A stretch of DNA of 64,000 nucleotides, from the IMG/VR virus record IMGVR_UViG_3300037193_001436, positions 43,210 to 107,209 of that record; one strand, 5' to 3'. Shown here one piece after another: positions 1 through 64,000 of this stretch; position 1 is the stretch's first letter; every line of letters starts with the position of its first letter. The position numbers were made by a program, and so were the translations under genes. This DNA comes from a virus. The notes beneath the pieces are model-generated. The model saw only the letters and a program-made list of their open reading frames with translations. It had not been told where the DNA came from and searched no databases.

Positions 1-240
1 ATACATGTCCTTCAGCTCCCGCTGGCTGTAGGCGTCCTCGTCCTTGGTGTTAACCGTGTAGGCCCCGGAGTCGACGAAGATCCTGGCGTCGTCGTGGAAC
101 TTGTCGGCCAGCAGCCAGGGGCGGGAGAATTTCACCCGGCGGCGCAGGCCGACGAAGGACAACGCGACGTGCGGGGCCTGGGACTCGGTCAGGATCTTGC
201 GGTGCGAGGGGACCTCTCCCCCGGCCAGGTACAGCCTCAC
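1..240 (-). CDS. TGT/DpdA-like (guanine transglycosylase fold) protein, runs off the left edge
   Basis: Not in ORF track. GTG at 240 reads MRLYLAGGEVPSHRKIL...RIFVDSGAYTVNTK; the hhhDSGA(Y/F) motif is typical of TGT-family enzymes; GTGA overlap with upstream gene. Confidence 0.6.
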   Translation of the reverse strand, partial: MRLYLAGGEVPSHRKILTESQAPHVALSFVGLRRRVKFSRPWLLADKFHDDARIFVDSGAYTVNTKDEDAYSQRELKDMY

Positions 241-623
241 GGAACCATCCCCGGCGGGCTCATCCGCTGGCTGTAGGTGCGCTTGGTGAACTTGGCCGGA
301 GAGGGCATGGTCGGGGTTGACGTGTTGGTGGCCGGGATCGGGCCGACCGGGCCGGGGATGGACGGCCGGTAGTAATCCGACCAGCGCCGGACGCCCTCGC
401 CGAGCTTCTGCATGCCCTCCATGGCGGCCTGGCGGGTGTCCAGGGCCCGCAGGCCAGGGTTGCGCATGTAGGTGTAGGGGTCGGTGTGACCGTAGCGGTG
501 GGCCAGGGCGAATGAGTGAGCCGCTGCGAACAGCGGGTGCGTCCCGGCGGCGTTGAAGCCGGTGACGCCGATTTCGGCCGTGCCCTGCAGCCGGGAGAAG
601 TCGGCGTTGATGTCGCTGCTCAT
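237..623 (-). CDS. hypothetical protein
   Basis: ATG at 623 (MSSDINADF) overlaps the upstream stop; part of track ORF 237..734. Confidence 0.65.
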   Translation of the reverse strand: MSSDINADFSRLQGTAEIGVTGFNAAGTHPLFAAAHSFALAHRYGHTDPYTYMRNPGLRALDTRQAAMEGMQKLGEGVRRWSDYYRPSIPGPVGPIPATNTSTPTMPSPAKFTKRTYSQRMSPPGMVP

Positions 624-1120
624 AGGGTTTCCCTTTCCATCGAGTCCTCCTCGGCCCGCAGGGTGTTCTGCCGGTCGGTCTCGGCGACCAGGTCGTCCCA
701 GCGGCGTGGCGATCCGTTGTAGTCCGGCCGCCAACTCGGCACCGAGTACTGCGGGTGCAGGTAGAGCAGGGTGGGGACGCCTTCGGCCAGCAGCGCGGCG
801 GCGATCTTGGGATCGGGCTCGATGACCAGGGAGATCGGTCCGTTGCGCCGCATCCGGAAGATCTGCGCCAGCCGCCGGTCGGCGATGGAACCGCCGTCGG
901 ACAGCACCGAGACGTCGATGCCGACGTGGCCGGTGATCCGGTGGATCTTGAGGAAGTGCTCGATGGCGACCTGGTCGCGCACGAAGCCGTCGGCCAGGAA
1001 GGTGACGCGGCCGAACTGCTTCAGGCCCTCGAACAGCATCAGGCCGTTGGGGTTGGGCACGCTCTGGTCGGTGATCCGGCGGATGACGCCGTCCAGGGTG
1101 ATCCCGATCTGACCGGTCAC
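620..1120 (-). CDS. HAD-like hypothetical protein (degenerate motif I, ITLDGVI)
   Basis: GTG at 1120 after GGAGG; C-terminal part of track ORF 620..1717; Rossmann-like beta/alpha pattern. Confidence 0.55.
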   Translation of the reverse strand: MTGQIGITLDGVIRRITDQSVPNPNGLMLFEGLKQFGRVTFLADGFVRDQVAIEHFLKIHRITGHVGIDVSVLSDGGSIADRRLAQIFRMRRNGPISLVIEPDPKIAAALLAEGVPTLLYLHPQYSVPSWRPDYNGSPRRWDDLVAETDRQNTLRAEEDSMERETL

Positions 1121-2115
1121 TGCGGATACCTCCGGGCGTACAGGGCTGCGGCCCGCAGGGTCTCCTGCGCGTTCGTCAGGGGCTGGCCGTAGGTGTCGGT
1201 TTCGTAGTCGGTGCGGCCGGTGTGCCGGGCGCTCCAGACCTCGTGAAGGGCCTGGGCGGTGCCGAACTGCTTGTGGGCCTGCCAGCGGAAGTTGGCGAAG
1301 TCGCCGTACCCCTCGCCCTGTTCGCCGAAGGCACTGCGTCGGCCGAGGTGGATGTCGTCGTACAGTGCGCCGATTTGGTCTGCGACGACCTGCAGGTTGC
1401 GGCTGTTGGTCGACCAGGCGGGCGTGCCGGGGACCGACGTACGGATCGCGCCCTGGACATGGTTGTAGCGCTGGATCAGCGAATCGGCCAGCCGTCGCTC
1501 GTCCTCGACGTAGTCCCACCATCCCTTGGGATAAAGGGTTTTCGGGTCCTCGGGCAGGATCGGGGGCTTCACGGTCCAGGTGTCCGAGGTGAGGTTGTAG
1601 GCGGCGTACGGGTGGATGTCCCGGATGTCGCTGCCAGTGGCGTTGACGTAGAAGGTGACCTCGAACGGCCCCGAGAATCCCCCGGCGCTGAAGATCTGGT
1701 GGGCGGTCTTGGGCCACAGGTCGCGGTGCAGCTCCTGGTTGATCTGGTCGGCGGCTTCGGCGTCGCTCAACCCACGCATGTCGGGGTTGTGGAGGAAGAA
1801 CAGCGGCCAGTTGACACCGATCAGCACATCAAGGTCGCCGTTGCCTCGATCGGCGGCCCACTGATGGGAGATCCCTGACCCGGCGATCCAGACAGTGGAC
1901 CAGCTCGACGGCCGGATGTACCTCTCGTCCCAGTAGGCATACAGGGTCCGCACGATCCAACGGCGAACCTCGGGCCGGATCCGGTCGCCGTCGAACAGCC
2001 GAGGATCGAGGGAGTTGGAGGGCCGGGAGAAGTAGCCGGACTGTCCCTCGTGAATACCAACTGGCCCGGCCGCTGCGGCTCGGGCCAGGTAGTAGTTCAG
2101 GCCGGGGACACCCAT
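1117..2115 (-). CDS. Pol-beta-superfamily nucleotidyltransferase
   Basis: WIAGSGIS...GDLDVLI matches the hG[SG]xnDhD signature; third acidic candidate in FEVTFY. Confidence 0.7.
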   Translation of the reverse strand: MGVPGLNYYLARAAAAGPVGIHEGQSGYFSRPSNSLDPRLFDGDRIRPEVRRWIVRTLYAYWDERYIRPSSWSTVWIAGSGISHQWAADRGNGDLDVLIGVNWPLFFLHNPDMRGLSDAEAADQINQELHRDLWPKTAHQIFSAGGFSGPFEVTFYVNATGSDIRDIHPYAAYNLTSDTWTVKPPILPEDPKTLYPKGWWDYVEDERRLADSLIQRYNHVQGAIRTSVPGTPAWSTNSRNLQVVADQIGALYDDIHLGRRSAFGEQGEGYGDFANFRWQAHKQFGTAQALHEVWSARHTGRTDYETDTYGQPLTNAQETLRAAALYARRYPQ

Positions 2116-2198
2116 ACCTTCAGGTTAGTTGCGCAGGCACCCGAACTTGGAGCGAGCGAAGTTGTTGTACGCAAGCTTTCTATATGCGCCTTCGCCGG

Positions 2199-2435
2199 TT
2201 ACCCCCCAAGTCGGCGCGAAGTTCCTGCAATCGTGACCTTGGTGACCGGGAGGCCGACCTCGTCGATCTCGACGGTGACCGCCTGCAGGCCGGGGAAGCG
2301 GTGGTTCGGGTAGTGCCGCGCGTCGTTCCAACCTGCCTGGTAGGCGGCCTGGGTCAGGTACTCGATCCAGGCCTTCATCTGACCTGACCAGGACAAGGGG
2401 AACGGCGGCGGGATCTCCTCAGGCGGCTTGCTCAT
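2199..2435 (-). CDS. hypothetical protein
   Basis: ATGA coupling with upstream gene. Confidence 0.6.
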   Translation of the reverse strand: MSKPPEEIPPPFPLSWSGQMKAWIEYLTQAAYQAGWNDARHYPNHRFPGLQAVTVEIDEVGLPVTKVTIAGTSRRLGG

Positions 2436-2761
2436 TTCAGGTTGAGGCGTGCGCGCAGCGCCTGCTCCTGGGCGTGCTGCTGCAACGCCGAGCCCATCTG
2501 AAGCAGACCGTTCGACACCAGGCCTGCGGTCTGCTGGATCTGGATGTCCTTGATGATGAGCTGGCAGGCCGACCAGATCTCGTCGTGGCTGGCCATGTGG
2601 TCAGGCACGATGTTCTCGCCGACGTCGGTGGAGACCTGAATGTTGCCGTTGGCATCGACCAGGACCAGGAACGCGGTCCGGACCTCCTGCTGCTGCGGGG
2701 CCTCGGGCTCGGGCGGCGTGCTGCCGTTCTTCAGCTTGGACAGGTCGGGGATCTCAGGCAT
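2432..2761 (-). CDS. hypothetical protein
   Basis: GGAGG RBS; coupled to neighbours. Confidence 0.75.
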   Translation of the reverse strand: MPEIPDLSKLKNGSTPPEPEAPQQQEVRTAFLVLVDANGNIQVSTDVGENIVPDHMASHDEIWSACQLIIKDIQIQQTAGLVSNGLLQMGSALQQHAQEQALRARLNLK

Positions 2762-3041
2762 CGTCGGCCTCCACGGGTTGTGCTTCGACGTACACGGGGT
2801 TGGTCTCGGTCATGTTGGCGGGGATGACCACAACCGCCTCCGGCTCCAGGGGCAGGAACGCTCCACGCGGAGCGTGCACCGTCATCTTGACCGTGACGCT
2901 GCCACCGACAGGCCGGGCTGGTTTGTTCTGGCTGTGCCGCACGACCTTCGCGCCGACGAGCTTGCCGTTGTACTCGTTCCACAGTGGCTCCAACTGCAGG
3001 TACACGGTCGCCGGGACGTGGGTCTCATTCAGATCAGCCAT
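2754..3041 (-). CDS. hypothetical protein
   Basis: TGATG coupling; protein-like composition. Confidence 0.7.
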   Translation of the reverse strand: MADLNETHVPATVYLQLEPLWNEYNGKLVGAKVVRHSQNKPARPVGGSVTVKMTVHAPRGAFLPLEPEAVVVIPANMTETNPVYVEAQPVEADDA

Positions 3042-3550
3042 CAGAGATCACCCCGTTTCATGGCGTCGTTGTAGGCCTTCTGCTCCACCAGGGAGTGCAC
3101 CGGGCAGAACTCGCACAGGTACCGGTCGTCCTTGGTGTGGTACGCGGGCATCCCGGCTTCCTTGCGGGCCTGTGCGGTGCCGGGCGTGAGTCGCTTGGAG
3201 TCCGACTTGTAGTCGCTGCAGTCGGGGTTGCGGAGATGTTGCCGCCAGCAACTCATCGCGTCTTCGCGGAAGGTGTCGCGAGTGTTGTAGAAGTCGCTGC
3301 CAAGCCCGGTCTCTCCGCCGAACTCGTTGACCAGCTTCTTGGAGATCTCCTTCTGCACGCGGGGATCGTTCCAGTCGGCAGCGTCGACCCGTGCGAGCAT
3401 CCCGATGTGCTCTTCGCCGTTGGTCCGGTGCGGCTTGACCAGGTAGTTGAGCAGGACGTCGTGCTCGGGGTCACCGGAGTAGTCGGGCAGCGGTTCGATG
3501 GTCTTGCAGTCCCTGCAGACCAGGAGGCGGATTTGCTCGGGTTCAGTCAC
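3041..3550 (-). CDS. Cys/His-rich (probably zinc-binding) hypothetical protein
   Basis: CRDC, CWRQH..C and CEFCPVH motifs. Confidence 0.75.
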   Translation of the reverse strand: MTEPEQIRLLVCRDCKTIEPLPDYSGDPEHDVLLNYLVKPHRTNGEEHIGMLARVDAADWNDPRVQKEISKKLVNEFGGETGLGSDFYNTRDTFREDAMSCWRQHLRNPDCSDYKSDSKRLTPGTAQARKEAGMPAYHTKDDRYLCEFCPVHSLVEQKAYNDAMKRGDL

Positions 3551-3779
3551 GCGGATCAGTCTTCCGGCCCGGCCCGGGGCATTCTACTGTCGCGAGTTGT
3601 TACTTTGCCGACGTGCCAGGTGATGCAGCGCCTGCAGAGGTAGACATCCATGCCGGTCTGGTACTCGCCGGTGCGCAGCAACCACAGCAGCCGCCCCAAG
3701 GCTGCGGCCTTGGTGGGGAGCTGCAGCTCGTCGCATCCGTCATCGTCGACGTCGGCCCCCTACCAGCGCCGCGCAGTTG

Positions 3780-4577
3780 CTACTTCGAGTCCTGCAACCC
3801 CGAAGAGCCAGGAGCGGCGGCGAGCGTCGCCACGTTGTCGTCCAGGGTCTTCATCAGTTCCTGGGTCTTCTGGATCTGCTGGGTGTCACCCTCGATCCGG
3901 TCGAGCTGCTGCTTCATGTCCCGGATCACCTTGATCAATGCGGTGCCGGTGCCGGTGGGAGCCACCCAGAAACGCTTGGCGTACTCCTCCTCCTCGGCCT
4001 GGTAGATGCGGCGAAGTTCCGCTTCGGTCCAATCCGCCATGTTGCCCTCCGCTGAGCCGCCGGTCGGCGGCTTGGTGAGTGAAGCCAGTAGTGCCCGTGC
4101 GCGCTTGAGGTCGGCGGCGACGTCCTGCGGTCGGCCGACGTACTCGAAGTGCATGGCGTCGGGGCGGTTCTCGTACCGGCCGCCCCAGTAGAAGTGGCAC
4201 GACTCCCAGGCGTGGACGACCTTCGGCGGAAGGTCGGTGATGAGCTTCGAGCCCATCGGGTTGTCCTCAGAGTTAACGTCGACCGCCAGGCCCCAGGAGT
4301 GGTTGCTCGCCGTCTTGGTTCCCCGGATCGGCCGGTTGGCGAAGCCCCAGCAGGCACCGACCTTCAGTCGGTAGCCCATCAGCACCGTCGCCGCGAGCAG
4401 GGTTTGGACCAGCGGAGCGATCTCTCGCCGGACGCGGACCTTCACCCCGCCCCCGGAGACCGTCAGCATCTTGGACTCCTGGGCGTTTGGCCACCCAGGG
4501 CCCCAGCCTCTCGCGGCAGCATTGTTGCGGGAGGCACCGGCCAGCGGATTCGGCCCGTATGCTGCGCGCGATGCCAT
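3780..4577 (-). CDS. Endolysin, M15 (VanY/L-Ala-D-Glu peptidase-like) metallopeptidase
   Basis: SNHSWGLAVDVN and WGG...DAMHFE motifs; C-terminal coiled coil. Confidence 0.9.
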   Translation of the reverse strand: MASRAAYGPNPLAGASRNNAAARGWGPGWPNAQESKMLTVSGGGVKVRVRREIAPLVQTLLAATVLMGYRLKVGACWGFANRPIRGTKTASNHSWGLAVDVNSEDNPMGSKLITDLPPKVVHAWESCHFYWGGRYENRPDAMHFEYVGRPQDVAADLKRARALLASLTKPPTGGSAEGNMADWTEAELRRIYQAEEEEYAKRFWVAPTGTGTALIKVIRDMKQQLDRIEGDTQQIQKTQELMKTLDDNVATLAAAPGSSGLQDSK

Positions 4578-4579
4578 GA

Positions 4580-4747
4580 CTAGTGGTCGACCTCCCCCGG
4601 GTCGACGTCGGCCCGGTCCTCCACGCCGACACCGGGCTGGGTGTCGACCGGCTGCACCTCTTCGTTCTCCTGGACGGCCTGCGCGGCCTCCTCTTCGGTC
4701 ACACCGACCGGCTCGTTCGGGCCGGGTTCATTCGGGGTCGTGGTCAC
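4580..4747 (-). CDS. small acidic hypothetical protein (55 aa)
   Basis: Hand-translated MTTTPNEPGPNEPVGVTEEEAA...; GTGA overlap; fills the gap exactly. Confidence 0.55.
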   Translation of the reverse strand: MTTTPNEPGPNEPVGVTEEEAAQAVQENEEVQPVDTQPGVGVEDRADVDPGEVDH

Positions 4748-4989
4748 AGTGGTACCGCCAATCCAGGGGTGGGGGTGGGGACGAAGTTCGGGGTGGGAGC
4801 GGCGATGCCGTCCGGCGAGATCTTCACGCGCTTCTCGTGGATGCCGTACCAGGGGTCGAGCAGGTCGGCGCGGTCAGCCCAGGTGGCACCTTCGACGATG
4901 CCGCCACGGTTGTTGATGACCTTCTTGTACTTGCCGTCCGTCGCACCCTCGTGCAGGTCGGCATTCATCGATCGGCTGTACGGGTACAT
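4744..4989 (-). CDS. hypothetical protein
   Basis: GGAGGAG RBS before ATG. Confidence 0.75.
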   Translation of the reverse strand: MYPYSRSMNADLHEGATDGKYKKVINNRGGIVEGATWADRADLLDPWYGIHEKRVKISPDGIAAPTPNFVPTPTPGLAVPL

Positions 4990-5034
4990 GCAACTCCTCC
5001 AGGAACTCGTTTCCAGGTTCCCATCTCGGAACGA

Positions 5035-5190
5035 CTACTTGATAGCGCGCTTCGCTTTGCCGTTTGGCCTGCGGCGGTCGTTGAACAAGTCGGCAGCGCG
5101 CTGGCCCGCGCCGTTGTTGTCGTCGTCATCGGGGGTCTCGACGCGGCGGATGCGCTTGTTGCGGCGGCGGTCGGTTGCTTTCAGTGGCAT
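5035..5190 (-). CDS. small basic hypothetical protein (51 aa)
   Basis: Hand-translated MPLKATDRRRNKRIRRVE...KAKRAIK. Confidence 0.5.
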   Translation of the reverse strand: MPLKATDRRRNKRIRRVETPDDDDNNGAGQRAADLFNDRRRPNGKAKRAIK

Positions 5191-5196
5191 GGGGAA

Positions 5197-5517
5197 TCAC
5201 CAGACATTCAGTGCGGGGGTGGACGTGCCTTCCATGCCGGACTTGTTCTGCGCGAAGTCCGTGCGCTGGTAGATCCGGTCGACGTTGACGACGTCCTCGA
5301 TCCCCAGCTCCTCGGTGCGGTAGCCGTACCGGGGCGGGAAGAGCTGGACCGGGACCGGCGGCCGGATGAGCCGGAGCTGGTCGGCGGTCAGGGACATGGC
5401 CGACTCCAGCGCCAGTCCGGTGAGGTACTGCTCATGGGTCTGGTTCGGCCGCTGGATCTGGACCGGCGGCGAGCCCCAGGGACGGCGGCCGTAGACGGTG
5501 TCGGCAGTGCTAGTCAT
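5197..5517 (-). CDS. hypothetical protein
   Basis: Track ORF consistent with the minus-strand run. Confidence 0.7.
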   Translation of the reverse strand: MTSTADTVYGRRPWGSPPVQIQRPNQTHEQYLTGLALESAMSLTADQLRLIRPPVPVQLFPPRYGYRTEELGIEDVVNVDRIYQRTDFAQNKSGMEGTSTPALNVW

Positions 5518-5518
5518 G

Positions 5519-5547
5519 TTGACACATCGCTGTCAGGCCGGGACGAT
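5519..5547 (+). promoter_or_regulatory. sigma70/HrdB-type promoter for the plus-strand mini-gene
   Basis: TTGACA-17bp-GACGAT, 6 nt before ATG 5554. Confidence 0.6.
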
Positions 5548-5553
5548 GGAGGC

Positions 5554-5730
5554 ATGACCGAGAGCCCTGGCACGACGCCTCCTGAGCCCCACGACGGGAT
5601 GACGCTGGAGGAGTACATCGCCGCGTACCCGGAGTACGAGGAGTACGGCCGGGCCGTGTTCGCTTCCCTCGCCGAGCCGGACGAGGAGGGCTGGGACGAC
5701 ATCTCGACCTCCTCAGATGTCGAAGACTGA
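5554..5730 (+). CDS. small highly acidic protein (58 aa)
   Basis: MTESPG...EEYIAAYPEYEEY...DEEGWDDISTSSDVED; GGAGG and own promoter upstream. Confidence 0.65.
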   Translation: MTESPGTTPPEPHDGMTLEEYIAAYPEYEEYGRAVFASLAEPDEEGWDDISTSSDVED

Positions 5731-7254
5731 CTGCGTCCGGCCAGTCCTGGGGTTGTTGTGGAACTGCGGCCCGAGCTGGGTGTGAACCTGCCCGCGCTGG
5801 AGTGACTGCAGCGGCTTGTCCGGGTTGTTCGGGACGTTGACGCCTTCCCCGGCCCAGTGCCGCACCACCGGGTACTGCTCGGCCGGTGAGGTGTTCACGT
5901 CCGGCCTGCGCATCTGCTGCGAGCCCCAGGTGGCCGCCTGGAACGAGTGCACGTTGTCGGCGTAGTTCACGCCCCGGGACAGTCCCCGCGCCGCCAGAGT
6001 CCGCCTGGTGGCGTAGTCGTTGAGGGCGTGGACGATCGGGGCACCCTCGGCGAGCATCTGCTCCGGCCGGGACAGGCCCCACTCCGGCTTGATCTTGCCG
6101 GACGCGTCGGAGACGAACTCCTGGGTCTTGCCTCGCTTGGCCGACGCGGGCTGGTCAGCGTAGACACTGCTTCGGACCCCGGCCGCGTCGCGGTACTTGT
6201 GGGACTTCGCCGTCGGCAGGTGCGGTGCCATCACGCTGGCCTCGTGCACATCGGAGACCTTGTAGGCGTCCGGCGAGTCCTTGTTGACCAGTGCGCCCCG
6301 GAACGCGACCGTCTTGGCTGCGGCGTTCGGGTCGCCGTACTGGTGGACCGAGAAGTCGCCGGTGTCCAGCGCCTCTGCGGCCCGGCTGGCCGCCTTGTCG
6401 ACGTTGGCCGGGCGTCCGGCGATGAACTTGGCCGGACGCTGCTCCAGGGCGGCGTGGACGGCCTCCTCGCCCTGGTCCAGGTTCGGGTGGCTCCGCTTGG
6501 CCCCGGGCTGTGCCTTCCACATGTTGTTCGGGCTGGTGTCGGCGGCGGCGCTGGCCATCAGGTTGCGCGCGGCCTCGATCCGCTCGGGGTGGGACAGGTG
6601 GCCGGTGGCGTTGACGAAGGACGGGTGCTGGACCAGCCGGTGCACCTTGGACTCGAACATGTCGGGGGTCTCACGCAGGTGCTCCTCGTGCGTGATGGCG
6701 TGCTCGATGTTCGGGAAGTCGGTGGTGACGTGGCCGCCGTAGAACAACTGTGACGCGGACTCGTTGACCCCGGCAACGATGTGTTCGGCGGTGACCCGGT
6801 CCAGGGCCCGGGACTGGGCACGCTCCACCGAGCCGACCGGGTCCCGGGGGTCGTGGCCGAAGTGCTTGAGGACCTGGGTGCCTTTGGTGTACTCGCGGCC
6901 GGACAGGTCCTCGGCGCGGCGCTGGACGGTGACGCCGGGCTCGTGCTTGTGCGGCTCGTTGATCGCCGGGACGCCCTTCTCGGCGGCGGTGTTGGGGAAC
7001 ATGTGCCGCGCGCCGGTGACGAAGGTGCGGTACCGGGGGTCGATCGGGTCCATCCGGTAGCCCATCGGGGCGTCCACGGATTCGTCGGTCTTCTTCGCCA
7101 GGTCGCGCAGGCGTCGGCGGTCGGTGACCGGTCGCTCGTAGCCATGCACGGCCTTGGGAGCCGACAGTGTGCGGCCCTGCCCGACGGCGGTGAACTGGTT
7201 CGGTCCCTTGCCGGTGATCGGGTTGGTGAGGTCGTCGGCCTTCTTCTTCGCCAT
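5713..7254 (-). CDS. 513-aa protein with possible HhH-GPD glycosylase-like motifs
   Basis: GGAGG RBS; motif order TSPNNxW...KTVAF...VSDVH...QAATW; function inferred only. Confidence 0.6.
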   Translation of the reverse strand: MAKKKADDLTNPITGKGPNQFTAVGQGRTLSAPKAVHGYERPVTDRRRLRDLAKKTDESVDAPMGYRMDPIDPRYRTFVTGARHMFPNTAAEKGVPAINEPHKHEPGVTVQRRAEDLSGREYTKGTQVLKHFGHDPRDPVGSVERAQSRALDRVTAEHIVAGVNESASQLFYGGHVTTDFPNIEHAITHEEHLRETPDMFESKVHRLVQHPSFVNATGHLSHPERIEAARNLMASAAADTSPNNMWKAQPGAKRSHPNLDQGEEAVHAALEQRPAKFIAGRPANVDKAASRAAEALDTGDFSVHQYGDPNAAAKTVAFRGALVNKDSPDAYKVSDVHEASVMAPHLPTAKSHKYRDAAGVRSSVYADQPASAKRGKTQEFVSDASGKIKPEWGLSRPEQMLAEGAPIVHALNDYATRRTLAARGLSRGVNYADNVHSFQAATWGSQQMRRPDVNTSPAEQYPVVRHWAGEGVNVPNNPDKPLQSLQRGQVHTQLGPQFHNNPRTGRTQSVFDI

Positions 7255-7257
7255 CTC

Positions 7258-7773
7258 CTACCTCCAGGACGGCAGCAGCCGGGCGGCCTTGGCAGTGCGG
7301 ATCGGGTCCACCGGGCCGGGGTCGATGTCGACGCTGCGGGCCAACGCGCCGAGCTGGGAGGGGTTGAGCATGTGGGCCTTGCCCATGTAGTTGACCTGCT
7401 CCTCCGGCGTGCCGGTCGGCGCGAACTTCAGACCGGCGGCCTCGAACTCCAGGCCGGTCTGCGGGTTGAAGCTGTCCGGCCAGAAGTAGTCCGACGGGTC
7501 GATCCGCTCCCCCTTGTGGACGCCGCGCTGGTAGGAGCGCTGGGTGAGCCGGGACTGGATCCCCTTGAGCAGCCGGTCCTCGCGGCGGGAGTTGACGTTG
7601 CCCAGGTAGCCGTCGGGGTACTCGGCCTCCGGCGTGCGGGCAGCGGCGACCGAGCGGCGGGCGTCGAGGATGTCGCGGTACCCGATCAGGTCGGTCCGAC
7701 CGCCGCCGCCGTAGGTGGGCGTGCCGGGCTGGCTGACCCCGAAGGGCGCGAGGTACTGCCAGTTGGTGGTCAC
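7258..7773 (-). CDS. conserved phage hypothetical protein (possibly virion)
   Basis: PEAEYPDGYLG..SRREDRLL..YQRGVHKGERID, recalled from related myoviruses. Confidence 0.75.
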   Translation of the reverse strand: MTTNWQYLAPFGVSQPGTPTYGGGGRTDLIGYRDILDARRSVAAARTPEAEYPDGYLGNVNSRREDRLLKGIQSRLTQRSYQRGVHKGERIDPSDYFWPDSFNPQTGLEFEAAGLKFAPTGTPEEQVNYMGKAHMLNPSQLGALARSVDIDPGPVDPIRTAKAARLLPSWR

Positions 7774-8288
7774 TTGATGCCCCGGGCCTTCTTGCCGTGC
7801 TTGGTGAGGACTTCCTCACCGGCCTCGTTGTCCCAGTACGCTTCCTCGTTGCGCTTGGTGGCGACGCTCATGGCCTGCTGGTGGGTGGTGAACGCGCTGG
7901 AGGCGTCCAGGTCGACCCGGCCGGGAGCCACCCAGGACCCGGCGATCGCGCCGCGCCGGTTGCCGGTGGTGCTGCGGATGTTCTCGATGTGCTCCATCGC
8001 GGTGGGGGTGTCGACGTGCGGGACCTGCTTGGTCGGGATGCGCTCGCCCTTGGTGTCCGGCTCGCCGCCGACCACGTAGGCCTTGTCGACCCCGGCGTTC
8101 AGGAACCGGTTGGAGTGGGTGTTGAAGCTGGCTCCGCCCTCGGCGTGGGTGCGGATGGCGAACTGGACGCCGTTCAGCAGCGGGACGTCGCGGCGCAGCG
8201 AGGGAAGCTGGCCCTGCCGGGGCAGGCTCTCGCGGATCCCCTTCAGTCCGGGCACGTCAGCCAGCGGGGGGAACTTCCCGAGTGCCAT
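7770..8288 (-). CDS. hypothetical protein
   Basis: GGAGG RBS directly after AACAACTA. Confidence 0.75.
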   Translation of the reverse strand: MALGKFPPLADVPGLKGIRESLPRQGQLPSLRRDVPLLNGVQFAIRTHAEGGASFNTHSNRFLNAGVDKAYVVGGEPDTKGERIPTKQVPHVDTPTAMEHIENIRSTTGNRRGAIAGSWVAPGRVDLDASSAFTTHQQAMSVATKRNEEAYWDNEAGEEVLTKHGKKARGIK

Positions 8289-8330
8289 GACAACTTCCTC
8301 CTAGTTGTTGCTTTCCCGTAGGCTGGTGCT

Positions 8331-8549
8331 GTGACGACCCATCTGACGGCGGTGAAAATGGAGGTTCCGACACCGCCGCATGACTACTGGGCCTGGTGCG
8401 AGACCTGCGCCCGGCAGGTGGGTCCTGTGGTCGGATACTCGATCGTTGCCCAAGACATCTGTTCGGCGCACGAGGAGCACCCTGACCTGCCGGACGATGA
8501 GCTGATGACGCTCATCCCCAGTAGGGGTTTTGGCCGTACTGACGCTTGA
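8331..8549 (+). CDS. small CxxC...CxxH zinc-binding protein on the opposite strand
   Basis: WCETC...CSAH; TAGGCT -10-like hexamer 6 nt before GTG. Confidence 0.55.
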   Translation: MTTHLTAVKMEVPTPPHDYWAWCETCARQVGPVVGYSIVAQDICSAHEEHPDLPDDELMTLIPSRGFGRTDA

Positions 8550-8838
8550 GGTAGAAGTCGCGATTCCCAACTGCCGACGGCACGATCCGGGTGTTCCGGA
8601 GCGTCTGTGCGGCCTCGGGAGCGGTCGGGTAGCCCATCACGGTCTGCGGTGCGCCCTTGAACCCCAGGCGCTCCATGGTGCCCTGCCGGTGCGCGGCCGT
8701 GGCACCCTCCGGGCTGGCCGAGACGGTGCTCTTCTTCCTGACCGGCTTGGTGTGCTTGCTCGGGGCCCCGGAGACGTTCTTGGCCCGAGCCATGCTCTTG
8801 CCCATCTTCGGGAAGTTGGTGGTCGTCTTGTCAGCCAT
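8512..8838 (-). CDS. basic hypothetical protein
   Basis: Track ORF in the minus-strand run. Confidence 0.65.
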   Translation of the reverse strand: MADKTTTNFPKMGKSMARAKNVSGAPSKHTKPVRKKSTVSASPEGATAAHRQGTMERLGFKGAPQTVMGYPTAPEAAQTLRNTRIVPSAVGNRDFYLKRQYGQNPYWG

Positions 8839-8841
8839 CGC

Positions 8842-9153
8842 TCATCCAAACGCCTTGAGGTCGGGGGGACGCTCGGCCCGGAGCCATAGGCTCTTGTCGA
8901 ACGTGGAGTCGGACTGCCCGATCGGCGACTTCGGCACACCGAGCTTCGCCCGCTCCCAGTCCATCGACCCAAGCGCGTTCCTGCTGGGCTGCAGGTTGTC
9001 CAGGAGCGAGGTCCGTCGGTAGGTCCGCAGGCCGCCGCCGACGGCGTTCTGGAGCGTGCGGAACTGCGGCTGCCGCACCCTGGTAGCCGCTTCCTGGAAC
9101 TCCTGTGACCGTCCGGCCAGTGGTTCTTCCGGAACAGCAATCCCGTTCGCCAT
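8842..9153 (-). CDS. hypothetical protein
   Basis: Track ORF; TAAACT -10-like upstream. Confidence 0.65.
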   Translation of the reverse strand: MANGIAVPEEPLAGRSQEFQEAATRVRQPQFRTLQNAVGGGLRTYRRTSLLDNLQPSRNALGSMDWERAKLGVPKSPIGQSDSTFDKSLWLRAERPPDLKAFG

Positions 9154-9202
9154 CGAGAAACCCTTTCCGGAAACCAGTTTAGATCGGGCGTTGCCTCCGG
9201 TA

Positions 9203-9490
9203 TCAGTCGTGGAAGACGCGGAAGGCGATGCCGGACATCTTCTTGCCGTCCGGCATGGTGACGTCGGCGAAGCCGGGGCGGCAGGTCAGGGTGATGCCGC
9301 GCGGTGCGACGTAGGCCTGGGCGATGGCGATCGCCTTCACGGCCTGGTTGACGGCTCCGGCCCCGACGGCTCGCAGGGTGACCGGCTTGTTGTCGTAGAC
9401 GGCGTGTGCGATGGCGGACGCGAGGGTGCCAGGGGGCGAGGAGGCCGCGACCTTCAGGACCTCGTCCTTGGGGGTTTCCGTGGTGGCCAT
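9203..9490 (-). CDS. spoVS: SpoVS-family protein
   Basis: VLKVAASS...LASAIA...RAVGAGAVNQAVKAIAIA...CRPGF closely matches SpoVS. Confidence 0.9.
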   Translation of the reverse strand: MATTETPKDEVLKVAASSPPGTLASAIAHAVYDNKPVTLRAVGAGAVNQAVKAIAIAQAYVAPRGITLTCRPGFADVTMPDGKKMSGIAFRVFHD

Positions 9491-9543
9491 GTAGGTGCTC
9501 CTGCTGAGATCCGGGTCGGCTCCTCAACCGTAAGCGAGCACTG

Positions 9544-10119
9544 TCACGGGGTGGGAATTGTTGCCGGGGGCATCTCGGTATGCGGGTGTACCGACTTCAG
9601 CGCCTCCTTCTCGTAGGCCAGCTCGGCGTTGCCGGTGTGGATGGCCATGGCGACGCGGGCCAGGGAGTAGGCGTCGGCGAGGTTGTCGTCGCTGGTTTCG
9701 AAGCCCCACTTCTTGTAGACCGCCAGCAGCATGTTGTTCTTCTTCGCCGCGCCGTTGCCGGTGACGAACTTCTTCAGGCTGCTGGGCTTGACGATGGTCG
9801 GGTAGCGCAGGTCGCCGTGCTCGTCGTTGAACCGGTCGAAGTAGTCGTAGACGGCGAGCTTGACGATGGCTCCGAGTTCACCGGCCTGTTCCCGGCCGAA
9901 CTTCGAGGCGTTGGAGTACCCCTCCATGCAGATGTGCGCGACGTCGTCGGTCTCGGAGAATAGCTTGAACAAGTGCTGGTAGATCGAGAGCAGTCGCTCG
10001 ATCCCGTTCCCGGTCTTGGCGTCGAAGCTCTTGAGGTTGCCGACGATGTCGGTGCCGTCGGCATCGAGTGAGACGAAGGCGAAGCCGGTGTAGGACTGGT
10101 CGATGCCGACGTATCTCAC
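9544..10119 (-). CDS. ruvC: RuvC-like Holliday junction resolvase
   Basis: YVGIDQS, MEGYS, LKKFVTGNGAAKK, DNLADAY. Confidence 0.85.
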   Translation of the reverse strand: MRYVGIDQSYTGFAFVSLDADGTDIVGNLKSFDAKTGNGIERLLSIYQHLFKLFSETDDVAHICMEGYSNASKFGREQAGELGAIVKLAVYDYFDRFNDEHGDLRYPTIVKPSSLKKFVTGNGAAKKNNMLLAVYKKWGFETSDDNLADAYSLARVAMAIHTGNAELAYEKEALKSVHPHTEMPPATIPTP

Positions 10120-10412
10120 GCCTGGTCCTGCTCGTGCGCGAGCTTGATCACGGCCTCGTTGACGTACTCGCAGGCGGCACGAGGGACCTGGTTGAGCATC
10201 CGCTGCACGTCCGGGCTCTTCTCGACCTCGTCCCAGCCGAACGACCGGACTCCGAGTTCGAGGGTGATCCAGGTGCCTCGGGGGATGATCTCCTTGCCGT
10301 ACTTCCCGGCGGAGTCGTAGTAGAAGTGCGGGTTGATCCGCAGCAGCGTCTCGCGCCGGGCGTTGATGAGCGCGGTGTGTTCCGGGGCCAGCTCGTCGTA
10401 GGGGATTGCCAT
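10116..10412 (-). CDS. hypothetical protein
   Basis: AGGAG RBS; coupled to neighbours. Confidence 0.65.
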   Translation of the reverse strand: MAIPYDELAPEHTALINARRETLLRINPHFYYDSAGKYGKEIIPRGTWITLELGVRSFGWDEVEKSPDVQRMLNQVPRAACEYVNEAVIKLAHEQDQA

Positions 10413-10420
10413 CTCTGCTC

Positions 10421-10930
10421 CTAGGGGTTCCAGCGCTCGACCCGGCGTTCGCGGGTGTCCCGGTTGACCCGGCGGGTCAGCTCGCGGGACAGGAGTGCTG
10501 CGGTGCGTTCTGAGTTGTCGTACACGGCGGTGATGAGCTTGCGGAACGCGTAGGCGCGCTGCTGCTCGTTCAGGGCGTCGAGGTACTGCTGGTCGGTGTA
10601 GGCGTGCGCCTTGGCGGCGGCGACGGTCTTCTCTGACTTGTTCTCAAGGCTCTTCAGGGCCTTGATCTTCTCGACGACGGCGTCGGCGTACCGTTCGTCG
10701 ACCTCGGCTGCGGCTACCTGGGCGCTCAGATACTCGCTCCATCGCGTCGTCCGGGTGAACAGCTTCATCAGCGCGGCGTCGGACTCCTCGGTGAGATCGT
10801 CCGGCGGTTCGGGGGCGGCGTGGCGTGGTCTGGTTGGCATCACGATCCCGTGCTGCTCCAGCTTCCGCTTCGCCTCCAGGCTCCGCAGCCCCATCTCCAG
10901 TGTCACGTTGCGGCTGACGGTCCGTGCCAT
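10421..10930 (-). CDS. helical hypothetical protein (possible recombination mediator)
   Basis: ATG at 10930 after GGAGG; coiled-coil character. Confidence 0.65.
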   Translation of the reverse strand: MARTVSRNVTLEMGLRSLEAKRKLEQHGIVMPTRPRHAAPEPPDDLTEESDAALMKLFTRTTRWSEYLSAQVAAAEVDERYADAVVEKIKALKSLENKSEKTVAAAKAHAYTDQQYLDALNEQQRAYAFRKLITAVYDNSERTAALLSRELTRRVNRDTRERRVERWNP

Positions 10931-11879
10931 CGCTGTCCTCCTTCCAGCACACACCGAGGAACGGGCACTTGGTGCAGGGTGCGGACTTGGGTGTGTAGTC
11001 CTTCGGCCGGTCCAGAACGGTGCCCTCGGCAACGGCGAACTTGATGTCGCGTGCGGTCTCGAACAGCTCGTGGGTGACCTCGGGGTCGTAGGTGATGGTG
11101 AACTCTTTGGGCTGCTGGTTGGCCTTGTTCTCGTACAGGAACACCATCCGGTAGAACGGCAGGCCCATCAGGTTGGCCAGTCGCAGGTAGATCTGAGCCT
11201 GCCGCCGGTGGCTCGGGAAGGGGCGCTTGATGCCATTCCAGAGCGAGTCCAGGTCGATCACGCTCTTGCCGTCGGTGGTCTTCTTCGTGTGCTTCCTGAC
11301 CAGCTCAGGCTCTTCGATGCGGATGGTGCCGGTACCGATGGTTTTGATTTCGACCAGCGACTCGATGTCGATGACTCCGCCGTCGGCGTGCCCGGCGATC
11401 AGGTAGCGGTCCTCGGCCTGTAGGGGGACCTCGCGGTAGGCCAGGGTCTCCGCCGAGCACTCCGGGCATTCCTGGGGTGCCGTGTCTTCCCAGACCCATC
11501 CGCAGGCCAGGCAGATCCACCGGCCGTAGAGGCGGCCCATGCGCCACAGCCAGGTCTGCCACTTGGTGTGTGCGGTGTTGCCGGTCTCGAAGATGCTCGC
11601 GGTGCCGTAGCCGATCGCCTCGTCGTTGTTGGGGATCTGTCCGAGGATCCGGTAGCAGGTGGCGCGTGGGCACCAGTCGGCTTTGGCCATCTCCGAGGGG
11701 TGGATGATGTCGGCGCGGCGTTCGGTCTTGTCCCGGGCGACTTCCTTGACGACGTGGGCTTGGATGTCGCCGAGAAGGACACTGCTCTGCTTGCGGACCT
11801 CGGCGCGTACCTTGAGGGCTGGTGCGAGCTTGCGTTGGGCAGGCTTCGCCTTAGCTCGCGGCTTTCTGGTGGTCGGCAT
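10644..11879 (-). CDS. Cas4/RecB-family PD-(D/E)xK exonuclease
   Basis: HPSE..WCPR, GHADG, EIKT, QAQIY, terminal CTKCPFLGVC. Confidence 0.85.
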   Translation of the reverse strand: MPTTRKPRAKAKPAQRKLAPALKVRAEVRKQSSVLLGDIQAHVVKEVARDKTERRADIIHPSEMAKADWCPRATCYRILGQIPNNDEAIGYGTASIFETGNTAHTKWQTWLWRMGRLYGRWICLACGWVWEDTAPQECPECSAETLAYREVPLQAEDRYLIAGHADGGVIDIESLVEIKTIGTGTIRIEEPELVRKHTKKTTDGKSVIDLDSLWNGIKRPFPSHRRQAQIYLRLANLMGLPFYRMVFLYENKANQQPKEFTITYDPEVTHELFETARDIKFAVAEGTVLDRPKDYTPKSAPCTKCPFLGVCWKEDSDGTDRQPQRDTGDGAAEPGGEAEAGAARDRDANQTTPRRPRTAGRSHRGVRRRADEAVHPDDAMERVSERPGSRSRGRRTVRRRRRREDQGPEEP

Positions 11880-12261
11880 ACTCCTCGTCGTCCTCCTCCC
11901 CCGGCTCGTCGGAGAAGAACGCCGAGGGCGGCACCTGCTCCATCAGCCCGAATGCCATGGGGTTGGGGTAGGACCACATATGCATCGGGAACGTCTTGCG
12001 GATCCAGCGGCGCTGCATCAGGTTGAAGCCGCCGAAGATCCCGTACTGTTCGTTGTTGATCAGGGCCCTGCCGAGGCAGGCCGCGCGCATAGGGCATTCC
12101 TGGCCGTCGTAGGTGCCGACGCAGATCTCGGCGGCTTCCTCCTCCTCGTCGAACCAGGGGTCCCGGCCTCGGGTGACCTGGAACTTGCGACACTTCGCCT
12201 CTGCGAACCGGTCGCCGTCGGCTGACCAGTCCGGCGCGAGGCGTCGTGACTTCAGGACCAT
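11851..12261 (-). CDS. whiB: WhiB-family transcription factor
   Basis: AKC...DPWF...IC...CPMRAAC...YGIFGG. Confidence 0.9.
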   Translation of the reverse strand: MVLKSRRLAPDWSADGDRFAEAKCRKFQVTRGRDPWFDEEEEAAEICVGTYDGQECPMRAACLGRALINNEQYGIFGGFNLMQRRWIRKTFPMHMWSYPNPMAFGLMEQVPPSAFFSDEPGEEDDEEYADHQKAAS

Positions 12262-12566
12262 CCAGCGTCCTCCCGCATCCGCTCCCAGTCATCCTTGTTC
12301 ATGACGACCCAGCTACTCCCGGCCATTTCGATGCCGAAGGCAAACTCTCTGCCGTCCAGCAGGGCGTGGTTCTCCGCAACCCGCAGGTCGGCCAGCCGCA
12401 GCGTGAACTGGCGGGACTTGGTGGTCTTCAGCTCGACAGACCAGCGCTCGGAGCGGACGTCGTTCTTCCGGGACCAGGTGTTCCCGGAGCCGGGTGTGGT
12501 CCGGCCGCCGAGGTCGTCGGCCCAGTCACGTTCCTGGCGCTGTGAGCGCTTGAGGTCGTCATTCAT
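12252..12566 (-). CDS. small PD-(D/E)xK nuclease / Holliday junction resolvase
   Basis: SQRQE...GG..TPGSG...DV...VELKTT. Confidence 0.75.
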   Translation of the reverse strand: MNDDLKRSQRQERDWADDLGGRTTPGSGNTWSRKNDVRSERWSVELKTTKSRQFTLRLADLRVAENHALLDGREFAFGIEMAGSSWVVMNKDDWERMREDAGWS

Positions 12567-12723
12567 GGCGGATCCCCAGCAGTGCTTCAGCCCGGCGGGT
12601 GCCCGCCTCGGTGAGCCGGAAGCGGAGCTGACCGTCGGGGTCGACGCCGACGATCTCGACGAGTCCCTGCTCCACCAGCTCGCTGAGGTCGTGTTCGGTG
12701 GCGGCAAGTTCGGGGTCGCTCAT
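12559..12723 (-). CDS. small winged-helix-like protein (54 aa)
   Basis: Hand-translated MSDPELAATEHDLSELVEQGLVEIVG..FRLTEAG; ATGA coupled. Confidence 0.6.
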   Translation of the reverse strand: MSDPELAATEHDLSELVEQGLVEIVGVDPDGQLRFRLTEAGTRRAEALLGIRHE

Positions 12724-12923
12724 GGCTGGCCGTCCGTGGGCTTGTACTCGTATTGATTTACCAGCTCCTGGATCTCACGGATGTGCTCGCGCTCCTGCTC
12801 CTTGAACAGCTCCTCGGCGCGGTTCAGCCGGGCGGCCAACCGGATGGCGGCGGTCAGGATCCAGGAAGTCATCACCATCCAGAACACCGACAGGCCGAGG
12901 AACAGCCAGGCCCAGCCAGTCAT
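12720..12923 (-). CDS. small membrane protein
   Basis: N-terminal hydrophobic helix plus coiled coil. Confidence 0.7.
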   Translation of the reverse strand: MTGWAWLFLGLSVFWMVMTSWILTAAIRLAARLNRAEELFKEQEREHIREIQELVNQYEYKPTDGQP

Positions 12924-14089
12924 GCGACCTCCCGGTGACGGCGGTGGATCGTTCGGACTCCGGCGTTCTCGGCACTGGTGAGGTCGGACTCGGTGACGCC
13001 CTTCTTGCGCAGGGGATCCAGAGCCACCTCACGTACCCGCTGGCCGATCTCGTTGCAGAGGGCAACGTCCTCGCGGATGCCCGCGAACATGGCGTCCTTG
13101 CCGGTCCACTTGCGGTCTCCGAAGCGGAACGTCGCGCCACCCCGGGTGATCACGTCGTACACCAAAGCCATCGCGACCAGTTCCTTGGTGACGTCATAGT
13201 CACCACGCTCGAATCCGAGCAGCGGCGCGTCGCGGAAGTAGAAGTCGATGTAGGCGACCTGCTGGGGTGCAGCGGACTTGTTCTTGATGGTGCGGACCTT
13301 GATCTTCTGACCGACCTTGATCTTGCCCTTGCCGGGCGTGGCCTGCTCGATCCACTCGTCCCTGGCGACCTCGACTCTGCAGTAGAACGCGTAGTTCTTG
13401 GCGTTGCCACCGGGCGAGGTCTTCGGGGTGCCGTGCGGAGCGTAGGCACCGATCTTGTCGCGGTACTGGTTGATGATGAACCCCAGCATCGGGCGTTCTT
13501 CGAGGACCAGGGATCGGCGGGTTGCGGACCCGGCCTTGCGGAAAAACTTGCCCGTCAATCTGGCCCCAAGGGCCATCACCGCCTCATCCATCGCCTTCTC
13601 CTCTTCCTCCTTGGGGATGAGGGCCGGGTAGGAGTCGAGGACCACGCAGTCGACGGCGCGGGCGGACGCGTACTTGAGCATCGTCTCGTAGGCGACTTCC
13701 ATCTCCTGGGTGGGAACGACTTGGACCCGGGAGTTGTCGACGCCGAGGGCGGTGGCCTGGTCGACGTCGTAGTGCTCGGCGGCCACCCAGAGCGTGGAGA
13801 AGTCCGGGTCGAGTTGTTGGTTCGCCGCGATGGTCTTGAGGACGATGGCCGTCTTCCCGTGGCTCTCCAGGCCCAGGATCTCGGCCCACTGATTGCCCGG
13901 CCAACCGCCTCCGAGGGCGACGTCGAGACTGAGACTGCCGGAGGTGTACCGGCGCGCGACCCGCATGTCGCTGGCGAGGACCACCGATCCCTCGCCGAGG
14001 CGCTTGTTGAGTTCTGCGGCCAACGAAACTGCCTCGACGCTGAGTCCCACGGTGATGTCCTTCCGAGTGGTGTTCGGATCGGCACTCAC
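12920..14089 (-). CDS. recA: RecA-like recombinase
   Basis: SGSLSLDVALGGG, GLESHGKT, VVLDS, INQYR, PGGNA. Confidence 0.95.
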   Translation of the reverse strand: MSADPNTTRKDITVGLSVEAVSLAAELNKRLGEGSVVLASDMRVARRYTSGSLSLDVALGGGWPGNQWAEILGLESHGKTAIVLKTIAANQQLDPDFSTLWVAAEHYDVDQATALGVDNSRVQVVPTQEMEVAYETMLKYASARAVDCVVLDSYPALIPKEEEEKAMDEAVMALGARLTGKFFRKAGSATRRSLVLEERPMLGFIINQYRDKIGAYAPHGTPKTSPGGNAKNYAFYCRVEVARDEWIEQATPGKGKIKVGQKIKVRTIKNKSAAPQQVAYIDFYFRDAPLLGFERGDYDVTKELVAMALVYDVITRGGATFRFGDRKWTGKDAMFAGIREDVALCNEIGQRVREVALDPLRKKGVTESDLTSAENAGVRTIHRRHREVA

Positions 14090-14121
14090 TCTAGGGACCC
14101 GGATAGGCCTTCCGTAGTTGG

Positions 14122-14373
14122 TTAACCCGAATCATCAAGTGCATTCAGGTGGTCTTTCCATAACGCGATTGCCTCGGGCAAGGAGTGGACCTGGCCGAGG
14201 GTGTCGTAGCCGGTGAACCGGGACGATGGTCTAACAACTTGGCTCATGCAGGAGCAGCGCACGTTGAGGATCTTGGCGTTGCTGTTGGTGGGGGCGGTCA
14301 GCCGCAGCCGATGCGGGAGGTCCCGCAGCTCGGCGAGGTCGGCGTCGTTCAGGAAGGACCAGTTCCTGTCCAC
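14122..14373 (-). CDS. hypothetical protein
   Basis: GTG after GAGG; VRCSC...WKDH. Confidence 0.5.
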   Translation of the reverse strand: MDRNWSFLNDADLAELRDLPHRLRLTAPTNSNAKILNVRCSCMSQVVRPSSRFTGYDTLGQVHSLPEAIALWKDHLNALDDSG

Positions 14374-14383
14374 GACCGGGGCC

Positions 14384-14749
14384 TCAGCCGACGCGCCCGA
14401 TGATGTTGGTCGGCTGATAGTTGTTGGTCGTACTGACCTGGCGCGAGGCCTGCGCGGGTGCGGACTGTCCGGCAGGCAGTCCCCCGGCACCGGACTGTTG
14501 CCCGAAGCGCGGGTTGTAGCCGCAGTCGTAGCAGCGCACCATCTTGGTGGAATCGCCGGGGCTGCCGGTGTAGTTGCCGGACCCGCACTCGGGGCACGCC
14601 TTCGTCGAGCGGCTGCTCGGAGCCTTGGGATTGATCTGGTGCGTGGGGGCCACTGTGTAGGGCGCGGTGATCGTTGGCGGGTGGTACGTCGTCGCCGGTA
14701 TGGCGGCCGGTTGCACGTTTCCCAGACGCTTCGTCCAGAAGTCACTCAT
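14384..14749 (-). CDS. zinc-ribbon protein
   Basis: CPECGS...CYDCGY. Confidence 0.75.
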   Translation of the reverse strand: MSDFWTKRLGNVQPAAIPATTYHPPTITAPYTVAPTHQINPKAPSSRSTKACPECGSGNYTGSPGDSTKMVRCYDCGYNPRFGQQSGAGGLPAGQSAPAQASRQVSTTNNYQPTNIIGRVG

Positions 14750-14755
14750 CGGTGG

Positions 14756-15145
14756 TCACCTACCTATGTACCCGTCGTTGACCTGTACCACCTCTTGGCT
14801 GACCAGGTGCGCGAGCAACCCGACGCAACTGGCCCGGACGATCTCGCTGACGACCTCCTCGGTGAGGGGTGTCGGCGAGATGCATTCGGCGTCCGATTCG
14901 ACCAGCATAGCGGCGCAGATGACGGCCTTGACTACCGGAAGAATCGGCCGCAGATAGGGCTCGATTTCGAGCAGCGGATCGAGCCGCCGGTGCGAGTCCT
15001 CGTGCTCCATGTCCTCGCCCTCGTCCCCGGGCGGGACCAGATCCATCCGCCGGAGTACGACCGGCGACAGGTAATGCGGGAGCATGTCCCAGGCCATGCG
15101 CCGGGTGAGCAGCGGGCGGGCGTCGATGCCTTCGATGTTGTTCAT
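14756..15145 (-). CDS. hypothetical protein
   Basis: ATG 15145 coupled to polA stop (ATGA). Confidence 0.65.
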   Translation of the reverse strand: MNNIEGIDARPLLTRRMAWDMLPHYLSPVVLRRMDLVPPGDEGEDMEHEDSHRRLDPLLEIEPYLRPILPVVKAVICAAMLVESDAECISPTPLTEEVVSEIVRASCVGLLAHLVSQEVVQVNDGYIGR

Positions 15146-17124
15146 TTGGCTTCGCTCCAGCGGTCGACGATCTTGAGGTCGGCCGACAGTGGGACCTTCA
15201 CCAGGTCCTGAATGCCTGGGCCGAGCATGGCCTCGCGCATCAGTCCGGCGCACTCCTCGGCCCGGTCTTCCGGGGTGCGGACGACCAGCTCGTCGTGGAC
15301 CGACAGCACCAGGTCCATCTCGTCGGGCAGCAGCTTGTCGAGGCGCACCATGGCGATCTTGATCAGGTCGGCGGCGCTGCCTTGGATCTGGGAGTTGACG
15401 GCTTGCCGTTCGGCCTTCATTCGCTCGCGGTCGCTGCGGGAGTAGATGGTGGGGAGCCTGCGACGGCGGCCGAGCAACGTGGTGACGTAGCGGTTCTTCC
15501 GGCAGGCACGGATGATGTCGGCCCGGGTCTCGTAGATTTCCGGGAAGGCACGCTCGTGCACGGCGAGGAACCGCTTGGCCTCGAAAACCGTGATGCCTGC
15601 CATGGATGCCACCTTGTCTGGTCCGGCTCCGAAGACGACAGCGAAATTGATGCCTTTGGCAACTTGTCGAAGTGCGAGTGCGCCGGGGTCCCCGGCTTCG
15701 ACCCGCTTCATGAACTTGCGGGCGTCCTCGCCGATGAGGGCTGCTGCGGTGGCCGAGTGGGGGTCGACTCCCTGGTAGAAGCCGTCGAAGAGTGCACCGT
15801 GGCCGCAGAAGTGCGCCAGCACCACCAGTTCTATCTGGCCGTAGTCGGCGACGCAAAGCTTTTCGCCAGGCAGGGCGTAGAACAGGCCACGGATCTTCTT
15901 GCCGTTCTCGCTACCGGGCCGGGGGACGTTCTGCAGGTTGGGTTCGCGGCAGGAGAATCGGCCGGTGACGGTACCGTACTGCACGAGGTCGGCGTGCACC
16001 TTGCCGTCGTAGATCCTGCAGGGCTTCTTCGGGTCGGCCGGGTCGCCGAGGTAGCCGGTGACGTAGGTGCCGTGGAGCTTGTCCAGCTCCTGGTACTTGA
16101 GGATGCCGTCGACCAGCGGGTTGCCTGCGAACTGTTCGAGGTGGTCGGCCTGGGTGGTGTAGTCGACCGGCAGGATCTCCAGTCCGGCACGCTTCTTCTT
16201 CATCCCGCCGGGTGTCAGGGTGGTGCCCTTGAGGCCCTGGCCGCCTTCGGACTTCGGCCCGAACAGCATGGTGGCCTTCTGCGGGGTGGAGTCCAGGTTG
16301 AATTTGGTCCCGGCGGCGCGGTACACGTCGGACTCGGCCAGCACGATCTGTTCGCCGAGGTCCTTGTCGAGGTGGGCCAGGACGTCGGTGTCGATGTCGA
16401 TGCCTGCCATCTTCATCCGGCACAGCACCGGGATGAGGGCTTCCTCCAGCCGCCGGACGCGCTTCAGTTCGGGGAACTTCTCGAACATCGGGTCGAACCG
16501 CTTGAACAGCAGCCAGGTGTAGCGGGCGTCCATGAAGGCGTAGTGCGCCACCTTGCTGAACGGGTGGATCTCGACCTTCTTGCCGACGTTCTCGTGGTCG
16601 TACTTGACCCCGTAGTACCGCTCAGTTAGTTGCTTGAGGCCCTTGTTGAGGATGTTCTCGTTGAGCAGCCACTGCAGGACGATGGTGTCGCAGTGCGGAC
16701 CGGCGGCGAGCTGGTGGTCGTAGTACTTGGCGATGGCAACGAAGTCGAAGACCGCGTTGTGGGCGATCTTGGTGATGTTTTCGTTGAAGAACAGGGGTTG
16801 CAGGGCTTCGAAGACCTGGCCCGGCCGGAGTTGTTCGGGTGGGTCGTCGTACTCCGGCGGGAACATGTCGAACTTGCCGGTGACCTTGTTCTTCTTCCGG
16901 GTCGCCTTCTTCAGCAGCCGGTCGCCGTTGGGGTGGCCGAAAGGGATGGCGACTGCCCGCCCGTAGCTTGCCAGCGAGATCCAGTTGAGCTGGTTGCGGG
17001 TCGGTTCGCCTCGGAAGTCTCCCATCGCCTCGGTGTCGAACACCACCGCGTCCTGTTTGCTGAACCAGGAGGCGACCTCGGCCAGGTGCTCGGCATCGAG
17101 GACGACGTTGGAGCTGAACCCCAT
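15142..17124 (-). CDS. polA: Family A DNA polymerase with 3'-5' exonuclease
   Basis: ExoI FDTE, AHNAVFD; TGRFS..PNLQN; motif A DYGQIE; motif B RQVAKGINF; motif C VHDE. Confidence 0.97.
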   Translation of the reverse strand: MGFSSNVVLDAEHLAEVASWFSKQDAVVFDTEAMGDFRGEPTRNQLNWISLASYGRAVAIPFGHPNGDRLLKKATRKKNKVTGKFDMFPPEYDDPPEQLRPGQVFEALQPLFFNENITKIAHNAVFDFVAIAKYYDHQLAAGPHCDTIVLQWLLNENILNKGLKQLTERYYGVKYDHENVGKKVEIHPFSKVAHYAFMDARYTWLLFKRFDPMFEKFPELKRVRRLEEALIPVLCRMKMAGIDIDTDVLAHLDKDLGEQIVLAESDVYRAAGTKFNLDSTPQKATMLFGPKSEGGQGLKGTTLTPGGMKKKRAGLEILPVDYTTQADHLEQFAGNPLVDGILKYQELDKLHGTYVTGYLGDPADPKKPCRIYDGKVHADLVQYGTVTGRFSCREPNLQNVPRPGSENGKKIRGLFYALPGEKLCVADYGQIELVVLAHFCGHGALFDGFYQGVDPHSATAAALIGEDARKFMKRVEAGDPGALALRQVAKGINFAVVFGAGPDKVASMAGITVFEAKRFLAVHERAFPEIYETRADIIRACRKNRYVTTLLGRRRRLPTIYSRSDRERMKAERQAVNSQIQGSAADLIKIAMVRLDKLLPDEMDLVLSVHDELVVRTPEDRAEECAGLMREAMLGPGIQDLVKVPLSADLKIVDRWSEAK

Positions 17125-17342
17125 CAGTCGGGGACGCGCTCGATGGTGATGCGGTACGCCGACTTCAGAAACGAGAATCCCAGGTCGATCTGATTGGTCG
17201 CGAAGCCGTTCGCGTCGACCAGGGCCTCGATGCTGGTGACCTGGTTGGTCTGGGTCATCAGCAGGATCGCCAGCAGTGCTCCGGCGGCTACAAGGTTGTT
17301 GTCATGGTCGTCATGGTCGGGGGCTACGGGCCGAGTCGCCAT
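17124..17342 (-). CDS. hypothetical protein
   Basis: TGATG coupling. Confidence 0.6.
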   Translation of the reverse strand: MATRPVAPDHDDHDNNLVAAGALLAILLMTQTNQVTSIEALVDANGFATNQIDLGFSFLKSAYRITIERVPD

Positions 17343-17343
17343 G

Positions 17344-18357
17344 TCAGTACTCGTCGTCGAGGTTGTTGTCGGCGATCACCTTGTTCAGCTCGGCCTTGGT
17401 CTTGACGGTGTAGATCTGGTCGGCCTCGAACAGGTTCTCTTCCAGCTCGTCCAGTTCTTCCGCCGTCAGGGGCTCGGTGTCGAAGTCCTCTTCGAGGTCG
17501 CGGGCCTTCACCGGCCGGACGCTGGTGGTGTAGCGGTCGTTCTTCTTGGTCCGGGTGATGGTCCAGTAGATGTCGTCGCGGTTGAGCGGGCTGGTCTTGG
17601 GGTTCTCGGCGAACTTCTCCAGGATGTCGCCGACCTGGGTGCCTGCCGTCCAGAGCTTCACCTCCGGCGGGTTCAGGTCCATGTCGGCCACGTTGAAGCA
17701 GACCTTCACCGACGGCCGGTCGCCGAGTTTGTTGCAGAACGGGCAGTCATCGCCCAGGCAAACGTAGGAGCGCCGCTTCTCGTCCTTGCCGTCCTTGATG
17801 GTGATCCAGTGCTCGGCATAGGACGCGACCGGCTCCTCGTCGAGGATCTTGATCAGCATGTCGGTGTTGTCGAGGATCTTCAGGTTGTCCGCGAAGTCGG
17901 ACTTGACCGAGTCGGCAGCCTGCCGGTAGCCGCCCCAGCCCTTGCGTGCCGTAGAGCCACCCCGGCGCTCTGAGCGCCCGCCACGGCCTCCGCGCTCCTC
18001 CCGGTCGTCGCGGCCCCTGGAGCTGCGTCCACGGCGCTCTGAGCGCTCCTCACGGTCTTCTGTGGAGCGGCTGCGCCGGTCGCGGCGGTTGGCGAACTCG
18101 TCCAGGCCGCCGGGGTGGTCGGCGAGGTCTTCCCGGGAGCCGCGACGGCGGCGCGGGCGCTCCTCCTCGGGCTCGTCTTCCGGCTCGTCGTCTTCCTCGT
18201 CGTCGGAGAACCGGCTGCGGCGGTCGCGGCGGCGCGACTCCCCCTCGTCGGGGTCCTCGTCCCGGCGGCGTCCCCGGCGCGATCGGCCCTCGTCGGCCGC
18301 GTCCAGGTAGTCGTCGGTCTCGGTGTCCTGACTGCGTCGGCGGCTAGTGCGCGGCAC
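17344..18357 (-). CDS. gp32-like single-stranded DNA-binding protein with R/D/E-rich N-terminus
   Basis: HW...C....CPFC zinc motif, acidic C-terminal tail, position next to polA. Confidence 0.7.
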   Translation of the reverse strand: MPRTSRRRSQDTETDDYLDAADEGRSRRGRRRDEDPDEGESRRRDRRSRFSDDEEDDEPEDEPEEERPRRRRGSREDLADHPGGLDEFANRRDRRSRSTEDREERSERRGRSSRGRDDREERGGRGGRSERRGGSTARKGWGGYRQAADSVKSDFADNLKILDNTDMLIKILDEEPVASYAEHWITIKDGKDEKRRSYVCLGDDCPFCNKLGDRPSVKVCFNVADMDLNPPEVKLWTAGTQVGDILEKFAENPKTSPLNRDDIYWTITRTKKNDRYTTSVRPVKARDLEEDFDTEPLTAEELDELEENLFEADQIYTVKTKAELNKVIADNNLDDEY

Positions 18358-18619
18358 GGGTGCTCCTCTTGTTCAGGTCGTCCAGGTACGAGTGGATGTA
18401 GCTGTCTTCTTCGTCGGTGTGGATCCGCGCGTCCTCCAGATCGGGCGCGGTGATGATGTCCAGGGCCTCGTCGAGCATGATCGTGGCCAGCTCGACGTCA
18501 CCCGGCTTGCCGCCGGTGATGACCTTGACCGAGGCGAACACCTCGACCGACTCGTAGTTGCCCATATTCACGTGGTGCAGCCGGGACTTGGAGATCTCGA
18601 TCTGCGAGGGGTCGCTCAT
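18344..18619 (-). CDS. hypothetical protein
   Basis: MSDPSQIEIS..VNMGNYESV; ATGA coupled. Confidence 0.7.
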   Translation of the reverse strand: MSDPSQIEISKSRLHHVNMGNYESVEVFASVKVITGGKPGDVELATIMLDEALDIITAPDLEDARIHTDEEDSYIHSYLDDLNKRSTRAAH

Positions 18620-19074
18620 GACGGCCCGTCCTTGGCCGCGAGCTGCTTGAACAGCGCGAGGACCCGGGCCTTGAAGTTGGTCGACGCGATCTCGCGCCGG
18701 TCGTTGGAGAGCAGGCCCTCCTCGTTGGCGATCTGGATCATGCCCTCGATCTGGGCGCGGGTGTACAGCCGACGGCGGCCGTGCTGGCTGCCGTTCTTCC
18801 CGGCCCGCTGGTAGGTGGACTTGGGGATGATGCCCTTGCGCTCCCACTGCCGGATCGTCAGCGGCTTGCGGTTCATCGCCATCGCCAGGTGCCCGACGGT
18901 GAAGAACTCGGTGTCGACGCCGTTGCGCTTGTAGATGCGGGGCTTGTCGTCCCACCCGTCGGTGCTGGCCTTGGCCGCCTCGGGGTCACTGCGGTCGATC
19001 TTGCGCTTGCTGCCGGGGTAGTACTCCTCGGCCAGCTCGGCGACCTCTTCGTCGTACGTCATCGGCTCACTCAC
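18616..19074 (-). CDS. MerR-like HTH DNA-binding protein
   Basis: FTVGHLA...TIRQWERKGIIP...RRLYT. Confidence 0.85.
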   Translation of the reverse strand: MSEPMTYDEEVAELAEEYYPGSKRKIDRSDPEAAKASTDGWDDKPRIYKRNGVDTEFFTVGHLAMAMNRKPLTIRQWERKGIIPKSTYQRAGKNGSQHGRRRLYTRAQIEGMIQIANEEGLLSNDRREIASTNFKARVLALFKQLAAKDGPS

Positions 19075-19513
19075 TGATCGGGCGGAAGGCGAACGTCTCG
19101 CGCTCGGCGAACATGGAGTCGAGTTCGGCGTCGGTCAGCAGGCCTTCCTGGTTCAGGACGTAGACCTCGTTCTGGTCGATCTCGCGGATCACGACCGTTG
19201 CCCGGTTCCACAGGCCCTTGTCCTTCAGGACCTTTTCGGCCACCTCGGTGTCGAACGACTGGCTCACCCGGCGCTGCTGCTGGAAGCCGACGTACTGCTT
19301 GTCGCCGTACTCCAGGGGCTCCGGCAGGGTGAAGTTGCGGTGTCCCTTGTCGTCGGTCTCGCCGTGCTCGACGACGTGCTGGGTCAGCTCCTTCTTCAGG
19401 CCGTCGATCCGCTTGGTCGACGTGGCCACCTCGTCCTTCAGGACCAGGAACTGCAGCAGCTTGCCGACGATCGTCCCCGTCGACCGACGTCGGACGGTCC
19501 TGGTGGAAGCCAT
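19067..19513 (-). CDS. conserved phage hypothetical protein
   Basis: RBS; coiled coil followed by beta domain. Confidence 0.75.
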   Translation of the reverse strand: MASTRTVRRRSTGTIVGKLLQFLVLKDEVATSTKRIDGLKKELTQHVVEHGETDDKGHRNFTLPEPLEYGDKQYVGFQQQRRVSQSFDTEVAEKVLKDKGLWNRATVVIREIDQNEVYVLNQEGLLTDAELDSMFAERETFAFRPISE

Positions 19514-19604
19514 CGAAACCCCTTCTCGCTACTCGACTTCAGAGGACGTTAGCGGAACGGGTTCCGAGAACCTAGTAAACGTAGTTGTTGTACCGGAACA
19601 AGAA

Positions 19605-19638
19605 GGACCCTCCCACAGGAGAGGTCGTGGGAGGGTCC
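19605..19638 (-). terminator. intrinsic terminator after the SNF2 helicase
   Basis: GGACCCTCCCAC/GTGGGAGGGTCC stem followed by TTCTTGTT on minus strand. Confidence 0.65.
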
Positions 19639-19681
19639 GTTCGACGGTCGGGGTTGAGACGACCCGTCGGCGGTGTCAAGT

Positions 19682-21289
19682 CTACGAGGGTGTGTCGGCC
19701 AGATAGGAGGTCAACGAACCGACCGTGTTCTCGATGACTCCCTTGCTGTCGGCACCGACTCCGTCCAGGGTGGCGCTGGCCACCTGGCGCTTCATGGCCA
19801 GCATCTCGTAGGTGCGTTCCTCGATCGATCCGCCGATCAGGTAGTTCAGGATGTAGACCTGCTGGTGCTGCGACCCTACGCGGACGTGGCGGCCGTTGCG
19901 CTGGTCCATCTTCCCGGCCGACCAGGCCAGGTCGACGTTGATCAGGTAGTTGGCCTGCGGGAGGTCGACCCCATAGCCCCCAGCGTCCGACGAGACGAAC
20001 AGCCGGACGTCGGGCTCTGTCTGGAACAGCACCCGCGCGGCGGCCTTCTGCTTGACACTCATGTCGCCGGTGTAGGTGACCGCCTGCGTGTGGGTGGAGC
20101 CGAGCCGGTCGGCCAGTTCCTGGACCATGTCCTTGTAGAACGAGAACAGGATCACCTTGGCGTCCGGCTCGGACTCCAGAATGTCGGTGACGTCGGCAAC
20201 GATCTGGTCGAGCTTGTTCGAGGGCGCATCGACCAGCAGCCCGGCCTCCATCAGCCCGGCGGCATAGGCCGACCCCTCCCCGTCGCCCTTGAGGTACTTC
20301 TCGGCGGACCTCTGCAGGAGCCGGGGATGGTCGCAGAGCATCAGCATGGCGCTGGTGCGAGCCATGATCTCCCCGGCGGCGCTGCCGAGCTGACTGGGCA
20401 AGGTCCCTGCGTAGTACTGGGTGAGGTCGAAGCTCTGGGTCATGTTGGCGTCGGCCAGCGCGGTCTGCAGATCCCCGGCGATCCGCTTGTAGAGCTTGCG
20501 GAGGCTGGGGTGCAGGGTGACCTGCCGGACGGACTCCTGGACCTGCGGCAGGTACTTGGCCACATCGGGGTCGGTCCTGGTCTTGCGGACCATCGCCTTG
20601 CTGACCTTGCGGTGCAGGACCTGCAGGTTCTTGTACTTGACCACCCCGCCCCAGTTGTTGCGGACGATGAACGAGCGGTCGAACAAGTCGAACCGGCCGA
20701 GCACGTGCGGGTCGACCCACTCCATGATCGAGTACAGCTCCTCCGGCCGGTTCTCCACCGGCGTACCGGTAAGGGCGTACCGGAACGGTGCGTCGAGTCG
20801 CTTGGCGAGCTTGGTGCGTTTGGCCCGGAAGCCCTTGATGGCCGAGGCCTCGTCGAGCACGATGCAGTCCGGCCTCAGCTTGCGGATCCAGCGGAAGTCG
20901 TTGCGGACCTGCTCGTAGCTGACGATGACGAACTCCGGCCGGTCCCGCAGGGCCTGCTGGTAGGCGGCCTTGCGCTTGTCCGGCGTACCGTCGACCACGA
21001 CGCAGCCGGACTGCTCTGGCACCCAGATGTACACCCCTCGGCGGAGCTGGACCCGGCGGCAGGAGATGTCGGTGAACTTGGCGATGCTCTCGGCCCACTG
21101 CCACTTCAGCCCGGCCGGTACGACGAGCAGGGACTGCCTAACGGCTCCCTCGGCGATCAGTTCCTCGATGGTGGCCAGGGCGACCAGGGTCTTGCCGAGG
21201 CCCATGGTGTAGGCAACCAGCAGGGAGCCTCGCTCGACCGCCCGGTCGACGGCCTCTTCCTGGTAGGGGTGCAGGTCAACCGTGAGCAC
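19682..21289 (-). CDS. SNF2-family (SF2) helicase
   Basis: MGLGKT, LDEAS, LTGTP, GYGVDL, QRNGR. Confidence 0.95.
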   Translation of the reverse strand: MLTVDLHPYQEEAVDRAVERGSLLVAYTMGLGKTLVALATIEELIAEGAVRQSLLVVPAGLKWQWAESIAKFTDISCRRVQLRRGVYIWVPEQSGCVVVDGTPDKRKAAYQQALRDRPEFVIVSYEQVRNDFRWIRKLRPDCIVLDEASAIKGFRAKRTKLAKRLDAPFRYALTGTPVENRPEELYSIMEWVDPHVLGRFDLFDRSFIVRNNWGGVVKYKNLQVLHRKVSKAMVRKTRTDPDVAKYLPQVQESVRQVTLHPSLRKLYKRIAGDLQTALADANMTQSFDLTQYYAGTLPSQLGSAAGEIMARTSAMLMLCDHPRLLQRSAEKYLKGDGEGSAYAAGLMEAGLLVDAPSNKLDQIVADVTDILESEPDAKVILFSFYKDMVQELADRLGSTHTQAVTYTGDMSVKQKAAARVLFQTEPDVRLFVSSDAGGYGVDLPQANYLINVDLAWSAGKMDQRNGRHVRVGSQHQQVYILNYLIGGSIEERTYEMLAMKRQVASATLDGVGADSKGVIENTVGSLTSYLADTPS

Positions 21290-22286
21290 TGGACATCCAG
21301 GGGAAGCTCGCCTTGCTGATGCTGGCGCGGATCTCGGTGTGGGCCATCTCGCCGGGGTCCTTGACCTTGTACATGTACGGCATCACGAGGATCTGCATCC
21401 GTCGGTGCCACTCGTTGTAGATGCGTTCGGAGTTCTTCCGGCCGTCGGGGTCGTTGTCCAGGGCAAGGATCAGGGAGTCGAACCGCTCCAGCACGAGCTG
21501 CATCTGGACGTCGCTCACTCCAGCGCCGTACGACGACAGCGCGCCGGGGATCCCGGCGGACCAGATCACGGCGGCGTCCAGTGGTGCCTCGACCATGATC
21601 GCCCGCTTGCCGGGGTCGGGCTGGTCGAGCCCGAACAGGGTACGGGACTTCTCCACCTGGCGCGGGCGGTTGCGGAAGTAGCGGCCCTCGACGGCCTTCT
21701 CCTGCCATCCCAGCAGGGTGTTGGTCGCCGGGTCGCGGATCGGGGTGATCCAGGCATCCTTCTGCGGGTCGTAGAGCACACCGTAGGCCGCCGCTGCCTC
21801 GGCCGTGATGTTCCTGGTGGCGAGGACGTTCCTCGGCGGCGGGATGCACAGCGCGAGGTCGGCCTCGGTGATCGCCTTCCGCCGGTCCTTGCGTGTCAGC
21901 TCGTGGATGTAGCCGCCGGTGAGCAGGTGCTCGACCCGGTCGAGGCTGCCCCGGGAGCGGACCCAGGCGTCGGCCTCGTTGCTGGGCAGGTCCAGGACCT
22001 CGCGGACGACGGCGGCGAACGGGCCCCGAAAGCCGCAGGCGAAGCAGTTGTGCACGCCGGTGTCGATGTTCACCGACCAGGATGGGTCGTTGTCTTCCTT
22101 GCCGACCAGCCGTAGATGCCCGGGGCAACGGGCTACCGCCTCGTCGCCGGTGATCCGCAGCACCTGGATGCCGAGTTCGTCGAGGCACTTGAGCACGTCG
22201 CCGGGGACCCAGAGCGGTCCGTTGTCGCGGTCCTGCTTGAGGCGGCGGGTGCGGTCCCAGCCGCTACTCGAATCCGCTCTGCGCAT
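21276..22286 (-). CDS. DNA primase (CHC2 zinc finger plus TOPRIM)
   Basis: CPGH..D..PS..CFACG; VEAPLD; LDND.DG; KDPGE; start uncertain. Confidence 0.9.
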   Translation of the reverse strand: MRRADSSSGWDRTRRLKQDRDNGPLWVPGDVLKCLDELGIQVLRITGDEAVARCPGHLRLVGKEDNDPSWSVNIDTGVHNCFACGFRGPFAAVVREVLDLPSNEADAWVRSRGSLDRVEHLLTGGYIHELTRKDRRKAITEADLALCIPPPRNVLATRNITAEAAAAYGVLYDPQKDAWITPIRDPATNTLLGWQEKAVEGRYFRNRPRQVEKSRTLFGLDQPDPGKRAIMVEAPLDAAVIWSAGIPGALSSYGAGVSDVQMQLVLERFDSLILALDNDPDGRKNSERIYNEWHRRMQILVMPYMYKVKDPGEMAHTEIRASISKASFPWMSSAHG

Positions 22287-23535
22287 CGACGTCGGCCTGG
22301 TTTTCCTTCGCGAAGGGGTCATACTCCAGCTCCTCGAAGATCCCGGTGTCCCAGTCCCACCGCACGTACTTCTCCATCCGGCGGGTGCTGCGTCCGTCGA
22401 GCACCTTCAGCTTGTTGATGTCGTCGATTTCAGTCTTCTCCACGCCGACGACCAGATCGGAGTCCTGCAGGAAGGAGGAGGAGTAGCCGATCGAGTCGCT
22501 GGTGATCCCGCGTCGCTTGTCGGTCTTCCAGCTCAGCGCCTGGGTGGACTGGACGATCGGCAGGTCAAGGTTCTGGGCCAGCCGCTTCATGCCCCGGGTG
22601 ATGTTGGTGATCGCCTGCGGTGAGCCCTGCGGCTCACCCTGCTCGTCCCGCATCATGTAGACGCCGTCCACGAACACGATGTCGGGTTCGCAGCGCTCGA
22701 TCTGTGCCTGGAGTCCGGTCAGCGTGGTGGCGGAGTTGATGTCGGAGCTGACGAAGAACTCCGGCATCGCGACGAGCCTGCGCCAGGCCCGTTCGAGCCG
22801 CTTGTACTCGTCAGGGTTGAGGGTCCCGGTGCGCAGCCGCTGGTGCGACACCCTGGCCAGGAAGGCGGCGTGTCGGGTCTGCTGTTCGGGGTTGGACATC
22901 TCGAAGCCGACGGTCAGCGGCCGGAACGCGTGGTCGTGGGCGGCCATTGCCGCGAGCAACATCAGGGTCGACTTGCCGGACTTCGGCAGGCCGACGAAGG
23001 TGATGAGCTGTTGGTTCTGGAAGCCCTGGGTCGCCTGGTCGATCGAGTGGAACCCGCTGGGGATCCCGAGCAACTTGCCGTCGCGCTTGCGCAGCTCGGC
23101 GTAGGCGGCTCGTCGTCGCTCCAGGGTCTCGGCCGTCAGGTCGTCGATGAAGGAGCGCGGGATCTCGTTGTGGAGCTGGCTCATCGACTGGGCCAGCACG
23201 TCGAGGCTTTGCTCGGACTCCCCCATCTTCAGCAGCTCGGAGGCGCGCATCAGCCCGTCGGCGAGGATGGCGTACCGCCGGTTCTCCCGCATCTCGTCGA
23301 GCAGGTACGCCAGCGGGTGCTGTTCCGGATCGGGGAACGTGACGGTCGGGTAGTCCTTGTGCAGGACGTCGAGGCTGGGAACCTTGCCGTACCGGAGCTT
23401 GTAGTCGGTGATCGTCCGGAACAGCGTGCGGTTCATCCGGTCTTCGAAGAAGTCCGCCGTGATCCCGGCATCGCTCACGGCACCGAAGTTGCCGGTCGCA
23501 ACGATGCTGGCGATGAGGCTGCGCTCGATGTCCAT
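22264..23535 (-). CDS. dnaB: DnaB-like replicative helicase
   Basis: GLPKSGKS, FEMS, FVDG, SSFLQDSD. Confidence 0.93.
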   Translation of the reverse strand: MDIERSLIASIVATGNFGAVSDAGITADFFEDRMNRTLFRTITDYKLRYGKVPSLDVLHKDYPTVTFPDPEQHPLAYLLDEMRENRRYAILADGLMRASELLKMGESEQSLDVLAQSMSQLHNEIPRSFIDDLTAETLERRRAAYAELRKRDGKLLGIPSGFHSIDQATQGFQNQQLITFVGLPKSGKSTLMLLAAMAAHDHAFRPLTVGFEMSNPEQQTRHAAFLARVSHQRLRTGTLNPDEYKRLERAWRRLVAMPEFFVSSDINSATTLTGLQAQIERCEPDIVFVDGVYMMRDEQGEPQGSPQAITNITRGMKRLAQNLDLPIVQSTQALSWKTDKRRGITSDSIGYSSSFLQDSDLVVGVEKTEIDDINKLKVLDGRSTRRMEKYVRWDWDTGIFEELEYDPFAKENQADVDAQSGFE

Positions 23536-23985
23536 CTACCAGGCTCTCAGGATGTCGGGCTGGGCGGGGTTGATGATCCGGCCCTTCTTGCCGTAGGTCA
23601 GTTGGTGTGCCGGGTCAGGGTCGAAGATCGCACCGAGGTCCGGCATGGTTGCGATCTTGCGGGCCAGCTTGTTCGGCTCGGCGTACCAGACCCGGTGGAC
23701 CGGCAGGTCCTGGTTGTCGATCCAGTGCTCGATGTGTTCGACAGCCTTCGGGTCGAGGTAGGTGACAACCTCCAGTTCGTAGTGCAGTTGCCAGGTGACG
23801 TGCCACATCTGCCGGGCCAGTGGTTCATTGACGACCATCTCCTCGACGGCCCGCTTCCAGCGCCGGGTGCGGACCCAACTGTCGTAGCGGATCCGCATGA
23901 GGTTGCCGGGCACGATGCCGACCAGGTGCTCGAAGACCAGGACCAGCCGGGGCACCAGCTCGTTGGACAGGTCACCGCCCTGCAC
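23536..23985 (-). CDS. conserved phage hypothetical protein
   Basis: GTG 23985, MQGGDLSNE..LVFE. Confidence 0.7.
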   Translation of the reverse strand: MQGGDLSNELVPRLVLVFEHLVGIVPGNLMRIRYDSWVRTRRWKRAVEEMVVNEPLARQMWHVTWQLHYELEVVTYLDPKAVEHIEHWIDNQDLPVHRVWYAEPNKLARKIATMPDLGAIFDPDPAHQLTYGKKGRIINPAQPDILRAW

Positions 23986-24205
23986 GTGCGTCCCACTCCA
24001 GCGGGAGTTCGAGCTGGCCGTCGACCTGGCTCGGGGTGTCGTTCCTGAGCAGCCAGCGACGAGCGTCGTCCAGGATTTCGTAGGCCAGCTCGGCCTCGTG
24101 CGGACACGTACCACGCGTGGCCTGGTCGAGCCTGGAGAGCAGTCGGATGTACTGGTCCCGGGAGACCCGGATCTCGTCTGGTGTCTTGCCTACGACAACG
24201 ACCAC
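23972..24205 (-). CDS. hypothetical protein
   Basis: AAGGAG RBS. Confidence 0.6.
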   Translation of the reverse strand: MVVVVGKTPDEIRVSRDQYIRLLSRLDQATRGTCPHEAELAYEILDDARRWLLRNDTPSQVDGQLELPLEWDARAGR

Positions 24206-24234
24206 GGCCTGCGCTCCTTCTCCCGATGAGGGGA

Positions 24235-24906
24235 TCAGGATTGCGGTTGGTCGTTGCCTGATTCAAGTTGATGGTTTGGGTCCAACAACTGCGATCGCAA
24301 ACGTTCTTCGACCCGGAGTTCCTGTAAGGCGTTCCGGTAGTCGGTGTCGTTCGCCAGCGAACCGTACTGGTTGCCGGGAACGGTCTTGAGCTGACCAGCG
24401 GCGTCGAGCCGCTGAATCTCGTCGGTGGCGTACTGGGTCTTCGCCTGGTCCCACAGGTCGGTCCAGTAGTCGTCGATGAACTGGTTGACGATTGCGTTCC
24501 GGGTCATGTGCTCATCGACGTAGTGCTGCCAGTAGATCCGGATCATCCGGCCGAGCAGGTCCTCGGTCAGGTCGTTGCCGTGCTGGCGAATGAACGCCCA
24601 GATCTGCTGGTCGTGCTTGATCTTGGTGACCAGGTCCTCGGCGAGCTGCCAGGGGCTGACCACGCGGGTCCGGCCGTAGGCCTTGCCGGTCTCGATGAAC
24701 AGCCGTACGAGCCGCCAGGTGCGCTCGGTCCGCTCCGGCGGACAGGGCGGGAAGTCGTGGTGTTGCTGCGGCTTGGGCTGGGAGGGAGCCCGCCAGGACC
24801 GGCGGGGTCGTTCCTCCGGCTGCGGCCGGTCCTCCAGCTCGTTCTGTGCCAGTGACAACGGATCGTCACTCCCAGGTGGCCGGAACTTCTCCCGACGGCC
24901 AGCCAT
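24235..24906 (-). CDS. hypothetical protein, possible C-terminal half of a replication initiator
   Basis: ATG 24906 after AGGAAGGGG; same frame as 25015..25491; upstream of the helicase. Confidence 0.6.
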   Translation of the reverse strand: MAGRREKFRPPGSDDPLSLAQNELEDRPQPEERPRRSWRAPSQPKPQQHHDFPPCPPERTERTWRLVRLFIETGKAYGRTRVVSPWQLAEDLVTKIKHDQQIWAFIRQHGNDLTEDLLGRMIRIYWQHYVDEHMTRNAIVNQFIDDYWTDLWDQAKTQYATDEIQRLDAAGQLKTVPGNQYGSLANDTDYRNALQELRVEERLRSQLLDPNHQLESGNDQPQS

Positions 24907-24958
24907 CCAACCCAGCCCCTTCCTATGTCTATTCCTAGGTAAATCCCTATGTCTTATG

Positions 24959-25047
24959 GAAGGGTCAGTCACTGACCCCATAAAAGGTCACTCACTGACC
25001 TATCGAAGGGTCACTCACTGACCCCTTGAAGGGTCACTCACTGACCC
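24959..25047. repeat. four near-palindromic repeats at exact 23-bp period (iteron-like; candidate origin)
   Basis: GGTCA(G/C)TCACTGACC starting at 24963, 24986, 25009, 25032; AT-rich tract 24921-24960 adjacent. Confidence 0.85.
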
Positions 25048-25491
25048 ATTGCGCTGCCGGAAGTCGACTACTCTCAGTCGCGGAGGTGGCGGATCGAACA
25101 TGGGCGGCAAGGCCGTCTGGTCGGTCCGGTGGGAGGCTCGGATCATGTCGAACTGCGCCGACCAGTACAGCCGGATGATGCTCGGTGGTCGGCCTGGAGA
25201 CCCATCGCCTGGCCGTGCGTGACGGGTGAGATAGCCGTGATCGCTCTGCAGCGACGCGAGCACCTTCTTCACCGTGTTCTTCGTGAGGCTCGTCCAGGCC
25301 ACGAGCGCCGGGATCGACGAGTAGGCCTGCATCACCTGGCCTACGGGAGCCCTCTCTGGGTTGTCCTCCCGGTAGAAGGCGTGGTGGGTCAGCACCAGCA
25401 GCAGGTGATGTTCACTGGGGCCAAGGAAGGCCGCTTGCTCGAATGCCCAGTTCATGGCCACGTGACTCTTGGTGTCGCCAGGGGGTATCAT
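25015..25491 (-). CDS. HTH protein resembling phage replication-initiator N-termini
   Basis: AMNWAF...SEHHLLLVL...SIPALVAWTSLTKNTVKKVLASL...GYL. Confidence 0.7.
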   Translation of the reverse strand: MIPPGDTKSHVAMNWAFEQAAFLGPSEHHLLLVLTHHAFYREDNPERAPVGQVMQAYSSIPALVAWTSLTKNTVKKVLASLQSDHGYLTRHARPGDGSPGRPPSIIRLYWSAQFDMIRASHRTDQTALPPMFDPPPPRLRVVDFRQRNGSVSDPSRGQ

Positions 25492-25513
25492 CAGCCCTAC
25501 TTCTGTGAGTGGT

Positions 25514-25547
25514 AGAGGGGCCCCGAAATGCCTGCCGGGGCCCCTCT
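25514..25547 (-). terminator. GC-rich hairpin, probable terminator
   Basis: AGAGGGGCCCCG/CGGGGCCCCTCT just after stop of 25555..26652. Confidence 0.65.
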
Positions 25548-25554
25548 TTACGTG

Positions 25555-26652
25555 TCAGTCCTCGCTGATGACGTCGCCGGTCTTCGGGTCGACGGTCCGC
25601 ATCGGGACGCCCTTCGGCGGCCGTCCACGGCCCTGCTTGTGCCAGTTGCCGTCCTCGTCCTGCCACTCCTTCACGCCGCGTTGGGCGGCGGTGCGTTTGC
25701 GGGCCGGGGTGCCGTCCTTGCGCGGCCGACCGCCCTTCGGCGAGACGTCCTCCGGCTCTTCGGCCTGGATCTCCTCGGGATCGGTCACGAGGTCGGCTTC
25801 CGTGCTGCCGGTGTACTTCTCGATCGCCTCGCCGAGCAGTTTGTAGAGCGCCGACGGCTCGACCTCAGGCTTGAGGGTCATGGCCGCGTGAGCGCAGTCA
25901 AGGCTGTGGACCAGGGACAGCGATGAGGTCAGCGCGTGCAGGACGACGTCAGCACCCACGGGCAGCGGCTTGTCCGCGACCTGAGTGGTCGTCTGTGCCC
26001 TGTGGCGGGCCCGGGATACCTCGGCCTCCACCGACTCCTCCTGGACGCTCTCAGGGGCTTCTGCGGGCTTCTCGCGGGGCTTGCCCCGGCGCGGCCGTGG
26101 GGCCTGCTCGGGCTCGTCGTCGAGGGACTTGTCCTTGGCGGTCCGGCGGCGGCGCGGTTCGGGCTCCGGTTCCGGCTCGGTCTGCTCGTCCTCGTCGTCG
26201 CCGAGGTGCAGGTCGTCGAGGCCGGAGGTCAGGTCGAGGACCTTGATCCCCTTGGTCTGAGCCAGGTCGACCAGCTTCTCGGTCGCCTCGTCGGCCTCGG
26301 ACTCCTCGCCGTAGGCCACGATCAGCCGGACCTCTTCGTCGGCCTCGGGGGCCGACAGCCGGTCGACCAGACCGAGAGACACGTTGCGGGCCTCGATCTC
26401 GCCCTTGGAGCCGTCCAGGATCCGCTTGTTCTTGCGCGTCTCGACGTCGTAGACGGCCTCGTACGGGATCTTCGAGTCGACGGTCCAGTCCAGGAGCATC
26501 AGGACGGTCTTGGACAGGTACTCGTCGGACGCCGGGATGACCACCCGGACGTCGTCATACAGCTCCAGGTAGTCGTTCAGCAGGTCGTCGATGTTGGTCT
26601 CGGTGACCTTCCCAGGCCCGGCAAACCCGAGCAAGATATTGCGTCCCATCAA
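25555..26652 (-). CDS. hypothetical protein with disordered charged middle and AT-hook-like motifs
   Basis: GGAG RBS; GGRPRK and GRGRPPK motifs. Confidence 0.75.
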   Translation of the reverse strand: MMGRNILLGFAGPGKVTETNIDDLLNDYLELYDDVRVVIPASDEYLSKTVLMLLDWTVDSKIPYEAVYDVETRKNKRILDGSKGEIEARNVSLGLVDRLSAPEADEEVRLIVAYGEESEADEATEKLVDLAQTKGIKVLDLTSGLDDLHLGDDEDEQTEPEPEPEPRRRRTAKDKSLDDEPEQAPRPRRGKPREKPAEAPESVQEESVEAEVSRARHRAQTTTQVADKPLPVGADVVLHALTSSLSLVHSLDCAHAAMTLKPEVEPSALYKLLGEAIEKYTGSTEADLVTDPEEIQAEEPEDVSPKGGRPRKDGTPARKRTAAQRGVKEWQDEDGNWHKQGRGRPPKGVPMRTVDPKTGDVISED

Positions 26653-26730
26653 CCCTCTCCTCGAACGCGTTCTAACAACTAGTTCCGACTTGGGTTCACG
26701 GTACAGGAACCCATGGACGGTTTGCGAGCG

Positions 26731-26991
26731 TCAGGGCAGATTGGGTATCCGGGTCCGGCGCGGGAGCACCATCGGGGGCACCTCGCGGCCCAGCGCGAGG
26801 GTGTGGAGCAGGCCGACCGCACCGGTGCAGGCGAGCGCTGCCCGCCAGTCCGGCCAGGCCAGAGCGAGGGCCAGACCGAAGACGAGCAGCGGCTGGACCC
26901 AGGTAGGGGGTGTCCAGGGGGACACCGTGAGAGCTGACTCCCACGCCCCGAACACCCCCAGCACGAGGATGACGAATCCGAAGACGCTCAC
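26731..26991 (-). CDS. small membrane protein
   Basis: GTGA coupled to holin; hydrophobic. Confidence 0.65.
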   Translation of the reverse strand: MSVFGFVILVLGVFGAWESALTVSPWTPPTWVQPLLVFGLALALAWPDWRAALACTGAVGLLHTLALGREVPPMVLPRRTRIPNLP

Positions 26992-27311
26992 GCGGCAGCC
27001 CGGTGCTCCGCCTCGGGCGGGACGTCCTTGACGCCGATCGAGGCGACCTCGGCCGCGACACCGGTCGGCTTCCAGACGTGGTAGTGGGTGGCGACGGCGA
27101 TCAGCCAGTTGATCGCTGTCTGGCCCAGGACGGTCTTCCAGTTCTCCAGGGTCCCGGCGGTGATCAGGTCGGTGAGTCCGGCGCTGATCGCGGCAACGAG
27201 TAGGAGCAGGACAGCCTTGAGATTGCGGTTCCAGGTTGCCTTGGTGAGCACGCCGACCAGTAGCGGCAGCAGCAAGCTGACGCAGATGTTGAGCCACTGA
27301 TAGAGGTCCAT
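26988..27311 (-). CDS. holin
   Basis: Three hydrophobic segments; LLPLLVGVLTK, ATHYHVWKPTGV. Confidence 0.75.
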   Translation of the reverse strand: MDLYQWLNICVSLLLPLLVGVLTKATWNRNLKAVLLLLVAAISAGLTDLITAGTLENWKTVLGQTAINWLIAVATHYHVWKPTGVAAEVASIGVKDVPPEAEHRAAA

Positions 27312-27323
27312 GCGGCGTTCTTA

Positions 27324-27947
27324 TCAGTTGTTGGGCGGAATTTGAGTTGATGGATCGAACAAAGGCCGCAGCCTCTTCATGACGACCTCGGCCCAGAAAC
27401 TGGTGCCGACCCCGTTTTTGGGGTGCACGCCGCCGGAATCGAGGTAGTAGCTGATCCGGGCGGGGTCCTGAGCGAACCACTCCGACCAGGGCACGACGTG
27501 GTTCTTGTCCAGCACGTTGCGGATCTGGTTGTTGATGAAGCCGGAGTTGCGCTGGTCGGCGGTGTAGTAGTTCGGGCGGCTGGCCTGGACGTCGACCCAC
27601 AGCAGGTGCTGGACGCCCGGCAGGGTGACGTCGAACAGCCGGTGGATCTGGGCTTCCATCACTGTGGGCGTGAAGATGTCGTTGGTGCCGGTGGCCATCA
27701 CCAGGATGGGTGGCAGGACCGTCGCCGACAGCACGTAATCGACCGCCGGGGTGGTCGGCCGTCCGCTCCAGTAGTTGACCGCCAGCGTCTTACCTTCGGC
27801 CTGGACGGCGGCCGTCAGCTCCTCCTTCCCCAGTGTGGTGATGGAGTCGCCAACGATCAGCACGTCCGCCTGGTCCATCGCCGGACCAACGTAGCCGTGC
27901 TGGTTACCCGACCAGGGCCCGAGCGTCCCTGACCCGAAGTCGACCAT
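27324..27947 (-). CDS. SGNH/GDSL hydrolase
   Basis: IVGDSI, SG, GTND and DSGGVHP blocks. Confidence 0.85.
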   Translation of the reverse strand: MVDFGSGTLGPWSGNQHGYVGPAMDQADVLIVGDSITTLGKEELTAAVQAEGKTLAVNYWSGRPTTPAVDYVLSATVLPPILVMATGTNDIFTPTVMEAQIHRLFDVTLPGVQHLLWVDVQASRPNYYTADQRNSGFINNQIRNVLDKNHVVPWSEWFAQDPARISYYLDSGGVHPKNGVGTSFWAEVVMKRLRPLFDPSTQIPPNN

Positions 27948-28207
27948 CAGGACTCCTCCGTCGGGGAGACCACTTGCTCAGTCGACGTGTGCTTCTGCAA
28001 CTCGACTGATGTCACGTTGGGAGAGGCGGCGATGTAGTCGATGAAGGTCTGAACGAACTCATCCAGATTGCCTGTCCCCCAGTCGTTTCTGTAGTTGATG
28101 GCAAAGAGCACCTCGACGCTTTGGAAGTCATCGGTGTTGAATCCAGTGAGGTAGATCCGGCCGCTCTCATAGACGGGCTGACTGGTAGTCGGATCGCTGA
28201 AAGGCAT
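27947..28207 (-). CDS. small acidic hypothetical protein
   Basis: TGATG coupled; lower GC. Confidence 0.6.
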   Translation of the reverse strand: MPFSDPTTSQPVYESGRIYLTGFNTDDFQSVEVLFAINYRNDWGTGNLDEFVQTFIDYIAASPNVTSVELQKHTSTEQVVSPTEES

Positions 28208-28227
28208 GTCAATTCCCCAGATAGTTG

Positions 28228-28899
28228 TTAGTTAGCCCCCAGGTACTCGACCTGGAAGTACGTGAGGTTGGCTCCCGCCTTGGCCAGCAGGTTTCCGCCA
28301 GCATCTTGTGACGCGAGGACTCGGATTTGGGCACCAGCACCGAATTGAAGGGTCTTGGATACCGCCGACGTGCACCCGCTCCTCTGCGTGCCCGCGACGA
28401 CGTTGTAGGCGACGTTGGTGATGATCGGGCTTCCGCCACTCGCGCCGGAGTAGACCTGGCACAGCCGAATGCCGGTCGTAGCCGAGATGTCGAAGTACAC
28501 AGCGGCGGTGACTCGGTACCGACCCGTCAAGGCAGGCATCGTCAGAACGCCTGCAGAGTAGGCGAATCCTCCCGCCGTAGAGTCCTGAGTCCAGTTGATC
28601 AGGTTGAGGGCTGACCAGGTCGCGGTGGACTGGTCGGTGGCCAGGTAGCCGAACCAGTACGGCTTGACGGCGTTGGCTGCGTTCGCGGTCGTCTGCGCCG
28701 CAGCAGCCGCAGCCACAGCCGAATCCGCCGTAGCCTGGGCCGCGTCGGCGTCTGCTTGCGCGGCGGCGACCTGCGCCGCCAGCGAAGTGTCGGTGTCGTC
28801 GCCGATCCCGATGCGCCGGTCGAGGTCAGCAACCGCCGGATACAGGGGCGAGCTGTACCACTCCTGCGATCCCTGGTCCGGAAGGTTGTAGCGGGTCAT
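28228..28899 (-). CDS. fibre-like minor tail protein (coiled coil plus beta head)
   Basis: Ala-rich heptads (AQATADSA) then C1q-like pattern GRYRVTA. Confidence 0.65.
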   Translation of the reverse strand: MTRYNLPDQGSQEWYSSPLYPAVADLDRRIGIGDDTDTSLAAQVAAAQADADAAQATADSAVAAAAAAQTTANAANAVKPYWFGYLATDQSTATWSALNLINWTQDSTAGGFAYSAGVLTMPALTGRYRVTAAVYFDISATTGIRLCQVYSGASGGSPIITNVAYNVVAGTQRSGCTSAVSKTLQFGAGAQIRVLASQDAGGNLLAKAGANLTYFQVEYLGAN

Positions 28900-29423
28900 G
28901 TCGACTTGGCGGGCTCGACAAGGATCTCGCGGTAGAAGACGTCGAAGTTGCCGCCGGTACACAGGTGCATGGTGCGGATGTTGTACGCACCGCCCGGTGT
29001 CAGGCCGGTTATCAGCTTGCGCCGCGACGCGTTGATGCGAGCTGCTGCTGTGAATCCGAGAACGCCGACGCCGTTGTCGGTCGTGGCGGTGGTGAACACA
29101 GTTCCGCTGCCGATGGTGCTGCCGGTCCGGATCTCGTAGGCCATGTAGCAGCCCTCACCGGCGGTGTTGGTTTCCATGTGAGCCGAGACGGTCGCGTAGA
29201 TCTTGCCGTTGCCGGGTGCGGTGAACGGGACTCCGCAGACGGGACTTCCGGGTGCGAAGGTAGTGGTGGTCTGTGCGAGCAGGTCCGTCGTGTCCGAGGC
29301 GCTGGCGGGTTGGGTGGCTATGACCGCCGTGTGAGCGTCGATCGTTGCCGACAGCCCCGTGATCGCGGCATTGAGCGCGTCGCCCCAGTTCAACGACCCG
29401 ACGGCCGGGAGGGTAACTGTCAT
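28896..29423 (-). CDS. minor tail protein
   Basis: LPAVGSLNWGDALN anchor-type N-terminus; tail context. Confidence 0.65.
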   Translation of the reverse strand: MTVTLPAVGSLNWGDALNAAITGLSATIDAHTAVIATQPASASDTTDLLAQTTTTFAPGSPVCGVPFTAPGNGKIYATVSAHMETNTAGEGCYMAYEIRTGSTIGSGTVFTTATTDNGVGVLGFTAAARINASRRKLITGLTPGGAYNIRTMHLCTGGNFDVFYREILVEPAKST

Positions 29424-29429
29424 GACCGA

Positions 29430-30668
29430 TCAGCCTCCGTAGGGGCCCGAGCCGTACGGGCCAGATCCGTAAGGGGTAGTTGTTGCACTCGCGCTGTCCG
29501 CGTAGACCGGATCGCCAACGACCAGCCCCAACTGAACATTCTCCCGGAGTGTCTTGCCCAAGGCGTAATGGCGATTGAGCTTGTCCTTGTAGTAGTAACT
29601 ACGCGCCTTGCCCGGCGTGCCGTCGAGTTCCCACACGTAGTCGGGCAGGCCGGAGTCGCCATCGAAGTACGGCTTGAGCCCGTTGCCCTCCTCAACCATC
29701 GCTGCATCGATCCGGATCGAGGTCGCGCCGTAGCTGGTGATCTGCAGGCTTGCGGTGACGGTGTTCGCGGTGAAGGAAACCCAGAGCCTGCGCCAGTCCG
29801 GGGCCCCCGGCATGCCGAGCGGCGCGGACTCCCAAGACATCGCGCTGGTCTCGATGCCGGTCTCATTGCGCGCGCCGTTGACCTGAATGCCGACGTCGTT
29901 GCCGTCCATGGACCGGATGTAGACGCTGGCGGTGTACCTACGGCCGGGCGTCAGGGTCTTGACCACGTGGGTGACGGTCTCGCCGAAGGTGAGGCTGGTG
30001 GCGGCGCAGCACGCGGTGCCCTTGACGGCGTCGGTGGTGATCCTGGCCAGGCTGCCGCCGACGGTTGCCCAGTCGGTGAGGTCGACCTCGAAGGACGGGT
30101 TGGTGGCGTGGTTGAGCCGCGTCGGCCGGACCCAGACGTCGAGGCTGCGAGCAGGGCTGTAGGCCGACGGGACACTGTTCTGGATCGGTGCGATCTCCCA
30201 CTGGACGTCGTCGATGTGCTGGACGGTGCCGGTGGGCATGGACTTGTAGACCAGGCCGACGGCGGCGTACGCGGCGCGCTTCCAGGCGACGTTGTCGGTG
30301 GGTGCGTACAGGGTCATGAAGTGCCGGGTCCAGTTGGCTCCGACTCCGGCGGACACTGTTCCGTTGTTGTCGGCAACGGCGATGGCCATGGCTGGGTCGG
30401 ATTCGGTGGCCGGGAAGAACGCGAAGTCGGTCATGCTGGCCAGCTCATCGCTGACCCAGATGCCGATGCTGCCGCCGATACCGACGTCGAGCGCGCCGGG
30501 AATGGCTCCGAGGTCGATCGGGACGATGACGTAGATGTCGATCGAGCCCTCGGAGAAGGCGACCGCCGGGGACTCCCCGAGTTCGGTGAGGACGGACTGC
30601 AGGATCTCCAGTACGGCCACGCCAGGGAAGTCGAGGCGGCCTTCGGCAACGAGTTGATCGGTGGTCAT
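29430..30668 (-). CDS. minor tail protein with carbohydrate-binding-like domain
   Basis: NPSFE..W, YTASVYIR, YFDG; C-terminal YGSGPYGSGPYGG. Confidence 0.75.
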   Translation of the reverse strand: MTTDQLVAEGRLDFPGVAVLEILQSVLTELGESPAVAFSEGSIDIYVIVPIDLGAIPGALDVGIGGSIGIWVSDELASMTDFAFFPATESDPAMAIAVADNNGTVSAGVGANWTRHFMTLYAPTDNVAWKRAAYAAVGLVYKSMPTGTVQHIDDVQWEIAPIQNSVPSAYSPARSLDVWVRPTRLNHATNPSFEVDLTDWATVGGSLARITTDAVKGTACCAATSLTFGETVTHVVKTLTPGRRYTASVYIRSMDGNDVGIQVNGARNETGIETSAMSWESAPLGMPGAPDWRRLWVSFTANTVTASLQITSYGATSIRIDAAMVEEGNGLKPYFDGDSGLPDYVWELDGTPGKARSYYYKDKLNRHYALGKTLRENVQLGLVVGDPVYADSASATTTPYGSGPYGSGPYGG

Positions 30669-32713
30669 AGGTTGAACATCCCGTGATTCGCGATCGCCGA
30701 GTTGAACGAGTCGGTCACCTGCGCGACCTGGGTTCCGTTCTTGTAGACCGTGAGCACCGAGCCGTTCATGTCGACCATCATTCGGTCGCCGTCGGCGAAG
30801 GGGGTGGCGAAGCCAGCCAGGGAGGTGAACGCCCCGGCGACGACCTTGCCGATGCTGGTGCGGCTGACGCGGAACATGTTGCTGGCGTCGGAGATCCGCA
30901 ACACCAGACCATGGAAGTGTCCCGCCAGCGGGCTCTTGCCGAAGGTGACGGCGACGCGGCCGTTGGCCGACAGGCCGGTGATCCGGGTGATCTGTGTGGC
31001 GGCCGGGTTGGCCGGATAGGCCAGGCCGTCATCGACGATCCAGTTCGAGCCGGTGACCACGCCCCAGGTCTGGGTGGACGGCCGGACGTCGGCGACGCGG
31101 GTGGTCCACACGCCGGTGCTCTGCCGGGTGAAGGTGTCGAGGAACGCGGTGGTGCTTTTGGCGGACAGCGTGGTGAGGAACTGGCCGTGCTCGTCGAACA
31201 GCGAGACCCTGGCCTCGACGGCGAGCCCGCCGGTGCCTGCGGTGCCGGTGAGTGGTCCGTGGGCGTAGGCGGAGAAGCACATCCGGATCCGCTCGTCGAA
31301 CCCGAGGGCTTCCCAGACGTCGTCGCCGTCGGGTTCACCGGGGGGCTGGGCTCCGAGGGCTTCTTTGATCGCGCGCCACGGGCGGCCCTTGTGCAGGACG
31401 ATGTCACCGCGTGCGTACTCGACCTCGGCGTCCCAGTGTTCTGTTGCCTGAGGCACCGGTACGCCGTACCGGATGACGGTCTCGGGGTCCCAGGTGGTGC
31501 CGCCGGACAGGTAGCTGACCGATCGGACCAGGACGTCCTTGGTGGAGGCGTTGGTGTTCTTGACGACCAGGACGTTGGAGTCGTTGCGGCCGGTGTGGGC
31601 GTCGAAGCTGACTCCGACGTTCACGTACAGCGGGTCGCTGGTGTTGATCGGCAGGGCGCAGTACAGGGGTGACTCGGGACCCTGCAGAAGTGCTTGCCAG
31701 GTGGAGATGTTGGCCGACTTGGCCCGGTACAGGGTGCCGTCGGCGTGCCGGTCGAGGGCGGTCCACCAGGTGTTGCTGGTGGCTGTCAGCGGGGGCTTCT
31801 GGGCGTCTCCCAGTGCTCCGACGGCCTTGGCCTCGAACTCGTTGCCCGCGAACACTACGCGGTCCCCGGGTCGGCCATTGACGGTGTCCGGGCCGACGTA
31901 CTGGCGGGTGGCGATCCACTCCGGGTACTGCTCGGGGCTATAGAACGAGGACTGGTCCTGGGTGAGCATGAGGTTGCGGCCGAGCACGATCTCGGTGTCG
32001 TAGCCTGCGCTGAGCCCGACCAGATCCCGCAGGCCGGAGCGAAGCCCGCGCACCTTGCTGAGCAGGGAAGCGTTGGTGACACGCTGGCGCATGAGTCGTG
32101 CGGGCAGTGCGTGCAGGTACTCGACCCCGAACTGCGACGCCAGGGACTCCAGGTCGGACAGGTGCACGACGCTGGGATCGTTGGCTGCAGGCAACGTCTT
32201 CGCGTAGCTGCGGATGTAGTCGACGCCGAACGCGAGGATGTTGACGAAGTTCCGCAGCTCTTGGTTCTCGATGTTGCCGGTGAGTTCGTTCGGGACGGCC
32301 AGCCGGAAGTACCTGGGGATGAAGGACAGCAAGGTGTCCTGGGTGCTCTCGCCGACGACTGCCAGGGTCGACGTCATCCCGGCGCGCTGCCAGTCGCCGT
32401 CGATCAGCAGGTACAGCGTGTAGTACCGAAAGGCGCTGAGCGATGGCGTGCTGCCGTCGATGTCGACGTACTGGCCGGGGGTGGTGGGGCCGGTGAGGTC
32501 GAGCAGAATGTCGCCGTCGTCGGCGGTGGTGGCCCAGCCGTACCGGGATCCGAGCAGCCGGAAGCCGGTCCAGTCTCCGGGCGGGTTGGTCCACTGCACG
32601 CGGGTCCGGCCGTTGCCGATCGGGTCGGCGGTGAAGGGTTCGACTCCGTAGTCGACGGCCAGCGGTGTGCCGTACCGGCTCAGTGCATAGAAATCGGCTT
32701 CGTAGATGGCCAT
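30665..32713 (-). CDS. baseplate wedge / tail protein
   Basis: ATG 32713 (TAATG); P2 gpI-like LESLASQFG segment; baseplate context. Confidence 0.75.
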   Translation of the reverse strand: MAIYEADFYALSRYGTPLAVDYGVEPFTADPIGNGRTRVQWTNPPGDWTGFRLLGSRYGWATTADDGDILLDLTGPTTPGQYVDIDGSTPSLSAFRYYTLYLLIDGDWQRAGMTSTLAVVGESTQDTLLSFIPRYFRLAVPNELTGNIENQELRNFVNILAFGVDYIRSYAKTLPAANDPSVVHLSDLESLASQFGVEYLHALPARLMRQRVTNASLLSKVRGLRSGLRDLVGLSAGYDTEIVLGRNLMLTQDQSSFYSPEQYPEWIATRQYVGPDTVNGRPGDRVVFAGNEFEAKAVGALGDAQKPPLTATSNTWWTALDRHADGTLYRAKSANISTWQALLQGPESPLYCALPINTSDPLYVNVGVSFDAHTGRNDSNVLVVKNTNASTKDVLVRSVSYLSGGTTWDPETVIRYGVPVPQATEHWDAEVEYARGDIVLHKGRPWRAIKEALGAQPPGEPDGDDVWEALGFDERIRMCFSAYAHGPLTGTAGTGGLAVEARVSLFDEHGQFLTTLSAKSTTAFLDTFTRQSTGVWTTRVADVRPSTQTWGVVTGSNWIVDDGLAYPANPAATQITRITGLSANGRVAVTFGKSPLAGHFHGLVLRISDASNMFRVSRTSIGKVVAGAFTSLAGFATPFADGDRMMVDMNGSVLTVYKNGTQVAQVTDSFNSAIANHGMFNL

Positions 32714-33414
32714 TACGGCAGTTCCCGCAGGCAGATCGAGGACAGGAAGGCACTGTTCACTCGGGCCGAGCGGCTGGAGTTCTGGTTGACCAGGAGCTTC
32801 ACCTTCGCGCCCCGGGGAGCGACACCGAGGAACACCGGGGCCTGGTAGACGCCACGGATCTCGGGGTTGTAGTGCTCGGTTCGGACGACCGAGCTGTTGC
32901 CGGTGCCGTTGATCGAGATGACCGCGCTGTAGGTGCCGAACCCGTCCGACAGCGGCAGCGGGTAGGTGTCCCAGTTGCTCTGGGCCCGGATGAAGTAGAA
33001 GCCGGTCTTGGGCAGGGTGAGGCCGTAGCCGTTGTAGGACCGGGCGGTGTCGTAGGCGGGCTTGGGGAACGGCAGCATGCGGTACGGGACGGTGGGTCCG
33101 GCCAGCTCGCCGGGGAACCACTTGTCGGTGGCGGCTGCGGAGAAGACGGGCAGGTGCTCGCCGCGTCGCAGCGACAGGAGCTGCGCGGCGATGTCCTTGA
33201 ACTTGGTGAGGGTCTGCTGCAGCGCACCCTCGTCGTCGATGTTGTCCTGGTCGATCTCCTGCTGGATGTCGGCGACCTCGTTGACCAGCGGGCCGAGGAC
33301 TTCTTGGATCGCGACAACTTCGTCCTGCAGGTCGTTGACGTGCTCGGCCTTGACGTCGTCGATGAGGTTGCGGTGGGTCGGGAACGCCTTGATTCCACGA
33401 GGGAACACGGCCAT
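32713..33414 (-). CDS. minor tail protein
   Basis: AEHVNDLQDEVVAIQ..LG N-terminus. Confidence 0.7.
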   Translation of the reverse strand: MAVFPRGIKAFPTHRNLIDDVKAEHVNDLQDEVVAIQEVLGPLVNEVADIQQEIDQDNIDDEGALQQTLTKFKDIAAQLLSLRRGEHLPVFSAAATDKWFPGELAGPTVPYRMLPFPKPAYDTARSYNGYGLTLPKTGFYFIRAQSNWDTYPLPLSDGFGTYSAVISINGTGNSSVVRTEHYNPEIRGVYQAPVFLGVAPRGAKVKLLVNQNSSRSARVNSAFLSSICLRELP

Positions 33415-34874
33415 CAGGAGACACCTCCAGAAACGGTGATTTGCAGGTTCCCGAGGGTGGGGAATTCCCAGGCCTTGCAGACGATGTCGGCGGTACCGGA
33501 CTGCGGTGCGTCGCTGCGGGCGATCAGCGGGATGTTGATGTACCGCACGCCAGGCACCGCGATCAGCGCACCGAAGAAGTCCGACAGGGTGAGCTTGTCA
33601 CCGAAATCGACGTTGGCCGGGTCGAGCAGGGTACGGATGGCCTGCTCCGCACTGAACTTGACGGCACTGTTCAGGAAGGACGGCCAGGCTTCGATGACGA
33701 CCGGCGTGCCGACCGAGCCGACGTTGATCGAGACGAAGGTCGGTCCGGCGATGGTGACCGTCGTACCGGCCAGGCACTGTGCCGACAGGGACTTCAGCGT
33801 GCTGGTGATGAGGGTGTTGCTCGGTGCCTGCCCGCCGGGCCCGAGGATGTAGACGGTCACCGAGGTGTGGAAGTCGGCGATCGCGCTGGCCCGGATCACG
33901 CCCGGCACGGTGAGCGCCAGGTCCTCGAAGTCCTGGGTGGTGATCGCCCGGCTGATGGTGCGGTACGAGCGCGGCGCGTTGGCGCGGACCTGTTCGGTGG
34001 ACTCGGGGTCGGCTCCGCCGAGGGCGGCGGTGGACAGGGCGACGTCGCTGGCGTCGGTGGCGACGTGGACGCCGGGCGGGTCGGCGCTGGCGAGCTGGGT
34101 GATGGCTCCGGCACCGACGTTGCCCTCGACCCCGTAGCCACTGCGATAGGTCACGGTGATGGGCATGCCGATGACCGGGATCGCGCCGTTGACGTCGTCG
34201 CCGAAGAGCAGCCAGATGCCGCCCTGGGCGTCCAGCCGGGTGGCGAACACCCGGTCCTGGGGGTCGGCGTCGAGGAGGTGCGGCACGTAGGTCCAGGTCT
34301 CGTTGTTGACCTTCACCGACAGGCCGCCGGAGTAGACGTTGGTGTGCGGGAGCCGGTAGGCCTGGTCGGGCTGGCCGGTCGAGGTGCCGAGCGAGATGTC
34401 GGTGTGGGTCTGGCCCTCCTGGACCGTGACCGCGATGGTGCCTCCTGCGGCCGGGACCGTGACGGCAGCGGTGGTCTCGAAGACGATCTGGGCGTCCAGG
34501 TCCTCGATCATCTCGGTGACGAGCTGGGTGCCGACGGGGACGACGGTGGCAGGCGCGTCTGCGTCGGTCTCCAAGGTGACGCTCGACGTGGCCGGGATGC
34601 CGGTGTGTGGCAGGTACCCGAGCATTTCGGCGATGTTCAGCACCGACTGGCGTTGCGTTGCCGTCGGCAAGTACGCCTCTTGCTTGGACTGGTCGACGTA
34701 GTAGTTGGTGATGTCGCCGACGTAGGCCAGCAGCTCCAGGAGCATGACGCCGAAGTCGCCCTCGGAGGCGGGCTGCCAGTCCGGGAAGGCGTCGCGGGCG
34801 TAGGTGAGCAGGCTGGTGCGCAGGCCGTCGAAGTCCCGGCTGGTGTAGTCGATGACCGGCAGTTGGTTAACCAC
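33414..34874 (-). CDS. baseplate J / gp47 wedge protein
   Basis: IDYTSRDF, SEGDFGVMLLEL, FGDDVNG, GGADPES, RAITTQDF. Confidence 0.93.
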   Translation of the reverse strand: MVNQLPVIDYTSRDFDGLRTSLLTYARDAFPDWQPASEGDFGVMLLELLAYVGDITNYYVDQSKQEAYLPTATQRQSVLNIAEMLGYLPHTGIPATSSVTLETDADAPATVVPVGTQLVTEMIEDLDAQIVFETTAAVTVPAAGGTIAVTVQEGQTHTDISLGTSTGQPDQAYRLPHTNVYSGGLSVKVNNETWTYVPHLLDADPQDRVFATRLDAQGGIWLLFGDDVNGAIPVIGMPITVTYRSGYGVEGNVGAGAITQLASADPPGVHVATDASDVALSTAALGGADPESTEQVRANAPRSYRTISRAITTQDFEDLALTVPGVIRASAIADFHTSVTVYILGPGGQAPSNTLITSTLKSLSAQCLAGTTVTIAGPTFVSINVGSVGTPVVIEAWPSFLNSAVKFSAEQAIRTLLDPANVDFGDKLTLSDFFGALIAVPGVRYINIPLIARSDAPQSGTADIVCKAWEFPTLGNLQITVSGGVS

Positions 34875-35277
34875 GAACGACTTCCTTCACCTCTCCGCCG
34901 ACCAGGATCCGGGCCTGGTTGACCCGCGCCCCGGTGACGTCGGTCGACCCGGATTCGCGCCGGGCGTAGTCGACGTCCATGCGCACCTCGCCGGTGTTGC
35001 CCTGGACCGGGATGGCACGGTTCAGCAGCACGCCAGGTTCCCAGGCCTGGAGGGCGGCACCAACCTTGTCGTTGATGTGCTCGACGCCGATGTCGTCCAC
35101 CTCCTCGAACAGCAGGCTGGCCAATTGGACGCCGTACTCGGGGACCATCACTCGTTCGCCCGGTTCAGTGCTGACCAGGGAAATAACATGTTGGTGCACT
35201 TGTCGTTCCGTGTTGGTGATCGCCTGAATGCCGTAGCTCGTGCTCAGGCGAAACGGCACGGCGATCTCCGATGACAT
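34867..35277 (-). CDS. gp25/GPW baseplate protein
   Basis: TEPGERVMVPEYG..LLFE..WEP. Confidence 0.92.
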   Translation of the reverse strand: MSSEIAVPFRLSTSYGIQAITNTERQVHQHVISLVSTEPGERVMVPEYGVQLASLLFEEVDDIGVEHINDKVGAALQAWEPGVLLNRAIPVQGNTGEVRMDVDYARRESGSTDVTGARVNQARILVGGEVKEVVRG

Positions 35278-35314
35278 GTCTCAAGTATCCTTCCCTGCTT
35301 GGCGACTCTGAGAG

Positions 35315-36457
35315 TCAGTTCAACTGGACGATGTCGAGGGATTCCGACTCCCAGAACACCCCGTCACGACGTACGCAGCCCACAACGTCAGGGGTGCCGG
35401 ACAACTGCGCGGTGCGGGTGAAGTCGGGTTGAACCCCTTGGTTTCGGGACATCTCGACGTCGGTCGAATGTGCTGTGGTGCCGGTCCGGTTGATGTTCAT
35501 CACGTGCCGGGTGCTCTCGATGTGCCAGACGCCGGTGTGCTCGACGGGGACACGGGGGCCGTCGATCCAGACCAGCTTGCCCGGCCGCAGCAAAGGGGCC
35601 CCGGGCAACCGCACGGTCGCGGTCAGCCAGTTCTGCAGCCGATTGGCAGTGGCGAGCCTGTCGCGGGCCTCGCTATAGCTGGTCACCTCACCGGGCAGCA
35701 CTGTGGTCAGAGCGGGCTTGAAGCCGACCGTGTCGTCCGGCCGCGTCTTGAGGACGGTGTTGGAGCGGACAGTGAAGGCACCCTTGGTGGCCGCGCTGCG
35801 CCCCAGCACGATCTTCTCGCTGACCACTCCCCCGCTGCGTGGAGCCAGGGTGCCGGAGGTGACCTCGAAGTCGGTGACGGTGCTGTACTTCGGGACGAAC
35901 GTAGTTGTTGCACCGAGCAACAGGACGTTGGGGTCGACGAACAACACCGTGCCACCGTCGACCCAGAGTCGGAATCCGGTCTCGGCGGCCAGCCGCTGCA
36001 AGGCCTGGAAGTCGGACTCGGTGGTGATCGTGAACGTCGGTAGAGTTCGGGTAGAGCGGTGTAGTAGCGCACGCATCCTGTGCTTGCGGGAGATTTCAGC
36101 GGCGGCGAACGACGGTGTGACGTTGCTCCAGGCCCGGGGGTCGGAACCGTTCATCCGCAGCGACGTGCCCAGGCACAGGTAGCGCACCGTCGGCACGCCG
36201 TCGTCGTCGGTCAGCACCTCGCAGTGGTTGACGTAGCCGAAGAAGCGCGACTGCTCGGTGGCCGACCGACCCCACTGCAGCACGACCGAGGTCATCTCCG
36301 GGTAGAGCGCCCCGCCGGTGGTCCGCAGCAGGCTGGTCGCGACCGACATGTCGACGATCGCCAGGGTGTGGCGTTCGTAGGCCTGCCGCAGCTCGAACCG
36401 GGTGATGGATCCCCGTGCCGCCTGGTCGTCGAAGATGGCCGAGACGAAGTTAGACAC
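35315..36457 (-). CDS. baseplate hub (gp27/VgrG-N-like)
   Basis: ESDFQALQRLAAETGF, GAPLLRPG, G.WHIESTRH. Confidence 0.8.
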   Translation of the reverse strand: MSNFVSAIFDDQAARGSITRFELRQAYERHTLAIVDMSVATSLLRTTGGALYPEMTSVVLQWGRSATEQSRFFGYVNHCEVLTDDDGVPTVRYLCLGTSLRMNGSDPRAWSNVTPSFAAAEISRKHRMRALLHRSTRTLPTFTITTESDFQALQRLAAETGFRLWVDGGTVLFVDPNVLLLGATTTFVPKYSTVTDFEVTSGTLAPRSGGVVSEKIVLGRSAATKGAFTVRSNTVLKTRPDDTVGFKPALTTVLPGEVTSYSEARDRLATANRLQNWLTATVRLPGAPLLRPGKLVWIDGPRVPVEHTGVWHIESTRHVMNINRTGTTAHSTDVEMSRNQGVQPDFTRTAQLSGTPDVVGCVRRDGVFWESESLDIVQLN

Positions 36458-36722
36458 TGGGGATCCTCAGCAAGGTGCCGCGCGGGAGCACCAACCAGTC
36501 GTGGATCTCGGGGTTGGCGTCGGCGATCATCCACCACAGCTTCGCCAGCCCGAGGAAACGATAGGCGAGCTGGTCGATGCGCTCTCCATCGCGGACCAGG
36601 TAGTTGGTGTAGGCAATGACCCGCTCGGCTGGCTGGGGAGTGATGACAGTCTGCCGGGCTCCGGTGCGGCTCTGGACGGTCTGGATGCTGGAGGTGGTGT
36701 ATCGCGAGTCTGCGTTGATCAT
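36450..36722 (-). CDS. LysM/Tail-X-like baseplate protein
   Basis: GERIDQLAYRFLG..LWWMIADANP. Confidence 0.85.
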   Translation of the reverse strand: MINADSRYTTSSIQTVQSRTGARQTVITPQPAERVIAYTNYLVRDGERIDQLAYRFLGLAKLWWMIADANPEIHDWLVLPRGTLLRIPSV

Positions 36723-36730
36723 GTGGCCTC

Positions 36731-37498
36731 CTATCCGACCGGGAGAACCGGGTAGTCCTTACCCGGAATGGCTTCCTGCGGCTTGTTCGGGTTCGGCGTT
36801 GTGGTGCTGCTCGATGAGGAGCCGATGGTGGCGATGTTGGCGGGCGTGGTGAGGACGACGTTGAAGGAGATGCCGACGGCCGCGCGGGTGGGGATCATGT
36901 CGTAGGACCAGTGGGTGTAGGACACCGAGAACGCGGAGATGTAGCCGAAGTACTTCAGCCGGTCGCCGACGTACAGGTAGGAGTACACCTGCTGGATCTG
37001 GCTGCGGGGGTAGAGCTGTTCCCAGGAGGACGACGCGGTGTAGGAGGCATCGATCAGCCCCAGGTACGCGTAGAAGGCGAGCACGTCGGCGTGCACACCG
37101 AAGACCGAGGCGACTTCGAAGGAGCGGTCCCACACCTCATAGGTGCGGTCGAACAACAGGTTCAGCGAGAGCTGGCCCTCGCCGAACGTCGCGGCCGTAA
37201 CGGACTTGTCGGTGCCCTCGGGGTCGGCCTGCGAGCCGTCGTAGGTGAGCGCGACGTCCAGCGTGGTGGGGTTGAACATGAAGTTGACCTGCAGCCCACC
37301 GGTGACCGCGACGATCCGACCTCGCTTGATCGGCCGGTCCTTCAGCGCCGGGTTCGCACCGCCGGTGGACAGCATGCGGGGATCGAACGGCGGGTTGAGG
37401 TTCGGCCGACCGCCGGGGCCGGGATAGTTCGGCGGGCCCTGCAGTTGCGGAGTGACCGGGGTCGGGCTTCCGCCGTCCCCCGGCAGCGAATTCCTCAT
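36731..37498 (-). CDS. tail tube initiator / baseplate protein
   Basis: FMFNP, LLFDRT, YTHWS..MIPTR. Confidence 0.7.
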   Translation of the reverse strand: MRNSLPGDGGSPTPVTPQLQGPPNYPGPGGRPNLNPPFDPRMLSTGGANPALKDRPIKRGRIVAVTGGLQVNFMFNPTTLDVALTYDGSQADPEGTDKSVTAATFGEGQLSLNLLFDRTYEVWDRSFEVASVFGVHADVLAFYAYLGLIDASYTASSSWEQLYPRSQIQQVYSYLYVGDRLKYFGYISAFSVSYTHWSYDMIPTRAAVGISFNVVLTTPANIATIGSSSSSTTTPNPNKPQEAIPGKDYPVLPVG

Positions 37499-40320
37499 AC
37501 GAGCACGCCCTCCGTCAGCTTCTTGATCTTCTCGTTCTGGGCGAGCTGGTCGGCGATCGCCTTGCCCAGGTCGTTGACGCCGGTCGAGGTGACACCCGCC
37601 GACGTGGTGATGGTGATCGCGCCCTGCTCGATCGTGATCTGCAGGCCTGCGCCGGTCTGCGGGCCGAGGCGGCTGGTCGCGCCGTAGGCGGTGCCGTTGA
37701 GCAGCACCTCGCGGATCTGCCGGGCTTCCTTGGCCCCGATGATCATCTCGCCCTTGTGGACCCGGGCGTCCTCGTCCTTCGGGATCTCCCACGCGCCGGT
37801 GTCGTACCAGTGCGGGCTGCGGGATTGCCATTTCGCCCAGGCGTTGACCGGGTTGCCGTACCGATCGGCGATGTAGGCCAGCCCGGCCTTTGTCTGCCCG
37901 CGCGGATCGGAGGTCTTCTTTACTCCATATCCGCTCCATGTTGAATTCAAAAACTGGAACAGTCCGTAGGCCGTGCTCGTGGGGTTTTGTGCTGTATTTC
38001 TGAAACCCGACTCGTGCATGACGAGTTGGTACAGCGCGTCCCACTGCTTCCCGGTCCAGCCCTTGGCCGCCGCCATTTCCTTGACGATCGCCTTGTTGCC
38101 GCTGACACTGCTCGGCGCGGACGGGATGCTGGAGCCGGACGTGCCCGAGCTGGCGTTGTTGCTGGATGACGGAGTGGTGTTCGCGGTGGTGTCGGGCGGT
38201 GCTGCGCCCATGCCCATCGATCCGGCTCCGGCGAACGCGGCCAGCGCCGCGCGCTCGCTGGTGATGATCGCACCGGCACCGGCTCCGGACGCGCCGCTCT
38301 CGGCCATGGACTGGACACCGGAGGCCGCTCCGGCGGTCGAGGTGCCCTGACTGGAGGTGCTGACACTGCTCTCCGAGATGGCCACGCTGGTACCGGACAG
38401 GTACGGGGCTGGGTTCACCGGTCGGCCGTTGATGTGGATCTCGAAGTGCAGGTGCGGGCCTGTGGCACGGCCTGTGGAGCCGACGTAGCCGATGACCTCG
38501 CCCTGCTGCACCCGAGACCCGACCCGTGCCTTGACGCGGCTCTGGTGGGCGTACAGCGTCTCGTAGCCGCCGCCGTGGTTGATGATGACGTGGTTGCCCG
38601 CCCAGTAGTTGGCTCCCCGGCTGCCCGAGAAGGTCACTGTCCCGGCCGCCGAGGCGTGGATCGGCGTACCGGAGCTGGCCCCGAAGTCGATGCCGGTGTG
38701 GGTCTTGGTCCGGCCGTTGATCGGGTCCTTGCGCGAGCCGAACCCTGAGGTGATCCGTCCGGCGACGGGCTTGGCGAACTTCAGGGTCGTCTTGCCGACC
38801 GAGGCCTTGGCCGACCCCGACGAGGTCCCCGGCGATCCGGAGGCACTGTTCGAGCCGAGCTTGTTCGAGCTGGTGGACAGCGGGGTGCCCTGGGCCCGGT
38901 TGGTCATGCCCTCGCTGACCTCGCCACCGGTTTGGTTGCTCTGGGCACCGATGTCGGAGATGCTTCCGCCGCCGGGACTGAGGACGCCCTTGGCTCCGCC
39001 GTAGTAGCCGACGGCCGAGCCGAGCGGGCCGTTGAGCAGCTTGTTGATGACGTCGGTGAACGCGGTCAGTGCGTCGGTGGCGTTGCGGGCTCCGGCGGCG
39101 AAGGCGTCGGTCATGCCGAGGTCGCGGTCGCGCTTGGCCGCGCCGAGTTCCTTCTGCTCGCCGACGATGCTGGTCGGGTTGACGCCCGCCTGCTTGAGTT
39201 TGTCCAGGGCCTGCTTGCGTTCGCCCCGGTTGGCCGAGTTCGCCTGGGCTCCGAGCTGCTGCAGGGTCTCGAAGTTCATCCCGTTCATGCGGGCGATCAG
39301 GATGGCGCGGATCTCTTCCTTGATGATGTCGCGGGTGCCCTGGGGCAGCAGGCCGTGGGCCTCCCAGTTCCGCAGCGTCGTCTCGATCGCGCCGTTGGGG
39401 TCGTCAAGGTGGAAGTTGATCTTGTCCGAAGTGTTGATGGACTGCCAGTTGCCGATCTTCTGCAGGATCTGCCGGGCCAGGCTGAGCGGGTCCATGTGGT
39501 TGCCCGGACCCTTGCCGGTGTCGATACCCATCCCCCGCAGGCCGACGGTGACGTTGGGCTGGTTGAGCTGCACCATTGCCTGTGCGACCTGCGCGTTGCC
39601 CAGACCGGGGTTGATCAGTCCGGCCACGCCGGTCGCGGCGGTCGCGCCTCGGTCGCTGGCCGAGCCGACCTGGACGCCGAGGCCTCGGGACAGTGCGTAG
39701 CGGCCCTGGGCGACGTCGGCCATCGAGAGGCCGGTCACCTGGCCCTTCATCGAGTTGAGGATCTGGTCGCGGGTGTTGGCTCCGCCGAGGGAGAGCTGGG
39801 AGGCGATCAGGTCGGCGGTGTACATGCCGGGGGCACCGGCGTTGATCATCCGGTTGATACCCGCAGCCGCCGCGTAGCCGCCCGCGACCGCGAGGCCGGA
39901 CTTGCCTCCGGCGGTCTGCATCATCCGGCCAAACATGCCAGGCGGGGGCTGCTGTCCGCCGCCTCCACCCTGGCCACCACCGCCTCCGCCGCCCGAGCCA
40001 CCAGAACCGGCACCGCCCGGGGGCTGGCCGCCGTTGAAAGTGGCTCCTCCCCCGTTGGTGCCTCGGGGCGGCTGCTGGCCGCCCAGCGGGCCTTGACCGC
40101 CGTTGTTACCCCACCACCCCAACGTGGGGAAGGCCCCGGCTCCGACGCCGCCCATCCCGCTGGCGGCCGTCATCCGGTTCATCTGGTGCAGTTGTGGCAC
40201 CAGGCTGGACAGGCCCTGGTTCAGGTGATCGATCGTGCTCTTGAGGCTGTCGATCGAGGTCTGCAGATGGTTGGTGCCGAGCAGGCCACTGCCTGCTGTC
40301 GAGATCGGCTCATCCGCCAT
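37495..40320 (-). CDS. tape measure protein with C-terminal M23 peptidase and lytic transglycosylase domains
   Basis: HTGIDF..YAH..STGRATGPHLHFE (M23); HESG..AQNPTSTAYGLFQFL..YIADRYG (SLT-like). Confidence 0.85.
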   Translation of the reverse strand: MADEPISTAGSGLLGTNHLQTSIDSLKSTIDHLNQGLSSLVPQLHQMNRMTAASGMGGVGAGAFPTLGWWGNNGGQGPLGGQQPPRGTNGGGATFNGGQPPGGAGSGGSGGGGGGGQGGGGGQQPPPGMFGRMMQTAGGKSGLAVAGGYAAAAGINRMINAGAPGMYTADLIASQLSLGGANTRDQILNSMKGQVTGLSMADVAQGRYALSRGLGVQVGSASDRGATAATGVAGLINPGLGNAQVAQAMVQLNQPNVTVGLRGMGIDTGKGPGNHMDPLSLARQILQKIGNWQSINTSDKINFHLDDPNGAIETTLRNWEAHGLLPQGTRDIIKEEIRAILIARMNGMNFETLQQLGAQANSANRGERKQALDKLKQAGVNPTSIVGEQKELGAAKRDRDLGMTDAFAAGARNATDALTAFTDVINKLLNGPLGSAVGYYGGAKGVLSPGGGSISDIGAQSNQTGGEVSEGMTNRAQGTPLSTSSNKLGSNSASGSPGTSSGSAKASVGKTTLKFAKPVAGRITSGFGSRKDPINGRTKTHTGIDFGASSGTPIHASAAGTVTFSGSRGANYWAGNHVIINHGGGYETLYAHQSRVKARVGSRVQQGEVIGYVGSTGRATGPHLHFEIHINGRPVNPAPYLSGTSVAISESSVSTSSQGTSTAGAASGVQSMAESGASGAGAGAIITSERAALAAFAGAGSMGMGAAPPDTTANTTPSSSNNASSGTSGSSIPSAPSSVSGNKAIVKEMAAAKGWTGKQWDALYQLVMHESGFRNTAQNPTSTAYGLFQFLNSTWSGYGVKKTSDPRGQTKAGLAYIADRYGNPVNAWAKWQSRSPHWYDTGAWEIPKDEDARVHKGEMIIGAKEARQIREVLLNGTAYGATSRLGPQTGAGLQITIEQGAITITTSAGVTSTGVNDLGKAIADQLAQNEKIKKLTEGVLV

Positions 40321-40486
40321 CGTCGGACCCCTTGCGCAGTTCGGTGTTCCGCCAGGCGAAGAAGGCGATCCAGTGCCTTCGTTCGCGCACGGTCAACCGG
40401 CGTATTTCGCGTAGGGTCCAAGCCGGGTGTAGTACGACTAGTTGTTCGAATTCGAATGCCGTGTCATGCCAGGTACAGATCTGGAA
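40310..40486 (-). CDS. C-terminal extension of the tail chaperone (candidate +1 frameshift product)
   Basis: WTLREIRRLTVRERRHW motif; no plausible own start or RBS. Confidence 0.55.
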   Translation of the reverse strand, partial: FQICTWHDTAFEFEQLVVLHPAWTLREIRRLTVRERRHWIAFFAWRNTELRKGSDDGG

Positions 40487-41297
40487 ATAAGGCGACCGGT
40501 CCGATGCCGACCACGGTCGTTTCCCCACAGTCGTCATGCGTTACGGGCACCTCATTGTATCGAGCGCCCGGCATCCGGTTGTTCATCTCGCGGAGCAGCC
40601 GGGTGCGGTCCGGCAGCGACATGTCGCGGACCGTCGACTCGAATCCGGCGACCGGCATCTCCATGCCGTTGGCGTCGGTGATGGTCTCCACACATCGCTG
40701 GAGCAGGATCGTGTTGCGCTCAGCGTTGGTGGTGTTCTCCCTCTCCAGGTACGCGGCCTGGTCGTGTCCGTTGGGCAGCCGGACGCGGGCGCTGCGTCCG
40801 TTGCGGAGGGCAACGGTAAACGTGGCTTCGCTGCGGTCCTGCAGGGGCTTGATCGGCACGTCGTCGGTGTGCACGATCGCATCGAACAACTCGTCGCAAC
40901 CTGCGCACTTGAGATTCGCCATCTCGATCTCGGGACCCCAGGTGACCTTCCGGATGGCCATCAGCAAGTAGTCGCGGTCTCCGACCAGCAACTTACCGAC
41001 GGCATCGGAGTTGGCGGATTCGCCGTCGATCTTCTCAACCGCCAACTCCAACAGGGTGGCGATCCAGCGAGAGACCGGGCCACGCACCCTGGCGAGGGCT
41101 TCCTCGTCGGCTCCCGTGAGTTCGCGGACTTCGACCTTCTGGCCGGTGCCGGGAAGGGTGAACAGGTTGTCGGCCGGTGGTTCGAGTTGTGGTTTGGGCG
41201 CAGGCTCGGAGGCTGGCCCGTCAGCCAGGATGGCCGCGATCTGGGCGTTGGCCTGCTCGGGGTTCTCCATCGGGTCGACGCGCACGAAGTCTGACAC
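40464..41297 (-). CDS. tail/baseplate assembly chaperone
   Basis: VRELTGADEE, GDRDYLL..IR..TWG, CAGC; GGAG RBS before GTG 41297. Confidence 0.8.
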   Translation of the reverse strand: MSDFVRVDPMENPEQANAQIAAILADGPASEPAPKPQLEPPADNLFTLPGTGQKVEVRELTGADEEALARVRGPVSRWIATLLELAVEKIDGESANSDAVGKLLVGDRDYLLMAIRKVTWGPEIEMANLKCAGCDELFDAIVHTDDVPIKPLQDRSEATFTVALRNGRSARVRLPNGHDQAAYLERENTTNAERNTILLQRCVETITDANGMEMPVAGFESTVRDMSLPDRTRLLREMNNRMPGARYNEVPVTHDDCGETTVVGIGPVALFPDLYLA

Positions 41298-41422
41298 GAG
41301 TTGTTCTCCAAGTTGGTGAACCCGGCGTGAGAGCTGAGGGAAGCAGTCCCACGCCGGGGCTGTGGTCGCAACCACGGTTTAGTCCTTGATCACGCTACCC
41401 AGGGCATTGGGCAGAGTGTGAG

Positions 41423-41986
41423 CTACAGCGAGGCCGCTCCGTAGGAGCCGTGGGCAACGAAGTCGAAGCCCTCGTGGGCCAGGGTCATCTGCTGGATCAT
41501 GATCGCGTTGGCACCGGCGTCGAAGTCGCTGAACGCGACCGAGGTCGGCCACGCGTTGTAGACGGTGAACAGTGCCTTCACCGGCGTGGATCCCTTGGTG
41601 ATCGGGTGGTCGAGCACCTTGATCTGAACGGTGGTGCGGAAGTCACCGGCTCCGGCAGGCCGAGTGCCGGTGCCCTGCATGACGGCGAACAGCTCCTTCA
41701 TCCAGGACATGTTGGCGTTGCCTGCGGCACCTACCGCCACACCCTTGCTCAGCGTCAGCGGGCTGAAGTCCGACTGGCCGGGCATTTTCTGTGTGGTCGT
41801 GTTCATCCCGCCCTCGCGGTACGGGATCACCTCGGTGGTGATGGACAGGCCGGAGACGGACATGAAGCCCATGTGGACGTCGTACCCCAGCGACTGCTTG
41901 CCGTTGATCGTGACAACGAACTTGAAGTTGCGCAGAGGGTCCGTCGTCATGTGCGCGATCGACGACTTCGCGGGGATGGCAGCCAT
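41423..41986 (-). CDS. tail tube protein (T4 gp19 family)
   Basis: DPLRNFKF, GF.SVSGL, YREGG, NAWP, LAHEG. Confidence 0.95.
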   Translation of the reverse strand: MAAIPAKSSIAHMTTDPLRNFKFVVTINGKQSLGYDVHMGFMSVSGLSITTEVIPYREGGMNTTTQKMPGQSDFSPLTLSKGVAVGAAGNANMSWMKELFAVMQGTGTRPAGAGDFRTTVQIKVLDHPITKGSTPVKALFTVYNAWPTSVAFSDFDAGANAIMIQQMTLAHEGFDFVAHGSYGAASL

Positions 41987-42000
41987 GGCTCAAAAGCTCC

Positions 42001-43542
42001 TTAGGCAGTGATCTCGGTGGTCGCGCCGCCGTCGAACTGGCCGATGCGGATGATGATGAACTCGGCCGGGCTGTTCAGCGCCACTCCGACCTCGACGTTG
42101 ACGATCCCGGCGTTCTGCGAGGCGGGCTGGTTGTTCTCGGCGTCGCACTTGACGTAGAACGCGGTCTCCGGGATGGAGCCCTTGAGCAGCCCCGACTGCA
42201 TCTGGGCGATCAGGTACTGCGTGACGACGACCTCGATCTGCTCCCACAGCGCCGCGTTGTTGGGCTCGAAGATCGCGAACGCGGTGATGTCCCGCAGCGC
42301 CTTGGACAGGCTGATCAGCGCCCGGCGGATGTTGACGTAGCGGTCCGGCATCCGGGTGTTCAGGGTGCGAGCGCCCATGATGCAGAAGCCCGCGCCGGTG
42401 ACCTGCCGGATGACGTTGACACCCGCTTGGTTCAGGGTGTCGAGCTGGGTCTCGCTGAACCGGCTGTGCACGCCGAGCACGCCCTTGACGGCGGTGTCGA
42501 GCCCGGCCGGAGCCTTGTGCACACCCCGAGAGGTGTCAGTCAGGGCGTACTGCCCCACGACAGCGCCTCCAGGGGCCACCAGGCGCATCGCGCCGGGCAC
42601 GGACGACGCCGGGTCGGCAAGGTACAACCAGGGCGCGTAGACGGCCGCGTACGACGTCTTGGGGACCGTACCGACGAAGGTGGTCATCGCGGTGGTGACC
42701 TCGGCCGCTGCGTCGGTGGCTGCGGGCTTGGGCCCGTCGACCACGACGAAGATGTTGGTGCGTCCGGCAGCCCAGTTGACGACGTCGGTGAGGGTGGTGC
42801 CGTTGCTGACGCCGGGGAGGTTCAGCGTGATGACGTTGTCCACCGCTTCGAGCTTCTTGGCGGCGGCCACCAGGTCAGGCGTGCCGGTGCCCTCGGTGCC
42901 GCCGGTCAAGGGAGCCTTGACTGCCGAGGCCGGGTTGCTGTTGGCGTCGACCCACGGCGACAGCGTGGCCAGCGTGACGTACTTCGAGCCGACCGTCAGC
43001 GAGTTCACGATCGTGACCGCGTTGCGCGAGTCGGCCGGGTCGAGGGTCAGGTCGACGAAGGTCTCGCGGGCCAGCAGGCCGCCGCCGGTTCCGGCCTCGA
43101 TGGTGAGGTCGAAGCGGGACTCGTCGGTCGAGGGCTGCACGGTGACGTAGATGCGGGTCGGGCTGGTGGCGTCGCTGGCCCAGGAGCCGGGCGAGGACGC
43201 GGTGACCTTCAGCATCGGGATCGGCGTGACGGCCGTGGTGTCGTTGATCGTCAGTGAGGCCGCGACCGCGTTGGTGTTGATGCCTCGGACGATGTAGGCC
43301 AGGTGCCCGCCGTTGCTGAAGTACTGCCAGACGCCGTAGTGCAAGTCATCCGGGCTGGAGCGGATGTCACCGAACAGGGACTGGAACTGCGTCCAGGAGG
43401 TGACCAGAGTCGGCCCGACAGGCCCGCCGCGCGTCGAGGTGCCGACGAAGGCCGCGACGTAGTCGCCGGATCCTACCGCCGGGTCGGCGAGCGGCTGAAG
43501 GCTCTCCTCGATGAAGACGCCAGGCCGCTGGTACGTAGCCAT
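42001..43542 (-). CDS. tail sheath protein
   Basis: RPGVFIEE, HKAPAG, GARTL, YVNIRR, FEPN, PAEFI. Confidence 0.96.
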   Translation of the reverse strand: MATYQRPGVFIEESLQPLADPAVGSGDYVAAFVGTSTRGGPVGPTLVTSWTQFQSLFGDIRSSPDDLHYGVWQYFSNGGHLAYIVRGINTNAVAASLTINDTTAVTPIPMLKVTASSPGSWASDATSPTRIYVTVQPSTDESRFDLTIEAGTGGGLLARETFVDLTLDPADSRNAVTIVNSLTVGSKYVTLATLSPWVDANSNPASAVKAPLTGGTEGTGTPDLVAAAKKLEAVDNVITLNLPGVSNGTTLTDVVNWAAGRTNIFVVVDGPKPAATDAAAEVTTAMTTFVGTVPKTSYAAVYAPWLYLADPASSVPGAMRLVAPGGAVVGQYALTDTSRGVHKAPAGLDTAVKGVLGVHSRFSETQLDTLNQAGVNVIRQVTGAGFCIMGARTLNTRMPDRYVNIRRALISLSKALRDITAFAIFEPNNAALWEQIEVVVTQYLIAQMQSGLLKGSIPETAFYVKCDAENNQPASQNAGIVNVEVGVALNSPAEFIIIRIGQFDGGATTEITA

Positions 43543-43590
43543 GCAAGACTCCTAAGAAGTTGGTACTTAGGGTCCGAGTCATGGTCCGAG

Positions 43591-44274
43591 TCAGGATCCG
43601 AATTCGTACGAGTCCGCCAGAACGCGAAGATCGATGTTGACTTCTTCGACCGGCTTGAACAACTCGTAGACGTTTTGTACTGCATACAGGGGCAGTTCCG
43701 AATAGACCCTTACAGCGTAGTGGGTTCGGAACACTCTCTTGTCATTGTTGTCCTTGGCATCTTCCCGTTCCGGTCCGCCGATCAGGTCGAGTGAACGGAC
43801 GGTGCCGTCCTCGGGTACCTCGACGTAGCCGAAGCGCGGAGGGATCCGGTCGATCGCCGCCAGCGCAGCCGTCAGCTCGGTCTGGTGCTGCTCGAACCGC
43901 GTGTGGACGACGACCTGGTAGTCGATGTTGTGCGGGATCGGCCAGTCCTGGGTGTAGAACGGCGACCGGCTGGGGTCGACCGAGGTCGCGCCGTCGGGGA
44001 TGTAGGGCTGGCCGTCCCGGGCGGGAGTGTCGTTCGGCCACTCCTCCGGCACGTACGGCAGGTACGTGCTCCCCCGATGTTCCCGGTCGGCTGCCCTGTT
44101 GATGCCGCTGTGCGTGATCGAGATGGTCGGGTAGTCCATGTCGGCCAGCTCGTACGACGGCACAGTGAAACGCACCGCCACAGGTCGTCCCCCGGGCGGT
44201 GCGCTCGAATCTGTTACGAATAGGCCCGCGAACTTTGCCTTGATGGCGGCGTCCTCATTCAGGAGCCACGGCAC
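43591..44274 (-). CDS. tail terminator/completion-like protein
   Basis: Position before sheath; YPTISI, IDYQV. Confidence 0.65.
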   Translation of the reverse strand: MPWLLNEDAAIKAKFAGLFVTDSSAPPGGRPVAVRFTVPSYELADMDYPTISITHSGINRAADREHRGSTYLPYVPEEWPNDTPARDGQPYIPDGATSVDPSRSPFYTQDWPIPHNIDYQVVVHTRFEQHQTELTAALAAIDRIPPRFGYVEVPEDGTVRSLDLIGGPEREDAKDNNDKRVFRTHYAVRVYSELPLYAVQNVYELFKPVEEVNIDLRVLADSYEFGS

Positions 44275-44316
44275 ACAACCATTGTCGGCGAGCTGGGCGT
44301 TGAGTTGTCAGTCCTG

Positions 44317-44712
44317 CTAGCGCTCCTGCAGCGCCTTGTTGTGCTTCTCGATCCGCTCGGTGTGCATCATCGCGATCAGCATCAGCGGGATCCAGGTGAC
44401 CAGGCCGAAGATGACGAGCATGATCCAGAAGTAGTCGTCGGCGGTGTAGGTGTTGCCGTACCAGATGACGAAGCCCAGGAAGTGCAGCACAGCGGCGGCC
44501 AGGATGTAGCGGCCCCAGACCGGGTACTTCCAGCCCCTCGGGACCAGGCCCTGCGCCTCCGCCTCCCGCCGGTTGTACGACCGCGCGGCCAGGAAGACCG
44601 CCGTACCGACGGCCGCGATGGTGGCCGGGTTCGGGCCGTGGTCCTGGTGCTGTGGCGCGTGCTGGTGCGACACGGCGTTGAGCCGGTCGAAGTCGCTGTT
44701 GAAGTCCCCCAT
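44317..44712 (-). CDS. membrane protein inserted in the neck module
   Basis: Two to three hydrophobic helices; own upstream motifs. Confidence 0.7.
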   Translation of the reverse strand: MGDFNSDFDRLNAVSHQHAPQHQDHGPNPATIAAVGTAVFLAARSYNRREAEAQGLVPRGWKYPVWGRYILAAAVLHFLGFVIWYGNTYTADDYFWIMLVIFGLVTWIPLMLIAMMHTERIEKHNKALQER

Positions 44713-44781
44713 GATCCTGCGCTCCCCTAAGTTGTGGTGGTGGAACAACTATACGTTCCCGGAACGCGTTCCGGAAGGGGT

Positions 44782-45291
44782 TCAGAGGTCCAGAAATTGT
44801 GGATCCAGGATGTACTCGTCGGGCTTGAGCTGGGCCCCTTCGAGGCTGACCATGAAGTCGGTGGAGGAGATCTGGCCGGTGACGTGAATCTGGGTCACAC
44901 GGAAGGCCTTGCCGTCGTACACGACCCGGTCCTTGAGGTAGTTCTGGCTGCGGACGTCGGCCTCGGTCAGGCCGGTGCGCAGGAACTGGGAGTAGGACAT
45001 CGTCGCGTAGAGGTCGTCGACGAAGTAGAAGCCGGTCTCGGTGTCCTGGTTGCCGCCCTCGTTGTGGGTAGCGTGCAGGACCGGGATCTCGACCGGCGGG
45101 TGGAATGCCAGGCCGGTGCCAGTCGGCTCGTCGTAGACCGCGTGCATCTCCGACTCCTCGGCCCAGTAGCGGTAGTAGCTGATCGAGTCCTCGATCTCGG
45201 CGTTCTGGTAGCCGCGCAGGGCCGCGTCGATCTGCTGCTGCTCGCGCTTGCGGTCGAACCGGCCGCCCTCCTTCCAGTCCAACCGGCTCAT
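44782..45291 (-). CDS. head-closure/neck protein
   Basis: Position; LKDRVVYDGKAFRV. Confidence 0.65.
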   Translation of the reverse strand: MSRLDWKEGGRFDRKREQQQIDAALRGYQNAEIEDSISYYRYWAEESEMHAVYDEPTGTGLAFHPPVEIPVLHATHNEGGNQDTETGFYFVDDLYATMSYSQFLRTGLTEADVRSQNYLKDRVVYDGKAFRVTQIHVTGQISSTDFMVSLEGAQLKPDEYILDPQFLDL

Positions 45292-45434
45292 CGCGGATCT
45301 TTCAGGATCGGGTGCTTGCACAGGCGGCACTCGACCAGGTTGGGAAGCGCCCGGCGAGCCGTGTCAGTGTGATCGGTGCTGATGCAGCAGCACTCGGTGC
45401 ACAGTCCCTGCCGGTGGCAGACCTTGCAGGCCAT
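45288..45434 (-). CDS. 48-aa Cys-rich protein
   Basis: Hand-translated MACKVCHRQGLCTECCCISTDH...ECRLCKHPILKDPR; TGATG and ATGA coupled. Confidence 0.65.
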   Translation of the reverse strand: MACKVCHRQGLCTECCCISTDHTDTARRALPNLVECRLCKHPILKDPR

Positions 45435-46249
45435 CAGAACAGCCCCCTGTCAGCCGGGCTGGCCGGTCCGTCGGGGTCGGACTCGCGGGTGTCGATCTCG
45501 GGCAGGACCCGGATCGGCATGGTGGCGTCGTCGTACTCGCGCGCCACGTAGACCGGGACCAGGCGGCCGGTGGTCTTGGAGATGCGGCGCAGGGTGGACA
45601 TCTCGATGCGGAAGAGGCCGACGTTGAGCTGAGCGCACAGCGTCTTGTACTTCTCGGTCAGCAGGTTGATCTGGCTGACGATCTGGCCGTAGCGCTGCGA
45701 TCGAGGAACGAAGGTGCCCTCTGAGGTGTGCACGTCGATGTCCGTGCTCGCGTCAGTCGACAGCGCCCACAGCGCCTCGGTGGCGGCCAGCAGGGCCACC
45801 AGCACTTCCTCGATCTCGGGCAAGTTCTCCAGCGTCACCGCGTAGTGGGCATACTTGATGAACCCGTTTTCGTCCCGGTACCGGATGGTGTCGCTTGCCC
45901 CGTTGGTGTGCTGGAGAAGCGCCTCGTGCAGGAACTCCTTGATCTCGTCGTCGGTGAACAGACTAAAGCTGTTGCCCTCGACAACGAGCTGCCAGTCCTT
46001 GGCGAGCGCGGTGTCGAGCGTGATCAGGCCCTGGGCCAGGTCGAGGGTGTAGTCGTCGGCCGTGAGATCAGTGATGGCCAGGGTGGTGGGATTGACCGTG
46101 AAGGCCTTGAGCCCGGTGGCGGAGACGTTGTTGGCGGGCAAGTCGAAGGTCTTCTGGGTGCCGGTGCCTCGGAACTGGCCCCGGAACGACATGGGGTTGT
46201 CGCCCAGCTCCAACCGGATCCGGGAGATCAACGCGGCTTCGGTGGCCAC
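45434..46249 (-). CDS. head-tail adaptor-like protein
   Basis: RIRLELGD, FTDDEI, PRSQRY; position after capsid genes. Confidence 0.7.
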   Translation of the reverse strand: MATEAALISRIRLELGDNPMSFRGQFRGTGTQKTFDLPANNVSATGLKAFTVNPTTLAITDLTADDYTLDLAQGLITLDTALAKDWQLVVEGNSFSLFTDDEIKEFLHEALLQHTNGASDTIRYRDENGFIKYAHYAVTLENLPEIEEVLVALLAATEALWALSTDASTDIDVHTSEGTFVPRSQRYGQIVSQINLLTEKYKTLCAQLNVGLFRIEMSTLRRISKTTGRLVPVYVAREYDDATMPIRVLPEIDTRESDPDGPASPADRGLF

Positions 46250-46265
46250 TGCTCGTCCCCGCTCG

Positions 46266-46676
46266 CTATTGGATGGTGAGAGCGCCCGCTGCGACGAAGA
46301 TCGGCTTGTTGGCCTTGGCAAGCACCGGTTCCAGGAGCTGCCACAGGTACAGGACGGTCCCCGACGTACCGGACGATGAGTCGGTCAGGAAGGCGTAGGT
46401 CGCCTCGGTGTCCATGTCGGCGGTCACCGGCCCGAACTGGACGCTGGCACTGTTCGTCGTCGAGATCGGCGTACCGGTGGGAGCCGCCCAGGTGACCTGG
46501 ACCCGGGCGTACCCAGCCGTGGTCACCTCCGCCAGCGTGGCGAGGGTCACCGGCTCGTCCGGGATGGCGATGGCCAGGCCGAGGTAGGCGTTCCGGGGCG
46601 CGGTGTAGGCGACCGCTCGTCCGGTCAGGAAGTCGAGCAGCATCCCCTTGGAAGCGTCGGTGGTGTTGCCTGGCAT
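46266..46676 (-). CDS. small virion structural protein
   Basis: YLGL..EVT.AGYARVQVTW..F motif common in phage structural genes. Confidence 0.7.
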   Translation of the reverse strand: MPGNTTDASKGMLLDFLTGRAVAYTAPRNAYLGLAIAIPDEPVTLATLAEVTTAGYARVQVTWAAPTGTPISTTNSASVQFGPVTADMDTEATYAFLTDSSSGTSGTVLYLWQLLEPVLAKANKPIFVAAGALTIQ

Positions 46677-46704
46677 CGCATCAGCCCTTGGTCGTCAGGT
46701 GGAT

Positions 46705-47076
46705 CTAGTGGTAGACGACGCCCTTCTCGTCCAGGTGCTTGTAGATCCAGCGAGGTGCGCGGTACTGCTGACCCTCGACGAAGTCGAAGTGGTTGCCTGC
46801 GCCGATGGTCACCTGCTCCATCGTGGTGTTGACCCGGAAGTTGACCAGGTCGTCCTCGACGGTGATCGGAGAGACCTCAACGTCGCCGACGCTTTCGACC
46901 TCGGGTTCGGGCCTCGGTTCGGTCAGGTCGATGACCTCGTCCTTGCCCGCCTCGATGGACGCGGTCGCCATGGACATCTGGGCTGCCCGCTCCTCGATCT
47001 CCTTCGCGTGCTCGGCGGTGTTCTTCTCCTTGACCTTCCCGGTGAAGTCGCCGTGGCGAGCCTGGCTCCGAGGCAT
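46705..47076 (-). CDS. hypothetical protein downstream of the capsid gene
   Basis: AGGAG RBS; F..GQQYRAP...HL.EKG. Confidence 0.75.
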   Translation of the reverse strand: MPRSQARHGDFTGKVKEKNTAEHAKEIEERAAQMSMATASIEAGKDEVIDLTEPRPEPEVESVGDVEVSPITVEDDLVNFRVNTTMEQVTIGAGNHFDFVEGQQYRAPRWIYKHLDEKGVVYH

Positions 47077-47117
47077 CTGGATTCTCCTTGTCAGTCACGA
47101 AAAGTTGTCCAAGGCAA

Positions 47118-47153
47118 ACACAGGAGCGCCGGTGTGGAGCGACGCTCCTGTGT
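47118..47153 (-). terminator. hairpin after the major capsid gene
   Basis: ACACAGGAGCG/CGCTCCTGTGT 11-bp stem. Confidence 0.65.
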
Positions 47154-47173
47154 GCCCACGTACGCGCGAGGGG

Positions 47174-48169
47174 TCAGTTGGTCTCGGTGATCACGACGGA
47201 CTGGTCGGTGATGAGGCCCAGGCCCCAGATCGCGTACCAGGCCAGGGCGTGCTCGCGGCCGAAGTCGAGGATGCCGCCGTCGCGCAGCTCGACCGGCAGG
47301 GAGATCGCGTGGCCGAACGCGTTGTCGCCGATGGTCATGGCCTGGTAGACGTCGGCACCGCCGCCGCCAGCACCCGCGAGACGGTTCACCTGCGTGGTTT
47401 CGATGAACACCACGTCGTTCAGGCGGCCGATCTCACCGATCATGAAGTTGCCCGGAGCCGCGTACTTCGTGACCTCGATGAACTCGGGGTCGTCACGCAG
47501 CCGACGGCTCTGGTGCGGGTGGACGAACGACACGTAGGTCTCGCCGAGGCGCGGAACGTTCTTGGTCGCCAGGGTCTCTACGGTGTCCTTGACCAGCGCG
47601 GCGGTGTAGTCGAAGCCGCCGTTCAGGGCCGCGCGGTTCGCCGCAGCGGTGCCCCGGTCGTAGGGGGAGATCGACGTCATCGGCGAGACCGGCGCGGACA
47701 GCTTGTTGTAGCCGTACAGCACGCTCGTTGCCAGCAGCAACGTGTCCCGGCAGGAGACGTCGAGGTAGGTCGCCATGTTGCGGCCCAGGAGCCGCGAGGC
47801 CGACGCCATCACGTCGTCGAAGGAGGCGTTGAGCAACAGCTCGGACACGGCCACCGCGTACCCGTGCTCGACCACGGTGATCGAGAACTGGCTCGCGGTC
47901 AGCGCGTTGGTCTGCATGCGGACACCTTCGACGAGGGCCGAGGCCGCGCCGAGGTTGTTGTACCGCATGAAGTTGATCGTGAGTCCGGGCTGTACGCCCA
48001 GCTCCGTCTTCTTGACCGCGAACTGCTCGAACCGAAGGATCGGCATCGACTGGAACAGGATTTCCTTGCTCCAGATGGTCTGGACGGCCGGGGTGAGCAT
48101 CGAGTTCGCGCCCGCGTACGCGGTCGGCGACGCACTGAGTACCCCAGTACCCGTGATTGCGTTGGCCAT
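47174..48169 (-). CDS. major capsid protein (N4-gp56 family)
   Basis: LRFEQFA, L.EGV, HPHQ..LRDD, GEIGRL..V.FIET, DFGR. Confidence 0.92.
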   Translation of the reverse strand: MANAITGTGVLSASPTAYAGANSMLTPAVQTIWSKEILFQSMPILRFEQFAVKKTELGVQPGLTINFMRYNNLGAASALVEGVRMQTNALTASQFSITVVEHGYAVAVSELLLNASFDDVMASASRLLGRNMATYLDVSCRDTLLLATSVLYGYNKLSAPVSPMTSISPYDRGTAAANRAALNGGFDYTAALVKDTVETLATKNVPRLGETYVSFVHPHQSRRLRDDPEFIEVTKYAAPGNFMIGEIGRLNDVVFIETTQVNRLAGAGGGGADVYQAMTIGDNAFGHAISLPVELRDGGILDFGREHALAWYAIWGLGLITDQSVVITETN

Positions 48170-48237
48170 TGTGGCTTTCCCTTGTCTCCGGATCAGGTCA
48201 TGTCAATGACGGTCGTTGCCTCCGGCCCGGGGGTCTG

Positions 48238-49062
48238 TTAGCCGAACAGCCCTCTGCCTTGAGACCCGCCGATGCCCATCTGCTGACGGAACTTCGCGTA
48301 CTGCTCGAAGTTCATGTTCGCGATGTCCTCGGCGCTGTACTGCTTGCCGCCCGGGTTGTCGGTGTCCGGCCCCACTGCTGGGAACGACGCCGACGACACC
48401 CCCCGCTGGGAAGCACGGGCCTGCTGCGCGTACGACTGGATGGTCTGAACAAGCTGCTCGGACTTCTCCTTCATCCGCGTGATGCTGGCCTCAAGCTCCT
48501 CGGGAGTGTTGCCCGAGACGAGGTCGATCAACTCCGGCGCGATCTCGTCGCGCACCGCGTTCAGTCGCTCGGTCCGGAACTCCTGGAACGCGTGGTACTC
48601 ACGTTCCTTCGCCGCCAGGGCGCGCTCCTGCTCGCGTTCGGTGTTGAGGGTGTTGAAACGCTCCTCCCACGACTTGTTCGACTGCTCGAACTTCTTGTTC
48701 CACTCGGCTTCACGGGACTCCAGCAACTGCCGGGCGTCCATGTCCGCTTCCGCCTTCTTCTTGGCGGCTGCTTCCTCGGCTGCCCGTGCTTCCTGTGCCT
48801 TCTTCGCCCGTTCGGCCTCTGCGGTCTCGAACTCGGTCAGTCGCTGCTTGGTCTTCTCCAGCTCGCCGTAGACCTTGGCCTTCTCGTCCTCGCGGATCTT
48901 GTGGACCTCGGCTTCGGTGAACGTCCTCGGCTGCGGCTGTTCGGTCTTCTGCTGGCGCTCGGGAGTCGTTGCCGTCTCCTGTGTGCCCTGCTCGAAGCCG
49001 TCCTTCGCGACGTCAGACTGGGTGACCTGGCCGGTCTTGGTAGGTGCGTCTGCCATTGACAT
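48238..49062 (-). CDS. capsid scaffolding protein
   Basis: Charged coiled coil between portal and capsid; FTEAEV..IREDEK, I.NM..EQYAK.R. Confidence 0.8.
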   Translation of the reverse strand: MSMADAPTKTGQVTQSDVAKDGFEQGTQETATTPERQQKTEQPQPRTFTEAEVHKIREDEKAKVYGELEKTKQRLTEFETAEAERAKKAQEARAAEEAAAKKKAEADMDARQLLESREAEWNKKFEQSNKSWEERFNTLNTEREQERALAAKEREYHAFQEFRTERLNAVRDEIAPELIDLVSGNTPEELEASITRMKEKSEQLVQTIQSYAQQARASQRGVSSASFPAVGPDTDNPGGKQYSAEDIANMNFEQYAKFRQQMGIGGSQGRGLFG

Positions 49063-49108
49063 GACTCCTTGGTCAGGGGGTTGTCCGAGTAAGCCACGAG
49101 TTGGTGTT

Positions 49109-50815
49109 TCAGGACTGTGGTGAGGTCTGTCGGCTCGGGAGCTTGGTCCCGTAGGCCTTTGTCACCAGGTCCACCATCGACTGGTTCATCTCTTGTTCGG
49201 TCATCGCCGCGAAGTCCATCGGGGGTTTGACCATCGGCTCTGGTTGCTCAGAGCCACTGTCTTCATTATTGGACCCCCCTGGCGGAGGTTGTGAATTGCC
49301 GTCCGCCGGGAGCATTCCAGTTAGTGCAAAGATCGCCTGCTGGATCCGCGCGTTCACCAGGTCGAGGGCTCCCTGGTCCTTTGCGTCCTGCAGCAGCTCC
49401 TCGAAGATCTCCTGCATCTTCTCGTCGGGGAACTCCGCGCCCAGCTCGGCCAGCGCGCCGCGCTTGGACTCCAGGCCCATGCCCATCTTGACCTGCAGCT
49501 CTTGCAGCTTGATCAGGGCGTCGACTGGCAGCGGCGGCGGCCAGTGGATGATCGTCTCGAACGTGACCGGGTCGGCCGGGTCGAGGATCGGCGGCTGTCC
49601 CTCGTCGGTCATGATGCCGTCGGAGGACGGGTCGTAGGCCAGCGTCTCCGGCGTGAAGGTGAAGAGGGTTTTGAGGATCAGGTAGTTGATTTCCTTGAAG
49701 CCGATGGAGTAGGTCAACTTCTTCATCGCGTACCGCTGCATCATCGGCTGGTACATGATGCTCAGGGCAACGCCCGAGGTGTTACTGATCGGCTGCATCT
49801 GACCGAGCGCGGACTCCGGCACGCCGGTGATCTCGTGCATCCCACGCTTCAGCCGGTCCAGGTACTCCAGCGCGGCCGGGATCGCGGCGGTGCCACCTTC
49901 GAGGTTGAACACCTGCACGTCCTTGGCCGGGATCGCCCAGACCTTCTTGGCCCCCTTCTCCAGGTTGGAGGCCTTCGCGCCGGTGATGACGGTCACCGGG
50001 GACGCGTGGTAGTTGATGATGTCCGAGATGTCGGTGGCCTTCTCGTTGTACTCCCGGTTGAGCATGGTGATGTCGGCGATGTCTGCCGCACCCCACGGGG
50101 AGCCAGCGATCCGGATGTTCGGGATGTGCACGACGGGGATGATCCCGAGCGGATTCGGCCGCTGGTCCAACAACTCGTCGTTGATGTACTCCTCGATCCA
50201 CTCGTCAGTCAGGATCTCGGTGTAGGTGTAGACCTGCCGGGTGCCCTCCTGCGAGGTGCCCCAGAACTTGTACTTCAGCTTCAGCCGCAGCAGCCGGTCA
50301 GGGTCGTGCGGGTGCCACTCCGGGAAGACGTGCGCGGCCTTCAGGGGAAGGATCCTGACCCGGCCGGGGTGCACGGCCCCGATGGAGTCCTCCCACGGGG
50401 GTTCCCAGGCGACCTTGACGAAGCAGTCGCCGGACACGCCGCCCTCCTGGCCCATCTGCCAGAGGAGGACTTCCTTGTCGTTGTCGGTTTCCCAGACCCG
50501 CTTCAGCAGAGTGGGGACGATGTGGCTGGTCATCTCCGGCGACTTCATCTGCACTCCACGCCCGAACGTGAAGTTGTTGATGTAGTCGGCGAAGGCCTTC
50601 ACGTAGTTGAAGGTGAGCTGGCTCTCGCCCGCCTCGCGCCGGTACGCCCAGTGGTGGCCCAGATAGAAGGCCCAGTTCTGGGCGTACCGGTTCAGCCGGG
50701 GGCCATGGACCTCGAACTCCTCGTCGGCCAGCTCGACCAGGCCCAGTGGCGAGATCTGCATCGCCAGATCGGAACCGGCGGCTCGCATCGACGGGGACGC
50801 GAACGAAATGCTCAT
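49109..50815 (-). CDS. portal protein
   Basis: NPLGIIPVVHIPN, NTSGVAL; position and size. Confidence 0.9.
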   Translation of the reverse strand: MSISFASPSMRAAGSDLAMQISPLGLVELADEEFEVHGPRLNRYAQNWAFYLGHHWAYRREAGESQLTFNYVKAFADYINNFTFGRGVQMKSPEMTSHIVPTLLKRVWETDNDKEVLLWQMGQEGGVSGDCFVKVAWEPPWEDSIGAVHPGRVRILPLKAAHVFPEWHPHDPDRLLRLKLKYKFWGTSQEGTRQVYTYTEILTDEWIEEYINDELLDQRPNPLGIIPVVHIPNIRIAGSPWGAADIADITMLNREYNEKATDISDIINYHASPVTVITGAKASNLEKGAKKVWAIPAKDVQVFNLEGGTAAIPAALEYLDRLKRGMHEITGVPESALGQMQPISNTSGVALSIMYQPMMQRYAMKKLTYSIGFKEINYLILKTLFTFTPETLAYDPSSDGIMTDEGQPPILDPADPVTFETIIHWPPPLPVDALIKLQELQVKMGMGLESKRGALAELGAEFPDEKMQEIFEELLQDAKDQGALDLVNARIQQAIFALTGMLPADGNSQPPPGGSNNEDSGSEQPEPMVKPPMDFAAMTEQEMNQSMVDLVTKAYGTKLPSRQTSPQS

Positions 50816-50882
50816 GCGCCCCTCTCAACTCTTTGCTCGCGGCAACGTCCGGCGCGTCGGATTGGTCAGGATGCGTGGTGCC

Positions 50883-51239
50883 CTACGCGGCGATGAACTG
50901 CAACGTCACGTCGAGGTCGGCACCGGCCACCGTCGACCCGATCTGGTCGATCTCCAGGGTGAAGGTGTCCCCGGCGGCGAACTTGGTGACGTCGGGCCGC
51001 GCACTCACCGCAGACTCGGTCGTGCTGACCGCGATGCTCGGCCGGTTGGCCTGGGTGGTGAAGATCGTCGTGCCTTCCTTGTGCACGTCGATCAGCAGCG
51101 CCGCGCCGGTCGGGGCGGTGCCCACGACTGCGACCACGTTGACGATCTCGCCCGAGAAGGGGGCGATCCAGCGGTCCTTGATGCCGGTGGTGAGGGTGCC
51201 GGAGGCTTCCAGCTTCAGGACAGAGCGGACATCAGCCAT
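50883..51239 (-). CDS. virion decoration-like protein, paralog of 52715..53209
   Basis: VGTAPTGAA..DV.K.GTTIFTTQ..RP.I, IDQIGSTVAGADL. Confidence 0.75.
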   Translation of the reverse strand: MADVRSVLKLEASGTLTTGIKDRWIAPFSGEIVNVVAVVGTAPTGAALLIDVHKEGTTIFTTQANRPSIAVSTTESAVSARPDVTKFAAGDTFTLEIDQIGSTVAGADLDVTLQFIAA

Positions 51240-51259
51240 TGCAGTTCAGTTCCTCTTCG

Positions 51260-51550
51260 TCAGGGTGTCGTCTGGCGACGATCGTGGATCAGGCTGGCGG
51301 CTCGCGCAGCCTCGACTGGGTCCGGCGAGCCGGGGTTCCTCCGCGTCACCGGCACCAGGGAGGACTTCAGCACCATGCCGTGGAACTCGCCGGTGTCGGC
51401 GTTCTCGATGTACCGGAACGGGCCGGAGACACGGCCGACGCCGGACTGGTCCGACAGGACGACATGCGTGCCCGCAGGCGGTAGGTCGGCGCGAGGGCTC
51501 ATGGCGTCCATACCGGTCGGCTGGAAGGCATAGCGTCGCTTGTTGCCCAT
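51260..51550 (-). CDS. hypothetical protein
   Basis: GAGG RBS. Confidence 0.6.
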   Translation of the reverse strand: MGNKRRYAFQPTGMDAMSPRADLPPAGTHVVLSDQSGVGRVSGPFRYIENADTGEFHGMVLKSSLVPVTRRNPGSPDPVEAARAASLIHDRRQTTP

Positions 51551-51560
51551 GGCGACGACC

Positions 51561-51974
51561 TCAGTCCTGGACGCTGGCCGGGTTGATTCGCTGGTAGCGT
51601 CCGCCGGACCGGTTCACCTGCTCGTACTTCAGCTCCGCGTAGGAGTTGAAGGAGCCGTGCGCGTACTCACCCAGGAAGGTCGGGGCCTCCACCCAGGCAG
51701 CGGATCCGACGTGCGCCCGCTCTGCCATCGTCTCCTCGGGGAACTTCTCGTAGACGTTGGCGTTGTGGTTCGGGCGGCCTGGCGCGGTGATGTAGCCCTG
51801 CATGACGCCCTTGGTGAACTCGTTCGGGACGTCGGTGTCGGTGGCTACGCCCTCTTCGAACCGAAGCGGGCCGCGACGAGCCAGGTTCTGGCCGACCTTG
51901 GCCTCGTAGTTGTAGTCACCCTGCTCCGGGAAGCGGGGCGTCGGTGCGAGAGTCATCACTGCCTCATTTCGCAT
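51561..51974 (-). CDS. conserved phage hypothetical protein (probably structural)
   Basis: RGPLRFEEGVATDTDVP..ERAHVGSA.W; start may be 51956. Confidence 0.75.
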   Translation of the reverse strand: MRNEAVMTLAPTPRFPEQGDYNYEAKVGQNLARRGPLRFEEGVATDTDVPNEFTKGVMQGYITAPGRPNHNANVYEKFPEETMAERAHVGSAAWVEAPTFLGEYAHGSFNSYAELKYEQVNRSGGRYQRINPASVQD

Positions 51975-52052
51975 GGAACACGAGAAGATGCTTCAAGCAT
52001 AGAATTCCCGTGCACACAGCTTGGAATAGCAACTATTGCGGTAGTTGTTCGT

Positions 52053-52718
52053 TTAGCCGATTGGAATTCCCCAGCCCTGGAAGGCGGCCGTCGGCGTGGT
52101 GACCGGCGTGTTCATGTCGGCCGTGATCGCAGCCGCATCGAGCACCGTGTCGTAGACCCGAACGTCGTCGATCACTGCTGCGGTGGATGCGTTGTCGAAG
52201 ACGCGGATGTCCGTCGCGGTCGATACCGCAAAGGCCATCGAGACCGTCGATCCGACCTGGGTGCCATCGACGTACGCCTTCAGGGAGGTGCCGTCATGCG
52301 TCGCCGCATAGTGATGCCAGTTCGCGGCGTCGGCGGTGAGGTTCACCTCGAAGACCGCGTTGGAGGAGTTCTTGGCACGAAACCGGAAGGTGCCGTTCAG
52401 CATCAGCCAGCCGAAGACGCCGGTGTCTTCGGTGCTGCGGTAGTACTCCATGGTCCACGAGGGGTTCGCACCCGGCTGCTTGCCCCAGAACTCGACCGTC
52501 CGGGATGTGGTGTTCAGACCGGTGATCGGCGCGAGCTGGATGGCGGCCGACGACTGTGTGAGCCCCTTGGACGAGGACACCGTGCCGCCGTAGGTGTAGC
52601 CGGATCCGGCGGCCGTCCGGACCGTCCCGGCGGAGAGTGCGAAGTCGTGGCCGTTGCCCGAGCGGTCGAGAACGTTGCCGCTGGCCTCTTCGAAGTTCCA
52701 CGCGAGCAGCAGGCTCAT
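52053..52718 (-). CDS. LamG/concanavalin-A-like domain protein
   Basis: WNFEE.SG..DRSGNG, WHHYAAT.DG..YVDG, IDDVRVY. Confidence 0.88.
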   Translation of the reverse strand: MSLLLAWNFEEASGNVLDRSGNGHDFALSAGTVRTAAGSGYTYGGTVSSSKGLTQSSAAIQLAPITGLNTTSRTVEFWGKQPGANPSWTMEYYRSTEDTGVFGWLMLNGTFRFRAKNSSNAVFEVNLTADAANWHHYAATHDGTSLKAYVDGTQVGSTVSMAFAVSTATDIRVFDNASTAAVIDDVRVYDTVLDAAAITADMNTPVTTPTAAFQGWGIPIG

Positions 52719-53209
52719 GACGTTCTGCGGAGCCGGATCAGCACGGTCAGGTCCGCGCCCGCGACCGTGCTCCCGATCTGGTCGATGTCGACGCTGATGT
52801 AGTCGTTGGCGGCGAAGGTGGTGACGGCCGGATTGTTGCCGGTGGCACTGGTCGTCGAGACCGCGATGGTCGGTCGGGCCGACTGAGTCGTGAAGATCGT
52901 CGTGCCGTTCTTGTTCACGTCCACGATCACGGCCGCGCCGGTCGGGGCCGTGCCTACCGAGATGTAGCAGGTCTCGAACGTGTAGTTGCCGGACAGGTAG
53001 GCCTTGAAGGTGCCGGTGCGTACGGTGAGAGTCCCCCCAGCGGAGAACGGGTAGACCTCAACCGAGTAGGTGAGCAGCCGCTCGACTCCGCCGCTGTCCA
53101 GGTCGTACCAGCCGGTCGACTTGGGGTAGAGCAGCCGGAATCCGGACGCCGGAGTCGAGGGGGTCGACTGCTCCGGAGCCCGGATCCCGGTGCGCAGGAT
53201 GACCGGCAT
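52715..53209 (-). CDS. virion decoration-like protein
   Basis: C-terminal domain paralogous to 50883..51239; coupled. Confidence 0.75.
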   Translation of the reverse strand: MPVILRTGIRAPEQSTPSTPASGFRLLYPKSTGWYDLDSGGVERLLTYSVEVYPFSAGGTLTVRTGTFKAYLSGNYTFETCYISVGTAPTGAAVIVDVNKNGTTIFTTQSARPTIAVSTTSATGNNPAVTTFAANDYISVDIDQIGSTVAGADLTVLIRLRRTS

Positions 53210-53985
53210 TAGCCGTGCACCACGACCCGGTACTGTGCGGCCGTCGGGGCACTGCCCCAGTCGACGATCACGGTTCCGGACCCCTTCGAGACGTCGGGGT
53301 ATACCTGGTTGTTGCCCTCCCAGACCGACACGGTGACGTCGTTGGTGCCGAGGCCGTGGGTGAAAGTCTGCGGGTTGGTGGTGACCACGCAGTCGGCGGC
53401 GTACTTGCGCACGACCACGGCAGCGTCGACCGAGACGGAGTCGGCGGCCACGGACAGACCGTTGCCCGGGACAACGTCGAAGGTGCTGCCGGTCAGGGTC
53501 AGGCCGTTGCCCGCGACGTACGGCGAGCTGCCCGCGCCGACCTGGGCGAAGACGATGTTCGAGCTGCCGACGGTGGGGTTGTCGGTGGTCTGGGTCCAGA
53601 CGGTGTCGGCTCCTGCGGTTCCGCGCTGCACGGTGACGGTCGCGCCGTCCAGCTCGGCCGAGCTGTCGGCGTCCACGGCCCGGGTGGGTGCGCCGGAGGC
53701 GTTGACGGTGTAGATGCCGTTTTCGGTCTGGGTGGTCTGGTTCTTGATCAGGATCCGGTCGCCGGTGGACAGGCTGACACCGTCGATGGTCTGGCCGTTG
53801 GCGTAGGCCGACGCCAGGGTGCCGTTGGTGGTCGTGGCGACCTTGACTGCGGTCTTCCAGGACAGGCCCCGAACCGCAGCGTCCATCTGCTGCTTGGTGA
53901 CCAGGTCGGTGTTCGCCGAGGCGTCGGCGGCGTTGACGGCGCGCTGACCGTTGAGGTCCACGCCCTTGAGGAACTTCACAGCCAT
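53209..53985 (-). CDS. head decoration / fibre-like structural protein
   Basis: WK.AVKVATT..IDGV.L..GDRILIKNQ...NGIY; AGNGL repeats; THGLG. Confidence 0.8.
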   Translation of the reverse strand: MAVKFLKGVDLNGQRAVNAADASANTDLVTKQQMDAAVRGLSWKTAVKVATTTNGTLASAYANGQTIDGVSLSTGDRILIKNQTTQTENGIYTVNASGAPTRAVDADSSAELDGATVTVQRGTAGADTVWTQTTDNPTVGSSNIVFAQVGAGSSPYVAGNGLTLTGSTFDVVPGNGLSVAADSVSVDAAVVVRKYAADCVVTTNPQTFTHGLGTNDVTVSVWEGNNQVYPDVSKGSGTVIVDWGSAPTAAQYRVVVHG

Positions 53986-54000
53986 GAGCGCTGCCTCCGA

Positions 54001-54246
54001 TCAGATGATGTGCGCTTCGCCGGTGGTCGGCGAGGGGAAGGTGATGACGACTTGGGTGGCGTCGATCTGGGTGTCGGTGAAGACCTCTTCGCCGCCGATG
54101 AGGATCTGGACGTTGTGTGGCACCCGGCCAAGGCCGTGGGTGATGGTCCAGGTGGCTGCCGGGGTCGACTGAGTGTGCACGTAGGCCGCGCCGCTTCCGG
54201 CCTGGCCGGGCGGGCCCTTGAGTGATCCGCTGAGAGTCCAGGCCAC
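54001..54246 (-). CDS. small structural protein
   Basis: HTQSTPAATWTITHGLG. Confidence 0.75.
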   Translation of the reverse strand: MAWTLSGSLKGPPGQAGSGAAYVHTQSTPAATWTITHGLGRVPHNVQILIGGEEVFTDTQIDATQVVITFPSPTTGEAHII

Positions 54247-54250
54247 AAGA

Positions 54251-54787
54251 TCACTCCAGGGTGTAGAGGTCGCCGGTCAGGATGTCGAGGTAGGTGTCGC
54301 CGAGCACTGCCCCCTCGATGATGTCGGGCGGCGGGCCCTCGCCGGTGAACAGCTCCCCCGCGTTCTCCGGGTTGAGTTCCGGGGTGTCCGGCGTGACCTT
54401 CTCCAGCTCCGTCAGATCGGCCTCAGCGGTGTTTCTGGGCAGGATGACGTCGTAGGCCTGCCGTGATGCCCCGACGGCCTCTCGGACGCTCCAGATGACG
54501 TCCTGCGGTACGGCGTACACGACGGCGTCGACCAGCCGTCCGTCGCGGACCTCGGCGCGCATCGGCGGGAGCAGGACCTGGGTGTCGGCGATGAGGATGC
54601 GTGGGATGCTCGGCCGGAGGGTGACGGTGCCGTAGTAGCCCTTCCCGCTGGCCGACAGGTAGGTGCCGGTGATGACGCACCGGGTCACGCCCATGGGCAG
54701 CTCGGGGACGTTCAGCGGCGGGTTGGTGTAGACCGGGTGCTGGATGGTCCAGCCCGGTGAGTTCCACGCGTCGAAGCCGGTCGTCAC
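54251..54787 (-). CDS. hypothetical structural protein
   Basis: G.GPP...GDTYLD..TGDLY C-terminus. Confidence 0.7.
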   Translation of the reverse strand: MTTGFDAWNSPGWTIQHPVYTNPPLNVPELPMGVTRCVITGTYLSASGKGYYGTVTLRPSIPRILIADTQVLLPPMRAEVRDGRLVDAVVYAVPQDVIWSVREAVGASRQAYDVILPRNTAEADLTELEKVTPDTPELNPENAGELFTGEGPPPDIIEGAVLGDTYLDILTGDLYTLE

Positions 54788-55536
54788 TGCCCGAGCCCTT
54801 GCAGGAAGTGCCGCTTCCGTGCGTCGGCCGTTGCCCTGCGCAACTCGGTCGGCGTGCTGCGGGCGGTGGTGAACTGGCGGGACTGCATGTGGGCCGGAAG
54901 GATGCCGATCTTCTGGTCGACAAAGTCGCCGGTGGCGTGCAGGCCCGCGTTCTGGCCGCGCGTCTCGGTGGCAAGGGCCTGGCGAGCGAGGGGGCTGAAC
55001 ATCGAGGCGTGCTTCTGGTAGGCGGCCTCCTCGCCGTGGATGTCGACGCCCCGGCCGCTGCCGAGGTGGCCGTAGAGGTCGTGGACGGCGCGGAACATGT
55101 CGTTCTCGTCGTTGGAGAAGACCGCGTGCCCGCCGGTGGCGCGGGTCGACAGCACCTTGAGCCGGTTGTTCGCCTCGACGTCGCGCTTGGCGTTGCGGAT
55201 GATGCCGTAGACGCCGTCCTCCTGGTACGGGTCCTCGTCGGTGACCTCGACGTGGAGCCCGAGCCCGCCGCGCGACGCGGGCTTGGTCATGTGCTCGAAC
55301 TGCTGGCCGACCTCGTGCCGCATCGCGTGGAAGGCCGGGAGGGCCTTCGGGTCGAAGTCGGGCAGCTTGTCGTAGGCGCGGGCGATCTGGCGGGAGGCGG
55401 TTCGGGGCATGACGATGCCGCTGTAGTCAGTACTTCGCGGCCGAGCGATGCCGTGCTCAGTGCGGTACTGCGCGGCACTGTGCTGGATCTCGGACATCCG
55501 GCCCATACCCGACAGGAATTCGATGCGACGCGCCAT
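54784..55536 (-). CDS. hypothetical protein with HDxxGH metal-binding-like motif
   Basis: NDMFRAVHDLYGH..GEEAA..H..MFS..LATETRGQN. Confidence 0.75.
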   Translation of the reverse strand: MARRIEFLSGMGRMSEIQHSAAQYRTEHGIARPRSTDYSGIVMPRTASRQIARAYDKLPDFDPKALPAFHAMRHEVGQQFEHMTKPASRGGLGLHVEVTDEDPYQEDGVYGIIRNAKRDVEANNRLKVLSTRATGGHAVFSNDENDMFRAVHDLYGHLGSGRGVDIHGEEAAYQKHASMFSPLARQALATETRGQNAGLHATGDFVDQKIGILPAHMQSRQFTTARSTPTELRRATADARKRHFLQGLGQ

Positions 55537-55590
55537 ACATCAATCGTCGAGTGCCGGAACTGCGAAATGTGAACCGCGATGGCCGGTTTA

Positions 55591-57195
55591 TCAACTATAG
55601 AAGGGGTTGTTGCTGACCTCGACCTCGGGCGCGGTGAATTCGTGGGTGAGAACGCAGGCCATCGCGAGGGAGTCTGCGTAGTCGTCGTGGGCGTCGTTGG
55701 CCTTGGGGGCCTGGGCCATTACGTAGGGGCCCTCGAAGGCGGTCTCCAGGTCCTCCATCTGGGTCCGGAACCGCTTGTAGGTCTTGAGCCGCCGGGTCTT
55801 GGAGTGGGCTGGCCAGCCGATCAGACCCCGGTCCACCAACTCCTTCAGGTGCTTCCACCGCTTCGACTGCTCCGGCCGCTGCGAGGACAGGGCCTCGATC
55901 TTCACCCGGGGCATCATGACCTGCAGCCGGGAGATCACCACGTCGCCGAGCCCGCCACTGTCCACGCCGATGGCGAAGATGTTGTAGTTGGCAAGGAACT
56001 CGTGCATCCGGTGGAACTGCTCCTCCCAGCCGAGCCCGGTCAGGTCCAGCCAGTTCAGCACCCGGTGTTCGTAGTAGCCGAACTCGTCGGTGTAGTCCCA
56101 GTTCACCCAGACCACGGTGACGACCGTGGAGTCCTTCTTGCGGGCGGGATCGATGCCCACGACAACGGGTGACTTGTGCCAGGCCGCCACGGTCTGCATG
56201 GACACATCACCCAGCTCGTCCAGCCGCTCCGAGGTCGTGAACATACCCTGGTTCAGCAACCAGTGCAGGCGGTACGACAACCGGAACTCGTCGGAGTCCT
56301 CGCCGACGCGAAGCATCTCCTTCTTCACGAATCTCTCGTAGTTCTTGTTCCACTTGGCCACCTCCTTCCAGTCGGCCTGGAAGTGGTTGACCCTCATGCC
56401 TCGCTTGGTGGCGACCCGCTGGTTGATCCGGATCGTCTTGTAGAACACGCCCTTGTGGAACGACGGGGTGCCGATCATCACCATGGTCGCGTTGGTGGAG
56501 GCACCCATCGGCGCGATCGACTTGTTGACCACACGCTCGTCGGCGTCCTGACACTCGTCGATGATCATCAGGTGGTAGGTACGGCCCTCGATGCTGGCCC
56601 GGGGGTGGGCGGTCTGTCGCCGGATGAAGGAGCCGTTGCGCTTCAACACGATGTGGCCGCCGCCGCGACCCTTGCCGACCTCGTCGTCGATGTCCGGGTC
56701 GGCCAGGAACGCGGTGGCGTGCTCGCTGGTGAGCCGGGCCACGATCCGGCCGAAGATGATGTCGGTCTGCTCGTCGGTCGGCGCGAACACGCCCACCCAG
56801 ACGCCCTCGGCGTACTTGTCCAGCAGCTCAGGGAACACCTTGGACAGGATCGGGAGCATCACCATGGCTGCGGCCACGACGTTGGCGACGGTTTCGGACT
56901 TGCCGGACTGCCGGGAGAACAGCGCGGTGACGGTCGCGCCGTCGTTGATGATCAGCGACTCCAGCAGCCTGCGGGCGAACGGCTTCTGGTACCCGTACAG
57001 CGGGTGGCCGGACAGCTCGTCGACCACGAGCAGCAGCCGGTCGAGGATCTTGTCGACGGTGCGCTGGCTGATCTCGTCGAGCTGGAAGTCCTCGGCGAGC
57101 CGGGCTTGGCGCTCCTCGTCGGACTCCTCCAGCAACGCCAGGACTTCATCGTCAACGACGATGTCATCTTGAACCGTTGCCTCGGACACTGCCAC
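55591..57195 (-). CDS. terL: terminase large subunit
   Basis: SRQSGKS Walker A, IIDE Walker B, GIDPA nuclease strand, HDDYADS. Confidence 0.93.
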   Translation of the reverse strand: MAVSEATVQDDIVVDDEVLALLEESDEERQARLAEDFQLDEISQRTVDKILDRLLLVVDELSGHPLYGYQKPFARRLLESLIINDGATVTALFSRQSGKSETVANVVAAAMVMLPILSKVFPELLDKYAEGVWVGVFAPTDEQTDIIFGRIVARLTSEHATAFLADPDIDDEVGKGRGGGHIVLKRNGSFIRRQTAHPRASIEGRTYHLMIIDECQDADERVVNKSIAPMGASTNATMVMIGTPSFHKGVFYKTIRINQRVATKRGMRVNHFQADWKEVAKWNKNYERFVKKEMLRVGEDSDEFRLSYRLHWLLNQGMFTTSERLDELGDVSMQTVAAWHKSPVVVGIDPARKKDSTVVTVVWVNWDYTDEFGYYEHRVLNWLDLTGLGWEEQFHRMHEFLANYNIFAIGVDSGGLGDVVISRLQVMMPRVKIEALSSQRPEQSKRWKHLKELVDRGLIGWPAHSKTRRLKTYKRFRTQMEDLETAFEGPYVMAQAPKANDAHDDYADSLAMACVLTHEFTAPEVEVSNNPFYS

Positions 57196-57240
57196 GAATC
57201 CTCGTACGAATCTGGGGTGGGGTTACCTACGAGGGTATGC

Positions 57241-57272
57241 AAAAAGCCCCATCTCCTTAGAAGATGAGGCTT
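57241..57272 (-). terminator. intrinsic terminator
   Basis: AAGCCtCATCT/AGATGgGGCTT stem followed by T run on minus strand. Confidence 0.6.
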
Positions 57273-57293
57273 CCGGCAGTGGCTTGGTAGTTG

Positions 57294-57605
57294 TTACTTC
57301 CGGCGACCTGCCTGGAGGTAGTCGACCTCGTTGCTCGTGGCAAGGATCTGCTGGGCGCGGGTGCGGTGGAGGCCGAAGACGTTGGCGATCTGACTGTGGC
57401 TCATTCCCTGCTCGGCCATGAAGCAGATGAAGCGGTCGCGGGCGGCGTTCTCCAGGCTGTCCAACTGCTCCTTGTGCCAGCACAGCTCGTCGCAGTGGAC
57501 GTAGGACTTCTCCTCGTGGGTGACCCCGAGCTTCCGGCCGCAGCCGTAGCAGTGGACCGCGATGATCTCGACGGTCTCGGGGTCCGGTTGCGGGAAGCGC
57601 CTCAT
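57294..57605 (-). CDS. zinc-finger plus HTH protein
   Basis: CYGC..CDELC; GMSHSQIANVFGLHRTRAQQIL. Confidence 0.75.
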   Translation of the reverse strand: MRRFPQPDPETVEIIAVHCYGCGRKLGVTHEEKSYVHCDELCWHKEQLDSLENAARDRFICFMAEQGMSHSQIANVFGLHRTRAQQILATSNEVDYLQAGRRK

Positions 57606-57847
57606 GACCGGGTCCTGGCGGCGACTTCGATCCCCGCCGACTTGAGCCCGGAGATCACCTTGGCGCGGTGCTTCGCATCGAACAGGTACCCCCGGCCGTA
57701 GATTCCGGTCGACGGGATGTAGTCGGCGACCTCGACCTGAGCTGGCCAGTCGGGGTGCTCCGGCCAGGTGACGACGGAGACGCGTATCTCGCGATCGTCC
57801 GCATCCGGGATTTCCAGCAGGACGGTTCGTTCGGGCGCAGCGGGCAC
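57602..57847 (-). CDS. hypothetical protein
   Basis: GGAGG RBS. Confidence 0.65.
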   Translation of the reverse strand: MPAAPERTVLLEIPDADDREIRVSVVTWPEHPDWPAQVEVADYIPSTGIYGRGYLFDAKHRAKVISGLKSAGIEVAARTRS

Positions 57848-57917
57848 GGGGCCGCCTCCTCAGGTCGTGGGCACAGCTACCAGGCGACCCAGTTTAGCGA
57901 TCCTGCGAGCGATGTGT

Positions 57918-58169
57918 CTACTTGGGTGGCATCTGCCGCTCGGCCAGCGTGTCGATCACGCCCTGCAGCGCGGAGACGGCTTCACGGGCCTCCTGGAGGA
58001 GTTCTGGCTCGTGGCTGCGCTGGTACTCACGAAGGGTGCGGGCGATTCCGGACCCGGCGACGTCGGCCCAGTCGAGGAGTTCGGCCTCAGACAGCCGTGA
58101 GACGCGCTTGGTGACCTTCTCCCGGACGTTGTCGGTCGGGTAGGTGGGTTTGGACCTCAGCAGGCTCAC
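57918..58169 (-). CDS. small helical hypothetical protein
   Basis: GTG 58169, coupled. Confidence 0.65.
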   Translation of the reverse strand: MSLLRSKPTYPTDNVREKVTKRVSRLSEAELLDWADVAGSGIARTLREYQRSHEPELLQEAREAVSALQGVIDTLAERQMPPK

Positions 58170-58507
58170 GATGCCTCTCCCCGGTCCAGGCCGAACGCGG
58201 TGACGACGCGCCACTCGGCGTCGAGGTCCTGGCCCTGGTCGACCAGGTTGTCGCGGATCTCGTCCAGGTCGACGACCCGGGCCGACAGCGCCTGCCGGAG
58301 GGCGGCCTCTTCCTCCAGGCCGGAGTCACGCCACCAGCCGAGCACCAGGGCGGTCTTGAAGGGCTTGAGCCGTATCAAGATACAGCGGGGGCAGACCCGG
58401 AACGGCGGCTCGATCTCGAAGGTCGGCGCGGTCCAGATCCACCCGGCTTCGGACGTCACTTTGATGGTCAGCCCGAACAGCCGACCGAGGTCCTTACTGG
58501 CGGGCAT
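58166..58507 (-). CDS. hypothetical protein
   Basis: TGATG coupled. Confidence 0.65.
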   Translation of the reverse strand: MPASKDLGRLFGLTIKVTSEAGWIWTAPTFEIEPPFRVCPRCILIRLKPFKTALVLGWWRDSGLEEEAALRQALSARVVDLDEIRDNLVDQGQDLDAEWRVVTAFGLDRGEAS

Positions 58508-59001
58508 CAGGACCAGGGCTCCCGCCAGTAGTCCTTGAAGTTCAGCACGCGGTTGATGAACCTGCCGGGGCTCTTCACGCGCTTGAAGTTGTTCCACTCC
58601 CGAGGGCTCACGTCGGCATAGCCGTAGACCGCGCCGTCGCGGAACCGGATCCGCAGCACCCGCTCTTCCCGGCTGTACCCGGCGGCCACTGTCCGGGGCC
58701 GGGGTGGGTTGATGGATGGGGTCGGCTGGTAGGGCAGCAGGATCGTGTCGTCGCCGAGCTTGGCCTCCTGGATGGCCAGCGCGGTGTCATAGGTCATCCG
58801 GTGGGCGGCCTCGGCGCGAGCCGGTTCCTGCGACGCCGCCGAGACCTGCTTGGCGATCGGCGACCGGCCGCGCCCGGCGATCTTCTTGCGCGCCTGCTGA
58901 CCGGCCTGCTGCAGCTCGGTCGGCGGGCCGCTGGGACCCCAGTCGAGCGGCAGCTCCTGCTGGCCGGTCGACACCACGCGTCGCCGTCTCCTAGGGGGCA
59001 T
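58507..59001 (-). CDS. KTSC-domain protein
   Basis: GYS..RVLRIRFRDGAVYGYADV...SPGRFIN. Confidence 0.85.
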   Translation of the reverse strand: MPPRRRRRVVSTGQQELPLDWGPSGPPTELQQAGQQARKKIAGRGRSPIAKQVSAASQEPARAEAAHRMTYDTALAIQEAKLGDDTILLPYQPTPSINPPRPRTVAAGYSREERVLRIRFRDGAVYGYADVSPREWNNFKRVKSPGRFINRVLNFKDYWREPWS

Positions 59002-59066
59002 GCCTCTCCTTCACCGGGTGAACCCCGGTCCCAGGTGGTTGCACAGCCCAGGGACCGGGGTCGTCA

Positions 59067-59483
59067 TCACTTCTTGGCAGCGGCGCGCTTGTTCACCGCG
59101 ACCGGGTTGGTGCCGGTACCCGTCTCGACCTCGTCGTCGCGGTCGGCCAGCACCTCGGCCAGCGGCGTGCCGGAGTCGTCGACCAGCACACCCTCGTCGA
59201 CCGTGGCACCCTCGACGTTCTGGAAGTGCGCCAGGTAGCTCTGCAGGTCGACGCCCTGCTCGCGCATCACCTCGGGGCGCGGGAGCTGGTCCTTGGTGAA
59301 GGTCACCGGGTTCAGGTCCTCGTCCGGCTCCGGCCGGGAGTCGGCCTGCACGGTCCATCCCAGGTCGTAGTCCTTGGAGTCCAGAGTCCGGACCCGCTGC
59401 GGCCGGATCTCGTACTTGTCGTTGGCAGCCTTGGCCGAGCCGGTCGACTCGGCAGTCTTGGTAGTCGTCTTGGCGTCAGCCAC
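59067..59483 (-). CDS. hypothetical protein
   Basis: GAGGA RBS before GTG. Confidence 0.65.
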   Translation of the reverse strand: MADAKTTTKTAESTGSAKAANDKYEIRPQRVRTLDSKDYDLGWTVQADSRPEPDEDLNPVTFTKDQLPRPEVMREQGVDLQSYLAHFQNVEGATVDEGVLVDDSGTPLAEVLADRDDEVETGTGTNPVAVNKRAAAKK

Positions 59484-59631
59484 GGTCGTTCGGTCCTCTC
59501 GGATCACCCTGCTGGACTGTCCAGCCCGGGTCGATGATCTCGCCCATCTCGTCCTCGGTACGGTCGTGTGGGCAGTCAGGGCCTCGGAAGACCTCTTGAC
59601 CGTCCAGGAAGACGCACCGGGACACGTACAT
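59476..59631 (-). CDS. small hypothetical protein (51 aa)
   Basis: Hand-translated MYVSRCVFLDGQEVFRG; abuts upstream stop. Confidence 0.45.
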   Translation of the reverse strand: MYVSRCVFLDGQEVFRGPDCPHDRTEDEMGEIIDPGWTVQQGDPRGPNDRG

Positions 59632-59811
59632 CTACTGGTCCTTGTCCCAGCCCGGCGGAATGCAGGCCTCGCAGAGGTGCAGCTCCTGGAAGTTCTTGCC
59701 GTCGGTCACCAGAACCGCCTCACGGTCCGGGTGGTTGTCGCAGGCAACAGCCTTCTTGCTGCTGGCCTTCTTGGAATCCTCAGCGCTCTGCGGGCTCACC
59801 GGACTCTCCAT
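59632..59811 (-). CDS. small zinc-binding protein
   Basis: Hand-translated CDNHPDREA...LCEAC. Confidence 0.55.
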   Translation of the reverse strand: MESPVSPQSAEDSKKASSKKAVACDNHPDREAVLVTDGKNFQELHLCEACIPPGWDKDQ

Positions 59812-59870
59812 GGGAAGTGGTTCCGAATGGTGGTTCCCATGGTACCGAGATACTGCCTCGGGTTAGGGGT

Positions 59871-60056
59871 TCAGGAACGCCGTTGCCATGGGTACGCGCC
59901 ACCCCACGGCCAGCCGCCGAGGATGAAGTGCGCCGCCAGGAAGGCGAGACCGAGCGCGGTGACGTCGAGGTCTCCGAGGGCGACGTTGAAGGTCGCGAGG
60001 ACGAAGCAGATCAGCGCGATGATCGCGAGCATGAGCGGAACCCCTTTCATGGGCAC
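59871..60056 (-). CDS. small membrane protein
   Basis: Two hydrophobic helices. Confidence 0.65.
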   Translation of the reverse strand: MPMKGVPLMLAIIALICFVLATFNVALGDLDVTALGLAFLAAHFILGGWPWGGAYPWQRRS

Positions 60057-60097
60057 TGCTTCCAGTCTGGTGCCCGCGAGGGGTGGGGTTATACAAA

Positions 60098-60150
60098 GCA
60101 GTGCCCGGCAAGCGTCAGAGGGGGGTCACTGGCTGCTGGCCGGGCACTGC
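60098..60150 (-). terminator. terminator after the lsr2-like gene
   Basis: GCAGTGCCCGGC/GCCGGGCACTGC stem followed by TTT. Confidence 0.6.
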
Positions 60151-60162
60151 GGTCTTGAGTTG

Positions 60163-60531
60163 TTACGCGTGGGCCTCGTTGTAGGCCTGCACGATCTCCT
60201 TCTTCAGGGATCCGGTCGGCGCGACGTCATAGCCGTTGTTCTGCGCCCAAATCCGCATGTCGGTCTGCGTCGGGGCTCCACTCAACGCCAGTAGAGCCTT
60301 CTTGATCGCCTTGCTGACCGGTGTGGAACCGGCCTGACTGGAGATCGCGATGAACGGTGCCAACGCTTCCTGCAGCGCCAGCCTGTGCTTCGAGCACAGA
60401 TCCGCGTCGTAGACGTCCTCTCCCAGTGCGAACACCGTCGGCAGGTCGTCGGGAATCCGAACCCCGCAGTCCACGTACTTGCGCTTCTCTTGGATCTTGA
60501 AGTCGCATCGTCGAGTCACTTCTTCAGACAT
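60163..60531 (-). CDS. lsr2: Lsr2-like protein
   Basis: F.L....YD.DL...H..L.EALAPFI dimerisation domain; RIWAQNNGYDV..G.L...IV.AY. Confidence 0.85.
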   Translation of the reverse strand: MSEEVTRRCDFKIQEKRKYVDCGVRIPDDLPTVFALGEDVYDADLCSKHRLALQEALAPFIAISSQAGSTPVSKAIKKALLALSGAPTQTDMRIWAQNNGYDVAPTGSLKKEIVQAYNEAHA

Positions 60532-60615
60532 CTCTCGGCCCTCTCCTGACCCCCTAAGGCCGCACCTCGCTCTAGCGCGGTCTAACAAGTAGGGATGGCT
60601 GAGAGTCTGGCGGAA

Positions 60616-60831
60616 CTAACAACTAGAGTCAAGTTTCTCAAACGTGATCCGTAACAGGTTCTCGGAACCGAACTCCCGTAAGCCCTTCAGTGTCAGTTTC
60701 CAGCCGGGCTCACCCGAAGGCCTGATGATCTCCATCACCAAACCCTCCTTGAGCATCCGCTGAAGCTCTCGGCCGAACTCGTAGTCGAGAGCTTCTTCCG
60801 GCGTGAGTGGTGTGTCTCCACGAAACAGCAT
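60616..60831 (-). CDS. small winged-helix-like protein
   Basis: LKEGLV...WKLTLKG, similar to 12559..12723. Confidence 0.5.
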   Translation of the reverse strand: MLFRGDTPLTPEEALDYEFGRELQRMLKEGLVMEIIRPSGEPGWKLTLKGLREFGSENLLRITFEKLDSSC

Positions 60832-60858
60832 TCTGAATCACTTATGCTCCGTAGCAGT

Positions 60859-61006
60859 TGATGGGATTCGCGTAGGGGGACCTACACGAACCGCACCTTG
60901 CAACCTCTTCCCCGAAGTTGCTCGGTGCCCCGAGTCCATCACTGGCGAGTGCGCATCCCTCGCCGGACTGGGTCGTGCTGTGTGTGTGGGGAGCTTGCGC
61001 TAGCCC
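60859..61006 (-). ncRNA. candidate structured RNA (three-way junction plus hairpins)
   Basis: Hand-folded nested stems whose mismatches become G-U pairs only on the minus strand; GCAA tetraloop. Confidence 0.45.
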
Positions 61007-61169
61007 GGCCCTTCACGGACCGGACTGTGTGATCCAACCAATGACTGCCCCTCTCCTTTGCTGACCCGCCGCCACGGCTGCCATCTCAACCGTTTGTGAG
61101 GTTTGATCACAGAGATTAACGAACCATCCACAGTTGGTAAACGGTCCTGGCCAAATTCCTGCAATCAAA

Positions 61170-61183
61170 CAAACACGTGTTTG
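61170..61183. promoter_or_regulatory. SOS-box-like palindrome CAAAC-ACGT-GTTTG
   Basis: Perfect 14-bp palindrome with N4 spacer, as in CGAAC-N4-GTTCG; AT-rich intergenic region. Confidence 0.45.
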
Positions 61184-61220
61184 AGATGCTTCAGATATCA
61201 ATCAAGCCGATACTGTGCAG

Positions 61221-61487
61221 TCACACCGTCGGCGGGCAGGTCACGCGCCGCCGGATCTCGTCCCGCTCGGCCTTCGTCAGGGCCGCGTACACGCCGCCGG
61301 GATCGGTGTTCTCGTGCATGATCTTGACCCGGCAGGCATCCCGGAACGGGCAGGTCATGCAGATCCGCTTGGCGAGCTTCTGGGTGCGGTGCTGGGTGAA
61401 GATCTCCGGGTCGACCTTGGTGCAGGGCGGCATCGGGTACTGGTCGTCGATCGGCCGGTCGAGGCTGGGACGGTAGAGCTGACCCAT
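61221..61487 (-). CDS. whiB: WhiB-family transcription factor
   Basis: C...DPEIF..AKRICMTCPFRDAC..GGVYAALT..ER. Confidence 0.85.
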   Translation of the reverse strand: MGQLYRPSLDRPIDDQYPMPPCTKVDPEIFTQHRTQKLAKRICMTCPFRDACRVKIMHENTDPGGVYAALTKAERDEIRRRVTCPPTV

Positions 61488-61783
61488 CACGCCACCTCCT
61501 CCGGTACCGGCACTCCGGCCTCGTACAGCAGGGCCAGGACGGCCAGGTGCCGCGAGTGCACGCGGTTGGGGTCCAGCGGCCGGTTGTCGAGGTGGGAGCA
61601 CTTCTGGACGCTCTTGATCAGCACGTCGAGAGCCATCTCGAAGTGCAGCGCCCGCAGGTGCGGGTCGATGTGCGCGCCGCCGTCGCGGAGGTGCGCGATC
61701 GCGGTGTGGACCGCGTGGTGCCGGTTCTGCTCGGCCATCTCCACCGGGTCGTTGAAGTAGACCTTCGCCTTGTCGTCGCTCAT
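61487..61783 (-). CDS. hypothetical protein
   Basis: Coupled on both sides. Confidence 0.65.
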   Translation of the reverse strand: MSDDKAKVYFNDPVEMAEQNRHHAVHTAIAHLRDGGAHIDPHLRALHFEMALDVLIKSVQKCSHLDNRPLDPNRVHSRHLAVLALLYEAGVPVPEEVA

Positions 61784-62151
61784 CCCACGAACCTCGCCCG
61801 TACCTCGGCGGCCGTCTTGGTCAGCGCCTCCACGACCTCTTCCTTGGTCCGGCCCGGCTCGTCGTTCCACTTCGCCACGCCCTTGCCGAGGTGGTCGGTC
61901 AGGACCATCTCGCAGGCATCGATGACCAGCTTCCAGACGTCGAATCCCTCGACCTTCACGCCCTTGAACTTCTCGAACACGACCTGGGTGTAGTGGCCTC
62001 GGGTGCAGTACGCGCCGGTCACGGAGTCCCACATGGCGTACTGACCGAACCCGTCCCGCTCAACCCGCTCGGCCGTCAGCTCCAGCACATCGGACACGGC
62101 CTTGGACAACATCGGGCTTCGTTCGAGCAACCCCGGTGTCACATCGATCAC
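61780..62151 (-). CDS. conserved actinophage hypothetical protein
   Basis: A...ERDG.GQ..C..G...WNDEPGRTKEEVV..L. Confidence 0.75.
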   Translation of the reverse strand: MIDVTPGLLERSPMLSKAVSDVLELTAERVERDGFGQYAMWDSVTGAYCTRGHYTQVVFEKFKGVKVEGFDVWKLVIDACEMVLTDHLGKGVAKWNDEPGRTKEEVVEALTKTAAEVRARFVG

Positions 62152-62329
62152 CAGTCCTCTCCTTGGGGGCATCGAGTGGAGAAGACGTTACGAGAACTCG
62201 TTCCAGAAACACAACTCGGAACAGGTTTCGGTACAGGTCACGATAAGGTAACGGGGATGGACTTCGACAACTCGTTCCGACAACTGTGAGGCCAGTGGGA
62301 ACCCGATAGGCGGATCTGAAAGGACTCCG

Positions 62330-62593
62330 ATGTCGATCAACACAGCTCGCAGGTTCAAGCTCGTCCGGCACACCGATGTCTCCGGTGTCAGCGGCACGGG
62401 GGTGGTCGCCGAGGGCGTCGAGTGGTCGGACGGCTCGGTCGCCCTCCACTGGCGCGGACGGTGGCCGACCACAGTCGTCTTCGAGACCGGCGGCACCGAC
62501 GCCGTCCTCGCGATCCACGGCCACGAGGGAGCGACCCAGATCGTCTGGGACGACGGACCGGGAGGCCAGCCCTTCCTGGAGGCGGCGAGCTAG
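62330..62593 (+). CDS. conserved actinophage hypothetical protein
   Basis: AAAGGA RBS; RRF.LVR..DVSGVSGTGVVAEGV.WSDG..HGH.G.T. Confidence 0.8.
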   Translation: MSINTARRFKLVRHTDVSGVSGTGVVAEGVEWSDGSVALHWRGRWPTTVVFETGGTDAVLAIHGHEGATQIVWDDGPGGQPFLEAAS

Positions 62594-62602
62594 GCGGCCG
62601 GG

Positions 62603-62839
62603 GTGAGTCGACGGCCGGGTGTCCCCCGGCGCTTCTGGCTGGTCTATCAGACTGGTTCCCACACGGCCGAGATCGTTGCTGAAGGCACCCAGTCGAGTAT
62701 GGGTCAGGTGGTGGTCTTCCCGCCCGACTCCGAGATCCCGGCCATCTGGCCGAACTTCGAGACACTGCTCAGCAGTCAGCCGGGCACAGCGGTGCATTGG
62801 CTTGATCAGGACCGGATCGCCTTGCGCTGCATCCCCTAG
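62603..62839 (+). CDS. diverged paralog of 62330..62593
   Basis: RRFWLV...VAEG..S.G.V...W. Confidence 0.6.
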   Translation: MSRRPGVPRRFWLVYQTGSHTAEIVAEGTQSSMGQVVVFPPDSEIPAIWPNFETLLSSQPGTAVHWLDQDRIALRCIP

Positions 62840-62904
62840 AACCCGGGAGACCGCGTCGGCCGAACCCCTGCGTGCTGGCGGCGCGGCCTCCCGGTTCCAA
62901 ACAT

Positions 62905-62965
62905 GACGAGACCCCCGACCCTCGGAAGAAGGTGAGGCTCCTTCTGTGGGGTCGGGGGTCTCGTC
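62905..62965. terminator. long hairpin between convergent genes
   Basis: 17-bp perfect stem GACGAGACCCCCGACCC/GGGTCGGGGGTCTCGTC. Confidence 0.7.
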
Positions 62966-63050
62966 TCCCCCCTTACTCCCGCTGTCCTGCGGGAGGTGGA
63001 ACGACGAGGCTGCGCGGAGTTGTCGGTCCTCGGCACGCAGCCCCGCCGGT

Positions 63051-63236
63051 CTATGTGGTGCTCACCGCCTCGTTGCTCCAGGCAACCGGTTCGCTCGTGA
63101 CCCGCAGGCCCTTGAAGCGGCGGCGCATCCCCTCCTCGTACGCGGCGGCCTCTTTGGCCTCCTTGGTCTGGTCGGCGATCGCGTGCTGGCCGAACCAGAC
63201 CCGCACCCGGCGGCGCTCCAGCGTCGTGGTGCTCAT
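63051..63236 (-). CDS. small hypothetical protein
   Basis: MSTTTLERRRVRVWFGQH; GGAG RBS; ATGA coupled. Confidence 0.65.
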   Translation of the reverse strand: MSTTTLERRRVRVWFGQHAIADQTKEAKEAAAYEEGMRRRFKGLRVTSEPVAWSNEAVSTT

Positions 63237-63337
63237 CGGTGCCACTCCACACCGCGCCGAAGCGCCCGCCAGGCCAGACCGATCCGGCCCAGGCCGTGCC
63301 CGATGACGATCCCGACCTGCTCGTACCGGCTGGTCAC
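63233..63337 (-). CDS. 34-aa peptide
   Basis: Hand-translated; GTGA and ATGA coupled. Confidence 0.45.
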   Translation of the reverse strand: MTSRYEQVGIVIGHGLGRIGLAWRALRRGVEWHR

Positions 63338-63483
63338 TGTCCCACCGCCACGGGCACCCGTGGGGTGCCGTCGAGGTCGTGCGTGCCCTTCAGCCAGCCC
63401 CGAACGGCCCACCGCTGGGCCTCAGGGACACGAGCGATGTACTCCTCTTGCTCCGCCTCGGTCATCACCGGTGCGTCCAGCAT
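63334..63483 (-). CDS. 49-aa protein, first gene divergent from the repressor
   Basis: GGAG RBS; MLDAPVMTEAEQEEYIARVP. Confidence 0.55.
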   Translation of the reverse strand: MLDAPVMTEAEQEEYIARVPEAQRWAVRGWLKGTHDLDGTPRVPVAVGQ

Positions 63484-63534
63484 TGACGATCACTCCCTAA
63501 CGGTGAGTTATTCGACTAGACCACACCGTAGACG

Positions 63535-63571
63535 CCCTGTCATGACAGGGTCAAGAGGGTGTCATGACAGG
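63535..63571. promoter_or_regulatory. paired palindromic operators (TGTCATGACA x2, 22 bp apart)
   Basis: CCCTGTCATGACAGGG 63535-63550 and TGTCATGACA 63560-63569 between divergent genes. Confidence 0.75.
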
Positions 63572-63619
63572 TTTAACAACTAGCTGCCCGCCGGATGAAC
63601 AAGTCGCTAGGGTTGTCGC

Positions 63620-64000
63620 ATGCCGCTGAAGCTCGACAAGCTGAAAATCGACCGGGGTCTGGGCATCCCGGTCTACCAACAGCTCGCCAACCACCTGCGC
63701 CAGGCGATCGTCACTGGCGACGTCCAGCCAGGCGACACGCTGCCCAGCGCCAAGGACATCCGCCAGCTCACCGGCATCAGCCGGGAGCCGGTCCTGCGGG
63801 CCCTGGACGTCCTCAGGAGCGAGGGCCTGGTCAACCCACCCCGGTCCGGCTTCCTGGCCACAGTGGCCCAGCCACGGCGTCCCAGACTGATGGGTCCGGC
63901 GCGCTACCGCGATCTCCTCAGCCGACTGCGCCAGGGCGAGCCGCTACCGAACGAGAACGCCTTCACCATCGAGAACGGCGCGAAGTGGCGGGACTACACC
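63620..64000 (+). CDS. GntR-family repressor (HutC/KorSA-like), runs off the right edge
   Basis: Not in ORF track. MPLKLDKL..PVYQQLANHLRQAI..G...PGDTLPS...GISR.PV..AL..L..EGLV. Confidence 0.9.
   Translation, partial: MPLKLDKLKIDRGLGIPVYQQLANHLRQAIVTGDVQPGDTLPSAKDIRQLTGISREPVLRALDVLRSEGLVNPPRSGFLATVAQPRRPRLMGPARYRDLLSRLRQGEPLPNENAFTIENGAKWRDYT

Follow-up and report, generated by a model that had tools for sequence, protein, structure and literature searches.

A candidate structured leader RNA upstream of ORF71 and an lsr2-like gene in an uncultivated actinophage

Several well-described RNAs offer a comparison for structured regions between the genes of a phage. In the RNA phage MS2, the coat-replicase interaction masks a start site over a long range, and this masking is relieved by upstream translation. 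The ermC gene, controlled by a leader peptide, is another case. The put RNAs of phage HK022 consist of two hairpins with conserved stem and bulge features, which make RNA polymerase read through downstream terminators. Phage T7 carries RNase III processing hairpins between its early genes.

The locus studied here comes from a 107,209-bp virus record of IMG/VR with terminal repeats. The window, that is, the whole stretch of DNA analysed (64,000 nt), corresponds to bases 43210-107209 of this record, up to the genome end, and positions below are those of the window unless stated otherwise. A gap of 389 nt (60832-61220), with whiB on one side and a 71-aa ORF (ORF71) on the other, houses the feature. 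DNA comparison was possible with two related soil metagenome contigs, L008, which covers the whole leader, and L009, which covers its last 32 nt only. The earlier note had proposed a cis-regulatory leader or a small RNA. Of the two, the leader fits best, and a functional cis-acting structured leader of the ORF71 mRNA is also our best reading overall, with a chance that we put somewhat short of even. The feature would then be the GC-rich structured portion of a ~275-nt 5' leader, which may also be an intercistronic region, and the transcript may run on into lsr2. The elements of the locus are as follows, in the order of the putative transcript.

61113-61141, minus strand: promoter-like element, TTTACC, 17 nt, TAATCT and then CT; L008 keeps TTTACT-18-TAGTCT
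61028-61057, minus strand: block B/C, with the SD-like AGGAGAGGGG at 61057-61048; kept in L008
61000-61041, minus strand: possible 13-codon upstream ORF (uORF), UUG to UAG, starting 6-7 nt after the SD-like block and spanning H-a
61002-61026, minus strand: hairpin H-a, 10 bp, loop GUGAA; -19.3 kcal/mol and z -5.4 in the window
60976-60991, minus strand: C-rich/CA-repeat linker CCCCACACACACAGCA, single-stranded; kept in L008 with one C-to-U change
60929-60972, minus strand: hairpin HX, made of the PX lower stem and GGCGAG/CUCGCC; -20.4 kcal/mol, z -2.0
60893-60928, minus strand: hairpin P2, 5 bp, 2x2 internal loop, 8 bp, loop GGGGAA; -21.4 kcal/mol, z -6.3
60865-60892, minus strand: hairpin P3, 12 bp with two G-U pairs, loop UCCC; z -6.8 in the window
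60859-60864, minus strand: CCAUCA, the 3' strand of P1, predicted mostly single-stranded
60806-60867, minus strand: 62-nt block, identical in L008 in the alignment, spanning the ORF71 AUG (60831-60829)
60616-60831, minus strand: ORF71 (71 aa), downstream of the leader; four protein homologues with 57-75% identity
60604-60632, minus strand: second promoter-like element, TTGACT, 17 nt, CAGACT and then CT; kept in L008 and L009

With regard to MS2 and ermC, the likeness is threefold: a segment further upstream is complementary to the start region of the gene that follows, an upstream SD and ORF overlap the masking strand, and hairpins between join both strands. On the other hand, sequence and architecture are unrelated, the present phage is a dsDNA actinophage known from sequence alone, and its upstream ORF has only 13 codons and a UUG start. 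Unlike the ermC type, the leader contains no stalling peptide, since the peptide of the uORF is not conserved in L008, where start, stop and length are the same. Like the put RNAs, this phage leader has tandem hairpins without spacers that follow a putative promoter, but P2 shrinks from 36 to ~16 nt between the homologues and no downstream terminators are predicted. Similarly, irregular intergenic hairpins with internal loops (P2) between phage regulatory genes recall the RNase III hairpins of T7; no helix here, however, reaches ~20 bp uninterrupted, and this is a resemblance only.

The phage and the genes around the leader

Most genes of the window are carried on the minus strand, and its gene content includes a family A DNA polymerase, an SPP1-type portal, a tail sheath and a large terminase, the last being ~60% identical to those of the Streptomyces phages BRock, GiJojo, pSt2308, Alone3 and LuckySocke. 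The phage is an uncultivated myophage lineage, a distant relation of Streptomyces phage BRock. The WhiB gene was assigned by Pfam Whib (E 3.5e-10), and the gene after ORF71 encodes an Lsr2-like protein by its Lsr2 DNA-binding domain (E 3.8e-7). The gap between whiB and ORF71 had been called the largest gene-free gap of the window, which is approximately true: in a crude ORF map filtered by GC3, it ranks second behind 27948-28663 (716 nt), the longest stretch without a high-GC3 ORF.

The GC content is ~0.53 at 61000-61200 against ~0.67 nearby, which makes an AT-rich dip. A GC drop upstream of phage lsr2 genes has been noted previously and was read as possible autoregulation (PMC8612146). The pattern TT[GT]AC-N18-20-AnnCTCT has two matches in the 107-kb genome, where 0.25 are expected, and both fall in this locus on the minus strand (61141-61111 and 60632-60602), the second promoter-like element sitting inside the 3' end of ORF71, upstream of lsr2. 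A stricter sigma-70 scan gave no promoter at the locus. Judged from the position of the first element, transcription would start near 61107.

L008 is a 16.9-kb soil contig that is syntenic with the window at ~72% nucleotide identity. An indel of ~200 nt separates the two between whiB and the leader; the sequences are again conserved from the AT-rich region on, in keeping with a promoter located there. L008 has an extra ORF of ~83 codons between whiB and the leader (4428-4678 of L008, against window ~61258), which is absent from the window. A palindrome CAAACACGTGTTTG is found at 61170-61183; its counterpart in L008, CAAGCAGTTGTTTG, is not palindromic, and only the right half GTTTGTTTGATT is kept.

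The differences of ORF71 by codon position are 20/15/32. It has no Pfam or PHROG match, and its AF2 model (pLDDT 77) predicts one helix and a beta-hairpin with weak winged-helix matches. The earlier note had placed the RNA upstream of wHTH-lsr2 genes; the order is right, that is, ORF71 and then the lsr2-like gene, and the first of them is predicted to be winged-helix-like only weakly.

No SD lies within 15 nt of the ORF71 AUG. A GUG situated 5 nt past the only GGAG near ORF71 opens a 43-codon frame (60710-60841, minus strand) that overlaps ORF71. All three loci keep this frame open; since the encoded peptide is not conserved, we rejected it as a gene. A conserved protein-coding ORF across the whole leader was rejected as well; the frames differ between homologues.

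Hairpins of the leader and their conservation

The helices described in the earlier note were all located on the minus strand at the coordinates it gives, and the three stem irregularities are G-U pairs on that strand. P2 has GCACC/GGUGC, a 2x2 GA/AA loop and an 8-bp upper stem at 60928-60893, the GGCGAG/CUCGCC hairpin lies at 60964-60944, and the CA-rich linker lies at 60991-60976. P3 is present at 60892-60865 with 12 bp, not 11. The AGC-GCAA-GCU GNRA hairpin is found at 61001-60992 in the window and is split by a 2-nt insertion in L008. The claim of a structured minus-strand RNA held in the shuffle control that had been proposed for it: the 91-nt piece folds with an MFE of -49.7 kcal/mol and a z of -6.68 (0/200 shuffles as good). 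The antisense of this piece folds to -39.5 kcal/mol (z -3.9), and the sense fold is better than the antisense by 7-10 kcal/mol both in the window phage and in L008.

The earlier note had called for homologues, and the one with a whole leader, L008, keeps hairpins, P3 with compensatory changes. At the position of H-a, L008 has a weaker 6-bp hairpin (z -1.25). HX folds there to -20.6 kcal/mol (z -2.4), and its upper stem has one compensatory change from A-U to U-A and one change from G-C to G-U. In place of the 36-nt P2, there is a mini-hairpin of ~16-18 nt with unrelated sequence, and the counterpart of P3 is an 11-bp hairpin of different sequence with the loop GCCA (z -2.8). Thus, the positions of the hairpins are kept while their sequences and lengths drift. 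Near-identity between L008 and the window is found in the blocks GTTTGTTTGATT, CCGTTTAC, TCTCTGTGATCAAACCT, AGGAGAGGGGCAGTC, GCGCAAGCTCCCCACACACA, AGTCCGGCG and GGACTCGGGG, and the 40-nt bin at the ORF71 start is 97.5% identical, compared with ~72% locus-wide. The P2/P3 stretch is the least conserved in sequence (20-45% identity), and L008 still folds hairpins at the same positions.

For P3, 6/12 pairs are changed on both sides and 2/12 on one side and all cells pair, these counts being taken from two sequences whose alignment a covariance model had fitted to the structure. In total, 96% of cells pair, compared with 31-46% once the partners are slid, and 2/500 shuffles are as good. The structure conservation index reaches 0.70; column shuffles give 0.20. 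Only one full-length homologue stands behind this comparison, and the three DNA loci known are all uncultivated. In a MAFFT alignment of the upstream leader blocks, structure conservation was equal to that of column shuffles. Moreover, the fold stability of L008 is unexceptional: z is -0.7 when it is folded as a three-way junction, -1.9 as tandem hairpins and -0.95 over the full leader.

These last two results also suit an explanation with no dedicated RNA function, in which the hairpins are intergenic GC-rich palindromes and the conserved parts are promoter or operator sites at the DNA level plus an ordinary ribosome-binding region. The operators might be targets of Lsr2 or WhiB, and the hairpins might be neutral or act as U-less terminator or insulator hairpins. 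The identity of the leader, mostly 55-80% as in the flanking genes with the start codon excepted, points the same way, as does the finding of the motifs only once in the genome and nowhere outside a small lineage. On the other hand, persistence of hairpins at fixed positions despite replaced sequence, with the six double changes in P3, argues against it. So do the wobbles, which are all G-U on the gene strand, together with the 7-10 kcal/mol worse antisense folds in both phages, and the search for a terminator-like site, which found none. We consider the absence of a dedicated RNA function the likeliest of the rivals, yet rather improbable.

The C-rich parts of the leader invite a comparison with the 6C sRNA of Actinobacteria (RF01066), which is a stand-alone transcript of two hairpins with conserved C-rich loops. 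The likeness is that of an actinobacterial-type RNA with hairpins and exposed C-rich stretches. However, no Rfam match to 6C was obtained even at E below 10, the C-rich loop of P3 is lost in L008 (GCCA), and the present RNA is a leader contiguous with an ORF. The same differences weigh on the idea that a trans-acting sRNA is processed from the leader, in which the exposed C-rich CUCCCCACACA and the P3 loop UCCCCC would bind G-rich SDs, such as GAGAGGG of lsr2 or those of host mRNAs, the way 6C or RsaE sRNAs do. The linker is indeed kept in L008 and a GAGAGGG-type SD precedes lsr2 in each of the three loci, but between the supposed sRNA and ORF71 neither a terminator nor a defined 3' end was found, and conservation is continuous into ORF71. 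Such an sRNA seems to us quite unlikely.

Two further features of the loops and repeats were seen. A UGA-GAUGG-like motif occurs in two copies (61092-61078 and 60946-60930), each of which can pair with CCAUC; the window has GAUGG in both copies and L008 has GGUGG in both, a concerted A/G difference. Kissing of the P2 loop GGGA with the P3 loop UCCC was considered and rejected, both loops being lost in L008.

Competing folds and the pairing over the ORF71 start

The earlier note had P2 and P3 enclosed by a closing helix P1 (UGAUGG 60941-60936 with CCAUCA 60864-60859), making a three-way junction. This part of the model did not stand. When 25-45 nt more of 5' context is given, the 5' strand of P1 prefers another partner: together with the 'junction' GGACUCGGG (UGGACUCGGG), it pairs with the conserved CCCAGUCC at 60972-60965. 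This pairing, PX, joins CCCAGUCC with GGACU.GGG in a lower stem that lengthens the GGCGAG hairpin into HX. With upstream context, PX reaches a pair probability of 0.86-0.99, and P1 stays at 0.01-0.12 (window) and 0.001-0.003 (L008). The three-way junction is thus unsupported because PX out-competes P1. The predicted fold in both phages has HX, P2 and P3 in tandem and leaves CCAUCAACUG single-stranded, with energies of -62.6 kcal/mol (z -5.1) in the window and -45.7 kcal/mol (z -1.9) in L008.

We kept an exchange between P1 and PX as a rival because the energy gap between the two folds is small (~1.5 kcal/mol in the window, ~3 in L008) and neither helix has a double compensatory change. The two folds are mutually exclusive and share UGG 60938-60936, so that a conformational switch of the riboswitch or protein-responsive type could let a ligand, a protein or temperature pick the fold and thereby decide what becomes of the start region downstream. 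P1 and PX are each conserved on both strands, the sole P1 change in L008 being A-U to G-U, and the junction sequence GGACUCGGGG is conserved beside the variable P2 and P3, an aptamer-like pattern. Among the features looked for in riboswitches, in two sequences only, a conserved junction and a covarying P3 were found, and the loops are not conserved. The non-conserved loops count against a switch, as does the lack of compensatory changes in P1 or PX. Moreover, PX would be the first to form during transcription and dominates the modelled ensemble, no ligand-related genes lie nearby, and no Rfam aptamer matched at E below 10. A switch is an unlikely reading. Still less probable is the bolder form of it, a new class of phage RNA switch whose P1 and PX folds interconvert on a cellular signal or a phage protein, possibly the WhiB-linked redox state or the ORF71 product, and so gate the expression of ORF71 and of the lsr2-like gene as infection begins.

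Returning to the cis-acting leader, what ties the structure to ORF71 is a long-range complementarity. The segment 61051-61028 in block B/C is complementary to the ORF71 start region 60841-60822 (-10 to +10 of the AUG), ~200 nt apart. The pairing probability is ~0.8 in the window; in L008 it is 0.99 for an 8-bp core and ~0.5 for the rest. Block B/C is the best duplex partner of the start region (-20.2 kcal/mol in the window, -17.9 in L008), and its duplex is matched by 8/1000 dinucleotide shuffles in the window and 13/1000 in L008 (p about 0.01 each). The helix emerges independently in the ensembles of both full leaders. The core 60841-60822 is identical also in L009, despite ORF71 being only 46% identical there, and the nearby L009 substitutions lie just outside it. 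Three one-sided changes fall in the upstream strand of the helix: the first, G-U to A-U, preserves pairing, the second destroys a pair, and the third costs a terminal wobble. Double compensatory changes are absent because the strand of the start region is invariant in the three loci. When the fold was begun 4 nt further upstream, a different long-range partner appeared at nearly the same energy, and RNAalifold gave an alternative pairing of ACAGCA in the linker with UGCUGU at the start codon. A local SD-sequestering hairpin of CUACGGAGCA with UGUUUCGUGG was rejected; its z is only -0.7 and it is weakened by changes in L009.

These pairings suggest the following working of the leader. The RNA would be a chain of hairpins, H-a and then HX, P2 and P3 in tandem, which bring the SD-like block with its UUG start (61057-61028) to the ORF71 start region (60841-60822). 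The two conserved segments would pair over ~20 positions and bury the ORF71 AUG, so that in this cis-acting translational control the start stays masked until the helix opens. The uORF, whose SD-like block is of the same kind as the GAGAGGG-type SD found on lsr2 in all three loci, may be translated, and the simplest opening would be the loading of ribosomes on this SD and the 13 codons behind it. The modelled pairing suggests that the two start sites are mutually masked and that ribosome loading upstream could expose the ORF71 start. Masking of the ORF71 start would be the likely job of such a leader, although as the actual mechanism it is a possibility that we rate as doubtful, and any regulatory outcome is likewise a proposal.

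If real, this would be an unclassified structured leader in a large actinophage, placed before the genes of a small regulator and of an Lsr2-like nucleoid protein, and factors of host takeover or silencing would be controlled post-transcriptionally as well as by promoters. It would also show, in a phage, a start site masked from ~200 nt away across spacer hairpins that drift. For now, the leader is a modest candidate rather than a discovery.

Relatives of the RNA and of the neighbouring genes

Rfam 15 (4227 models) gave no match at gathering thresholds in the whole window, and at E up to 10 on 60500-61400 and the L008 leader there were chance-level matches only, which differed between the homologues. 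The earlier note had recognised no tRNA or hammerhead core, and the Rfam check and ARAGORN, which found no tRNA in the window, agree with it. Self-cleaving ribozymes (hammerhead, twister, pistol, hatchet and HDV-like) were absent at E up to 10 in both homologues, and in the comparison with ribozymes the junction holds only ACUCGGG, on one strand. Neither blastn of the locus nor tblastn of ORF71 found anything in 50,697 phage records, where the WhiB and Lsr2-like proteins had distant relatives only, at most ~45% identical. IMG/VR scans with ORF71, WhiB and the ORF71 alignment gave nothing, nor did DNA patterns from the start region and the CA linker in IMG/VR or protein patterns in GTDB genomes. 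The start-region 20-mer had two matches in GTDB, one in a Flavobacterium and the other in a Thermoactinomycetaceae MAG, which is close to chance expectation. Models built from one sequence (R1) and from two (R2) had no match in BRock, GiJojo, pSt2308, Alone3 or two IMG/VR relatives. A literature search on structured RNAs in actinophages found nothing relevant. The RNA matches no known family and, on our best reading, would be a new, narrowly distributed leader.

In BRock and GiJojo, the 9 kb shown upstream of the terminase gene contain an RNA ligase besides 7-9 annotated tRNA genes. The present RNA might accordingly be a degenerate tRNA or a tRNA-like relic of such arrays in BRock-like relatives, and P3 reads GGUUCG...CGAAUCC and stacks directly on the acceptor-like P1. 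However, ARAGORN reports no tRNA here, and a 5-bp T stem and a 7-nt anticodon loop are lacking. Models R1 and R2 match nothing in the four BRock-like genomes. The T-arm-like letters are lost in L008 (GGUCGG...GUCGAUCC), which brings this candidate close to refutation, and we give it hardly any credence. The sole tRNA of the 107-kb genome is a Cys tRNA (genome 38112-38202, ARAGORN).

With regard to the neighbouring genes, a 51-aa ORF at 59476-59631 (minus strand) is the best conserved gene of the neighbourhood, with 84-90% amino acid identity in L008 and L009 and invariant Cys6, Cys20 and His22; an IMG/VR scan with it gave no relatives. The L009 contig starts 32 nt upstream of its own ORF71, and its ORF71 copy (33-266 of L009) has an in-frame TAA after 62 codons. 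Beyond this TAA, the DNA of L009 retains the promoter-like motif TTGACT...CAGACTCTC upstream of lsr2. The motif being kept past the stop, a DNA-level constraint may act on the end of ORF71.
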